Shown here in pieces: positions 1 to 64,000 of a stretch of 64,000 bases of DNA. The notes under the pieces were generated by a model, which was not told the origin of the DNA, ran no database searches, and saw only the letters and a list, made by a program, of their open reading frames with translations. Source of the DNA: Mobula hypostoma (lineage: Eukaryota); NCBI RefSeq assembly GCF_963921235.1, contig NC_086108.1, positions 26,786,001 to 26,850,000 of the forward strand. The letters are read 5' to 3'. Numbering within the stretch: position 1 is the stretch's first letter; the number at the start of each line of letters is the position of its first letter. The translations under genes were made by a program, and so were the position numbers.

Positions 1-563
1 GTTTTAGAAATCCATTGTGTTGCAAATGGTTGATATAGAAATCCTTTGTCATTTGTGCTTTATGCTTAATGGTTTGTAATTTGGAAATATTTATAAGTGA
101 GAGATCCTCTGTGAGATTTACAAGTGTTTTAAGAGTGTTGTTTGGATTTAAACGTATAACACTGAAAATAAATAAACTGCATTTTAAACTATTTTGTGAG
201 CTGTTGGTATCTTCCTATTGGTAGTGAGAAGGGAACCATCACTTGAATAATGGATATTGGCAACTAAGTTCACTGTAGAGAATACATATAGAAGCAAGCT
301 AGCTTTTGGAGATTGGGTAGTTAAAGTATAATCTCCCTTTAGTGAGAGTGCTCATGGCTATTTTATTATCAGAGAGTGCTTGATTACTTTGTTTAGAAAT
401 TTGTGTACTACGGTTGTGCAGCAATTACCATGATGTATTTCAGCATGGGGTCCACTTGCTCCACTTCAACTCTTTTATGAATTCAAGTCAACCATTTGCA
501 CAGCAGCACCTTCCTAATCCACCTTTAGAGCATACGCGCTTCAAGCACACACTATTTCAGCAT

Positions 564-812
564 GCAGAGTTTGGAGTTCAATCCTGGCATCCTCTGCAAG
601 GAGTTTGTATGTCTCCCCTGTGGAACATGTGGGTTTTCTCCAGGTCCACCATCCACCCCCTGCCCTCCAATGTCCAAAGACATACCGGTTAGTAGGTTAA
701 TTGGTCATTGTAAATTGTTCTGTGATTAGGGTAGGGTTAAACCTCGAGTTTGGCAGGTAGCACAGCTCAAAGGGCCAGAAGGGCCTATTCCACGATGCAT
801 TTCTAAATAAAT
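564..812 (+). mobile_element. V-SINE/HE1-like tRNA-derived SINE
   Basis: B-box-like GTTCAATCC, central TCCAAAGAC..GGTTAATTGG..TGTAAATTG block and CR1-like 3' tail (GAAGGGCCTATTCC..AAATAAATA); paralogues at 35771, 39057, 49520. Confidence 0.7.
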
Positions 813-1159
813 ACATGAAATATAAAGAAAGCCAATACCACCACAGAATGATTTGAATCAGAACATGTAATCCAAACCATTTCCTGGATTGGTTTCAGTT
901 GCTTGAGAGCCATGGAGGTTTTCTCTTTACAGTTCAGAGATTTTGTCAGTTTATTTCTCAAGATATTTTGTGTATGCATGTCTTAGAGCCATTGAGTTTG
1001 GCCTACCAAGACTGCAATGATTAGTAAGAGCTTCCACTTATGCATGTCCTGCACTAATCATTTTATTCTCCCTACATTTCCATCAACCCCTCAGTTATAC
1101 TCACCAACATTACTCATTGACAGGAGAAGGGAGTAGGCAGCATGGAATTACCTCATCAA

Positions 1160-1520
1160 CCAAGAAACACAGGGAGGTCTGCAGATGCTGGAAATCCAAA
1201 GCAACACAAACTTGGAACTCAGCAGGTCAGCATCAATGGAAATGGCTAAACAGTCAACGTTTTGGGCCAGGACCCTTCTTCAGTACTGGAAAGGAAGGGA
1301 GAAGACACCAGAATAAAAAGATGAGGGGAGGGAGGGTAGGTAAAGTCAGGTGGATAGGAAAGATAAAGGTCGAGAGGGGAAGGAATCTGACTGGACAGGA
1401 GAATGGACCACAGCAGAGAGGGAAAAAATTACTGGAAGGAGAAATCAATATTCATACCATCAGGTTAGAGGCTATCCAGATGGAATATAAGGTGTTGCTC
1501 CTCTTACTAATGTGCCTTTG
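1160..1520 (-). mobile_element. Penelope-like element 3' fragment with degenerate hammerhead
   Basis: CTGCAGATGCTGGAAAT..GGAACTCAGCAGGTCAG end block; reverse complement of 1251-1290 resembles the hammerhead at 11190. Confidence 0.6.
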
Positions 1521-1928
1521 TGTAATGGGAGGAAATTGGAGCACATGATGGACTCAGAGAGAGAACAAATTTCACACAGACAGCACAAGAGGTCAGGATT
1601 GAATCCAGATCACTGGATTAATGAAGAGGAACTCTTCTAACTGCACCACTGTGCATGTTTTAAGACAGGTCCAATCATTTAAACATAACACCAAAGACAC
1701 AGCAAGTTCATCAGCGTTTGAAAGGTTTAATGGTTTCAAATATCCTCAGTTTCATTGAAGCCAAAAGAACTAGCAGTTTGCTAAAATAAATTAAAAACAA
1801 CTTAAACAAAACAGCAATTCATCTGCTTGACAGATGCTGTCTGATCTGCGAAATGTTCTGAGTTTTATTGCTCTCGCGGATGGCTGATTGTAGGTTTGGA
1901 CTTGGTTGGCAAAGGGCCTATTTTGTGT

Positions 1929-1935
<7 letters not shown>

Positions 1936-1965
<30 letters not shown>
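1936..1965. repeat. (CT)n microsatellite
   Basis: Direct reading. Confidence 0.95.
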
Positions 1966-1969
<4 letters not shown>

Positions 1970-2139
1970 ATTCTCAACTTAAGAATGTCAGCATCTGCAA
2001 TATTACATTTTATTTGAACCACATTCATTCCTTCATGAATGTCTTGTGTTCTCTCTCTCCCCCAATGACTCCTAATTTCAGAATGTCAGCATCTGGAGTA
2101 GACATTTTATTTGAACCATAAAGGTTGTTAGGTTGGTTG

Positions 2140-2840
2140 GAATTAACTCCTGTCAGCAAGAATAACGAACTGATTGTTGACTTCAGAAAGGGTAAGACAA
2201 GGGAATACACACTAGTCCTCATATGGGGATTAGAAAAGCCCCCAATCTCAAGTTCCTGGGTGTCAAAATCTCTGAGGATCTAGCCTGGACTCAACATATC
2301 AATGCAGCTATAAAGAAGGCACAACCATACCTATATTTCATTAGGAATTTGAGGATATTTTGTATGTCACCGGAAACACTAGTAAATTTCTTTACATGTA
2401 CTATAGGGAGCACTCTAACTGGCTGCATCATCATTTGATATGGGGGTAAGTGGGCTACTGCACAGGATTGAAATAAGCTGCAGAGATTTGCAAACTTAGA
2501 CAGCTCCATCATGGGCACTAGCATCCATAGTATGCAGGACATCTTCAAGGAGCAATGCTTCAAAAAGTTGGCGTCCATCATTAAGGACACCCATCACCCA
2601 GGTCATGCCTAATTCTCATTGCTACCATCAGGAAGGAGGTATAGGAGCCTGAAGCATACACTCACTGATTCAGGGAACAGCTTCTTCCCCTCTGCCATCA
2701 GATTTCTGAATGAACATCGAATCCATGAACACTACCTCACTCTTTTTTTATCTCTATTTTTGCACCATTTAATTTAACTGTTTTATGCTAAGACAACAAA
2801 TTTCACGGCATATGCCGCTGATATTAAAGTTGATTGTGAA
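2140..2840 (+). mobile_element. Rex1/Babar LINE 3' fragment (decayed)
   Basis: KFLGVKISEDLAW..LTGCI, HPGHALFSLLPSGRRYRSL-like and NSFFP motifs; homologous to 25800-26579. Confidence 0.85.
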
Positions 2841-3719
2841 CACATGAATGATACAATAAACAGCCATCCACCAAATGAGGAGGCATTTCACTCCTTTGCT
2901 CTTATTCCTGCATGTTATATATAGCAATTAAGTGCAGAAAAAGACAGTTAGTAGATATATAGTGCGCAGCAAAATGCAAAGTGGAAATCTGAACATTATT
3001 AGCTTCACTCATGAGAAAATCAACATTACTCAGCCAGGAAGGCAGAAATCAATTGTCTCATACAACTTATCTGTACTCCCACATTGTAATATATTGGCTA
3101 CACTCTACTTAAAAGGAATGCCTGGAAATAAAACTAAAATGCTTAGCAGGTCAGAATCATAATTCTGTGAGCAAATCATGACTTCTATCCAATTGAGAAA
3201 GGCAGCAACAAGACTTGGTAAAGGTTGCTGCAGTTATAATGTACCTCTCTGCATCTTTATAAATGACAGTAACAAATGAGGCTCAATGCTAGCTAATAAA
3301 TCTGTCAGCGGGCTGGCAATGAATCACAATCAAAGTCTTGTACAAGAGATCTTCAAAGCTTTCTGTGTGTTTCCTCGACCATGACCACTGAATAACAATG
3401 TTACAGAACCTCTCTGTAAATAGAGATAAACAATATCTGTGCCCACCAAAGTAATCTCAAAGACATCATAGATAGCTAGAGGATACCACATCCTGTTTTC
3501 ATAAATCATTCTCCCAGTTTCATTTTTTCCCTTCCCCACCATCCCCCCTCAAAGTTCATGCATTTGTCCTGGTTCAGAATTTAACATTATTTTACCTTGA
3601 ATATGTTGGGCCAGCATCACTTATTGTTGGACAAGGTAACACAGAGGTTAAATGTGGCATAAAGAACTGTCTACCTTCTTGCTTCAGGCACTGTCAAGGT
3701 AACCACAATGACATCCAAA

Positions 3720-4045
3720 CATATCATAGAGCACAGAATGATACACAGAAACAGGCCCTTTGGTCCATCTAACCCCTGCTGAACTGTTAGTCCTATCAAC
3801 CCACACCTGGGCCATAGCCCTCCTATATACCCCTCCCATCCATGTATTTATTCAAATTCCTTTTAATTGTTGCAATCTTTCCCATACCCACTATTTCCAT
3901 TGGGAGCTCATTCCACACTGGCATCACTCAATGAGGGCGGAAATTCCCCCTCATGTTCCCCGTTAATACTTCACCTTTCATGTTAAACATATGACCTCTA
4001 ATTCTAGTCTCACCCAACATCAGCGGAAAAAGACTGCTTGCATTT
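3720..4045 (-). mobile_element. CR1 LINE 3' end
   Basis: ACAGAAACAGGCCC..TCATTCCACAC..CCCCCTCATGTTCCC; homologous to CR1 3' ends at 11718 and 42062. Confidence 0.7.
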
Positions 4046-4299
4046 GTTAGGGCCTATTCTGGAATTATGGTATGTAGCATATATTAATTTCAACAATCAA
4101 TCTTCAGATCTGTATGTTGATTGTCAATTTAGTTTAAAATGCACCCAGAGGAATGCCCCCAAATGCTCTGATTGTGAACAAAGTCACCGGAGAGAAACTG
4201 AAGCTGGTGGATACAGAAGTCTATATTCAGCAGGCATCATACTGCAAGCACTATTGGAAGAAGAGGCCTGTCTGAGCCAATACAACACGACGTGAGTCT

Positions 4300-4410
4300 T
4301 GCCATTGAATATACTTTTTTCCATAGATACTGCCTGGCTTGCTGAGTTCTTCCAGCATTTTGTGTGTGTTGATTGGATTTCCAGCATTTGCAGATTTTCT
4401 CTTATTTCCC
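4300..4410 (+). mobile_element. Penelope-like element 3' terminus
   Basis: CATAGATACTGCCTGGCTTGCTGAGTTCTTCCAGCA..TTTCCAGCATTTGCAG; same block as 11240-11285 and reverse complement of 1160-1240. Confidence 0.6.
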
Positions 4411-4779
4411 ATTGTTCTAGATGCATTTTAAACTCAACGGTCCTCAACTCCTGGCAACATCCTTGTAAACTTTCTCTGTACTCTTTCAATCTTATTGATA
4501 TCTTTAGTGTAGGTAGGTGACCAGAACTTCACACAATACTCCAAATCCAGTTTGTTAGCTAGCAGTGAACTGCCAGCCAGTTGGAGAAAAAGCAAGGGAG
4601 AAGTAAAGCCTCCTTCGTGTTTCCATCTCAGACTCCCTATTCAGTTAGTTCATGTAGACTAATGCCTACTCTGCACTACACAAAAAAAATCAGGGATATT
4701 TCTACCTTCAGAAGAAGATCCACGTTCAGGTTGAAGACTGGTTGCTGTTGAAACTTGCTACATTTCATAACTCCAGAAT

Positions 4780-5290
4780 ACATCCTAACACATTCACCCT
4801 ATCTATAGGATATATATACATCCTATAGATATCTATAGCCTCATAATTTTATATATTTTTTTGTGTGCCATACTCTGCCAGAGCCTCGGCGATCACTTGG
4901 AGGAAAGATTCTGTGAGTGGTCCCCCACGTCTTTCTCACAGCGCAATTTTTTTTTACGAGGCCGAGTTGCGAGCTCAACACTCAACCAGGCACGGATGGA
5001 AAGCGTGCCCAGGAGTGGCCTGACTGGATTCGAACTGGGGAACCTTCGCTCTGGAGTCCAGTGCTGATGTCACTGCACCACCAGCTGGCCATATATATAC
5101 CTGTATCAAATCTCCCCTCATTCTCCTGCACACAAGGGAATAAAGTCCCAACCAATTCAATCTTTCCATATAACTCAGGTCCTCAACTCCTGGCAACATC
5201 CTTGTAAACTTTCTCTGTACTCTTTCAATCTTATTGATATCTTTAGTGTAGGTAGGTGACCAGAACTTCACACAATACTCCAAATCCAGT
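4780..5290 (-). mobile_element. CR1 LINE fragment interrupted by a SINE
   Basis: ORF 4975-5334(-): LEYCVKFWSP..IERVQRKFTRMLPG..RMRGDLIQVY (CR1 ORF2 C-terminus). Confidence 0.85.
4857..5090 (-). mobile_element. tRNA-derived SINE with poly(A) tail
   Basis: Minus strand: A box TGGTGCAGTGA, B box GTTCGAATCC, A-tail; ATATAT on both flanks (4851-4856, 5091-5096); relative at 27848-27983. Confidence 0.8.
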
Positions 5291-5519
5291 TTGTTAGCTA
5301 GCAGTGAACTGCCAGCCAGTTGGAGAAAAAGCAAGGGAGAAGTAAAGCCTCCTTCGTGTTTCCATCTCAGACTCCCTATTCAGTTAGTTCATGTAGACTA
5401 ACGCCTACTCTGCACTACACAAAAAAAATCAGGGATATTTCTACCTTCAGAAGAAGATTTGATATTTCGTTGGCTTTATTAGGGACAGTTACTTCTTTTC
5501 AATGAAATTGATTTTTTTT

Positions 5520-8246
5520 CTCGATGAGTGGCAATCAGCACGAGAGGTTGTTGATTGGTACTGCAGCGTGAGGTTTCAAAAGAGCCCTGGTGCTTTTCAG
5601 ATCTTCTCTTGGTGGGTGGCAATCAGCACGAGAGGTCATCCGTTGTAATGCAGTGCGATGTTTAAGAAGATCTCAGGGACTTTTTTAGGCTTTTTTTCTT
5701 GGTGGGTTGCAATCAGCGTGGAGCCAGCAAAAAGAATGAAGGTGTAAGTTGAGATGCCACTGTTGGAGCGGGCCATTGTTAGAGTGGTCTGGCTATGGGC
5801 AAACACAGATGAAGGTTCTGAGTAAGTAAGACATTTTCTAGTAAGTTGTTTCCTGTTATTCCATAGCTAGTGCATTGAGAACGTATCTGGATGTAGTGGT
5901 CTGTTCTTTGTGTGAAATGTGGGAAATTTGGGAGACCGCCAGTCTCCTTGGTAACTACATCTGCGCAAAGTGCATCAAGCTACAGCTCCTTAGAGAACAT
6001 GTTAAGGATTTAATTAGGAAGCTTAAGGTAAACGGACACTTAGGAGGCAGTGATCGTAATATGATAAAATTCACACTCCAGTCTAAGAAGGAGAAGATAA
6101 ATTTGGATACAGTGGAGTAAGGGGAATTACAGAGGCATGAGAGAGGAGCTGGCTAAAGTTAATTAGAAGGGCACATTAGCAGGAATGGAAGCAGAACAGC
6201 AACGGCTGGTGTTTCTAGGGGAAATTCGCAAGGCACAGGAAAGATACGTCCCAAAGATGAAGTATTCTAAAGGGAGTATGGGGCAACTATGTCTGACAAG
6301 GGAAATCAAAGACAGCAAAAATACAAATGTGAGAACATATAATATAGGAAAAAAGTAGAGGGAAGTAGAGGATTGGGAAACGTTTCAAAACCAGCAGATG
6401 GCAACTAAAAAGACATAAAGTGAGAAAGGATGACATATGAAGGTATAAAAAAGGATACAATAAGTTTTTTTCAGATATATAAGTAAAGGAATGATGTGAG
6501 GGGATATCGGACCACTGGAAAATGATGCTGGAGAAATAATAATGGGGGACAAAGAAATGGTTAAGGATCTTAATATGTATTTTACATCAGACTTCCCTGT
6601 GGAAAACATTAGTAGAATGTTAGAAATGGTAGAGTGTCAGAGGTCAGAGGTGACTGTCATTGCTATGATGAAGGAGAAAGTGCTTGGGAAGCTGAAAAGT
6701 CTGAAGGTAGGTATATTACCTGGACCAGATGGATGACACTCCAAGATTTTGAAAGAGGTAGCTGAAGAGTTTGTGGAGGCACTAGCAATGATCTTCCAAG
6801 AGTTACTGGATTCTGGAAAGGTTCCTGAAGACTGGAAAATTGCGGATGTTACTCCTCTCTTTAAGAAGGGAAGGAGGCAGAAGAAGTGAGATTATAGGGC
6901 AGGTAGCCTGACTTCAGTGGTTGGAAAGACATTGGAGTCCATTATTAAAGGCGATGTTTCAGGGTATTTCTAGGTACATGATAATGTAGGCCAAAGTCAG
7001 CATTGCTTTCGAAAGGGGAAATCTTGCCTGACAAATACGTTGGAATTATTTGAGGAAATTGCAGGCAGGATAGACAAAGGAGTGTCAGTGGATGTTGTTT
7101 ATTTGGATTTTCAGAAGGTCTTTGACAAGGTACCACACAGGAGGCTGCTAAAGAAAATAAGAACCCATGGTATTACAGGAAAAATACTAAACTGGATAGA
7201 AGATTGGCTGACTGGCAGGATGCAAAGAGTGGGAATAAAGGAGGATTTTTTTGGTTGGCTGCCCGGGATGAGTGGTGTGTCACAGGAGTCAGTGTTGGGA
7301 ATCGCTTCCTTTCATGTTATGTCAATGATTTGGAAGAAGGAATTGATGGCTTTGTGGCCAGGTTTGCAGATGATATAAAGATATGTGAAGGGCAGGTCGT
7401 GTTGAGGAACCAGGGTGTCCGCAAAAGAACTTTAACAGGTTGGGGGAATGGACAAAGAATTGGCAGATGGAATATAATGTAGGGAAGTGCATGGTCATGC
7501 ATTTTGTCAGAAGGAGTAAAGATGTGGATTATTTTGTAAATGGAGAGAAAATTTAAAAAGCAGAGGTGCAGAGGGACTTGGGATTTCTCATGAGTAGATT
7601 CCCTAAAGGTTAACTTTCATGTTGAGTTGGTGGTAAGGAAGGCAAATGCAATGTCAGCATTCATTTCAAGAGGACTAGAATACAAAAGAAAGTTTGGAAT
7701 GCTGGGGCTTTATAAGGCATTGGTCCAACTGCATGGAGTATGGTGAGCAGTCTTGGGCTCCTTATCTAAGAATTGATGTGCTGGCATCGGAGAGAGCCTA
7801 GAGGAGGTTCATGAGAATGATCCGAGGAATGAAAGTGTTAACATATGAGTGTTTGATGGCTCTGTGTCTGTACTCGCTGGAGTTTAGAAGAATGAGAGGG
7901 GATCTCATTGAAACCTACCGGATCGAATAATGAAAGGTCTCGATAGAGTGGATGTGGAGAGGATGATTCCTATAGTGGAAGAGTCTCAGAATTGAGGGAC
8001 ATCCATTTAGAACAGAGATGAGGAAAAGTTTATTTAGCTAGAGAGTGGTGAATCTGTGGAATTTTTTGCCACAGGCAGCTGTGCAGGCCAAGTTATTAAG
8101 GTGGATGTTGATTTGTTCAAAAGTTCCAGGGAGGGCAGGAGAATGGGTTGAGAGGGATAATAAATCAGTCATGGTAGCATAGCAGAGCAGACACAATGGG
8201 CCAAATGAGCTAATTCTGCTCCTAGGACTTATGGTCTTATGGTCTT
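5520..8246 (+). mobile_element. CR1 LINE, internally deleted pseudo-copy (5'UTR, ORF1 zinc finger, ORF2 RT)
   Basis: ORF1 CSLC..CAKC zinc-finger remnant fused to GGSDRNMIKF; RT motifs VDVVYLDFQKVFDKVPH and FADD; (CTTATGGT)n tail at about 8228-8246. Confidence 0.9.
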
Positions 8247-9354
8247 CAATTTTGACATAGTCAAACAAATGATAGTACTCTTCTATTAGACTGGGTGGAT
8301 TAATATACCACTGCCAGAAGAACTGTAACCCATTGGATACCATATTTTCCTCGATTACTAAAGCATTATGATGTTAATGAGAGGCTGGGTATTCAATGTC
8401 CATGACAACGAACATTCCTCAGAAGCTGGTGAGTAAACTGTCTTTGATAGGTCTCAACACCTCCCTTTGTAACTGGTTCTTGGACTTCTTGACAGAGAGA
8501 CCTCAGACAGTCAGTATGGTCACAATATCTCTAGCTCCATCAAGCTGAGCAACATCTCTGCCAGAGCTGCATGCTTGGCTCTCTGTTGTCGACACTGCTG
8601 ATGCATGAGTGTACTGCTCAGCCCAGTTCTAATAGTTTCACTAAGTTTGTTGTTGACACAACAGTGGTTGGCCTCATCAACAACAATGATGATTCAGCAG
8701 ACAGCAAGGAGGCAGGGCAGCTTGTGGACTGATATGAACACAGAAGCTTGTGTTTCAACATGGACAAGACTAAAGAGATGATTGTGAACTACAGGAAAAT
8801 GCAGGCTGACCACTCCCTACTGCATATCAATGGCTCCTCCGTGCAGAGAGTCAGGAGCACCAAGTTTCTCAGAATGCACGTTACGAATGAACTCATCAGG
8901 TCCCGCAATACAACCTCTTTAGTTAAGAAAGCACAATAGTACTTCCAATTTTTGGGGAGATTGAGAAGAATGGGACTCCCCATTCCAATTCTTGCCACGT
9001 TCTACCGGAGCAGCATCGAGAGTGTCCAAACCAATTGTATTACCGTTTGGACTGGTAATTGCAAGGCATTTGACCACAAGACACTGCAACAGATTGTGAG
9101 GACAGCAGAGAGAATCAGCATGGTCTCTCTCCCCACCCCATCCAGGTCAAATATCAGAAGCACTGTGCTCACAGTGCCCTCAGTATTGTCAAGAATCCCT
9201 CCCATCTGTCCCACAATCACTTTGATATCCCACTGCAGTATAAAGACAAGGACAATTAGCATAGTTTACAGCTTTGTTCCCTCAGGCTGTGAGATTTCTG
9301 AATACACTGCTACCACCCAAGACACATTATTTATGACAGCACCTGTCAACATAT

Positions 9355-9565
9355 CATCATCATCATCAGGTGCTATGCCCAGTCTGAGCTTTGACTGCCA
9401 TGGCCCACACACTCCTGTTTTGGGTCAAGTGGATCAATTCATTGGTATTCATTTCCAGTTCTCTGGCTGCTGTCTCCATCATCATTTGTCTTTGTCTTCC
9501 TCTTGCTTTCTTCCCTTCAATCGTTCCCATAATTACCATGCATTCTAACTTGTCTCTCCTAATCA
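9355..9565 (-). mobile_element. RTE-clade LINE, 5'-truncated 3' end
   Basis: IMGTIEGKKARGRQR C-terminus, (TGA)n tail, 8-bp TSD CAACATAT (9347-9354, 9566-9573); near-identical to 62465-62672. Confidence 0.9.
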
Positions 9566-9690
9566 CAACATATACAGTTGTATATTTAGCTATATGTGGT
9601 ATATGTACTTTATGTCAGCATGTATATCTACAGATTCTTTTCTTTGTTAATATTATTTTGTTAATTTTATTTTATGTGCTGTATGTGATT

Positions 9691-10175
9691 TATAGTACCG
9701 TGCAAAAGAGATGGACACATGTATATAGCTTGCATGCTTAAGACTTTTCACAGTACTATATTTGTCAATGCGGAGAAGAGAGCGAGATTGTAAATCTGGT
9801 GGGAGCAAAGGATGTTAGGAATGGCAAGGGCTGGGCACCGCGGTGGGGGGGGTGGTGTGGGACAGGTGGAGAGGAGTGTCAGGGTGGGTGTGGGTGTAGA
9901 TGCAGACACACCTAATATGAGACACCAGACAAGGTCACTTGATTCCGAACAATTGGCTTACTGATAATTGCAGAATATCTCTTTGGTGCTTCCTGCTCCC
10001 TCCCCTTTCCCTTCCCAATTTCCCAACCATGATTCCCCTCTCCCTGCCCCCCTCCCACTCAGTCCACAATAGAGGCCCATAGCAGAATCAGGTTTATCAT
10101 CACTCACATATATCATGAAATTTGTTTTTTTTCAGCAGCAATACAGTGAAATGCATAAAATTACAACAGTACTGT
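9691..10175. mobile_element. Composite non-autonomous Tc1-like element
   Basis: TAGTACCGTGCAAAAG..AAGACTTTTCACAGTACTA mini-TIR pair; body is the inverted homologue of 20436-20836. Confidence 0.55.
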
Positions 10176-11113
10176 GGTTTGCAATGTGGTCCCAGCTGAA
10201 CACCATTTCATTTAGCTGTATACATATGTATGATTGAATTACAATAAACTTGAACTTGAGCAAGGACATGTGGTCCTAAGCTCAGCTTTTCAGGATAGCA
10301 GAAAAAAAACCTGTCCAGGGTTCAAGATGATAATCATCAAATAATTTAAACTCCTCACTTCTACTCTTTGCTCATCCTTTTGAACTAAAAAAGAGAATCA
10401 ATACTTCCATATTGACCTGATTAAGATTGTGATCTGGTTGGGAGAAACACCATTGTTGATATTAACCTAAACAAGATGCTTCATCCATTTGAACTGATTA
10501 ATTCAATTATGAAATACTGTTTGCAGATGAGATTGTTACTAGGTGAATGGTAAAATAATATTTTAAATAGTAGAAGGCAGTAAGGCTTGTTCGGATTTAC
10601 AGGAATAAAGGCATAGAATCCACTCCTCAGCCTTGTCTAGGTCTGAGTTTACTTTGCGTGATGCACGATGTGTTTGCCTACAACTCATTGACATTTGTTC
10701 CAGTTTGTCAGAATTCTACTTCTGTTTTGGAAATTCTTTATAGAGTAATAATATTTGTTAATATGTGCAAAATATAATGCATCCATTTAAAAATACATTA
10801 ACGGTTTAATCTGCTTCATTATCTGAAAGTATGTCCTCCTATTTGAAATTTGAAATATTGATCATTGACAGATGATCACATTTGACAGATGCTATGACAT
10901 TCTGAATGTTCATAACACCAGGCTGAAGGACAGCTTCTATCCCACTGTAATCGGACTGTTGAATGGATTTCTTCTGTGATAAGTTGTACTCTTGATCTCA
11001 CAATCTACCTCATTATGATCTTTCACTGTATCATTTACTTGCACCACACTTTATTCTGCATTGTTCTGATTTGTTCTGCAGGTGATAGAGAAGGGACACG
11101 CTCAGACCGATGG

Positions 11114-11285
11114 CTCCTATGTTCTCCTATCATGTTGGATCTCCCCCTCCCCTCCCACTTTCAAATCTCTTACTAGCTCTTCTTTCAGTTAGTCCTGACG
11201 AAGGGTCTCGGCCCGAAACGTCGACTGTACCTCTTCCTAGAGATGCTGCCTGGCCTGCTGCATTCACCAGCAACTTTGATGTGCG
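11114..11285 (+). mobile_element. Penelope-like element terminal fragment inserted in CR1
   Basis: Contains hammerhead and GATGCTGCCTGGCCTGCTG..CCAGCA end block; TGG on both flanks (11111-11113, 11286-11288). Confidence 0.75.
11190..11227 (+). ncRNA. Minimal type I hammerhead ribozyme
   Basis: Helix I TAGTC/GACTG, core CTGACGA, extra A, helix II GGG-TCTCGG-CCC, GAAA, palindromic ACGT helix III, GTC cleavage triplet (after 11222). Confidence 0.8.
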
Positions 11286-11717
11286 TGGTTTGAGATGTGT
11301 CTATTTTAACGCGAGGAGTATTATGAATAAAGCGGATGAGCTCAGAGCATGGATCAGCACTTGGAGTTATGATGTTGTGGCCATTACAGAGACTTGGATG
11401 GTGCAGGGGCAGGAATGGGTACTTCAAGTGCCAGGCTTTAGATGTTTCAGAAAGGACAGGGAATGAAGCAAAAGAGGTGGGTGTGTGGTACTGTTGATCA
11501 GAGATAGTATCACGGCTGCAGAAAAGGAGGAAGTCATGGAGGGGTTGCCTACAGAGTCTCTGTGGGTGGAAGTTAGGAATAAGAAGGGGTCAATAATTCT
11601 ACTGGTTGTTTTTTATAGACCACCCAATTGTAACAGGGACATCGAGGAGCAGATAGGGAGACAGATTCTGGAAAGGAGTAATAATAACAGGGTTGTTGTG
11701 GTGGGAGATTTTAATTT

Positions 11718-13508
11718 AGAACATAGAACATAGAATAGTACAGCACAGTACAGGCCCTTTGGCCCAAAATGTTGTGCTGACACTCAAACCCTGCCTCCCA
11801 TATAAGCCCCCACCTCAAATTTCTCCATGTACCTGTCTAGTAGTCTCTTAAACTTCACGAGTGTATCTGCCTCCACCACTGACTCAGACAGTGCATTCCA
11901 CGCACCAATCACTCTCTGAGTAAAAAAACCTTCCTCTAATATCCCCCTTAAACGTCCCACCCCTTACCATAAAGCCATATCCTCTTGTATTGAGCAGTGG
12001 TGCCCTGGGGAAGAGGCGCTGGCTATCCACTCTATCTATTCCTCTTATTATCTTGTACACCTCTATCATGTCTCCTCTCATCCTCCTTCTCTCCAAAGAG
12101 TAAAGACCTAGCTTCCTTAATCTCTGATCATAATCCATACTCTCTAAACCAGGCAGCATCCTGGTAAATCTCCTCTGTACCCTTTCCAATGCTTCCACAT
12201 CCTTCCTATAGTGAGGTGACCAGAACTGGACACAGTACTCCAAGTGTGGCCTAACCAGAGTTTTATAGAGCTGCATCATTACATCGCGACTCTTAAACTC
12301 CATCCCTCGACTTATGAAAGCTAACACCCCATAAGCTTTCTTAACTACCCTATCCATCTGTGAGGCAACTTTCAGGGATCTTTGGACATGTACCCCAGAT
12401 CCCTCTGCTCCTCCACACTACTAAGTATCCTGCCATTTACTTTGTACTCTGCCTTGGAGTTTGTCCTTCCAAAGTGTACCACCTCACACTTCTCCGGGTT
12501 GAACTCCATCTGCCACTTCTCAGCCCACTTCTTCATCCTATCAATGTCTCTCTGCAATCTTTGACAATCCTCTACACTATCTACAACACCACCAACCTTT
12601 GTGTCATCTGCAAACTTGCCAACCCACCCTTCTACCCCCACATCCAGGTCATTAATAAAAATCATGAAAAGTAGAGGTCCCAGAACAGATCCTTATGGAA
12701 CACCACTAGTCACAATCCTCCAATCTGAATGTACACCCTCCACCACGACCCTCTGCCTTCTGCAGGCAAGCCAATTCTGAATCCACCTGGCCAAACTTCC
12801 CTGGATCCCATGCCTTCTGACTTTCTGAATAAGCCTACGGTGTGGAACCTTGTCAAATGCCTTACTAAAATCCATATGGATCACATCCACTGCACTACCC
12901 TCATCTATATGCCTGGTCACCTCCTCAAAGAACTCGATCAGGCTTGTTAGACACGATCTGCCCTTCACAAATCCATGCTGACTGTCCATGATCAGACCAT
13001 GATTCTCTAAATGCCCAGAGATCCTATCTTTAAGAATCTTTTCCAACAGATTTCCCACCACAGACGTTAGGCTCACTGGTCTATAATTACCCAGACTATC
13101 CCTACTACCTTTATTGAACAAGGGGACAACATTCGCTTCCCTCCAATCCTCCAGTACCATTCCCGTGGACAACGAGAACATAAAGATCCTAGCAAGAGGC
13201 TCAGCAATCTCTTCCCTCACCTCGTGGAGCAGCCTGGGGAATATTCTGTCAGGCCCCGGGGACTTATCTGTCCTCATGTATTTTAACAACTCCAACACTT
13301 CCTCTCCCTTAATATCAACATACTCCAGAACATCAACCTCAATCATATTGTCCTCACCATCATCAAGTTCCCTCTCATTTGTGAATACCAAAGAGAATTA
13401 TTCATTGAGGACCTCGCTCACTTCCACAGCCTCCAGGCACATCTTCCCACTTTTATCTCTAATTGGTCCTGCCTTCACTTCTGTCATCCTTTTTTCCTTC
13501 ACATAATT
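11718..13508 (-). mobile_element. CR1 LINE, 5'-truncated, antisense insert in CR1
   Basis: ORFs 12693-13391, 12372-12665 (FADD) and 11884-12357; (TTCTATG)n-type tail at 11718-11738. Confidence 0.93.
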
Positions 13509-14882
13509 GATTGGCATCTCCCTAGAGTGAGGCGTTTAGATGGGGTGGAGTTTGTTAGGTGTGTTCGGGAAGATTTCTTGACACAATATATAGATAAGCC
13601 TACAAGAGAAGAGGCTGTACTTGATCTGGTATTGGGAAATGAACCTGGTCATGTGTCAGGTCTCTCAGTGGGAGAGCATTTTGGAGATAGTGATCACTAT
13701 TCTATCTCCTTTAACATAGAATGGAGAGGGGTAGGAACAGACAAGTTAGGGAAACATTTAAGTGGAGTAAGGGGAAATATGAGGCTATCAGGCAGGAAAT
13801 TAGAAGCATAAATTGGAAACAGATGTTCTCAGGGAAACGTATGGAAGAAATGTGGCAAACATTCAGGGGATTTTTGCATGGGGTTCTGCATAGATACGTT
13901 CCAATGAGACAGGGAAAGGATGGTAGGGTACAGGAGTCATGGTGTACAAAGGCTGTTGTAAATCTAGTCAAGAAGAAAAGAAGAGCTTATGAAACGTTCA
14001 AAAAACTAGGTAATGATAGAGATCCAAAAGATTATAAAGGTAGCAGGAAGGAGTTTAAGAATGAAATTAGGAGAGCCAGATGGGGCCAGGAGAAAACCTT
14101 GGTGGACAGGATTAAGGAAAACCCCAAGGCATTCTACAAGTATGTGAAGAGCAAGAGGATTAGATGTGAGACAATAGGACCAATCAAGGGCGACAGTGAA
14201 AAAGTGTGTATGGAACCGGAGGAGATGGCATAGGTACATAATGAATACTTCGCTTCAGTATTCACTATGGAAAAAGATTTTGGTGATTGTAGGGATGACT
14301 TGCAGTGGACTGAAAAGCTTGAGCATATAGATATTAAGGAAGAGGATGTGCTGGAGCTTTTGGAAAGCATCGAGTTGGATAAGTCACCGGGACTGGATGA
14401 GATGTACCTCAGATTACTGTGGGAAACAAGGCAGGAGATTACTGAGCCTCTGGTAATGATCTTTGCATCATCAATGAGGACGGGAGAGGTTACAAAGGAT
14501 TGGAGGGTGGCAAATGTTGTTCCCTTATTCAAAAAAGGGTGTAGGAATAGCCCAGGAAATTATAGATCAGTGAGTCTTACTTCAGTGGTTGGTAAGTTGA
14601 TGGAGAAGATCCTGAGAGGCAGGATTTATGAACATTTGGAGAGGCATAATATGATTAGGAATAGTCAGCATGGCTTTGTCAAAGGCAAGTCGTGCCTTAC
14701 GAGCCTGATTGAATTTTTTGAGGATGTGACTAAACACATTGATGAAGGTAGAGCCATAGATGTAGTGTATATGGATTTTAGCAAGGCATTTGATAAGGTA
14801 TCCCATGCAAGGCTTATTGAGAAAGTAAGGAGGCATGGGATCCAAGGGGACATTGCTTTGTGGATCCAGAACTGGCTTGCCT

Positions 14883-17639
14883 CTACCATAATTCATGAAT
14901 TTTTAAGGAAATTGAATATTCTGAAATTACTACGTAATGAATGTTTAGCACTAGATGCACCCATTATGGAAGAAGAAATAAAGAAAGCAATTTCTTCGAT
15001 GAATTCTGGTAAAGCACCCAGTCTGGATGGGTATACAGTAGAATTTTAAAAATATTTTTAAAATCTACTTTCTCCTTGGTTATGTAGAATCTTTAAGGAT
15101 GCCTTATTTATAGGTAAATCACCACAATCCTTTTGTGAAGCATCTATTACTTTAATTCCTAAAAAAGATAAAGATCACACTGAATGTGCATCATATAGAC
15201 CTATATCCTTGTTGAATGTGGACTCCAAAATCTTTTCCAAAATATTAGCAATTAGATTGGAAAATATATTTCCACAAATTGTTTCTGATGACCAAATGGT
15301 ATTTATTAAAAATCATTATCTGTATTTTAATGTTAAGAGGTTAATGAACATTGTATATACTTCTTCATCTAAAACTCTAGAACGTGTTACTTCGCTTGAT
15401 GCTGAGAAGGCGTTTGATAGAGTTGAATGAGAATATTTATTTAACACTCTTGAGAAATTTAACTTTAGCCCAAAATTCATGTCTTGGATTAAATTGAAAT
15501 ATCATATACCTTTGGCTTCTGTACTTAGCAATAATCAGACAGCCTCCTTTTTTAGACTTTTTTGAGGTACTAGACAGGGCTGTCCTTTAAGCCCTTTACT
15601 ACTTAATACTGCCTTGGAGCCCTTGACAATCGCTCTTCATGATTCTCCCAATATATTTGGCATTATTCTTGGGAATGGGACGCATAAGGTATCACTATAT
15701 GCAGATGACATGTTACTATATATCTCTAACCTTGAGAAATCCATCCCAGCAGTAATATCAATACTTGCTCAGTTTAGTAGTTTTTCTGGTTATAAATTGA
15801 ATCTTAATAAGAGTGAGCTTTTCCTATTAAATATGCAAGTCCCAATCTATAGACAATCACCATTTAGAATGGTTACTGATTATTTTATTTACTTGGGTGT
15901 TAAAATTACTAAGAAACATAAAGATCTATGTAAAGTTAACTTTTTACCCTTAATTGATCATGTTAAACAACTGCTTACTATTTGGTCCCCATTGTCCTTA
16001 TCATTGATTGGCAGAATTAATGCTATTAAGGTTATTATTTTACCTAAATTTCTGTATCTATTTCATATATGTATATATGGCAGAATAAAAATCCTAGGTT
16101 AAGTAAGAAATATTTACAGAAATCAAAAAAGAATGGTGGTTTGGCATTGCCGAAATTTAGATTCTACTATTGGGCAATTAATATTCGATATCTAATGTTC
16201 TGGACGAAAGATTTGGATGAAATTCAATGTCCACAATGGGTGAACCTCGAGTGCAAGTCTACACAACGGTTCTCATCTGCTTCTATTTTAGGGACTTCAC
16301 TTCCCTTTGCACTTACTAAACTGAATAAACAAACGATTAATCCAATAATTAAACATACAATACGAATACTGTATGGTTTCAATTTCATAAATTTTTTGAA
16401 TTGAATAAATTTATCCTATCAAGTCCTATTAAATCCAATTTTTTTCCCATCCATCCAGAATTGATCAAGCTTTTCTTTTATGGAAAACGAAGGGAATAAC
16501 GTGCTTTCATGATTTATTCATGGTTAATTGTCTCATGACTTTTGAACAGTTGTCCAAAAAAATATAATTTGCCTAGATCACATTTTTTCAGATATTTACA
16601 GATTAGAAACTTTTTGAATGTTATTTTACCTACTTTTCCAATACCACATCAAACTGAAATTACAGAAAAAAATATAGGTTTAAATCCCTATCAGAAGAGC
16701 TTATTAGCAATTATTTATGATTTAATAATGAAAATATATCTAGCTATATCTGATAAAATTAAGAATGAATGGCAAAGAGCACTTCAGGTATTTTTGCCTA
16801 TAGAGAAATGGGAGAAAATTCTCCTGCTAGTTAACACTTCTTCAATGTGTGCTAGACATGCTTTGATACCTTTTCAGGGGGTTCATAGGGCCTATATGTC
16901 CAAGGATAAAGTAGCTCGTTTTTATTGCCATATAAATCCTGTCTGTGACAGATGTAATTCTGAAGTAGCTTCCTTGACATATATGTTCTGGTCTTGCCCT
17001 CTTTTGGAAAAATATTGAAAAGACATTTTTGATATTATTTCAGTAGTTTTGGGGGTAGTTTGCGTATTGATTTAAAACCTCATCCTATTACTGTAATTTT
17101 TGGATTACCAGTGATGGACTCTAATCTTTTATCCCTTTCAGCTTGCCGTTTGATTGCATTTATTACATTAATGGCCAGAAGATCCATTTTATTTAAATGG
17201 AAAGATTCTAATCCCCCTACTACATTTCAATGGTTTTCCCAAACTATAACATGATTAAACTTGGAAAAAATTAGGTGTGGTACTATGAATCCTTCGGTTA
17301 AATTTGAAGAAACTTGGAGGCCATTTATTCAACATTTTCATATGATGTAAGTTGACCTTTTCAGAATCCTTTTCAATAACTTTTTGTTTGTGTTAAGAGG
17401 AGTGGAGTTAATGACAAATAATGATTTTAACTGATGAAACATGGCAGCCCAGCTTTTGTTTTGTTCTGTTTTGTTTTTTTTAGTGTAGGGGGACTTTTTT
17501 TGTATAAAACTTTTGAATCTTTTTCATGTTCAGTTATTAAGAGATTGGGAGGCTTAAATTACATCTGTTACGGTGTCGGTATATGTTAACCTTATGTTTA
17601 TCAATTCGAAACTTAATAAAAAAAAGATTGAGAAAGCAA
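14883..17639 (+). mobile_element. L1-clade LINE, 5'-truncated
   Basis: SLDAEKAFDRVE, TRQGCPLSPLL, LYADD, GGLALP, C-terminal CDRC..MFWSC; AATAAA and A-rich tail; 15-bp TSD AGAACTGGCTTGCCT (14868-14882, 17640-17654). Confidence 0.95.
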
Positions 17640-20435
17640 AGAACTGGCTTGCCTACAGAAGGCAAAGAGTGGTTGTAGATGGTTCATATTCTGCATGGAG
17701 GCCGGTGACCAGTGGTGTGCCTCAGGGGTCTGTTCTGAAACCCCTACTCTTTGTGATTTTTATAAATGACCTGGATGAGGAAGTGGAGGAATGGGTTAGT
17801 AAAATTTGCTGATGACACAAAAGTTGGGGGTGTTGTGGATAGTGTGGAGGGCTGTCAGAGGTTACAGTGGGACTTTGACAGGATGCAAAACTGGGCTGAG
17901 AAGTGGTAGATGCAGTTCAACCCAGATAAGTGTGAGGTGGTTCGTTTTGGTAGGTCAAATATGATGGCAGAATATAGCATTAATGGCAAGACTCTTGGCA
18001 GTGTGGAGGATCAGAGGGATCTTGGGGTCCGAGTCCATAGGATGCAGGTTGACTCTGCGGTTAGGAAGGCATATGGTGCATTGGCGTTCATCAATCATGG
18101 GATTGAGTTTAAGAGCTGAGAGGTAATGTTACAGCTATATAGAACCCTGGTCAGACCCCATTTGGAGTACTGTGCTCAATTCTTGTCGCCGCCTCACTAT
18201 AAGAAGGATGTGGAAACCATAGAAAGGATGCAGAAGAGATTTACAAGGGTGTTGCCCGGATTGGGGAGCATGCCTTATGAGAATAGGTTGAGTGAACTCA
18301 GCCTTTTATCTTTGGAGTGACAGAAGATGAGAGGTGACCTGATAGAGGTGTATAAGATGATGAGAGGCATTGATCATGTGGATAGTCAGAGGCTTTTTCC
18401 CAGGGCTGGAATGGCTAGCATGAGAGGGCACAGTTTTAAAGTGCTTGGAAATAGGTACAGAGGAGATGTCAGGGGTAAGTTTTTTACACAGAGAGTGGTG
18501 AGTGCGTGGAATGTGCTGCCGGTGGCGGCGGTGGAGGCGGAAACAATAGGATCTTTTAAGAGACTCCCGGATGGATACAGGGAGCATTGAAAAATAGAGG
18601 GCTATGGGTAAACCTAGGTAGATCTAATGTAAGGACATGTTTGGCACAGATTTGTGGGTTGAAGGGCCTGTATTGTGCTGTAGGTTTTCTATGTTTCCAT
18701 GTTACTGTTTTACCTTGTCCTACCGCAGTGCACTGTGTAATGGTCCCATCTGTATAAACAGTATGCAAGACAAGCTTTTCACTGTTCCTTGCTATATATG
18801 ACAATAATATACCAATACCAATACCAATATCAAACCCCTTCAGAAAAGAGATGGAAGCAGTTAATGAAATTATTTTCTAAAATATCAGTACACACTCCTT
18901 AAAATGAGGTTACTAATAGACACAACCAATAAGACACAAGGTCTTGACTTAGATTTAGGACTCTAAAATGGATGCACTCAATATCATCACTTCCGGTGAT
19001 GTTAAAACTTAATTCTTTAAAGCCTCTTTGAAGCATAAGGTAGGAGTCTGATCAAATACAACACCAACAACAGTGAAGATGCTCACCAGTTTCCATACCA
19101 AGGTCTTGCCCACTGAGCTAAATATTAGCTTTTCATCTCCTGTATGCCATCTTCATAATGCACTGAAGCAACTCACCAACATATCTTCAAAAACATTTCA
19201 AAAACCTATAAACTCTGCTGCCTTGATGAACAAAAGTAACAGTCCCATGGCAACATCACTGCCAGTAGTTGCCCATGTACAGTGTACCCTATCCTTGCTT
19301 AGAAATACATGTTGGATTCAAGTCCTTAAACCCTGCACCAAACAAAACTCTGGTAGAAGTTCACCAGAAGAACAGTGGTGTCTCAAGAAAATGGTTCACT
19401 CCCTTTTACTGAAAGGTATCAGTATCAGATACATATTCAATCCGTAAAAAAAATAATTTATTTTGCATTTATTATTTAGGAATCAAAGCTGCGAAGAGTT
19501 CAATGTTCTTTCCTACCTTTAATATTACTTGAAATCATTCTTCCTTTCTCCAAACTTATAAATCTTTCAAGGTTGGTGTGTTTCACTAAATCCGGCCTCT
19601 TGATCTTCTCTGCTCTTCCATTAGTAACAGGCATTAAGGCCTGGATTTTCTTCATTAAATGCCTCAATGTCCCCAATTCTTTAGGATCCCCAAAATTCAA
19701 AATCAGTATTTGATCACCTGTGCTAATACTATTTTCGCTTTGAAGCAACTCTGGATTACTTTGCTGAGTAAATAAATGTTGGTGAATATGCCGAGCTTGA
19801 ATGAACTGCTACTAAATCCTGCAAGAGATAATTACAATAGTTTCCACATTAGTGGTATTTTTGCGACAATGATTAAGTGAACTTTTCCCACAATGTCTCC
19901 AGTTTTATAAAGGTTTTGTGCATGTTTCTTCATTCTTGCAATGATATCATGGGCTAAATCTACATTGCTTACACAGGGAAGAATTATTGGCCAGTTTCAA
20001 ACAATTACAGGCAGATTCCATCAACTGCTGTGTTTGTTTCAGGCAAACTGACAGCCAGAGGTCTATGGGCACAAAAACCCCTGTCAAAACATTGAAATCA
20101 CTGTCATGAACAGAGAAATTCACAAACCACACACACCCTACTCCACCACTTTAGGTGGGGTTTGTTTGAAATTAAGAATAAATTGTTACCTGTATTGTAG
20201 AAATTAACCTTCAACTGAGGTGTGCCAGCAAATGACTTAAGTTGTACAGGAAGGTATCTTAATAGGAGGGCCTATGGAAGCTAACAAGGACAAGCCTTCA
20301 AGATTGCGTGAAGCAGCAGCCGAAGATATGGGGTTCTTAATGCTTATTCCTGGCCTATTAAACCCATTAATCTGATTCAATTTTATTGAATCAATCTGGA
20401 GGGCAACACAGAATACACCAGAGGGAGAGAAATTA

Positions 20436-20836
20436 CAATAAACCTGTTTCTGAAATGGTTCTCTATTATGAGAGTGGGAAGGGGACAGGGAGAGGGGAAT
20501 CATTGTTGGGAAAAGAAGGAAGCGGGGAGGAAGCAGGAATCACCAGAGAAATATTCTGTAATGATCAATAAACCAATTGTTATGAATCAAATAGCATGGT
20601 CTGGTGTCTCAGGGATGGGTGTGTTAGCACCTGCACCACCCCTGTCCTGGCACTCCACTCTACCACCTGTCGCATAACCCTCCTGTGGAACTCCTATCTT
20701 GCCATTCCCAACATCCTTTGCTCCCACCAGATTTACAAGCTCGGCCTCTGCTCCATGTTGACAAATACAGTATTGTGCAAAAGTCTTAGGCCCCCTAGCT
20801 ATATAAATGTAGCTAAGACTTCAGCGCAGTACTGTA
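20436..20836. mobile_element. Composite Tc1-like element ending in a 67-bp TA-flanked palindromic MITE (20768-20834)
   Basis: TA-CAGTATTGTGCAAAAGTCTTAG..CTAAGACTTCAGCGCAGTACTG-TA; remainder is the inverted homologue of 9760-10095. Confidence 0.65.
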
Positions 20837-22205
20837 TATAAATGCAGACTGATAAAAAGCCTAAGAGGCAAATATTCTGCAATGGTAAGAATGAACTTTT
20901 ACTATTACTGTGCATTTTCAAGATTTCCCAAGGCACAACACAGGCACTGAAAATTGACCAAATCGGTGGCTTTAGTGGACTGTCCTGAAATGGTAGGCTA
21001 TGCACATCTAAATCACACCTTCCCCTTGTGATTGATAGTGTGAGGGAGAAATTCAATGTGATGGACATTTGCAAACATTCTTTTCTGGGGATGATGCAAG
21101 AAATTGAAAAGAAATTAAATAATAAAGGGAAAAAGAGGGTTTCTTCTGAGGTTTATCTCAGTCCCCTAGTTATAATTCTCAATGTAGTTGAATTTGAAGA
21201 AGTTAGGGCACATCCATGGTTCTGCTGTCTCCATCTGGCTTATCAGGTGAGTGAGGGAAGTTTCCTCCTGAACCCTTTAAATGTATGTCATCTCATTCAT
21301 GTAAAAGACTGACTGTAGGAAGTGAAGTGGCCACTAACTAGTCAATGGTTCTTTGCCCTTAAATAGGTTAACCCTGCTTTCAGATCAATGTTTGGAATAT
21401 AAAGGATGGTGGACCTTCTCAAACTGAATATGCTTGACCAAATATCAAATATTATCTGGATCATTCAAGTGTAAGCATAGCAGCATTCAGAACATCATGG
21501 GTGTCTCCATTAAAGGGCACTATATCTTCAAAATCAAATTCAACCTGAAAAAAATCAAATTGGCTGGGTTTAAAGCAAATTGGCCTGATATTGGTTTGGA
21601 ACAGTGCCATACTGTACTGAGTGATTGCTTACCTCCAGGCTCTTAGTTCTCATCTCAATGGTGCATGTAGAAACTCAGTCAACACCCGGCTCGTGCTTAA
21701 TTAACAAATAACAAGTAAACTCCAATTAGAAATACCCAAAGGCAATGAGTGTTAATGGCACTCTCTCTGCATGTTGTTTCTTATTCCTCTTTCTAATTAA
21801 ATAGAGTCTGCATGTTCAACACAATAATGCAAAATATAACAGATAGAAGCTCAAAAGAGCTTGGAAAGGCCGAGCTATTTGCTTTTCCCTTGTTCTGGAG
21901 GTTAAGTTCAGCTGTTGTGTTATTATCATTATTTACTGATGGAACAGCTTAAATGAAGCAAACTGAAATATCTCAAATATCTGGAACAAAGATTCACCAC
22001 CAATGAAAGTATTAACTGATTTTTTTCTCAAAACAGTAACTTTAAATACAATTTAGCACGGTGTCAAGCTGATCTAATTTTTATCTCCCAAATGGAGAAG
22101 GTATGGGTTTCTATTGTGCTTTTCAGTAGATTGGTCATGTCGACAAGATTTCTTTCAACAGAGGTTACTAAATAAAACCTGGTTTATCTTTTCAACCATG
22201 AATAT

Positions 22206-23081
22206 TTTGCAGACGACGCAACTGTCATTGGCCTTATCCGAGACGCTGATGAGTCTGCATATAGACGGGTGGTGGAACAGCTGGCCCTCTGGTGTGGGGG
22301 TCAGAACAATCTGGAGCTAAATACACTCAAGACTGTGGAGATGACAGTGGACTTCAGGAGGAGCCCCCCAATACTCCCCCCACTCACTATACTCAACAGT
22401 ATTGTGTCTACTGTGGAGACCTTCAAGTTTCTGGGTGTCACAATCTCCCAGGACCTGAAGTGGACACCCAACACGGACACTCTTATCAAAAAGACTCTGC
22501 AGAGGTTGCATTTCCTACGTCAACTCAGGAAGTACAACCTGCCTCAGGAGCTGCTGATTCAATTCTATTCAGGAATAATTCAGTCTGTTCTCTGTTCGTC
22601 CATCACTGTCTGGTTTGGATCAGCTACGAAACAAGACAAGAATAGACTCCAAAGAACCGTCAGGGCTGCGGAAAGAATTACTGGTGTGAAGCTGCCCTCG
22701 ATCCAGGACTTATATGCATCTAGAGTCAGGAAGCGAGCAAGCAGTATCATTGTAGACCCATCACATCCTGGACATCACCTGTTCCAACTCCTTCCTTCTG
22801 GTAGGCGCTCTAGATCACTGTATGCCAGGATAAATAGGTACAAGAACAGTTTCTTTCCGTATGCCATCAGTCTTATGAACACTTGAATTTTAGTCTATTA
22901 TAAACCAAGTCCACCTGTACATACACAAGTATACCTCACTGTATATAGTTCATAATTATTTGCACTATTGTTTTGTTTGCTTTTTGATTCTGTACAGCGA
23001 GAGCTCAGGGAAACCGGCATCAAATTCCCTGTATGTGTCCACAAACTTGGCGATAATAAGGGATTCTGATTCTGATTCTGA
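22206..23081 (+). mobile_element. Rex1/Babar LINE, 5'-truncated, relatively young
   Basis: FADD at about 22206; 205-aa open frame 22269-22886 (KTVEMTVDFRR, FKFLG, HPGHHLFQLLPSGRR, NSFFP); (ATTCTG)n tail. Confidence 0.9.
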
Positions 23082-23214
23082 TCATTGCTCTTGCAGCTCC
23101 CAAGTACACTATTCCATGTTTAACTGAGACATGGCAAGCAACATGCTCCCTGCACTATGGTTCTTTGTGCCCACTGCACAGCAGGATGTGTGGAATAGCA
23201 GTTGTAAATAAGAA

Positions 23215-24620
23215 TATCAGAAACATGAGCAGGACGAAGCCATCTGATGAGTTGAGTCTTCTCAGCTCTTCATCACGATTGTGGCAGATATGGTCTTTAG
23301 ATTTGGTTCCACCTGCTTACTGACTCAGATAACCTTTGATCTTTGGTCCACAAGCTATCTATCTTAGCCCTGAATGTAGTTAAGATAACTAGTGCTCTGT
23401 TTCCTTGGGGAAAAATGCATAATGGTGATAGAGCAGAACCTTCTCATCTCTTTTTAATGAGCATCCCCTGTCCCTGAGGCATTGCCAATTACTTCCAGAC
23501 TCCACAAGCAGGGGTAAACCTCCTTAGAACAACTATCCTGAAATTACATCTCAAATTTTTAGTTTTCAATTCTCTTGCACTCCAGAAGCTACAGGCATAT
23601 CTTGCTCAACTGTTACACAAAAGACAATTCATTTATTCTATGAATTAAATGAGGGAATGCCCTCTGTATCACCAAAAGACAATTTTTCCCTACTTAAATA
23701 AAGAGACCAAAACTATAAACAGTACTGAAGGCCCAGTCTCATCAAAGTTTTGAATATTTGTTGGATGAACTCCCAGCCCTTGCATTCCTTCTCTCTTACA
23801 AATAATTGCATCTACTTTCCAAATCACTTGCTGCACTCAACCGTATCTACATTTCTCACATGAGGACACCAAAGTTTCTATGAATGCCTGCACTTAATAC
23901 TCTAACACCATGTTTCTCTTCTTTTTTTCTTACTGAAGTAGATATTATGTCATTTCTCCACATTTCTTTTCCATCTGCAATCTTCTTATCAATTCATTAA
24001 TGCAGCCCACATTCCTTTGCCAATACCTTGTATTCACACTGCAGCTCAATTTCTCACCTATCTCTGCATTGTCAGGAGACCTTCATACATCACACTCTGT
24101 GCTTCCATCTAAGGTGTTAATTTGAATCATGAATACCAGCCCAATGCCTCCCATAAGCAACAGCTTTCCAAAATGAAAATTCTCCGTTCACTTCTGAGCT
24201 CTGTATCCCTCCATTCAACAAGTCCTTCTTTAATAACCTTTCAGATGGTTTTTTATCAAATGCTTTTTGGAAATACAAATGCAACAAAAACATGAACTCT
24301 CCATTATTTTCCTCCAGATCATCATTTCCTCAGGAAAAGTATTACACAAGCACAGTTTGCCTTTCATTAAGCAACAATGAGTGGACCTAAACATGGTCCA
24401 AGGGCATTTTAGCATTTACCTGAAGATTGATATATGGCCAACTGGCCTGCAATTTCCTTTTTTTCTTTGTCTTTCCTTCCTTAAATAGTATTGCTGCACT
24501 TGTGCTTTTTTCCAGGCTGCTGGGACCTTTGCAGTATTCAGGGAGTTTGGAAGACCACAACCAAAGCAAGTCTCCATAAACTCTGCAGTAATCTAGAACA
24601 TGGAGCATCAGATCCACTGA
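23215..24620 (-). mobile_element. Highly decayed CR1 LINE
   Basis: Scattered CR1-like blocks (GACCAAAACT..CAGTACT, TTTATCAAATGCTTTTTGGAAAT, CTGGCCTGCAATTTCC). Confidence 0.55.
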
Positions 24621-24649
24621 ACCTATCAGTCTTTCATCCATGACTTTGC

Positions 24650-26579
24650 CCTGTACTATCCATTCCAAAACCAAAAGCTGTGGATAAACTAGGAGGTACA
24701 TCATCTGCTGAAGGCTAGATCTGTGGCATTCAGGTCTGGCGACCCAGGCCTGAACCAGAGAACCAGGTATGGTTTGCGGAGGGCTATTTCAAGGGCAAAG
24801 AGACAATTTCGAACGAGGTTGGAGGCGACATCAGATACACGGCAACTCTGGCAGGGATGCAAAACATTACTTCCTACAAAGCAAAACCCAATGATGCCTC
24901 AGTGATGCCTCACTACCAGATGAACTCAACATTTTCTATGCACGCTTTGAAATGGAGAACACAACTACAGCTGTGAAGATCCCTGCTGTACCTGATGACC
25001 CTGTGATCTCCGCCTCAGAGGCCAATGTTAGGCTGTCTTTAAAGGGAGTGAACCCTCGCAAGGCAGTAGGTCCCGATGGAGTACCTGGTAAGTCTCAGAA
25101 AACCTGTACCAACCAACTAGCAGGAGGATTCAAGGACATTTTCAGCCTCTCACTGCTACAGGTGGAAGTTCCTACTTGCTTCAAAAAAACAACAATTATA
25201 CCAGTGCCTAAGAAGAATAATGTGGGCTGCCTTAATGACTGTCGCCCAGTAGCACTCAATTCAACTGTGATGAAATGCCTTGAGAGGTTGGTTATGACTA
25301 GGTGGAACTCCTGCCTCAGCAAGAACCTGGACCTATTGCAATTTGCCTATCTCAATGGCTGTCCACACAGCTTTAGACCAAGTGGACAACACAAGCACCT
25401 ATGTCAGGATGCTGCTCATTGACTATAGTTCAGCATTTAATACCATCATTCCCACAATCTTGATTGAGAAGTTGCAGAACCTGGACCTCTGTACCTCCCT
25501 CTGAAATTGGATCCTTGACTTCCTCACCGGAGACCACAATCTGTGCGGATTGGTGATAACATATCCTCCTCTCTGATGACCAACACTGGCACATCTCGGG
25601 CGTGTGCTTAGCTCACTGCTCTACTCTCTATATACACATGACTGTGTGGCTAGGCACAGCTCAAATACCATCTATAAATTTGCTGATGATACAACCATTG
25701 TTGGTAGAAGCTCAGATGTTGATGAGACGATGTACAGAAGTGAGATATGCCAACTAGTGGAATGGTGTCACAGCAACAACCTGGCATTCAACATCAGTAA
25801 GACGAAAAAGTTGATTGTGGACTTCAGGAAGGGTAAGACGAAGGAACACAAACTAGTCCTCATAGGGATCAGAAGTGGAGAGTGTGAGCAACTTCAAGTT
25901 CCTGGGTGTCAAGATCTCTGAGGATCTAACCTGGTCCCAACATGTCGATGTAGTTATAAAGAAGGCAAAGCAGCAACTATACTTCATTAGGAGTTTGAAG
26001 AGATTTGGCATGTCAATAAATACACTCAGAAACATCTATAGATGTACCGTGGAGAGCATTCTGACAGGCTGCATCACCGTCTAGTGGGGGAGCTACTGCA
26101 CAGGACTGAAAGAAGCTGCAGAGGGTTGTAAATCTAGTCAGCTCCATCTTAGGTACTAGCCTACAAAGTAACCCAGGACATCTTCAGGGAGTGGTGTCTC
26201 AGAAAGGTAGTATGCATTATTAAAGATGTGCAGCACCCAGGGCATGCTCTTTTCTCACTGTTAACATCAGGTAGGAGGTACAGAAGTCTGAAGGTACACA
26301 CTCAGCGATTCAGGAACAGCTTCTTCCCCTTTGCCATCCGATTCCTAAATCTTTGGACAGTACCTCACTTTGTTTGTAATACACAGTATTTCTGTTTTTG
26401 CACATTTTTTAAATCTATTCAACATATGTAATTGATTTACTTGTTTATTTATTATTATTATTATTATTTGTTTATTTTTCTCTGCTAGATTATGTATTGC
26501 ATTGAACTGCTGCTGCTAAGTTAACAAATTTCATGTCACATGCCAGTGATAATAAACCTGATTCTGATTCTGATTCTGA
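24650..26579 (+). mobile_element. Rex1/Babar LINE RT region (decayed)
   Basis: KAVGPDG, IIPVPKK..LNDCRPVAL, LQFAY, KFADDTTIVG, FKFLG; (ATTCTG)n tail. Confidence 0.92.
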
Positions 26580-26930
26580 AGGCACTCAAGGATGTTGTAG
26601 AGAATTTTCTTGGCAACTACGGAGCACCAAATTGTGTGCAGCTGGTTGACAACATGCTCAAAGCATGCAAAACCATGAAGGGTAACATGTCCCTTTTTCA
26701 TTTTCGACATTCCCGTTTGGACTACCCTGCAAATCCTGATGCTGTCAGTGATAAGCATAGTGAAAGGCTTCACCAGAACAAACCAGTTATGGAGAACTGG
26801 TATCTGGGCAACTGGAATCCATCAATGCTAGCCAATTATTTTTGGACACTTAAGCGAGAAACCTCACAGAGTACAAATGAAAGTCATCAAAAAAACTTTT
26901 TTAGCTTAGCTGAACTATTGCAAAATGTCC
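26578..26930 (+). pseudogene. Chapaev3-like (CMC) DNA transposase C-terminal remnant
   Basis: VENFLGNY..NMSL..HF.HS.LD.PAN..AVSDKHSERLHQ..MENWYLGNWNPSMLANYFWTLKRE resembles the FLGN..SDEHGERFHQ..YQG.W..MLADYCW motif series. Confidence 0.75.
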
Positions 26931-27349
26931 AGTGTTTATTTGAATTAATTTCTCAAGGACCAATGTTTTATTTTGTTCCACTCTTTTGCTTTACATTTTT
27001 CTTTTACTGTATATTTATTCTTAGATTCTTTCATTATATTATCTGCCTCTCATTTTTTCATGATGTTGCTGGTTTTTAAAATGCTTCCAAACCTCAGTTC
27101 CATGATCTTTCACTGCTGTTTAGTAAGACATTTCTTTTTTTCTACCTCCATCTTTCACCTCTTTAATTGGATCTTCTCAATGAGTTCTTATTGAACAATG
27201 GCAAAACCTTCTGATCTAATTCAGCTAATAAATTTCATGTCTTGCTGTTACTGCTTTAGACATTCTGACATAAAGCCTCTAATTTTGACAACGTCCATTT
27301 TTTCCAATTTTTATTCAGTTTGATGCTGCAATTTCACAGGCTATATGCT

Positions 27350-27600
27350 CGGAATCAGAATTAAAATCAGTATCAGGTTTATGTCATGAAATTTGTTGTT
27401 TGCAGCAGCATGACAGTGCAAGACATAGAAGATACAAAATAAATAAATAGTGCAAAAGACAAATAATTAGGATGTGATGGTACTCATGCAAAGAGGGCAT
27501 ATCCTGGATGGCAAGCGTCTTTACTATAATGATGGATGCTGCCTTCTTACGGCACTGCTTCTTGAAAAAGTCCTTGATGGTGGGGAAGCCTTTGTCCCAT
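27350..27600 (-). mobile_element. Rex1/Babar 3' end
   Basis: PTIKDFFKKQCRKKAASII; AATCAG-type tail. Confidence 0.7.
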
Positions 27601-27847
27601 GGTACCACTTAGCATCCGTTATCTTGTCTATTTGCTCCAGTGCTCTGAATTGCCACACAAATGCTGACTGGATTGTATTTTTATACACTACCTTTATAAT
27701 TCCTGACTCAAGCATTAGTCTTTTTCTCAAATTTATTTTCCTGTGATATATTCTCTATCAATGATTTTTCTGCCAGGGTCAACTCTGCTGGGAGTAATTC
27801 ATAAGGTTTGTCCATCATCATCGATGAAGACCTCGACACCATTAGCA

Positions 27848-27983
27848 CCGTTTACGAGGCTGAGTTGCTAGCTCGACGTTCAGCCCAGCATGGATGGAAA
27901 GCATGCAAGGGAGCCAGCCAGATTCGAATTCGGCACCTCTCATCCCGAAGTCCAGCACTGATGCCACTAAGCCACCAGCTGGC
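27848..27983 (-). mobile_element. tRNA-derived SINE (relative of 4857-5090)
   Basis: Minus strand GCCAGCTGGTGGCTTAGTGG (A box), TTCGAATC (B box), shared TTTCCATCC..GCAACTC..CCTCGTAAA body. Confidence 0.75.
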
Positions 27984-28312
27984 TTATGGTGGTGTCGAGA
28001 CTAGCGCGTGATTTGGATTTAAGTGAGGGAGGGATGTGCAGCATCAGCCTCACTCTCTCTTCCCAATTCCCATCTGGATCCAATGGCAAGACAAGAGTTG
28101 AGACGGCTGGAGATGGGACCAGGCGCAGTGGATGACCAGGACGTATTCTGTGTCTTGTCCTTCTCTACACGTTCCGCGACGCTTGCAGAGACCACCTTCT
28201 TGACCGTTGGACCTTCCATTGGTCTCGTTCGCTCAATTTGCCGGAGTCTGTCTTCACATGCTGGGATAGACATCCCTCTATCTCACTGAGGGTTTGAGAC
28301 CCGTCGGCTACC

Positions 28313-28495
28313 CTCACCTGGTTTAGCCGGCTTGTCGAAGCCATTGCCTGGAGTGTGGCCGCTGTCGCATGCAATCAGCTACAGGGAGCCACAGGTGAGA
28401 GCTGAGTGCCAGGTGGGGACCAATGGTGGACTAACCGCCTTGAAAAGGACGTGACATGTTCCCCCACCAGAGGTGTTACCCCTCCCTGACACCCC
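28313..28495 (-). ncRNA. HDV-like self-cleaving ribozyme (nested double pseudoknot)
   Basis: Minus strand: P1 GGGGTGT/ACACTCC, P2 CTCACCTGT/ACCAGGTGAG, P3 GGC/GCC, L3 starting TCCCTG, AGGCAAT junction, P4 GGCTT-CGAC-AAGCC, J4/2 GGCTAA. Confidence 0.75.
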
Positions 28496-28705
28496 ATAGA
28501 CCCCAAATTCATAGAGGCCAATTCACCTACCAACCCACATGTCTTTGGGCTGTGGCGGTGAACCAGAGCAATGGAGGGAGAGCAAGCAAACTCCATATGC
28601 ATTTGCAGGAAGAATATGAAATTCTACATAGACAGCAGTCAAGTATAGGGTTAAAATCTGTTCACTGGAGCTACGAGTCAGCAGTACCAATGGCAGCAAC
28701 ATCAT
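28496..28705 (-). mobile_element. V-SINE-like remnant
   Basis: GGCCAATTCACCTACCAACC..GTCTTTG..AACCAGAGCA..CAAACTCC matches the reverse complement of other V-SINE copies. Confidence 0.6.
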
Positions 28706-29123
28706 GAGACATTGATGGGCTAAGTAGTCTCCTTCTGTCTTACAAAGAAAAGATTTATCTTGAAGAAATTTTTTTTGAGCCATCTGCACAATATCTATTT
28801 CACAGTGACCATCACTGAAGATTAGAGGCTATCCCTGGGTAACAAATGGGTTCTAATTTTACAGGTGTTCATATGCTGATTGTATGTGTTGTAAGACAGA
28901 AAATACACAAAAATCACCATATTGGAAGGCAGGGTGCTGTGTGAGATTGGATCGCTCTGGGCACCAAGCTGATTTGGAGAGGTCAAGAACAGCTTCTCTG
29001 GCAGTGGATTCGCTGCTGCTGGGCTTGGTTCCTAGTGCAAGGTTTGGAGAATTTAAATGGCAGGCCAGATAGACTGGGAGCTCCTCTCTCCATAACGCTA
29101 ACACAGTGAGACTGCCCCCGGCT

Positions 29124-29160
<37 letters not shown>

Positions 29161-29225
29161 AGTGAGAGTGAGAGTGAGGGAGAGAGGGAGAGAGGGAGAG
29201 AGGGAGAGAGGGAGAGAGAGAGAGA
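29124..29225. repeat. Compound microsatellite (GTGAGA)n-(GGGAGAGA)n-(GA)n
   Basis: Direct reading. Confidence 0.95.
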
Positions 29226-29277
29226 AAACAAGTTCTGGCAATTACAGGAACATACAATGGACTTTTGAAATTAATAA

Positions 29278-29898
29278 TGTAGGGTTCTCAGTAATATTAA
29301 TTGCAATGTTAACTGTTAGCTGCTAATAATATGGTTTCTCGGTAGTGTTATAATGAAATGTCTTCTTTGTAATGTTAACTGATGAGGTAATGTTCTTTGT
29401 AGCTGAAGTGTTTGGGTTATAATTATAGATAACAGAGAAGTAACCAATGGAAGTCATGTTATTCTATCTGTATGTGTGGGAACCTGAGTGAGTGTGTGGA
29501 AATTCAGCGAGGAGAGGCGAAGAGGAAGGACGTGCGGGAGGCTCTCTGGCAGACCACCGTGGTTGGTCCCAGTCCGAGGGTCGAGGAGTTCGGAGGAGAG
29601 CGAATGGTGGAGAGAAGACTTCTGTTTCTTGAGCTCCAACGATTGTGCACAAACTGGTTAACTCTGCTAAGTGTGGCGCCTTTTTCTTTTATATTTGTTT
29701 CCCTACTAACCAGATAGTCACAGTAAAATTTATAAAGTGTAAGCATTTAATCGTTCACTGTGTACTGTCTGATGTTTTATGATGTGGGGTTTGTACCGGG
29801 GTGCATTACACAGCATCTACGCAAATGTGAGACACAGTTTGGCTGGCAGACGGTGGTTTCCTCTAGACGAACATGAGGTGATAGTGCTGAGTGTTACA
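29278..29898 (+). repeat. 5' LTR
   Basis: TGTAGGGTTCTC..GTGTTACA; direct repeat of 33528-34149. Confidence 0.95.
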
Positions 29899-29920
29899 TT
29901 TGTGGGGCGCTCATCCGATC
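29899..29920 (+). promoter_or_regulatory. Primer-binding site, tRNA-Pro-like (degenerate)
   Basis: TGGGGCGCTCATCCGAT just after the LTR resembles the tRNA-Pro PBS TGGGGGCTCGTCCGGGAT. Confidence 0.6.
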
Positions 29921-29999
29921 ATTGACTTCTGTGGATGCTGTGTGACCACTCTGTTTAAAGTACAGTTGTGATTGTGACAGCTGCATTTCAGTGATGGTG

Positions 30000-32900
30000 T
30001 GTGGCTGCTGGGGTGCCAGTGAGCAAAGGCTGGTGGAGAAGATGTTGAAGCTGGAAGATGTTTTTTCCCTTGGCGAGTTTGATGTGGGTTGTTCCAGGAG
30101 CACTCGCCACGCCATCCAGCTGACTGAGGACACCCTGTTTAGAGAGAGGTCGCAGTGACTGGCCCCCGCAGATGTGGATAATGTGCGGCAGCACTTCCAT
30201 AAGTTGAAGGAAGCTGGGCTCATCTCTGAATCCCGAAGCCCTTATGCGTCCCCAATAGTAGTGGCCTGGAAGAAGAAAGGAAAGGCACGCATGTGTGTGG
30301 ACTATAGGACCCTGAATCGGTGCACAGTCCCTGACCAGTATACGGTTCTGAGAGTCGAAGACGCACTGGCCCGTCTGAGTGGGGTGAAATAGTTTAGTGT
30401 GCTGGACTTGAGGAGTGGAAATTACCAGATCCCGATGAGTGAGGCCGACAAAGAGAAGATGGCATTTATATACCCTCTGGGATTTTCACAGTTCAAAAGG
30501 ATGCCCCAGGGCATTTTGGGAGCCCTTGCCACCTTCCAAAGGGTCATGGAGAATACGGTGGGGAATATGAATTTGCTCAAAGTGTTGGTGTATTTGGATC
30601 CACCTTGGAAGAACACGAAGCGAGGCTATTGAAAGTGCTGATCCGACTGAAGGAGGAAGGGTTAAAACTTTCCCTGGACAAGTGCCAGTTCTGCAAGACG
30701 TCTGTTAGCTATGTTGGGCACATAATCTTGCGAGATGGAGTAGCTACAGATGAGGCTAAGATAGAAGCAGTGACCATGTGGCCGAGGCCCCAGACTGTGA
30801 GCGCTTTACGCTCATTCTTGGGGTTCTGTGGTTATTATCGGAGATTTGTGAAGGGCTATACCAAAGTGAGCCACCCCTTGTACCAGCTTTTGTGTGATTA
30901 CCCTCCCTTGGGGAAGAAAGGGAAAGGGAAAAAGGGACAGGAGGTTGGAGAATATCTCAACCCATCGGAGCCCTTCGGACACAGGTGGGATGCAAAATGT
31001 GAGGAGGCTTTTAAATTGCTGAAAGAGTTGCTGACCCAGGCACCGGTGCTGACTTTTGCGGACCCCCGATTGCCCTATGTACTACACATCGATGCCAGTC
31101 GAAAGGGATTAGAGCCATCTTGTTTCAGGATCATGGCACCGGGTTGAGGCCTGTAGTGTTTGTCAGCCGGAGTTTGTCGCCCTCCGAGAGAACTATCCTA
31201 CCCACAAGTTGGAGTTCCTGGCATTGAAATGGGCGGTGGTGGATAAGCTGAGTGACTATCTCTACGGGGCCAAGTTTGAGGTGAGGACAGACAACAACCC
31301 GTTCACTTACATCTTGACCGCGGAGAAACTGGATGCTGCAGGGCATCAGTGGTTGGCGGCATTGTCAGTATCTGATTTCAGCCTGAAGTATCAGCCGGGG
31401 AGTTGGAACGTCGATGTGGACGCTTTGTCCTGACCGATGCATGAGGAACTGGAGGGATGAGGAGTGGAAGAGTGTTCCTGCCCCTGGGGTGAAGGCCATG
31501 TGTCAGTTTGCTAACACCGTGAAGGCTGAGGAAAAGGAGAGGCCGGATCGTGCAGTGGACCCATTGGGAGCTTCTGATGATGCCCTGCCCCCAGTTTACT
31601 GTGACCCGACCACTCTGAAGACCAAACAGCTGCTGGAATTAAGTCCTGGGGAAGTGGCAGCTGCTCAGCGAGATGACCCGGGCATTGGCACAGTCTGGTA
31701 CACGGTGGAGAAGGGGATATGGCATGGGTGGAGAAGACAAAACACGTTTTGGTGCCTCCATTATTCAGGGAATGGCCTCATTTGTAGTTGAGGAACAAAT
31801 TTTATACCAGGTAACGTCACCCCTGGACCGACCTCGGTGTTGGCAGTTGGTCCTGCCTGAGAAGTATCGGAAGATTGTGTTGAAGTCACTGCACAATGAT
31901 CCTGGAAACTTGGGGGAGGAAAGGACCTATGGATTGCTCAAAGACAGGTTTTACTGGCCCCGAATGAAGTCGGAGGTTGAAGAGTACTGCATGCATTTGC
32001 TGCATACGCCGGAAGACACTGCTTGTACAGGCCGCTCCTCTGTCACACTTGCAGAGTGCAGGGCCCCTGGACCTGGTGTGTATGGATCTTCTGTCCATAG
32101 AACCTGATGCCAGCGACACGGCAAATGTCTCAGTCATCACGGATCATGACCCTAGGTATGCTCAGGCTTTTCCTACCAAGGACCAGAGGGCGACTACTGT
32201 GGCAGAAGTGTTACGGGAGAAGTATTTTGGACATTGTGGCCTTCCCCGGTGGACACATAGTGACCAGGGACGGGACTTTGAGAGTAAGCTCAGCAATGAG
32301 TTACTGGGCATGCTGGGAGTTGAGAAATCGAGGACCACGCCCTATCATCCGCAGGGTGATCCCCAGCCTGGGAGGTTTAATCGGACCTTGCTAGACATGC
32401 TCGGGACTATGGAGATCAGCAAGAAGGGCAGATGGAGTCAACATATTGGGCATCTGGTTCACTGTTTTAACTGTACACGCAATGAAGCTACTGAGTATTT
32501 GCCCTATTATGTGATGTTCGGGCGCGAGGCGAGGTTGCCCATTGACCTCTGTTTCACGACTGACGCGGGTGACGTACCGCCGAAGCATTATCTGAAGTAT
32601 GTGTCTGATATGAGGAGAGAGCTGAAAAGGGCTTACGAGTTGGCTGAGGTGGCGGCCACCAAGCAGAATCGGGGAAATAAAAGTAGGTATGACCAGGAAG
32701 TGAAGTTCTCCCAACTCCTGTTGGGAGACAGAGTCCTCATATGGAATTTGGGGCTACCTGGAAAGCATAAGTTGACTGACCATTGGGTGGTCACACCCCA
32801 TGTTGTGGAGAGTCAGATGCCAAACTTACCGATTTTTCGGGTGAGGCCCGAGGAGAGGAAGGGTCCTGTCAAGATTCTTCATCGGAACCACCTGTTGCCC

Positions 32901-33248
32901 CTGGGACAAGAGGTGCAGGTAGACCTAGAGCCCAACTTGGAGTCTACACCTAGTACGAGGACTCTGCGGAAGCATGGGACGATAGAAGATACCACTGCAA
33001 AAGAGGTGGGGCCGAGCCCAGCCCCGGAAAAAGATACCAATTCAGAAGATGCTGCTTCGGATGAGTGGTACATGCTGCCGTTCGCTAACTCTCCCGTGAT
33101 GCAGGAAGAGACTCCAAGCCCTTCTCCCACTGCGTCAGGTGAGGTGAGGGGGCTATTAGTGGGCGACAGGGAATGCAGCAGGACTTGGGAGGAGAAGAAA
33201 TGGGGCCTGAACCCAAGACAGGGGGCTCCGAGTTGCGGAGGGGTTTGA
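30000..33248 (+). pseudogene. pol: Gypsy pol (RT, RNase H, integrase) with stops and frameshifts
   Basis: SPYASPIVV..RMCVDYRTLN, LDLRSG.YQI, RMPQG, LRSFLGFCGYYRRF, IDAS, EFLALKWA, TDNNP, HSDQGRDFES, TTPYHPQGD. Confidence 0.93.
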
Positions 33249-33512
33249 ATGACAGATCGCGGGAGGTTTTGCTAGGTAGCCCCAAAGTGCCCCAGTAGTA
33301 TCTGAGCCGGAGGAGCTAGAAGAGGTGGTATGGAGGTCTCAGAGGATTAGGAACCCTCCAGAGAGTTTGGCCTATGTAGCACCTGGGGAGCAGGATGAGA
33401 TCTCTACTGTTTTGGGGAGTTATGTCACTGCTTTCTGCACGTGGATTGGGCTCTGTGTTTTGCAGGAGGGGTTGGCAAATTATCTGAAAGTCATGAGGAC
33501 ATGACTAAATTC

Positions 33513-33527
33513 GGTGGGGGGGGAGAA
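33513..33527 (+). promoter_or_regulatory. Polypurine tract
   Basis: GGTGGGGGGGGAGAA directly before the 3' LTR. Confidence 0.85.
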
Positions 33528-34149
33528 TGTAGGGTTCTCAGTAATATAAACTGTAATGTTAACTGTTAACTGCTAATAATAAAATGGCTTCTCAGTAGTG
33601 CTATAATGAAATGGCTTCTCTGTAATGTTAACTGATGAGGTAATGTTCTTTGTAGCTGAAATGTTTGGGTTATAATTATAGATAACAGGGAAGTAACCAA
33701 TGGACGTCATGTTATTCTATCTGCATGTGTGGGAACCTGAGTGAGTGCGTGGGAATTCAGCGAGGAGAGGCGAAGAGGAAGGACGTGTGGGAAGTGCTCT
33801 GGTAGACCACCACGGTTGGTCCCAGTCCCAGGGTTGAGGAGTTCGAAGGAGATCGAATGGTGGAGAGACCTTTGTTTCTTGAGCTCCAGTGATTGTGCAC
33901 AAACTGATTAACTCTGATATATGTGGTGCCTTTTTCTTTTATATTTGTTTCCCTACTAACCACATAGTCACAGTAAGATTTATAAAGTGTAATCATTTAA
34001 TCATATATTGTGTTATGTCTGATGTTTTCATGGTGTGGGGTTTGTACCGGGGTGCATTACACAGCATCTATGCAAACGTGAGACACAGTTTGGCCGGCAG
34101 ACGGTGGTTTCCCCTAGATGAACGTGAGGTGATAGCGCTGAGTGTTACA
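33528..34149 (+). repeat. 3' LTR
   Basis: Direct repeat of 29278-29898, roughly 90% identical by eye. Confidence 0.95.
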
Positions 34150-34605
34150 ATATTAAATGAGCATATTTATATGTAGCGTTTGTCCATGAGTTGGGCATTT
34201 ATACTCGGGTACTGCCTGAACCCTAACACACGGTCTATGCATATTTCTGCTTGATGAATGATGGGGAGGGTGAAATGTAGAGGTGATATCACTGCTACTG
34301 AAGCTTCTTCAAACATTAGGTATGAAACTACCATGAGTACAGACCTTAAGAAAGCACATGCTAGAAACAACTGGAGCAGGGATGTACTTTGATACTTGTT
34401 TAAACTGTGGAGTTATTTCCTCATGTGAATTGTTAGTGTGGATGAAACTGAGCTGGGAGTTTGAGATCTACTGTAGATATGACCCCTCTCTATTATCTGA
34501 GAGTGAAAACGACCCGAAAAGCACTTGCTGAGTGTTAAAATGAGTAGGTAATATGTTTGTCATTGAACATGAAAAAGACAAAGGTTACATCACCTAGGTG
34601 AAATA

Positions 34606-35168
34606 CAAGGAGTGATTGATAAGTTCGTGGCCAAATGTAGAAGGAGTCAATTTTAGAAAACCTAGCACATTTGTTTTTCAACATGGTCCCCTCCTACATT
34701 TACACACTTAGTCCAGCTGTCGGGAGCATACAGATCCCTTCCTTGTAGAAGTCGGTGTTTTGGACCTCCAGAAAGTGGTCCACAGCAGGGGTGATTGATA
34801 AGTTTGTGGCCTAAGGTAGAAGGAGATGAGTTAGAAACGTAAACATGAGGAATTCTGCAGATGCTGGAGATGAGTTATATAGCTCTTGTTACATGCACGT
34901 GCAGTTTGACTCTCAGTGATTATGCAGAAAGTTTGAAGTTAACTCATCTCCTTCCACCTTAGGCCACAAACTTATCAATCACCCCTGCTGTGGACCAATT
35001 TCTGGAGGTCCAAGATGCCGACTTCTACAAAGAAGGGATCCATATGCTCCACAACTGCTAGACTAAGTGTGTACATGTAGGAGGGGAAAATGTTGAAAAA
35101 TAAATGTGCTAGGTTTTCTAAAATTGACGCCGTCTACCTTAGGCCACGGACTTATCAATCACCCCTTG
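34606..35168. mobile_element. Palindromic mariner-derived MITE
   Basis: TA flanks (34604-34605, 35169-35170); about 228-bp inverted arms starting CAAGG.GTGATTGATAAGT; arm encodes a mariner transposase C-terminus. Confidence 0.88.
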
Positions 35169-35770
35169 TAGATTGTGGGAGGCTTCATCTTTCTGGGGAC
35201 TAGGACATATAGAAAAAGAGAAGTGAAGTTTGAAGGCATCCAGCTTTCAGAAGAACAAATAGGTTGGCCCTGTTCAAGGCAATGCAAAATAAAAATGTTG
35301 CCATGACAACAAAGTTTAAAATAGGAAGTGTGTTTGTTTTACCAGTGATGCCCTACAGTTGTGACAGCTGAACTTTACAAACAAGCACAAGGAAGAGGTG
35401 GACATAATTTGAAATGTAATTTTAGAGAAGGTTTGCTTCAATTGCTTTGTCAACAAGGAGTGCCAGCTGTTCAGTCCCTGGCTAAATATAACTACTTATC
35501 CTTTTTTCTATTCAGACCCCAGACAGAAGCAGACCTCTCTTGGACTTGAAATACAGGTGAATAATAGAATGGAAAAGAACATTGTTTTGATTAAGTGGAA
35601 TGGAAAAGAACTGGAAACCAATAACAAAATGAAGGGATGTGATTCGTGTCAGCCTGGCTATAATTGGAGATCTTGGAGGGATTCAGCCTGTCAACTTAGC
35701 AAAGTTTCAAGTGCTGGTAAATGGGAATGGTATACAGTAGAGAGGTATTGCATGGTCAACATGGACATTA

Positions 35771-36042
35771 GGACATGGTAGCGTAGTGGTTAGCACAATG
35801 CTTAACGTCCAGGTGACCCAGGTTCAATTCCCACCGCTGTCTCTAAAGAATTGGTTTGTTCTCCGTGACTGCATGTATTTCCTCCGAGTGCTCCAGTTTC
35901 CTCCAACAGGTTGGTAGGTTAATTGGTTATTGTAAATTGTCACGTGATGAGGCTAGGGTTAAGTCGGTGGGTTGTTGAGCTGTCCGGCTCGAAGGGCTGG
36001 GAAGGCCTATTCCGTGCTGTATCTCAATAATAAGAAATAAAT
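35771..36042 (+). mobile_element. V-SINE/HE1-like SINE
   Basis: A box TAGCGTAGTGG, B box GGTTCAATTCC, central GGTTAATTGG block, CR1-like tail. Confidence 0.85.
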
Positions 36043-36459
36043 AGAGGCTGAAAGACTATTTTCCAAGCAGTTTGGCTCTGTGACCGTTATTCGGTGCCAT
36101 GTGACTGATTGAATGATTCTGGTGCTGGAGTAATGAGTGTGCTGTGCCAATAATTCTCCATTAATGAGTTTTGCTCTTGAAACAGCCATTTCCCGTGACT
36201 TCACTCATCATTTCAGTCCATTTGATATGACAAGTGCTCATTCTTGCCATGGTTGTGATCTCATTCAATGCCACTGCCTCCAGGGTAAGATCCTCCTTAT
36301 CTCTATTCTAAATTAATATCCCTCTATTCTGAGGTTGTCCTCTGGTCCTAGCCTCCCCCATCATAAGAAGCATCCTCTCCACATCGACTCTATCGAGGCC
36401 TTTCAATATTCAATAGATTTCAATGAGACCCCCATTCATCTAATTTCCAGCGAGTAATT

Positions 36460-37040
36460 TAATTTAGTTAAATTTGAGCTGTTGCATTTTGGTAAGACAA
36501 ACCAGGGCAGGATATACACAGTAAATGAAAGGCCCTGGGGAGCGTGGTAGAGCAAAGAGACCTAGAGTGCAGACGCAGAGTTCCTTGAATGTGGTGACAT
36601 GGGTAGACATGACAAAAGTGTTTGCTTGCTTCACTGATCAGAGTATTATAGGATGTGATGTTACAACAAAGATGAGGAGTGATCCTACAGAGATTTATAA
36701 AATCCTGAGATGCATAGAAGAGGTGAATAACTGTTTTTATTCTGCAGGGTAGGGGAGTACAAAACTAGAGGAAGAGGGAGAAAGTTTGAAAAAGGACAGG
36801 AAGGGCAAATTTTACATATAGATGGTGGTAGGTATATAGAATAAGCTGCCAGAAGGAAAATTGAAGGCAGGTACAATTAAAATAATTAAAGGGCATTTGG
36901 ATTAGGCACATGGTTTCGAGTGCTATGGACCAAACACAGGCAAATTGGACCAGTTCAGGTAGGCATATTGGTCAGCATGAATGAGTTAGGCTGATGGGCC
37001 TGTTTTACATACTGTATTGTTATCACTCTATGATTCCAAG
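36460..37040 (+). mobile_element. Decayed CR1 3' fragment (flanked by antisense CR1 remnants at about 36250-36450 and 37260-37800)
   Basis: TTGCATTTTGGTAAG, AGAGACCTAG, GAGTGATCCTACAGAG, GGGCCTGTTT..CTCTATGATTC tail. Confidence 0.7.
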
Positions 37041-39056
37041 CTCTTTTCACTCTTAGAGTCATTAGGTCCTCTCTCAGTTTCCTGATGTTGTTCCCTCTAT
37101 CTGCTGATGTTCTTACCCCACAGAAGTCATATTAGTTCCATTTCCTATATCTAACAATGTCCAAGTGTCTCTCTGTTCAAATGACTAACACTGGAAATGT
37201 ATGATCCAGAAGTATGTCAAAGGAGAGAGGAAAAGGCAGAGTGTGAGAGAGTTTCAGAGAAATAAATTTCTTAGCCTCTATTTAAATGGCAACCTCTTAC
37301 TTTAAAGTTTCCTTGAGTTTGCAATTCCCTCGCAAATAGAAGCATCCTTTCCATAGCCGTTTTGTCACAGCTCCTCGGGATCCTTTATGGTTTAATCAAG
37401 TCTCGTCTCACTTTTACAATCTTTTGTGAATACAAGCTTAGCCTGTCCAATCATTCAGCATGGAATAACCCATGCTTTCCAGATATTAATCTAAACTTCT
37501 GAACTGCTTCTAATGCATAACCATCCTTCCTTAAATAAGAAGACCTATGCTATGTATAGCTTTCAAATGTTCTCTCACTAATCCCCAATGAGGCAGAATG
37601 AATCTTGGCCTCCCACATTTATAGTCAATTTTCCACATATGCAGAAATTGACTAAAATGTAATATACCAGCCTGCTGTGAAAGAATGATGAGCTCTGTAA
37701 ATGTACAAGCTGTGAGAAGCAAAAGATAGGCATCTGCGTGTTAAGATGATCTTTTCTTACTGACCCCATGTAATTTTTTTAATGGTGCACAAAAATTATG
37801 AATTTCGCAGGAACAACATGCTGGGCTCCAAAATGTCATTGCTGAAACCATTAAAAATACTAAATGGTTAAAAAGCTAATGAGTTAAACACCATCAGAAG
37901 AATCCATTGAAAACACAAGCGTACGGAGAGCCACTTCAGCATCTCAAATACAGGCTTATTTACAGAATGGAGTTTCATCTGTAATACAGTAATGATACTC
38001 TTGACTCAGACTAATACAAACAAACAAAATAAAGATAACAATTCAGAGATAGGAAAGAAAATCCTGAAATTTGTATTAATTCATGTGAAATTCCATTGCA
38101 GCTATTTTATGAAACGTCACCTCATTGTAACTCTCATTATAATTGAAATTGTCTCCTCCCCCCGGAATGTTATTCAAATTGTTACTACGAGTTTAATGTC
38201 TTCCTAAAGAGTTGACACAGATATGCGACAGGCAGTGAGGTAGGGAGAGGAGCGATGAGAGGGTTCAAGTGATTCAGACTGAGTTGTGCTGACTAAGAAC
38301 AGGACATTGTGACCCTCAGTACAGGATCGCAAAAGATGCTGCAGAAGCAGATAACAGGTGGTTGGGCTTTTACTTTCTCTGTAATATCAGTCACAAGTGT
38401 CAGACTGGCATAATCTGGTCAGCCACCAGAAGTCATGCCTACACACGAACCAATATATAAAAATAATTAGGAGAAGGAGTAGGCCATTTGGCCCCTTAAG
38501 CTAGTCCCATCATTGAACAAGAACATGGCTAATCTGCTTTCAAACTCAACCCTGCATTCCGATCCAGCCACAGTAACATTTCACCTCCTTGCTTTTCAAG
38601 GATTTATCTTACCCATTTTGTAAATATTAAAAGAATGCTTCCATTATTTTTTTGTGGAAGAGAATACAAAAATCACCACCTTCCAGATGAAGAAATTTGA
38701 CCCTATGTCTGATTTAAATTGGTGACCCCTGATTTTTAAATAGCAATCCTTAAGTATTATTATATCATCAAGGGATCAATCCCAGGACAATTGTGAGTGA
38801 TCAGCACTCAACTCAGTGCACAGAGGGATTGAAAAAGAGAGAGATTATTGTGATGTCAGCTGCTGCATTAATAATGCTGTAATCTCTTAGCACATGAATA
38901 CCACAAAAGAAAAAACAAACTTTAGGAAACCCCTGGGTTAGACCCTTACTGGATGATGTGTTGTATATGTAGGTAGATTGCAAGAAACAGCAGTCCTATA
39001 GCCTTCCTGATTCTGAAAAATTGACCTCCATTTTCGTCTCGCAGTATGGTGAGCAC

Positions 39057-39250
39057 TTCATTTATTGATTGAGATACAGTGTGGAATAGGCTCTTCTGGC
39101 CCTTTGAGCTGTGCTGCCCAGCAACCCCCGATTTAACCCCAGCATAATCACCAGACAATTTACAATGAACAATTAACCTACCAACTGGTATGCTTTTGGA
39201 CTGAGGGAGGAAACCAGAGCACCCGGAGGAAACCCACTAGCTCACAGGGA
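39057..39250 (-). mobile_element. V-SINE, 5'-truncated
   Basis: Reverse complement of 35870-36042. Confidence 0.8.
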
Positions 39251-40069
39251 GAAGGTATAGACAGCAATGGGCATTTGTGCATAGAGGAGAGACAATGCAA
39301 TGAATAGAAGACATGAAAGGATGGAGAGGCCGTTGAAACTGTTAGGCAAAACGTGAAACACAGAGAGGAATGGCAAGATAAGATCCATGTCAATTGAAAG
39401 ATAATTGCATAATCAAACAAATACTGAGCAAAAAAGGATGAGGTAGCTTGGTTTAGAAAGAACAGAAAAAAGGAGTAGAAACAAGTTTAAGAGACAGTAA
39501 AACAAGCAAGGAGTTAGACTGGAGAATGAACAATATCAAATGACAGAGATACAGAGACTGGTGCTGGGGGACAAAAAGGAAGACGAGTCAAAGCAGGTTA
39601 TAAGAACAAATGAAGGACAAATAGCAATAATGGGAAAACAAGTGGGGAATTGAGAGACAGAATGAAAGAGAGAGCTAACAAAACAGGGAGAAACAATTGT
39701 AGAGTACAACCGACAGACAAAAGTACAGACATAACAAGTAACAATAGGAACCATACTATAACAATAAGAACTGTAACAATAAGTACCAGACAGATACTGA
39801 GAATGAGTAACATGAAAATGCTGTGTGTGACGGGAGAATGAGAGCACAGGATGCATGGCTTAAGAGACAGAAAAGTAGTGGTGACAATGGAAGCAAGTGT
39901 GTGCGGACTTCCCCCTACTTACTCAGCACACAGCTGTCTGACTGAGAAACTCTAATAAAATGCATGAACAACATTTCCACATTGCTGCTAAGATGGCTGA
40001 AAATGACTCTAAAATATCACAAAATGGAGGAAGAGTATCCTGAAGGGAGAGTGTTAAAAGATAGGCTTG

Positions 40070-40680
40070 ACTCACATCAGTGCTCTAGCAGCTGGAATGT
40101 ACAAGTAGGGAGGTTTTCATAAGGTGTACAGAGTGTTGGTGGGGCCACACCTGGAGCACTGTTCACAGTTTTAATCTATTTACCTAAAAATGGGCATACT
40201 GTGAAAGTGTTGAAGCAGATTCACTGGCTAATTTCTGGGATGAGAGGTTGTTCTATCAACTGAGGAGAGGCAGCCTGAGCCTGTATTCTTTGAAGTTTAG
40301 AAGAATGAGAAGTGACCTTTTTAAAACATATAAAATCCTAAAAGAGTTTGACAGGGAGGATGTTGTGATGCTTTCATGAATACAGAGTCATAGGGGTTTA
40401 AGGGGGCATAGCTACAAAATTAGAGATTAGCCATTTAAAACTGAGGTGTGTAGGAATTCCTTCTGTTAAAGGGCAGTGTATCACTGAGACTCTATGCTCC
40501 CTGCCCCCCAGGTGATGAATGTCAGATCATTCGATATATTTAATCTGGAAATCAATAAATATTTGAAAGATGGGGAACTGCTGCAGAAGAGTTGAAGGCA
40601 GCATAGAGCAGGCAGAATCACGTTGAATGGTGGGAGAGGCATGAGGAGCCGAGAGGCGTACTCTTGCTTTTTTATGTTTT
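40070..40680 (+). mobile_element. Decayed CR1 3' fragment
   Basis: GGCCACACCTGGAGCACTG (RPHLE-like), TTTAGAAGAATGAGAAGTGAC, CR1-type 3'UTR. Confidence 0.75.
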
Positions 40681-41330
40681 TGAAAAATAGTTCTTTAAAA
40701 GCTGGTGTTAAAACTATTCTCCTCTCCATCCAACTTTGAGGCTCTGCCTCTGTTTCCCTACTTGGATGACAGTCAGAAATGTTTGGTGGTGCAGATTCCT
40801 CAGCCAGCTAAAACAAAGAAATCTCTGTATCTGTTGAGCATTGTCACAGGGTCTGTTTTGAATCTGATTTGTGGGAGCTGGAAGTTGTTATTCCTGCAAG
40901 ATGGACTCCGAACACGTGAAAGCTTTATCTCAGTTCAGTAATGCCTAACTAGATTTACAGCTGATTGTAGTTGGGATTCAGTGCTTCCTGACTATGGTCC
41001 AGCCATAATTGTGTTACACCACTCATTCTGGATTTTATCAACGAGAAAACAGCTCCTTTCATCCAATCAAATTAATTTAATCATCCACAATGGACTGGCA
41101 CTTGCATGGCAACACAAGTCTTGTTCTTCACATTTGCATAACATTGCCATCATGATTGAAGTTTTTTTAACATCTGGAACCTGCCCTACGTGTAATCTAG
41201 TCCTATACATCCTTCCTGATGTGTGCTGTCCAGTACTGAATACAGTATTCAACAGCTAATCCAACCAGAGACATACGGAACTATATTTAGATCTAATTCT
41301 ACCTTTTTTCTTGCCCTCTTGGGATAACGG

Positions 41331-41765
41331 TGTCAGGGCATTGGAGAAGGGATCCAACTGCAGACCCAGTACCATGCACACAGTGATATTAATTGAGTCA
41401 CAAATCACAAGGTGCAAACAAAGTTGGCGTCAAAGTTCAGACAGAGATCAAAACATCCAGAGAAATCCAAAAACCAGAATCGGGAAAAAGTCAGAATCGA
41501 TATTCAGACGGACAGACCACAGATATGAATGCTGAAAAGGCTCTGGAAAATTCACTGGCATAATCTGGCAACAAACAGGTGACAGGACTGGAGTACACTG
41601 AGTAATAAGCAGAGAGGCAGATGATCAGTGGAGAACAGTGGCAGCAAAACAGGTAATAATGAGAAACAGGTGGGCGGCGGAGTACTCAGTGATACAGGGG
41701 CCAGTGTAGAGCAGGAGTGGGGACAGGAGCACATGGGGCATGAAAACAAACAAGAGCACATGACA
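41331..41765 (-). mobile_element. Probable solo LTR
   Basis: TGTCAGG..CATGACA termini and strong A/G strand bias as in fish Gypsy LTRs; no clear TSD. Confidence 0.4.
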
Positions 41766-42061
41766 GTACAAAACCACAGACTGACGGCTAGGGGGAAAAA
41801 GTTCAAAAAGTTCAAATGGATGTATTTACAAACAGACACCATTCGATTAGTTGTAGTTATACTGTCATTCAGTGACTGTTCCTGAATACTACCATTATTC
41901 TACTCCTCTATTGGTCCTTCTCCATTATTTTGGCCTCCCCTGATTGGAACAATCTCACACTATCCTACACTTACCAATATCTGCCACAGTTATGCCTACT
42001 TTCTTAAACTATTAGTGTCGCCCTGCGATATTCTCCTCCATGCCATGTATCATTTCACTTA

Positions 42062-44762
42062 ATATAACCATATAACAATTACATCATGGAAACAGGCCAT
42101 CTCAGCCCTTCTAGTCCATGCCGAACTCTTACTCTCACCTAGTCTCACCAACCTGCACTCAGCCCATAACCCTCCATTCCTTTCCTGTCCATATATCTAT
42201 CCAATTTAACTTTAAATGACAACATTGAACCTGCCTCAACCACTTCTGCTGGAAGCTCGTTCCACACAGCTACCACTCTCTGAGTAAAGAAGTTCCCCCT
42301 CATGTTACCCCTAAACTTTTGCCCTTTAACTCTCAACTCATGTCCTCTTGTTTGAATCTCCCCCACTCTCAATGGAAAAAGCCTATCCATGTCAACTCGA
42401 TCTATCCCCCTCATAATTTTAAACACCTCTATCAAATGCCCCCTCAACCTTCTACGTTCCAAAGAATAAAGACCCAACTTGTTTAACCTTTCTCTGTAAC
42501 TTAGGTGATGAAACCCAGGTAACATTTGTAAATCTTCTCTGTACTCTCTCTATTTTGTTGACATCTTTCCTATAATTCGGTGACCCAAACTGTATACAAT
42601 ACTCCAAATTTGGCCTCACCAATGCCTTGTACAATTTCAACATTACATCCCAACTACTATACTCAATGCTCTGATTTATAAAGACTGGCATACCAAAAGC
42701 TTTCTTTAACACCCTATCCACATGAGATTCCACCTTCAGGGAACTATGCACCATTATTCCTAGATCCCTCTGTTCTACTGCATTCTTCAATGCCCTACCA
42801 TTTACCGTGTATGTCCTATTTTGATTAGTCCTACCAAAATGTAGCACCTCACATTGATCAGCATTAAAGTCCATCTGCCATCTTTCAGCCCACTATTCTA
42901 ACTGACCTAAATCTCTCTTCAAGCTTTGAAAACCTACTTCATTATCCACAACTCCACCTATCTTAGTACAGTATCATCTGCATACTTACTAATCCAATTG
43001 ACCACCATATCATCCAGATCATTAATGTATATGACAAATAACATTGGACCCAGTACAGATCCCTGAGCCACACCACTAGTCACTGGCCTTCTATCTGACA
43101 AACAGTTATCCACCACCACTCTCTGGTGTCTCCCATCCAGCCACTGCTGAATCCATTTTACTACTTCAATATTAATACCTAATGATTGAACCTTCCTAAC
43201 CAATCTTCTGTGTGGGACCTTGTGAAAGGCCTTACTGAAGTCCATTTTCACAACATCCACCGCTTTACCCTCGTCATCTTTCCTAGTAAACTCTTCAAAA
43301 AATTCAATAAGATTTGTCAAACATGACCTTCCATGCACAAATCCATGTTGACTGTTCCTAATCGGACCCAGTCTATCCAGATAATTATATATACCATCTC
43401 TAAGAATACTTTCCATCAATTTACCCACCACTGACGTCAAACTCACAGGCCGATAATTGCTAGGTTTACTCTTAGAACCCTTTTTAAACAATGGAACCAC
43501 ATGAGCAATATGCCAATCCTCCAGCACTATCCCTGTTTCTAGTTACACTTGAAATATTTCTGTCAGAGCCCCTGCTATTTCCACACTAACTTCCCTCAAG
43601 GTCCTAGGGAATATCCTGTCAGGACCTGGAGACTTGTCCACTTTTATATTCCTTAAAAGTGCCAGTACTTCCTCTTCTTTAATCATCATAGTTTCCATAA
43701 CTTCCCTACCTGTTTCCCTTATCTTACGCAATTCAATATCCTTCTCCTTATTGAATACCGAAGAAAAGAAATTGTTCAGAATCTCCCCCATCTCTTTTGG
43801 CTCCACACATAGCTGTTCACTCTGATTCTCTAAGGGACCAATTTTATCCCTCACTATCTTTTTGCTATTAATATAACGGTAGAAACCATTGGGATTTATT
43901 TTCACCTTACTTGCCAAAGCAACCTCATATCTTCTTTTAGCTTTTCTAATTTTTTTAAGATTCTTTTTACATTCTTTATATTCCTCGAGCACCTCATTTA
44001 CTCCATGCTGCCCATATTTATTGTAGATATCTCTCTTTTTCCAAACCAAGTCTCCAATATCCCTTGAAAACCATGGCTCTCTCAAACTTTTAACCTTTCC
44101 TTTCAACCTAACAGGAACACAAAGATTCTGTACTCTCAAAATTTCACCTTTAAATGACCTCCATTTCTGTATTACATTCTTCCCATAAAACAAATTGTAC
44201 CAATCCACTCCTTTTAAATCCTTTTGCATCTCCTCAAAGTTAGCCTTTCTCCAATCAAATATCTCAACCCTTGGTCCAGACCTATCCTTCTCCATAATTA
44301 TATTAAAACTAATAGCATTGTGATCACTGGACCCAAAGTGCTCCCCAACACATACCTCCGTCACCTGACCTATCTCATTCCCTAACAGGAGATCCAACAT
44401 TGCCCCTTCTCTAGTTGGTACATTGATGTATTGCTGCAAAAAACTATCCTGCACACATTTTACAAACTCCAAAACATCCAGCCCTTTTACAGTATGGGCT
44501 TCCCAGTCTGTGTGTGGAAAATTAAAATCTCCCACAATCGCAACCTTGTGCTTACTACAAATATCTGCTATCTCCTTACAAATTTGCTCCTCCAATTCTC
44601 GCTCCCCATTTGGTGGTCTATAATACACACCCATAAGTGTTACTACACCTTTCCCATTCCTCAATTCCACCCAAATAGCCTCCCTAGATGAGCCCTCTAA
44701 TCTATCCTGCCAGAGCACCGCTGTAACATTCTCTGACAAGCAATGCAACAACTCCCCCTCTT
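42062..44762 (-). mobile_element. CR1 LINE, near-complete ORF2 with few lesions
   Basis: ORFs 43543-44751 (YYRPP, VGDFN, SDHN), 42958-43527 (MDFSKAF, QGSVLGP, YADD), 42452-42874, 42145-42525; (GTTATATG)n-type tail. Confidence 0.95.
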
Positions 44763-46879
44763 GACTTGACCTTGTTTATTTATAAACTTTGCTATATAAC
44801 TGTCTAATTCTTCAGCTTAGTTACTGATGAACATGATGAAAAACCAAAGTGCAAGAACAGACATGCAAGGTCACCATTGCTCCACTCCTTCCATTCTGGT
44901 AGATATACCCATTAACTTAGTTCTGCTTTCCATTTCTGAGCTATTCGTCTAACAAGCTCAAGAGTTAAGTCCCAGTCAACATTTTCCTGATTTGTTCATG
45001 ACCTTGCTCGGAATTAAATTATAAAATAATATTTATTGTAGGTCTGTAAAGCCTTTCTTTCTTTCTGTTTCATTACAGAGTAACAAATTATTGCAAGCAA
45101 GGATTTTATGGAACAAACAATGAACTATTTGCTTTTTTTGCAAACTATTTGCAATGATTATTAAAAATCGTTTATTTAATAGAACAACAGCAAATATTCA
45201 TAGTCAGGCTTATTAAACTACCAGACACAGCAGAAGTCAGGGAGATGCATAGCAAGTTAGGAGGCATCTATGAAAAGAGATACATGTAAATGATAATTCT
45301 GATGAATGTTAATTGTTTCTTTCCACAGATGCTAACTGATCTGCTGAGTGATTCTAGCATTTTCTGTTTTTATTTCTGCTCTCTCACATCAGTGGAAGGA
45401 CTTTCCTCTTTGATTTTCACAATAAAAATTACGTTCTGCATGCTTAGATTAAATGAGCTGGGATCTGGAAGTCTAGAAGCTCATGCACTCCATACACTGA
45501 TACACTCAGCAAACATACTGTCATCTTTCAACAATTTCTGTAGAAATTGAAATTTAATTCCTCATTTACTCATAATGTAAAAATACTGCCCTTTATCACA
45601 GAAAGCGTGAACGCTGAACTTTACTTTTTCAACTGACCAAGAAAATTTAGAAAAGAACTAACTTGGTGAAAACTCTCATGTAAAAATGAAATAATGATTA
45701 AAGTCAAACTTTAGAGTGGATTGCCAGTGCAAGTACACGGCACAAGGCCATTGACACATTAGTCACAAACATTAGAGGGCTATGCCATGAATCCCATTGG
45801 ACATTCAGATAACCCAAAGGTGGTTTGACTGATGGCAGCCATTAGCCATGCAAGGGAAGAAAGCAGGTGCCGGCCCAGTAGAAGCATCAGATTAATGATA
45901 CCCAACCTGCCCATCCAACTATGTTCAGTCAACTTGCAAACTATTGTACAAGGACACAAGGTCTTTGTGGAGTTGATTGATTTGCAAGTGTGTTAATAGT
46001 AGAAACAGTTCAGAGCTATAAAACATTACAAACCTCCATGGTTTTTTACATTGCTACATATAGCCAGAACAAACAACCAAGTTTGTCAACTCAAATGAAG
46101 GAAAAGCCGGTGTACATTACAAATACAAAATCAGTAAGAGGATAAGGGAGGAAAGAGAAGAGCAAGAATGTAACTCATTTACGTGTGTGTGGAAGTACTA
46201 AGATAGGAAATGAATGTTAGTAAATGCAGTGCATCTGTCGACATTAATGTGCTGTATGTTTGGACACTGGATCATGGTTCAGGAACCTACAGAATTCATT
46301 TTTTCCAAAAGAAGCTCTGCGACAATCAGTGAATTACCCCTCAATTGCAAAGTCTTCTATGTTCATTCATGTATAGAACATCCAAACATGTGTCATGCTA
46401 TCATACAGCATCAATGCACACCCGGTTTCCATGTCCTTATTCATTGGTCCATAGAGTCTGCAGGGATAGATAGTCTCACCTGCACTAATGATCCCTGACT
46501 ACTCACACTTACTCCCAGGAACATTTTGATTGCTAATGCTCCATTCACCAGCCTGCCTCCACCTCATATCTGTTTTTATTATGAACAGCAGAGCAGAACA
46601 TCCATTGGCCCTGGACTTCCCCCTTGTTCCACTAACATGCAAACCTTTTTGGCTACTTCATGCATTATCGAATTTCCCACCCACAGGCATTTGTTTAAAA
46701 AAGCAACTGCTTAACATATTGTTCCAGGCACTAGCAAACTTCTAGACTATTGTATTTAAATATAAGGAATGTGAGAAATTAGGTGAGCTGGGCAAAATGA
46801 AAATGGAAATATTAAAGGTACCTTTGAAAGCAAATAAGTACCAGGCTTAGATTAAGTGTAAGATTATGGTTTAGTAGCA

Positions 46880-47075
46880 GATGGTTTGGTAGTTATTCCC
46901 ACTCTCTCACAGCTTGAAGAAACCAGGTTCCATCCTAACCTTCAGGGCTGTCTGTGTGGAGTTCTCACATTCTCTCTGTGACTATCTGGTTTTCCTCCGG
47001 GTGCTCTGATTTTCTTTTACATCCAAAAATTTGTGGGTTGGTAGCTTAATTGACCACTGTAACTTGCAGCCAGCA
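46880..47075 (+). mobile_element. V-SINE remnant
   Basis: CCAGGTTCCATCC, GTGTGGAGTT, TTTCCTCCGGGTGCTC, TTAATTGACCACTGTAA. Confidence 0.7.
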
Positions 47076-47499
47076 TTTAAGTGAAAGTCCTTTGAACTAT
47101 TTGTTAATGGGTCTGAATGACAGAAACAGTGAAAACCAGTTCAAATAAACTTAAATAGGCAGCACAAAAATAAGAAGCTGCTGAAGCACTTGGCTTTCAT
47201 TCACCATCTGGACTAAGAATCAAGGTTCTTCTTTGAACTGAGTGCATAATTCAGTGTAAATGTTACAGATTGGCGATTTAACAGATTGTTTTGATTCTGG
47301 AAGTCAGCTGTAACATATAGGACAAAGTTTCTAACTAACAGCTCAAATGCTCAAAGTCTTGATAATGAGAAAATTCTTCCCTTGAAGGGTTTAGAACTTT
47401 TGGAATCTTTTTTTCAAGAGAACTGTAGAGGACGCTGTTATGAACATTTAAGTCTGAGATAGATTTTTGGACCTCAGAGGAATCAATGTTCAAGCTAGC

Positions 47500-47890
47500 A
47501 CAATGTCTGTTCGTACTTCTGCCATCAGGAAGAAGCTGCAGGAGCCTCAGGGCTTACACCACCAGACTGAGAAACAGTTATTAACCCTCAGCAATCAGGC
47601 TCTTGAATCAAAGGGGATAACTTCACTCAACTTCACTTGCCCCATCACTGAACTACTCCCACAGCATATCGACTCACTTTCAGAGACTCTTCACATAATT
47701 TTGATAATTATTGCTTATTCATTTTCATTATTTCTTTTGTATTTGCACAGTTTTCAGTTTTTTTGCACAGCGGTTGTCTGTTCTGTTGGGTACAGTCTTT
47801 CATTGATTCTATTATGATTGCTGTATTTAGTGAGTATGCCCGCAAGAAAACTATGTACTTTGATAATAAATTTACTTTGAACTTTGAAGT
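47500..47890 (+). mobile_element. Rex1/Babar 3' end
   Basis: GCCATCAGGAAGAAG..GGAGCCTCAG; AATAAATTTACTTTGAACTTTGA tail. Confidence 0.65.
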
Positions 47891-47998
47891 AGATCAGGCA
47901 GTGTAGTTTAAGACAATGAGCAGATTAGCCACGATACTCGTGAATAGTGGAGCAGGCTTGATGGGCCAAGTGGTCTGCAATGCTACTATTCCTTAAAT

Positions 47999-49325
47999 TC
48001 AGAATCAGAATCAGGTTTATTATCACTGGTATGCATGTGTAATGAAATTTATTAACTTAGCAGCAGCAGTTCAATGCAATACATGATATAGAAAAAGAAA
48101 AAGAAAAAAACAAATAAATAAATCAATCAAAGTAAAAGTATATTGAATAGATTTAAAATTGTGCAAAAAGCAGAAATAATATATATTAAATAGTGAGGTC
48201 GTGTTCACGGGTTCAATGTCCATTTAAGAATCAGATGGCGGAGGGGAGGAAGCTGTTCCTGAATTGCTGGGTGTGTGCCTTCAGGCTTCTGTACCTCCTA
48301 CCTGATGGCAACAGTGAGAAAAGGTGATGCCCTGGGTGCTGGAGGTCCTTAATAATGAATGTTGCCTTTCTGAGACACCGCTCCTTGAAGATATCCTGGG
48401 TACTTTGTAGACTAGAACCCAAAATAGAGTTGACTAGATTTACAACCCTCTGCAGCTTCTTTCGGTCCTCTGCAGTAGCCCCCCACACCTGCCAGTGATG
48501 CAACCTGTCAGAATGCTCTCCACGGTACATCTATAGAAATTTATTTGTTGACATACCAAATCTCTTCAAACTCCTAATGAAGTATAGATGCTGTCTTGCC
48601 TTCTTTACAACTGCATCAATATGTTGGGACCAGCTTAGGTCCTCAGAGATCTTGACACCCAGGAACTTGAAACTGCTCACTTTCTTCACTTCTGATCCCT
48701 CTATGAGGATTGGGATGTGTTCCTTCATCTTACCCTTCCTGAAGTCCACAATCAGCTCTTTCGTCTTACTGACGTTGAATGCAAAGTTTTTACTGTGACA
48801 CCACTCCACTAGTTGGCAAATCTCGCTCCTGTACGTCCTCTCATTTGCATCTGAGATTCTACCAACAAAGGTTGCATCATCAGCAAATTTATAGATGGTA
48901 TTTGAGTTGTGTCTAGCTACAGAGTCATAGGTATAGAGAGAGTAGAGCAGTGGGATAAGCACACATCCTTGAGGTGCACCAATGTTGATCGTCAGCGAGG
49001 AGAAGATATTATCACCAATCTGCATAGGTTATAATCTTCTGGTAGGAAGTCGAGGATCTAATGCAGAGGGAGGTACGCAGGCCCAGGTTCTGTAACTTGT
49101 CAATCAGAATTGTAAGAATGATGGTGTTAACTGCTGAGCTATAGTCGAAGAACAGCATCCTGACATAGGTGTTTGTATTGTCCAGGTGGCCTAAGGTCAT
49201 GTGAAGATCCAGTGAGATTGCATCTGCCATTGACCTATTGTGGTGATAGGCAAATTGCAGTGGCAGGAGTTCAGTCTAGTCATGACCAACCTCTCAAAGC
49301 ATTTCATCACTGTAGATGTGAGTGC
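47999..49325 (-). mobile_element. Rex1/Babar LINE
   Basis: [55 protein letters not shown]; (ATTCTG)n tail. Confidence 0.92.
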
Positions 49326-49519
49326 TTCTTATATTCCTGTATTCCTAAGAAGATTCCTTTGGGATTTTCAGTGTTATAAGTGGCTGATGTACATCTTAAT
49401 TCCATTCGTCTGAATTTGGCCCATCTCCCCTGACACCAACCTACCATTCTCGACCATTTGATGAGATTGTATCCATGGAAGAAAAAAAATGCAGTTGATG
49501 GTGATCCGAAGGAAAACTG

Positions 49520-49875
49520 ATGGCACAGTTAGTAGAGGCATTGCCTCACAAAACCAAAGACCCAGGTTGAGCCTTAATCTCCAATGCTGTCTTCATGGAA
49601 TTGGTACATTATTTCTGTGACTACATGGGTTTCCTCTGGATGCTCAGATTCCCTTTCACATCCCAAATATGTGCAGGTTGCAGGGTTAATTAGCCACTGT
49701 AAATTATCCCTAGTGTGCAGGGGAGTGGGAGAGTATGGAGACAGTTGATGAGAATGTGGGAAGAATAACATAAAAATGTTGGATTAGTGGAAACATATGG
49801 TTGATGGTTGGCATGTACTCAATGCGCTGAATCTCCTTTCTCTGTACTGAACTTCTCCATGATTCTATGACTATG
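49520..49875 (+). mobile_element. V-SINE
   Basis: GGCACAG head, CCCAGGTTGAGCC, GGGTTTCCTCTGGATGCTC, GGTTAATTAGCCACTGTAAATT, CR1-like tail. Confidence 0.75.
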
Positions 49876-50019
49876 AGAAATAGAGAATGCCAGAAGTACT
49901 CAACTTAGCATCTGTGAAAGAGGAGCAGTCAAAGTTTCAGGCACTTTCATTGTTTCTGAACAATGTTTCATTGTTTCAGAAACAGTCAATAACCCTTTGG
50001 CACTTCCACATTTCTGATG

Positions 50020-51030
50020 AAATTCAAAGCAAATTTATTGTCAAATTCACTACATGCAACCCAGATATTAATTTTCTTGTGGGCATTCACAGTAATTACA
50101 GAGAAATGCAACAGGATCAATGAACGATTACACACAAGATAGACAAACAACCAATGTGCAAATTGCAACAAGTTCTGCAAAATAATAATAACAAATAAGT
50201 AAGCAATAAATGTCAAGAACATGAGATGAAGAATCCTTGAAGTTGAGTCCATGGGTTGTGGGTGCAGCACACAAGTTCCATTGCAAAGAAAGCAGAGCAG
50301 TCCTTTTCTTAGAAGTTTGCAAAGTTCAGTGATGGAGCAATTGAAGTTGAGTGAAGTGATTCCCTTTGATGCAAGGGCCTGGTGGTTAAGGGATAATAAC
50401 TATTCCTGAACCTGATGGTATGCGTCCTGAGGCTCCTGCACCTTCTTCCTGTTGGCAGCTGTGAGAAGAAAGCATTGTCTGGGTGGTTGTTGGCAGGAGG
50501 CGGGGGATGGTGGTCCTTAATGATGGATGCTACTTTCCCGTAAGAGAGCTCCAAGTACGGAGATGTGCTCAATGGTGCAGAGAGCTATAGCCCAGATGGA
50601 CTGGGCTGTAACCACTACTTTTTGTAAGTTTTTCCACTCAAGATCATTGGTGTTTCCATACCAGACCATAATGCAACCAGTCAATATATTCTCCACCGCA
50701 CATCTATAGAAGTTTGCCTAAGTTTTAGATGATATGTTAAAACTTTGCAAACTACTAAGAAAAGGACTGCTGTGCTTTCTTTTTAATGGAACTAGTGTGC
50801 TGCGCGCAGAACAGAACCTTGAAATGATAATGCTGAAGCATTTGAAGTTGCTGACCCTCCCCACCTCTGAACAGCCGATGAAGATTGGCTCATGGATCTC
50901 CGACTTCCTCCTCCTTTGGTGAATAATCAGCTCGTTAGTCTTACTGCCATTGAGTGAAAGGTTGTTGTGACACCACCTTACCAGATTTTCAATCTCCCTC
51001 CTATACAGCGATTCATCACCACCTTTGTCA
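50020..51030 (-). mobile_element. Rex1/Babar LINE (decayed)
   Basis: YRREIENLVRWC..SKTNELII, FSQLPTGRRCRSL..NSYYP. Confidence 0.8.
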
Positions 51031-52959
51031 CAATGAAGCGTCATTAATTTGAAACATTAGCTCCATTTCACTATCCACAGGTGTTTCCCGACCAGCTGGG
51101 TGTTTCTAGAATATTCTGTTTTTATCTAATAATCTGCCTACTGAATGTCCTGAAAACTCCGATTATCCATGAAATATATTAGCTGTCTCATTATTGACCA
51201 GTTAGTGAACTCAGGATAGCTTTGGACTACTGCAAGGTGTTACTGGTGGCCTGCCTTTGAGTTTTTGTTCTACATTAATTCCAATTATTTCAACACAAAT
51301 GAAATTATAATTGTTGTGCAAATATTTGCATTAATGTTGGATTCCCTTTGTTTTTTTTTCAAACTTCACAAAATTACAATGCCTGCCAAAGCCAAAATCT
51401 GCCTTCTTTAAGTATTTTCTGCTGTAGTCAATACACAAAGAAGACTGTGTATTGTTGAGTGAGACAGAAGTTAGTTTTTAAGTCTAAACACAACTGCAAT
51501 GCATTTGGATCAGGATTCAGAGAGGGAACCAAGACTTGAGCTCTGGCCAAAAGAACCATTCATGAGAAGTGACAAACAATCACAGAGCATTCAAAGGGGG
51601 AATTGTTTTTGCACATCTTCCTGGCAGTTAATTAGCTAATCAGCCTCCTATTATACTAAGTTCAATTTTTCACCTCATTCTAAAAGCTGTTCTTTGGTAA
51701 GGTCCAAGCCAATTGGAAATCAAATAATTACATAAGATTTAGCATAAAAATAGTATTTCCTTATGATTGTAGCTGCACCAGTGCTTGGTCTCATTTCCCA
51801 GTCCATCCAAAGGAATATATATTCTACATTCAATTATCTTAAGGAAATAACCTTTTTCAGTGGAATTCTGTATTATAATATGTATGGGGAAGGTTGAGAT
51901 CATGAGATTGGGAAGCAAATCTCATTGCTCATTCTGATCCTGCAGGGGTTTGGATGTTGTCTGCTTTAGGACCAAGCTTGAAGCTGACGGAGTCATGATA
52001 CACAATGACAAGTCCAAGGGAACATACATATGCAGAAAGGAATAAAACTAGCTCAGCTGGGACTGGGACTAAAACCTTGTCAAATATAAATGTAAATTAA
52101 AGAAGGCCCGTAATTTATTTTTAAATGAAAGCCAGGCTCAGTTTAAGTATTGAGTTCTGCTGAAATTGTATTACTTGTATAATGTGTTTATGTGGTTTAA
52201 TATTTTATTGGATTTCATATTACACATTCATGATTTACAAACACTTTAAAGCAGGATGCAACAGCCAGCAACCTCTTAACACTTCAAAGACAAGGCAGTC
52301 AGAAAATTACAATGATTGTTGCAGAACAATAGTTCAATATGTTTCTCTTGAATACATTTATAAATTTATTGATGAGAAGTAGCAGTATTAAATCAGTTTC
52401 TTTTCCAGTTGGTGAAAAAAAGCAGTAAGGTGGTAATATTGTTTGTATTTATTGTGAGGGCCATTGTAGCAATGGGTGGGGCATGAGTGTTTGGCATGCT
52501 GACTCTACCAAAGGACTATTTTAAACTGGTCTCCCTTCTTTTGGGCTTGTGGAAGTGGGAGTGGAAAGAAAACAAAACCAAGCAAAGAACCTAGTGCCCT
52601 TTAGATCTCAGACAATTAGTGGCAACAAATTACATTCATGTGTTTTAAAGCTCACTTTATATTTACTGATTTCATGAGAGGGCGGGCATTGCCAACAAGG
52701 TCAATGTTTACTGCCTAACCTTTCTTGCCCTTGAGAAAGTAGAGCTGAGATGCCTAGTTGAAGTGCTGAAGTCCTTCTGATGAACAAACTCACTGGGTGC
52801 TGCTGGGGAAAGATATCCCAGAATTAGACTAAAGAGCCATAGATTTAATATGACATGGAGAAGAAACTGCAGTTGGGAATGTTCCCAAGTGCCAACTACC
52901 CATGTGCTTTTAGGTCGTACACACCAGGGTTTAAGAGGTGCTGTCAGATTACTCTGGGA

Positions 52960-53420
52960 CAAGTAACTCTGCCGTTCCTCCTCATTCCATTGTTTATTTA
53001 CTTGTTTCTATCCTTCACGCAATCCCAGATCCTTTGTTTATCTGGCTATTATGGAGAACTGCCTCCCCTTCATGGACTCTGTCTATACTTCTTGCTGCTT
53101 TGGAAAAGAAGCCAGCACAAAGACACCTCCCATCCCAGTCACTCTTCCTCCCCCCCCACCTTTCCACTACACAGAAGATACAGAGCTTGAAAACATACAC
53201 CATCAGGCTCAAGGGCAGCTTCTACCCTCTTGTTGTAAGACTTTTGAACAGATCTCATGTACAAAAAAGACGAACTCTTGATCTCATGATCTACTCAACA
53301 TGACCATTACATTTTGTTGTCTACGTACACTGCATTTTCCATGTAAATATAACATTATATTCTACATTCTGTTGTTGCTTTGCCTGTTGTACTATTTTGA
53401 TGTATGTATGTTTGGTGTGA
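52960..53420 (+). mobile_element. Rex1/Babar 3' fragment
   Basis: RLKGSFYP..RLLN; homologous to 10910-11070. Confidence 0.65.
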
Positions 53421-54904
53421 TGGTATTGAGTTTGTTGACTGTAAAGTTCTAAACTCAAACAAAGACCTATCCGATATAGATAACTAAAGGAACCGTCACT
53501 AAAAGGAGATTATTCAAAACTACCAAATCTTCAAAGACTAGTTCACTTCCCTGTTTATTAACCACAGTGAGTTTAGCTGCCAATATCCATTATTTGAGTG
53601 GTGAATCCCCCTCTCCCTACCAAGGAGGAGAAAATTCCAGCTAACAATGTAGTTTAAACACAGTTCATTTATTTTTAGTGATAACACTTAAACCGAAACA
53701 GCATACTTAAACTATGTTTAAAACTCACAGAGGATTTCGATTTCATAAAACATTTCCAAATGGCAAATCATTTCTAAGCACAACCCGTTAAACACAAAGC
53801 GCATAGGACAAAGGATTTATATGTAAACCATTCAACACAAAAAGACATACTCACAATCCACAGATGAACCAATTGTCTGTTGCATGTGATATTCTTTTCA
53901 GACACCTTTGAACACAAATGATCTAAAAGCTTCAGGAGACAGAGATCCCAGGTACCCAGAATTAATGCTGTGAAGCTGACTCAGAATTCTGAGTACATAG
54001 ACCTTCTAAGTTATTAATAGATCAGATATTGATATGCTAAATGATAATATCAATCTGGTCTGCAAGCTTCCTTGTACTAAATTTAGCCAGCGTTGTTTAG
54101 TTTGACACAAGCCAAATAAAGTAACCCAATATCTTATACTGCACCTCTTGAACAGTTAGACCAGGTGCTGTGGGGCCAGCAAGTCTGTTTTATATGGAGT
54201 GCTTGCTTGCAAAGCAGTCTTTTTAAATTCGGATTGATTACTACTTGCCATTTACATTAAGAACTGAAGACTGGCTCCCGCTTACAACAGGTAGGTAAAC
54301 AAAGAATATTGGTTGGAAGTTTAACTTATTCAAAAACAACACTTTGATGTTTATAAATGTCAGCTAATATGCTCAGAAAGATGAGCTTAAAAATAAAGCA
54401 AAAAAGGAGACCGCCTTTGGTCCTGGACAGTGATTATCCGTTATAATGGGTGGCACGTAAAACTAAGTTCTTTACAATATCACACACATGAGACAACAAT
54501 AAAGTAATTACCAATTATATCTTTTATCCATTGCATTTCCCAGTCTCTGTGATGGTTTCATCAGTTCACCCCAACATTGCATTTCTAATGAAGAGCCAGT
54601 GGTCTTGTAATTCTTCAATATACAATTCCCCTAGCCAAAGTAACTCCATGCTGGTCTTGAGGGAGCAAGCTCTGATCAGGTATTCAACCATGAGCATAGT
54701 TGCAGGAAGGCATTGGTGGAACCTCTGATTCCAACCAGAGTAAAACTTGTGCATGCAAACCCCACAGCTGACCTTGACTCTCTGATTTTTGCACCATATC
54801 AGGAAATTGGAGATTGGGAAGGCTGTCATATAGAAAACAAAGAGTTGGAATAAAGAGGTCCTTTATAGGCAAAAGGGACGCTACCTCTGGAATACTCCAG
54901 GGTT

Positions 54905-55470
54905 CACATCTTGGTATCAATTGCTTATGCTAATGACCTGAAGGAGGGAGCGAAATGTAGTGTTTCCAAGTTTGCCAATGGTGCAAGAATAGGTGAAAGA
55001 GCATGTCTTGGTGAGGACATTGTGATTCTGCTAAAGAGTATAAAAGCACTGAGTGATTAGTAAAAACCTGGCAAATAGGGATTAATGTGGAGAAGTGTAG
55101 GGTTTTGCACTTTGGTAAGAGAAATCAAATGGCCGATTATTATCAAAATGGAGAGTAGCTACAAGTTCAAAATGAATCACAAAGTTAACAGGCAGGTCCA
55201 TCAAAGAATTAAGAAAGCAAACTGCAATTTGGCCTTTATTGCAGAGGGTGTTGGAGTTTGAAAATGGGGAGAATTTCTGGAATTATATTCCCCAACAGTG
55301 GACACCAGATTATTAGACATAATTAAGAGGGAGATAAATATTTGAAAAACAATGGAATTAAGGATTATGGGGACATGGCACAAAAGATGAACTTGAAGAC
55401 AGCATAGATCAGCCATGATCATAACGAGGGAGCTGCTCAGCTACACTTGCTCCTATTTTCTTGTGTTCCT
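54905..55470 (+). mobile_element. Decayed, internally deleted CR1 fragment
   Basis: TCCAAGTTTGCCAATGG, AATGTGGAGAAGTGT..CACTTTGG, CR1-type 3'UTR. Confidence 0.65.
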
Positions 55471-56539
55471 GTGACTTTCAACTTCTATTTGAGAAACCCT
55501 TTCCCAGTCTCATCTTGCACTCTTGGACATCATATACATATGATAAAAAAGACTACCATTGACATATATGATACACCAACTAATAGGACTGAACATATCC
55601 CATGGTCTGAATGTGACTGGAAGTTAATACCAACAAGGCTATGTTGCAATTGAAAGGCACATACTTTGCATGCATAGCTTCAGGTTCCAGTGAGATTCTA
55701 CCAGAAATCATGTAAAAAGTTTGAACTATACCAGAAAATTGCTGGACCAAAGATTTAAATTGATTTTTACAAAAGAAATAAACCAGATATTTCATACCAA
55801 CAGTAGCCAAAAATGTTTCTTGAATATTTATAAATTGATGTAAATAATATGAATAATCTTTTGTATGTGAATTGAACATTGCATCAAACATTATCTCAAC
55901 TAATATTCAGAAAGTTTCTGTTTAAAGCTATTACAGTGTTAGTTGCTCGGTTGCAGACATAAACAAATCTGTTTGGCAATTAATTAGTATTTTGCTTAGC
56001 GACTCTGAATAAATTATCAACATTCATAATTGACAATTCCAAAGCAGTGCTGGTATTCAGCACTCCTCTTTGTCTGTCTGGCCATCCATCTTATTGAAAT
56101 TCAGGGGCTGAATTCTGACTGGGTTCTCATACTCTCAGCTTTAACAGGATAGTCACAAAAAAACACTGGGACAAATCGCCCTCGAGAGTTTTCACCAAGA
56201 TGACAGAATGAATCCTGTTGACAACAGACTTATTCTAAAGTTAGTGATAAATTGATCATTGGGAGCTGATAAGGGAATACCAGTGAGCAAATACCAGACA
56301 TGATGCTTCTTCCTGCTAATGCACAATTATGTTTACTAATTGACTTTCTCAAGTAGGTAATATTTGGCAGAATTTCTGGGCTGTAAGCACTGGACCTTCA
56401 TTTTCATCTAGGAGGTGGTCAAAAGATCACCTGAGGCTGGAAACAGAGTCATACAATAATGCAGCATTTATTTCTTTATTGTGATATAGCATGGAGAGGC
56501 CCTTGCAACCCTTCAAGCTGCACTTCCCAGCCACACTTG

Positions 56540-57922
56540 ATTGTGAAGAAGCAAAGGCTGGTTAGTAACTCTAAGCCCTATTCAGTGGTCCCCACCCTCC
56601 AGGCGGCGGACCGATACCGAGCCGCAAAGAATGCAGCGGTGCAGCGGTAGCTGGAGCACACCCAGCACATCTTTAAAAAAAAAGCCAAAATAAACAAGCT
56701 AATTAATTAAGTGCCACTCGGCAAGTAAATGTCAGTCCAGATCAGAGGTGACTGCAGATTTCACTTGCTCTACGCGATGTTCACTCCTCTTTCTAGGGCG
56801 CTGGAGCCTTTAGCTGTTCCATTGTTTGGTCAATTTAAACGCCAGCCCAGACCGGCTGAAAAGACAGGGCTGTCAGGATCGAGGTGACATGTTGAATCTA
56901 CACAAACTTCTAATAAAGTATAGGCACTGCTGTGCTTTCTTTGTAATGACAGTTACGTGCTGGTCCCAGGACAGATCCTCTGTCACTTTTCAGAGAGAGA
57001 AACTTTGATCCTTAATGCCGAAGAATTTGAAGTTATTGACCCTCACCACCTCAGTTCCTGTAATGAAGACTGGTTTCTGGGTGGCACCTAATTAATTAGC
57101 TTGTTTATTTCGGCTTTTTTCTTAAAGATGTGCTGAGTGCGCTCCGGCTGCTGCTGCACCCCAGCATGCTTCGCCGCCCGGTATTAGTCCGTGGCCTGGA
57201 GGTTGGGGACCACTGCTCTATATGACTGGAAGAACCGCCATCCTCTTTGGCCGGCAAGGGCAGACTGTGACACCCACGGTGACATGGTTGGTGTCAAACA
57301 TACTGGAGTCTGCTCGTGACTGGAACATGGCTGTCGACCTTGACAAAAGAATAACATTTCCCCCAGAGACGGCCACTACCACCCTCACACCAGATCTGAT
57401 GTTGTGATCCAGCAGTCTGAAGGCTGTAGTAATCTCAGAGCTCACTGTGCCCTGGGAAGATGCCGTCTGCATGGCGTATGAGTGGAAACAGCTAAGATAT
57501 GCTGAACTGGCTGCAGATGCTAAGCAATGTGGATGGAAGGTGAAGATTTCCCCAGTAAGGGTTGGCTGCCGAGGATTTGTGGCTGCTTCCATGGTCAGAT
57601 TGCTGAAGGGATTGGGAATCTGAAGGCAGGGCCAGCGGCGTGTTATGAAAGAACTCTCGGAGGTAGCCGAGCGGAGCAGCCACTGGTTATGGATGAAGAG
57701 GAGTGACGGCAGGCGGGCCCTAAAATGATCCACTGATTGCACTGTTGAGCCGTCTGGAGATGTTGTGGGCTTAAATTGACACAACATCTAAGAGGGGGAG
57801 GTGCCCACCTGATGACCCCTGGGAAGCATCTGCCACCCACCAAGCCCCACCTCAAGATCGCTATGGTGTGACCCAAGTTAGGATCTGCTTGTCAAAGGGA
57901 TTGAAACATCTAGTCCTATGAG
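56540..57922 (+). mobile_element. HERO-clade (R2-Hero) non-LTR retrotransposon 3' part with restriction-like endonuclease
   Basis: 57222-57728 reads ARDW..VDL..FPPE..TLTPDLML*S..ELTVPWE..KQLRYAEL..GW..PVRVGCRGF..AERSSHWLW (PD..E RLE domain). Confidence 0.85.
56583..57215. mobile_element. hAT/Charlie-like MITE with about 135-bp inverted arms
   Basis: CAGTGGTCCCCA..TGGGGACCACTG termini; arms 56583-56717 and 57080-57215; degenerate TSD CCCTAT-T / CTCTATAT; Rex1 fragment inside (about 56885-57078). Confidence 0.85.
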
Positions 57923-58289
57923 TTCTAATTAACCTTAGCTTAATCACGGGACAATTTACCTACCAATTAACCTACCAGTCAGTTCATCCTTCGACTGTGG
58001 GAGGAGCCGGAGACCCAGAGGAAACTCACACGGTCAAGGAGGAGAATGTACAAACTCCTTACAGGCAGTGGCGGGAATTCAACCCTGGTTGCTGGTACTA
58101 TAAAGCATCATGCTGTTCACTACGCTACCGTGCCGTACAGGTCAGGTATAATATATCCTTCATTTACGCATGGGTTTGGTTCCTGAAGCCACTCTGGAAA
58201 GCAATTTTTAAGTTGCTGGATTTCACTGGTACCATATGCACATTTACTGTACTATACTTTGTTGATGATTGCTTAGTGTCATTGAATAA

Positions 58290-58670
58290 TACAATATGGG
58301 AACAGGCTCTGCAACCCAACTGGTTCATGCTGACCAAGATGGCCATCTAAGCTTGTCCCATTTACTCATATCCCTATAATTTTTTCCTATCCATGTCCCA
58401 GTTCAAATGTCATTTAAATTTTGTAATTGTACCCATCTCTACCACTTCATCTGGTAGCTCTTTCCATATGCTCACCTGCCTTTGTGTGAAGAAGTTGCCT
58501 CTTTGGTCCTTTTTAAATATTTCCCTCTCACCTTAAACCGAAGTCCTTTACTTCTTCTTTCCTTTTCTCTGGGGAGAAAAGATTGTGTGCATTCACTCTA
58601 TCCGATTCTCCTCTTGGTTTTATATATCTCTTTCAGGATGCCCTGCAGTTTCCTATGCTGCAAAGACTAA
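58290..58670 (-). mobile_element. CR1 3' end (decayed)
   Basis: GGAACAGGCTC..TCTACCACTTCATCTGGTAGCTC..GTGTGAAGAAGTTGCC. Confidence 0.7.
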
Positions 58671-61600
58671 AGCCCTTCTAAAATTAAATTCGGAATAAAA
58701 TCAGAAAATTGGTGGAAACGTACACCAGGTCAAAAGATGAATAAGATCTAACTTTTCATTCAGAAACTACCTGACCTGCTAAGCATTTCCAATATTTCAT
58801 GTTGGCATGGGGATAAGTTGCTGCAGTGGACAGATATGTTTTCTGAGCAGATTAACAATGTTACTTCTGAAGAAAATCTAGCAAATTATTAATAATTTAT
58901 GTTTTTTACAGGACCTTGAAGAACATGAGATCTCCTTTGGTGCCATCAAAATCTTCTGCCCAGGTGTCCATCCTTACATCCTTTCTTAGCCTGAAGTAGA
59001 AGTATTAAGGTGAAGGTGGATACTTTTTTTTGACTGACTTAGGAACTGGGGGTTTTCAGAAGCTGGCACTAATAGGTGGGGAGGTGGGGGGCGTGAGACT
59101 AATATAAATCAGCCTTAGACGTATTGAATAGTACAGTGGGATTGAGGGGCTGAGTGGCCTACTGTTCTTACTGTGTTCCTTTGTTCTGAATGCCATGCTG
59201 TGTTGAGATAAATGTTTGATACTCGTAGGTCATCAGTTCTGTTTAAACAGGCAGAACTTTCAGATGGCTCCAAACACTTTTTGAAACAATGCATGGATCT
59301 CAAAGGTACAGATCTTTTTCACTCACACTGATCAACCCTTGGATCAGTACGTAGGCTCTCAAGACAAAAGGGAACTCAAGCTATAAAATATAAATTCATG
59401 CAATGAGCTACACTATTTCTGGTTTCAGAATAGTGGAACATCCAAGTTTGTTTATCAAAGTGCCAGTGTGCTACTTGAATGAAAAACTTGTTCATTGAGA
59501 AAATATTGAACTGACAGCAAGAAACATGTTTTCAAATTGGCCAATTTTACATCCTATTCGTTGTACTGGAACTTAAGCCCAGTGCGGCCACTCTGTTAGA
59601 TCAAAGAGCAATTGTGCTGTAAGAAGACTTAGAGGCTTTGAATTCCCACCTGCTTTCAATTTCACTCTTGAACCCTTAACAGTTTGCCCAGCATAGACTG
59701 TTCTTGCCAAAATCACAACTGTACAGACAACATTTTGATAAATGCAACTCATTGTAAAATTATTTTCAAAAGCTCAGTTCATTGGTGCAACTGTTCTGTT
59801 TTCTGTTGTTCGAGTTTGCCCCTGTTATCCAACCCTCTGTTCTACTATTACACTGACCTCTGCTGGTAAGTCATAGGGAATGACTTTGGATCTGCAATTC
59901 CCCAACCTCGTCTGTTTTTATGTGCGCAGGATGTAAATAAGTTGTCAGTCTCCTGCTCCCTTGGACAGTTTTGTATTTTTGTCTTAATTAGAAATCTCTG
60001 CTGTTTCTCTTGCAAGTATCCACTCTAGTTTTCATTGATTTGATCATATTCTTGGTTGTCCTTTCACCATAAATGGTTTCCACATTTTCTTCTCTCTTGA
60101 TCTCTTTTCAATGCTGGCAAGTAATGGGATTTCCTGCCAAGTAGCTTTCCTGTTTTATGTATTCTCTGGGTTTATCTTTGACACCACAAACAAACTTTGC
60201 TGTTCATTTCTAACTTGCTTGGTATGGGCAGTAGTCTTTCTGAATGCCCAGGTAACTAAATTGGGAATTCTACACTAGTAAAAATGGAGCCATTGCAATG
60301 CAGAAATGCTACAAATAATGTAGTAAGGCCACTTAGTAATTGAACTAGGAATGCCACTAATCTCAGTTGCAGAGGTTTGGTATATAAGGTACATTACTGA
60401 ACAACACCTCCAAGGATGTGGATTTGAGGGGGTTAGTGTCAATATATTCTGTTGTGAAAAATATGCGTACCATGCATCTGTAGCTGTGTACTGGATATAT
60501 GAAATAGAAGTTAACTCTGATATAAATTAAGATGCAAATCTCTTACTATTCTTGGCTGACTGCTATAGTATTTTTTTTTACTAATTTCACTGTTATCCTA
60601 GAACAGCATGCCAAAATTGCAAATATCTTCCTGTGCAGTTGAGAATTGTTATTAAAATAATGCAGCTGGGGCTCCTGATAACAAACATCATATTACAATT
60701 GGTGTCTTCCTTGTGCTTATCATTTTAATACTTTCAAAAAAACTTGGAACACATCTCCTTTGCAAAATGTTGAAAATTCTGAAGATTTCTTCACAACATA
60801 GAAGGAAACCATTTTGGCCTATTGTGTTCATGCTGACACACAGAGCATCTCAAGCAGGCTTCAATTATACCGTAGCCCAAGAAGAATATTCAACCTGTCT
60901 CAATGACTATCACCAGTAGCACTTAGAACCACAGTGATGAAGTGCATTGAGAGGTTGATGATGAAACATTTCAGTTTCTGCCTGAGGAGTGACTTGGATC
61001 CGCTCCAATCCATTGCAACAGGTCAACATGAAGCTCAAGGTAGTTTATGATGACATGACATATATCTACTTTGGTAATCATTTTACTTTGAATTTTGAGA
61101 GAAGAGAGAAAGGTAGTGCAGTGGCTACATAGCTCCACTGACCGCAGATCAATCCTGACCACTGGTACTGTCCACCTTGAACTTGCATATTCTCCCAGTG
61201 ACTGTGGTTTATCTCAATATTTATAAGAGGTTGTTCATTATCTCCCATGATTAACAAATTACTGGCTGGTATGTTGATTAGGCAATGAAAGTTATTCCTA
61301 GAGAGTAGAGAATCAGGGCATATCAGCTTGTATGGAGCTAATTGAGTGATGGGCTGGCTCCAAAAGCCACCTGAGCATTATAGGCGGAATGGCTTTCTTT
61401 TATGTCAAGAGGTGTGGAAATGATACGGTGTTATGGAGTTTGCATGGAAGTGATGTAGGTAGGAACCAAGCACATGAAGTACAAGCCATTCCTTTAGATT
61501 GTGATCAGATTTGGCCAATTAGAGTTGAACAAAAAAAAGGTAACTTTTAGATATGGCTCATAGCTGCAGTGACCCAGGTTCAATCCTAGTCTCCTCTACT

Positions 61601-62464
61601 CTACATGCAGAGTTGCACATTCTCTCTGACACTGCCTGTGTGCTTTAGTTTCCTCACACATCCCAAAGACTGGTGGGTCAATTGGCCACCATTAGTTTCC
61701 CTCCATGCACTGGGGGGGGGTAATAATTTATCAGGAGGGGACAGCATGGATGGGTAGTATAAAAATTAGATTTGTGTAGGACAGGTATGAACGGGTAATG
61801 TCAGTTTGGACACTGCAGCAAGAGTCTATCTACATATTGTAGTGACCATGATTCTCCATGTGAAGCCCTTCATTTCAGCTGGAGCCTGACCTGAGATGGC
61901 CAAAATATCATGCCCAGCAAAAGTTGGGAGCACCCTGTCCTTGCTCCTCTCCTTGAGTACCAAGCTAACAGAAAACCATTTTAGACAAAATGTATATTGT
62001 TCTTTCATTTCCTTAAACTTTCACTTAATTGAGCTGCATAGAGTATATTCTAAAACTAGATCTGCTTTTGGACCTCCAATTTTTCATAATATCCTTGTTT
62101 CATTATCATCTGTTGTAGCTCAGATAGAGAGGATACTCTTGATTCTGAAACATAGTTCCAACCTGCTTATGTCTTTCTTCCACATCTTTTTCTGATTTAT
62201 AGCGGCACCGGTGAATTATTTGACAGCTCAGCCCCACATCAAGCATATGTCTCCATTTCTGCTGTAGCTCACTGATACCATTTTGATCAGTACATAACAG
62301 GTACTTCAAGCAGAAGTTATGTTTTTCATTTCCCAGGTGATGTATTCACTGATACTCTGACAACTCTACTGAGATTAAAGTGTTTGAATACAGCTGCTAG
62401 TAACTTCTTCCAAGCTATTAAAACTTAGTTTTCTCTCTCTGTTCAAAGGATTCCTGTTTCACTC

Positions 62465-63165
62465 ATCATCATCAGTTGCCATGCCCAGTTTGAGCTTTGA
62501 CTGCCATGGCCCACACACTCCTGTTTCGGGTCAAGTGGATCAATTCATTGGTATTCATTTCCAGTTCTCTGGCTGCTGTCTCCATCATCATTTGTCTTTG
62601 TCTTCCTCTTGCTTTCTTCCCTTCAATCTTTCCCATAATTACCGTGCATTCTAACTCCTCTTTCCTAATCACATGTCCAATGAAGTTACGTTGCCTTTTC
62701 ATGATCTCATACATTATTTCTCTTTTTGTGTTTGCTCTGTTCATGACATCCTCGTTAGATATTTGCTTCGTCCATGAGGTTCTTTGCACCCTCCTCAAAA
62801 ACCACATCTCTGCTGCTACAATTCATTCCCTCATGTTACTAGATATTGTCCAACATTCTGATCCATATAACATAACTGGATAAACGTAACATTTCAGTAC
62901 TCTGAGGCGGGTTGTTGTGCCTAGTTTAGTGTTGGTCAGTATACCCTTCATTCTCAAAAAGGTGTCTTTTATCATCCCTATTCTTATTTTGATGTCCATG
63001 TCGCACCTGCCATCTGATGTCACCCAGCTTCCTAAGTAGCAAAAGTTCTGTACTTTTTTATGTCTTCCCCATTTATTCTCAGTCTGCAGATAGGATTCTC
63101 CTTCCTTGTGGATATCACCATACATTCTGTCTTTTTGCAATTGATAGATCGACCCATTTTTTTGT
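62465..63165 (-). mobile_element. RTE-clade LINE, 5'-truncated
   Basis: FCYLGS..DIKIRIG..LYGSECW, MWFLRR..GHVIR..GKKARGRQR; (TGA)n tail; 11-bp TSD CTGTTTCACTC (62454-62464, 63166-63176). Confidence 0.93.
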
Positions 63166-63239
63166 CTGTTTCACTCGGACAAAGCTTTTAGGCCTATTTG
63201 ATCTTATCCTTTTATAAGTGTTCCTTATTTTCTTTCTAT

Positions 63240-64000
63240 TCTTAGAATCATAGAAGCACACAGTGGAGATCTAGACCCACCTTGTCCATGCCAATCCTGA
63301 TGCCTGTTTATGCTCGTCCCATTTGCCTGTGCTAGACCCTTCTCTTCAACTTTTCCAGCAAAGTGAATGTCCACATACATTTTAAATGCTGTAGTGCTAT
63401 GTACCTCCACATCTTTCCAAAACAGTTCATTCTGTAGGCCTCCGTCAGTCTCGTGTGACCATGGATTTGCGCCTTTGGAAGGTTTCCAGGGCGCAGACCT
63501 GGGCAAGGTTGTATGGAAGACCAGCAGTTGCCCATGCTGCAAGTCTCCCCTCTCCACGCCACCGATGTTGTCCAAGGCAAAGGCATTAGGACCCTTACAG
63601 CTTGGCACCGGTGTCGTCGCAGAGCAATGGGTGGTTAAGTGCCTTGCTCAAGGACACACACGCAGCCTCGGCCAAGGCTCGAACTAGCGACCTTCAGATC
63701 ACTAGATGTATGCCTGAACCACTTGGCCACGTGCCAACACATAGTTCATTCTATGTAACCATTATTGTCTATGTGATAAAACCTACCCCTCAGATCTCCT
63801 TTAAATTTGTTCCCTTTCACCTTAAACTGATGCCCTCTAGTTCTGGATTCCCCTGCTGTGAGAAAAAAAGACTCTGACTGTCTATCCTGTCAATGACTCA
63901 CATAATTTTATGAGCCTTTATAAGAACATTCCACAACCTCCACATTTCACTGAGTATAAGCATAACTTATCCAATCTCTCATATAACTGCAACCACCTTT
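63240..64000 (-). mobile_element. CR1 3' region interrupted by a SINE (runs off the window)
   Basis: AGAATCATAGAA tail, ACCTCCAC..TTCATTC, CCCTTTCACCTTAAAC, CATAATTTTAT. Confidence 0.7.
63434..63742 (-). mobile_element. tRNA-derived CORE-like SINE
   Basis: Minus strand: A box TGGCCAAGTGG, B box AGTTCGAGCC, TGTCCTTGAGCAAGGCACTTAACC core-like block; TSD AGTTCATTCT (63424-63433, 63743-63752). Confidence 0.8.

Follow-up and report, generated by a model that had tools for sequence, protein, structure and literature searches.

A candidate HDV-like ribozyme with a hairpin-bearing loop L3 at the 5' end of an abundant non-coding retroelement family

The window, i.e., the whole 64,000-nucleotide stretch of Mobula hypostoma DNA that was analysed, carries one copy of a short repeat family (here referred to as family A), and the first 192 nt of the source copies of this family probably constitute an HDV-like self-cleaving ribozyme that heads a non-coding retroelement copied by LINE-type machinery. 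Across aligned copies, the predicted fold is conserved and covarying, and it begins at the terminus of the element; for the source copies we infer, in addition, self-cleavage, tolerance of the insert in L3, and co-transcription. According to this reading, source copies would be transcribed as part of longer host transcripts, and their first 192 nt would fold into an HDV-type double pseudoknot that comprises P1, a 98-nt J1/2 hairpin, P2, P3, P1.1, P4, and J4/2 with the catalytic C. The ribozyme would then cut 5' of G1 (window 28504), which would give each RNA the same first base and thereby set the first base of new insertions, and a LINE enzyme would then recognise the cleaved RNA by its 3' hairpins and tail and copy it.

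Family A is a non-coding retroelement of ~570 bp with thousands of copies. When positions 28000-28520 were searched against the 3.48-Gb assembly from which the window derives, 3964 first-look candidates were returned, of which the best 40 were scored; these were the window copy and 39 others, at 92-94% identity. Family A copies are mutually 95-97% identical across about 560-585 bp, and the 87-nt core is present in 217 exact copies genome-wide. Target-site duplications (TSDs) of 9-13 nt were found for 18 of 29 copies. When 30 loci were sampled with the last 88 nt as anchor, 18 proved to be full length (one being the query's own place) and the other 12 were 5'-truncated, with truncation points scattered over the element (nt 25, 38, 49, 75, 123, 124, 146, 189, 207, 328, 438, and 441). 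The 3' end consists of two hairpins followed by ...ACGATGGACGAAC and then by CAA/CAAC repeats, and the family encodes no reverse transcriptase. The TSDs, the scattered 5' truncations, and the (CAA)n-like tail indicate copying by LINE-type machinery and, judged by these hallmarks, family A is a non-autonomous product of LINE-type retroposition. The search of the source genome and the consensus, proposed earlier as a check, uncovered a repeat family in which P1, P2, P3, and P4 are conserved in other copies.

In the window, blastn of a full copy locates the family A element on the minus strand at 27806..28504, with element positions 1-520 matching 28504-27984 and positions 518-559 matching 27844-27806. 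The copy is split by a foreign insertion of ~140 bp (27845-27983), as found by blastn and sequence reading. Direct reading identified the TSD TATGAATT on both sides (minus strand), at 28506..28513 for the 5' duplication and at 27796..27803 for the 3' duplication, the latter right behind the tail ...GATGGACAAAC. A single additional T occupies 28505, between the 5' TSD and the window copy.

Every string listed in an earlier note on this DNA, which had proposed an HDV-like ribozyme here, was recovered on the minus strand where that note had placed it, by direct reading and with coordinates derived anew: GGGGTGT at 28495-28489, ACACTCC at 28356-28350, CTCACCTGT at 28399-28391, and ACCAGGTGAG at 28322-28313. 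In the order of the element (all features on the minus strand), the putative ribozyme starts with the upstream 5' strand of P1 (28498..28504, with 28504 as the likely G1), which reads GGGGTCT in the window copy and GGGGTGT in the family A majority and was placed by TSDs, alignments, and the list of differences. The J1/2 insert (28404..28495) is a long hairpin in both MFE and centroid folds, and its closing stem contains the second GGGGUGUC, i.e., the strand previously taken for P1. The 5' strand of P2, CUCACCUG (28392..28399), forms 8 pairs with 97.5% of cells paired in 65 sequences, and is followed by the 5' strand of P3, GGC (28388..28390; 97.4% paired in the 65 sequences). The L3 core (28380..28387), with the U...G signature and the CC for P1.1, reads UCCCUGUA in the window copy and UCCCCGUA in the family A majority. 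In the window copy, L3 spans 28 nt between GGC and GCC, opens with TCCCTG, and contains GCTG-ATTGCATGCGA-CAGC, which corresponds to the extra hairpin that follows the L3 core (28361..28379; GCUG and CAGC around a loop of 11 nt). This hairpin, the 3' strand of P3, GCC (28357..28359), and the 3' strand of P2, CAGGUGAG (28313..28320), were assigned by mapping and pair counts. Between the latter two strands lie the 3' strand of P1 (28350..28356; ACACUCC in the window copy, ACACCCC in the majority), the 3' strand of P1.1 with the junction (28343..28349; AGGCAAU in the window copy, GGGCAAC in the family A majority), the P4 hairpin GGCUU-CGAC-AAGCC (28329..28342; from folds and mapping), and J4/2, GGCUAAAC (28321..28328), which is the same in the majorities of A, B, and C and in which GGCTAA places the candidate catalytic C, the equivalent of C75, at 28326 (element nt 179).

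The window copy differs from the family A majority at 10 of 192 positions, including G6C in the upstream P1 strand, U for the C24 equivalent, A for the G38 equivalent, and one C-to-U change in P1'. It had been anticipated that the family consensus would restore letters of the active type, and this is what the majority does, with the L3 motif UCCCCGU and a P1' of ACACCCC followed by GGGCAAC (vs. ACACTCC and AGGCAAT in the window copy), so that P1 becomes perfect; GGGCAAC is also the junction string that the earlier note gives for genomic HDV. The suspicion that this particular copy is impaired likewise appears justified, since the G38 equivalent is A here and G in the family majority and further key positions have changed as well. 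With these key positions lost, inactivity is expected, and the window copy should be a dead copy of the element head, without activity.

Two older families, B and C, have the same head as family A. Family B was found via a 73%-identical relative of A and gave 3059 first-look candidates (79-84% identity to the query among the copies scored), and family C was found via a loose-end consensus from other species' contigs and gave 7407 first-look candidates at 73-78% identity. In total, 12 copies of family B and 21 of family C were aligned, and majorities were derived from 53 A, 11 B, and 21 C copies. Family B copies are about 530-560 bp long and the single full C copy about 490 bp; both families share with A ~380 nt at the 5' end and the terminal ~25-30 nt. 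Conservation is distributed unevenly along the element: P1 plus AU is identical (9/9) in all pairs of the A, B, and C majorities, basal J1/2 is >90% identical and apical J1/2 about 50%, the core (nt 106-192) is identical at 77 of 87 positions (A vs. B, and A vs. C), and the body after the putative ribozyme is 78% identical (A vs. B).

Within the core, no difference between A, B, and C falls in P2 (16 nt), P3 (6 nt), P1' (7 nt), P1.1 (4 nt), or J4/2 (8 nt), and the five changes at paired positions are all compatible with pairing. Four of them form two compensatory double changes, namely in the outer pair of the L3 hairpin (126/144), where B has A-U and the other two families G-C, and in the first pair of P4 (163/176), which is G-C in A and C-G in B; in C, the majority at the latter pair is C-A, a CpG site at which individual copies are split between G and A. 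At the fourth pair of P4 (173), family A has U-A, and the other two families have U.G. The other core changes affect positions 4-5 of L3, where the CC of family A is replaced by AA in the two older families, as well as two loop bases and three bases of the junction that follows P1.1. For the J1/2 insert, folding predicts one long hairpin common to all three families, with at least one more G-C to A-U exchange in its inner stem. Covariation is seen in P4, the L3 hairpin, and the J1/2 stems, and P1, P2, and P3 never vary in the sample. In an alignment of 65 sequences, the full pseudoknotted structure has 94.5% of its cells paired vs. 33-48% with slid partners, a margin to be read with the caution that the tested structure came from one of the 65 sequences and tends to beat slid controls for that reason alone. 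In the same alignment, 11 pairs were changed on both sides vs. 4.7 in shuffles (0 of 500 shuffles reached 11), where many cells of one pair may count a single inherited event.

The family A head contains the complete nested order of an HDV-like double pseudoknot, i.e., P1, J1/2, P2, P3, L3, P3', P1', P1.1, P4, J4/2, and P2'. P1 (GGGGUGU/ACACCCC, ~7 bp, purine first, in the A, B, and C majorities) joins nt 1-7 of the element to nt 149-155, a partner strand that directly follows P3'. L3 opens with UCCCCG in A and with UCCAAG in B and C, and P1' is followed by the GG of P1.1; the U/G pair of loop III is described as important in PMC3386971. As a formal standard, the published RNArobo descriptor hdv-looseP4 for HDV-like ribozymes was used (PMC4870747, supplementary Fig. 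S11). This descriptor calls for a P1 with a purine first, at most 50 nt in J1/2, 6 bp in P2, three Watson-Crick pairs in P3, TYYHCGY as L3, a purine following P1', a loosely defined P4, and CNRA ahead of P2' (PMC4870747), the last of which is matched by J4/2 of the window copy. It was re-implemented in this strict form and in a relaxed form in which J1/2 may extend to 120 nt, the L3 motif may be followed by as many as 30 nt, and spacers of 0-1 nt (from P2 to P3) and 0-2 nt (behind CNRA) are tolerated.

Neither the strict nor the relaxed descriptor has a match in the window. The relaxed descriptor matches copies with the majority core (L002, L003, and L008) in both P1 registers, and is passed by 33 of 53 family A copies, namely 20 in both registers, 1 in the upstream register only, and 12 in the downstream register only. 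In random sequence, it found 5 cores per 20 Mb at window-like composition and 22 cores per 20 Mb at the GC-rich composition of the ribozyme region, and the strict descriptor found 0 in each; the chance expectation is ~0.03 matches in the 128 kb scanned for the earlier note, and the chance rate of the relaxed descriptor is too high for genome-wide significance on its own. The majorities of B and C have A at L3 position 5, where the descriptor demands C, and pass only under a looser L3 rule that gives 40 matches in 5 Mb of random sequence. The expectation that standard models would miss the element is borne out by Rfam, which reported no family at gathering score in the whole window and none at E<=10 in 28000-28800. 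At five loci with A, B, and C copies, Rfam at E<=10 gave no relevant match, the hits being three chance lncRNA matches (E 4-9). MFE z-scores were not significant (0.10 for L003 and -0.97 for the window copy).

A departure from the class is L3 itself, which measures 28 nt vs. 7 nt for TYYHCGY in the descriptor and hence is not of the short type; 21 nt extend beyond the motif and include a 4-bp hairpin. The extra hairpin in L3 had already been pointed out for the window copy, and the alignments suggest that it is kept in the family as a 19-nt hairpin after the L3 motif. According to PMC3386971, the loop-III G of the antigenomic HDV ribozyme is followed by a nucleotide that is bulged out and the least conserved, and we infer that the insertion site in L3 corresponds to this bulged-out nucleotide, so that a branch at this place would be structurally plausible. 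No description of an HDV-like ribozyme with a helix in L3 was found in the literature searched, the coverage of which was partial.

Among the alternatives to a self-cleaving head, the most resilient, which is nevertheless rather unlikely, is that the conserved 5' 190 nt are a structured RNA domain that never cleaved itself or no longer does so, and that the 5' end stems from the transcription start. Such a domain might bind the partner's reverse transcriptase, provide an internal promoter, or act in translation. A constant 5' end could also result if transcription always began at one fixed position, and the covariation in P4, the L3 hairpin, and the J1/2 stems indicates RNA structure rather than catalysis. 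Also in keeping with this alternative, the older families B and C are without the descriptor's C at L3 position 5, the 28-nt L3 lies outside the published descriptor, Rfam models score nothing, and R2 protein binds a pseudoknot inside the R2 ribozyme region, which implies that such folds can have other roles (PMC6765202). However, the parts that are strictly identical in A, B, and C are those that define the HDV active site, i.e., P1, P3, the U...G signature and CC in L3, GG in P1.1, and CUAA in J4/2, and P1 joins precisely the first 7 nt of the element to the 7 nt directly after P3'. A pol III promoter head of the tRNA, 5S, or 7SL type was, moreover, not found: ARAGORN predicted 0 tRNAs in 7 loci and in window positions 27780-28620, and Rfam had no match to a tRNA, 5S, or 7SL head at E<=10, so that by these tests family A is not a classical pol III SINE.

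The earlier note had set G1 at 28495, at the junction with an unrelated repeat, whereas the TSD of the window copy sets the element start at 28504. The part of that claim that concerns the flank holds, as the DNA upstream of 28504 is a different dispersed repeat; the junction, however, is at 28504 and not at 28495. Copies that do not start at G28495 had been counted in advance against the ribozyme, and the copies indeed start 9 nt further upstream, at a duplicated GGGGTGT (28504). All 29 other copies have an additional GGGGTGTAT (or a close variant) upstream of the position first taken as G1, the head of family A being GGGGTGT-AT-GGGGTGTCAGG... In the 18 copies with TSDs of at least 9 nt, the boundary always falls between -6 and +2 nt around the first G: seven of them begin exactly with GGGGTGT or GGGGTAT, five have 1-6 extra bases, and the remainder either are short of one to three G or have a TSD with a terminal G, which makes the boundary ambiguous. 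None of the 18 begins at the second repeat (nt 10, the equivalent of 28495). The second GGGGTGT had been chosen because the first unit in the window reads GGGGTCT (28504-28498). In the predicted folds of the window copy and L003, the second GGGGUGUC takes part in a 10-bp stem with GGCACUC..., which closes the long J1/2 hairpin. From the TSD-defined starts and the fold of the second strand, G1 is most likely 28504, and J1/2 would measure 98 nt. The upstream P1 strand has 90.1% of its cells paired in the 65 sequences, and an uncompensated G6A (GGGGTAT) occurs in 7 of 53 family A copies, with P1' unchanged. This G6A counts against the proposed ribozyme, as do the silent Rfam models, the missing C at L3 position 5 of B and C, the copies that pass the relaxed descriptor only in the downstream register, and the unremarkable z-scores. 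The location of P1 at the TSD-defined terminus is a test that is independent of the descriptor match.

A working P1 formed by the second GGGGUGU (28495-28489), with cleavage between element nt 9 and 10, is improbable. The two GGGGUGU strands are the same in the majority, so that either may pair with ACACCCC, the relaxed descriptor returns both registers, and 12 of the 33 descriptor-passing copies do so in the downstream register only; yet a start at nt 10 is seen in 0 of the 18 copies with TSDs of at least 9 nt, nt 1-9 are the same in the majorities of three families and were thus inherited through RNA, and folding assigns the second strand to the closing stem of J1/2, the pairing of which survives the changes between A and C. 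That the whole likeness arose by chance and was picked by eye in a GC-rich repeat is hardly credible, for even though the window copy fails the descriptor, loosened descriptors match random sequence, and MFE z-scores are unremarkable, the family majority repairs the mismatches seen in the window copy just as predicted, the core is conserved with compensatory changes in three families, and P1 coincides with the element terminus.

The self-cleaving ribozyme proposed here for the family A head resembles that of R2 and other non-LTR elements in several respects. The nested P1-P2-P3-P1'-P4-P2' order is that of R2 and other non-LTR HDV-like ribozymes (PMC3774820 and PMC6765202). R2 ribozymes have 23 to >700 nt between P1 and P1' and may have duplicated P1 strands, a known route to 5' end extension (PMC3774820); they also share with family A the 7-bp P1, the first base of which is the first base of the element, the large J1/2 insert, and the proposed freeing of the element RNA from a co-transcript. 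The L3 core of family A, UCCCCGU, also resembles the conserved CCUCCUCGUGG given for R2 in PMC5035012. In contrast to R2, family A is dispersed, with TSDs of 8-15 nt, rather than specific to rDNA, is 570 bp long and non-coding, and carries the 19-nt hairpin in L3. In the literature searched, 'HDV-like ribozyme' together with 'shark' occurred in the context of R2 only.

Short ribozyme-headed derivatives have been described as the R2 SIDEs of Drosophila (PMC3414825) and as NARTc, which accompanies L1Tc with its Pr77 (PMC3383444, PMC3185411). Like these, family A is short, has no reverse transcriptase gene, is headed by a putative HDV-like ribozyme at the 5' end, and presumably has its 3' end recognised by the enzyme of a partner. 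R2 SIDEs and NARTc have a known autonomous parent in those accounts, whereas none was found for family A by five routes; a further difference is that families A-C reside in a large animal genome, in thousands of copies and as three families. Other ribozyme classes also occur on short retroelements, e.g., twister T-variants on Perere-3 (PMC8501958) and hammerheads on SINE-like elements of Schistosoma (PMC6765202). The logic is common, i.e., a self-cleaving RNA sets the 5' end of the retroelement RNA, and the ribozyme classes differ. Compared with the HDV class as defined by the descriptor, family A has the 3-bp Watson-Crick P3, the TYYHCGY L3, the purine after P1', the CNRA in J4/2, and a P2 of at least 6 bp, and it deviates in having a J1/2 of 98-100 nt vs. 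a limit of 50, 21 extra nt between the L3 motif and P3', 1 nt between P2 and P3, and 2 nt between CNRA and P2'; B and C, in addition, carry A as the fifth base of L3. The core sequence of family A is not printed in any paper of the literature searched, nor is a delta-type ribozyme at the head of such an abundant lineage of short retroelements reported there for a large animal genome (partial coverage in each case).

The earlier note had named R2/RTE/R4-type LINEs as elements whose 5' ends are processed by HDV-like ribozymes. The five routes by which an autonomous LINE partner was sought for the non-coding element, none of which yielded one, were ORF homology, two 3'-end patterns, a 3'-anchored sample, and a 5'-end pattern. 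The sole longer protein after the putative ribozyme, P0001, is a spurious reading frame that runs across a degenerate copy from the same family, and Pfam gave only sub-threshold matches on the ORF; an open frame of 550 aa adjoining one copy proved to be a CT-rich simple tract. With the family flank excluded, the 3'-hairpin pattern returned only reverse-strand copies of the palindromic hairpin. The tail pattern returned 139 matches, and 100 of the 100 that were listed belong to a family A variant with a 2-nt deletion. The 5'-end pattern gave 10 matches, consisting of eight mutated copies of A, B, or C and two unrelated-looking ends. No autonomous parent was present in the 3'-anchored sample (30 loci), and downstream of one family B copy a family A insertion was found with no long ORF. 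Since only the best candidates were scored, a rare parent could be hidden, and family A may yet be a SIDE, an internally deleted LINE with both ends in common with its parent.

What was already known are ribozyme-headed retrotransposons and their non-autonomous derivatives (R2 and SIDEs, L1Tc with NARTc). New in build are the helix branching from L3, the doubled P1 strand, and the 98-nt J1/2, and new in setting is the occurrence in a large animal genome, as three short families of very high abundance. A wider reading, offered tentatively, is that the L3 hairpin and the doubled P1 may be working parts of a distinct subclass of the HDV fold, in which a three-way junction replaces the L3 bulge and which is active in vivo. 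Such ribozymes might set the 5' ends of thousands of non-coding retroelements, over at least three waves of amplification and in several related species, with the extra helix selected as a folding aid or as a handle for a partner protein, and the whole subclass might be missed by standard descriptors and covariance models, in vertebrates and elsewhere. The descriptors and covariance models by which HDV-like ribozymes are usually found prescribe an L3 of 7-8 nt. If the proposal is true, the active-site loop tolerates a branch, current surveys undercount the HDV-like class, and a delta-type ribozyme heads a very abundant lineage of short retroelements in a large animal genome. The 217 exact 87-nt cores in the genome mean that natural templates are at hand and, together with the three diverged variants, permit a direct biochemical comparison.

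Relatives of the element are also indicated in public sequence runs, which were used as assembled contigs, in which RNA ends are not visible. Sampled words of one family A copy occur in runs labelled with seven organisms, at shares of 0.47-0.90. In the contigs of four runs (three further organisms and a possible RNA run), unlike flanks set in from L003:1506-1508, i.e., at the same 5' boundary; in the possible RNA run, the contigs that continue into unlike flanks might just as well represent DNA or RNA that was not cleaved. In the contigs of those four runs, L3 often has the AA variant.

Downstream of the candidate HDV-like ribozyme that heads family A, the abundant ~570-bp retroelement, an open frame starts at the ATG within CCAATGG (L006:1789-2070, in one locus of the same assembly, with counterparts at matching positions in further copies of the family). 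This frame runs without a stop to the 3' tail in two majority sequences, that of family A (~94 codons) and that of its older relative, family B; in the single copy considered of family C, a further older relative, it is likewise open, but partly in a different frame from that of B. The same frame is present in the window copy (28019-28282), where it is frameshifted. No Pfam match above the cut-off was obtained for the frame, and its sole homologue was a junk ORF lying over a decayed copy. The frame may be a remnant of the first ORF of a parent element, or it may have arisen by chance. At another locus, L047 (G000:C5:125390500-125400000), several kb of CT-rich simple sequence surround a family A copy; frames in this sequence run for as many as 922 codons without a stop, and they superficially resemble a long ORF continuous with the element.

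The 3' end of family A is formed by two adjacent hairpins that precede the CAA-type tail (e.g., L003:2030-2085), the first with a perfect 11-bp stem (CTCGACACCAT/ATGGTGTCGAG) and the second shorter. Only the last ~25-30 nt of this end are common to families A, B, and C. For a variant of family A that lacks 2 nt ahead of ACGATGG, 139 exact matches were obtained. In the window copy, the loop of the first hairpin holds an insertion of ~140 bp (27845-27983, minus strand), which resembles the head of a tRNA-related SINE (GCCAGCTGGTGGCTTAGTGG...GAATTCGAATC...); no tRNA was called in it by ARAGORN.

Directly upstream of the window copy, the flank at 28505-28577 (minus strand) matches many dispersed places (79-93% over 42-83 nt), with one further match of 73% over ~130 nt. 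The dispersed matches reach as far as the element boundary, and the flank is the conserved portion of a different, older repeat. At L092, a family A copy (53-580) has inserted within ~50 nt of the retrieved portion of a family B copy, on its downstream side, and family A was therefore active later than B. Elsewhere in the window, reverse-transcriptase-like open frames ending in ...NSFFP.AI..(L/M)N are found at 22176-22886 and 24895-26431 (plus strand); these are relics of one or two LINE copies that have no relation to the family A element.
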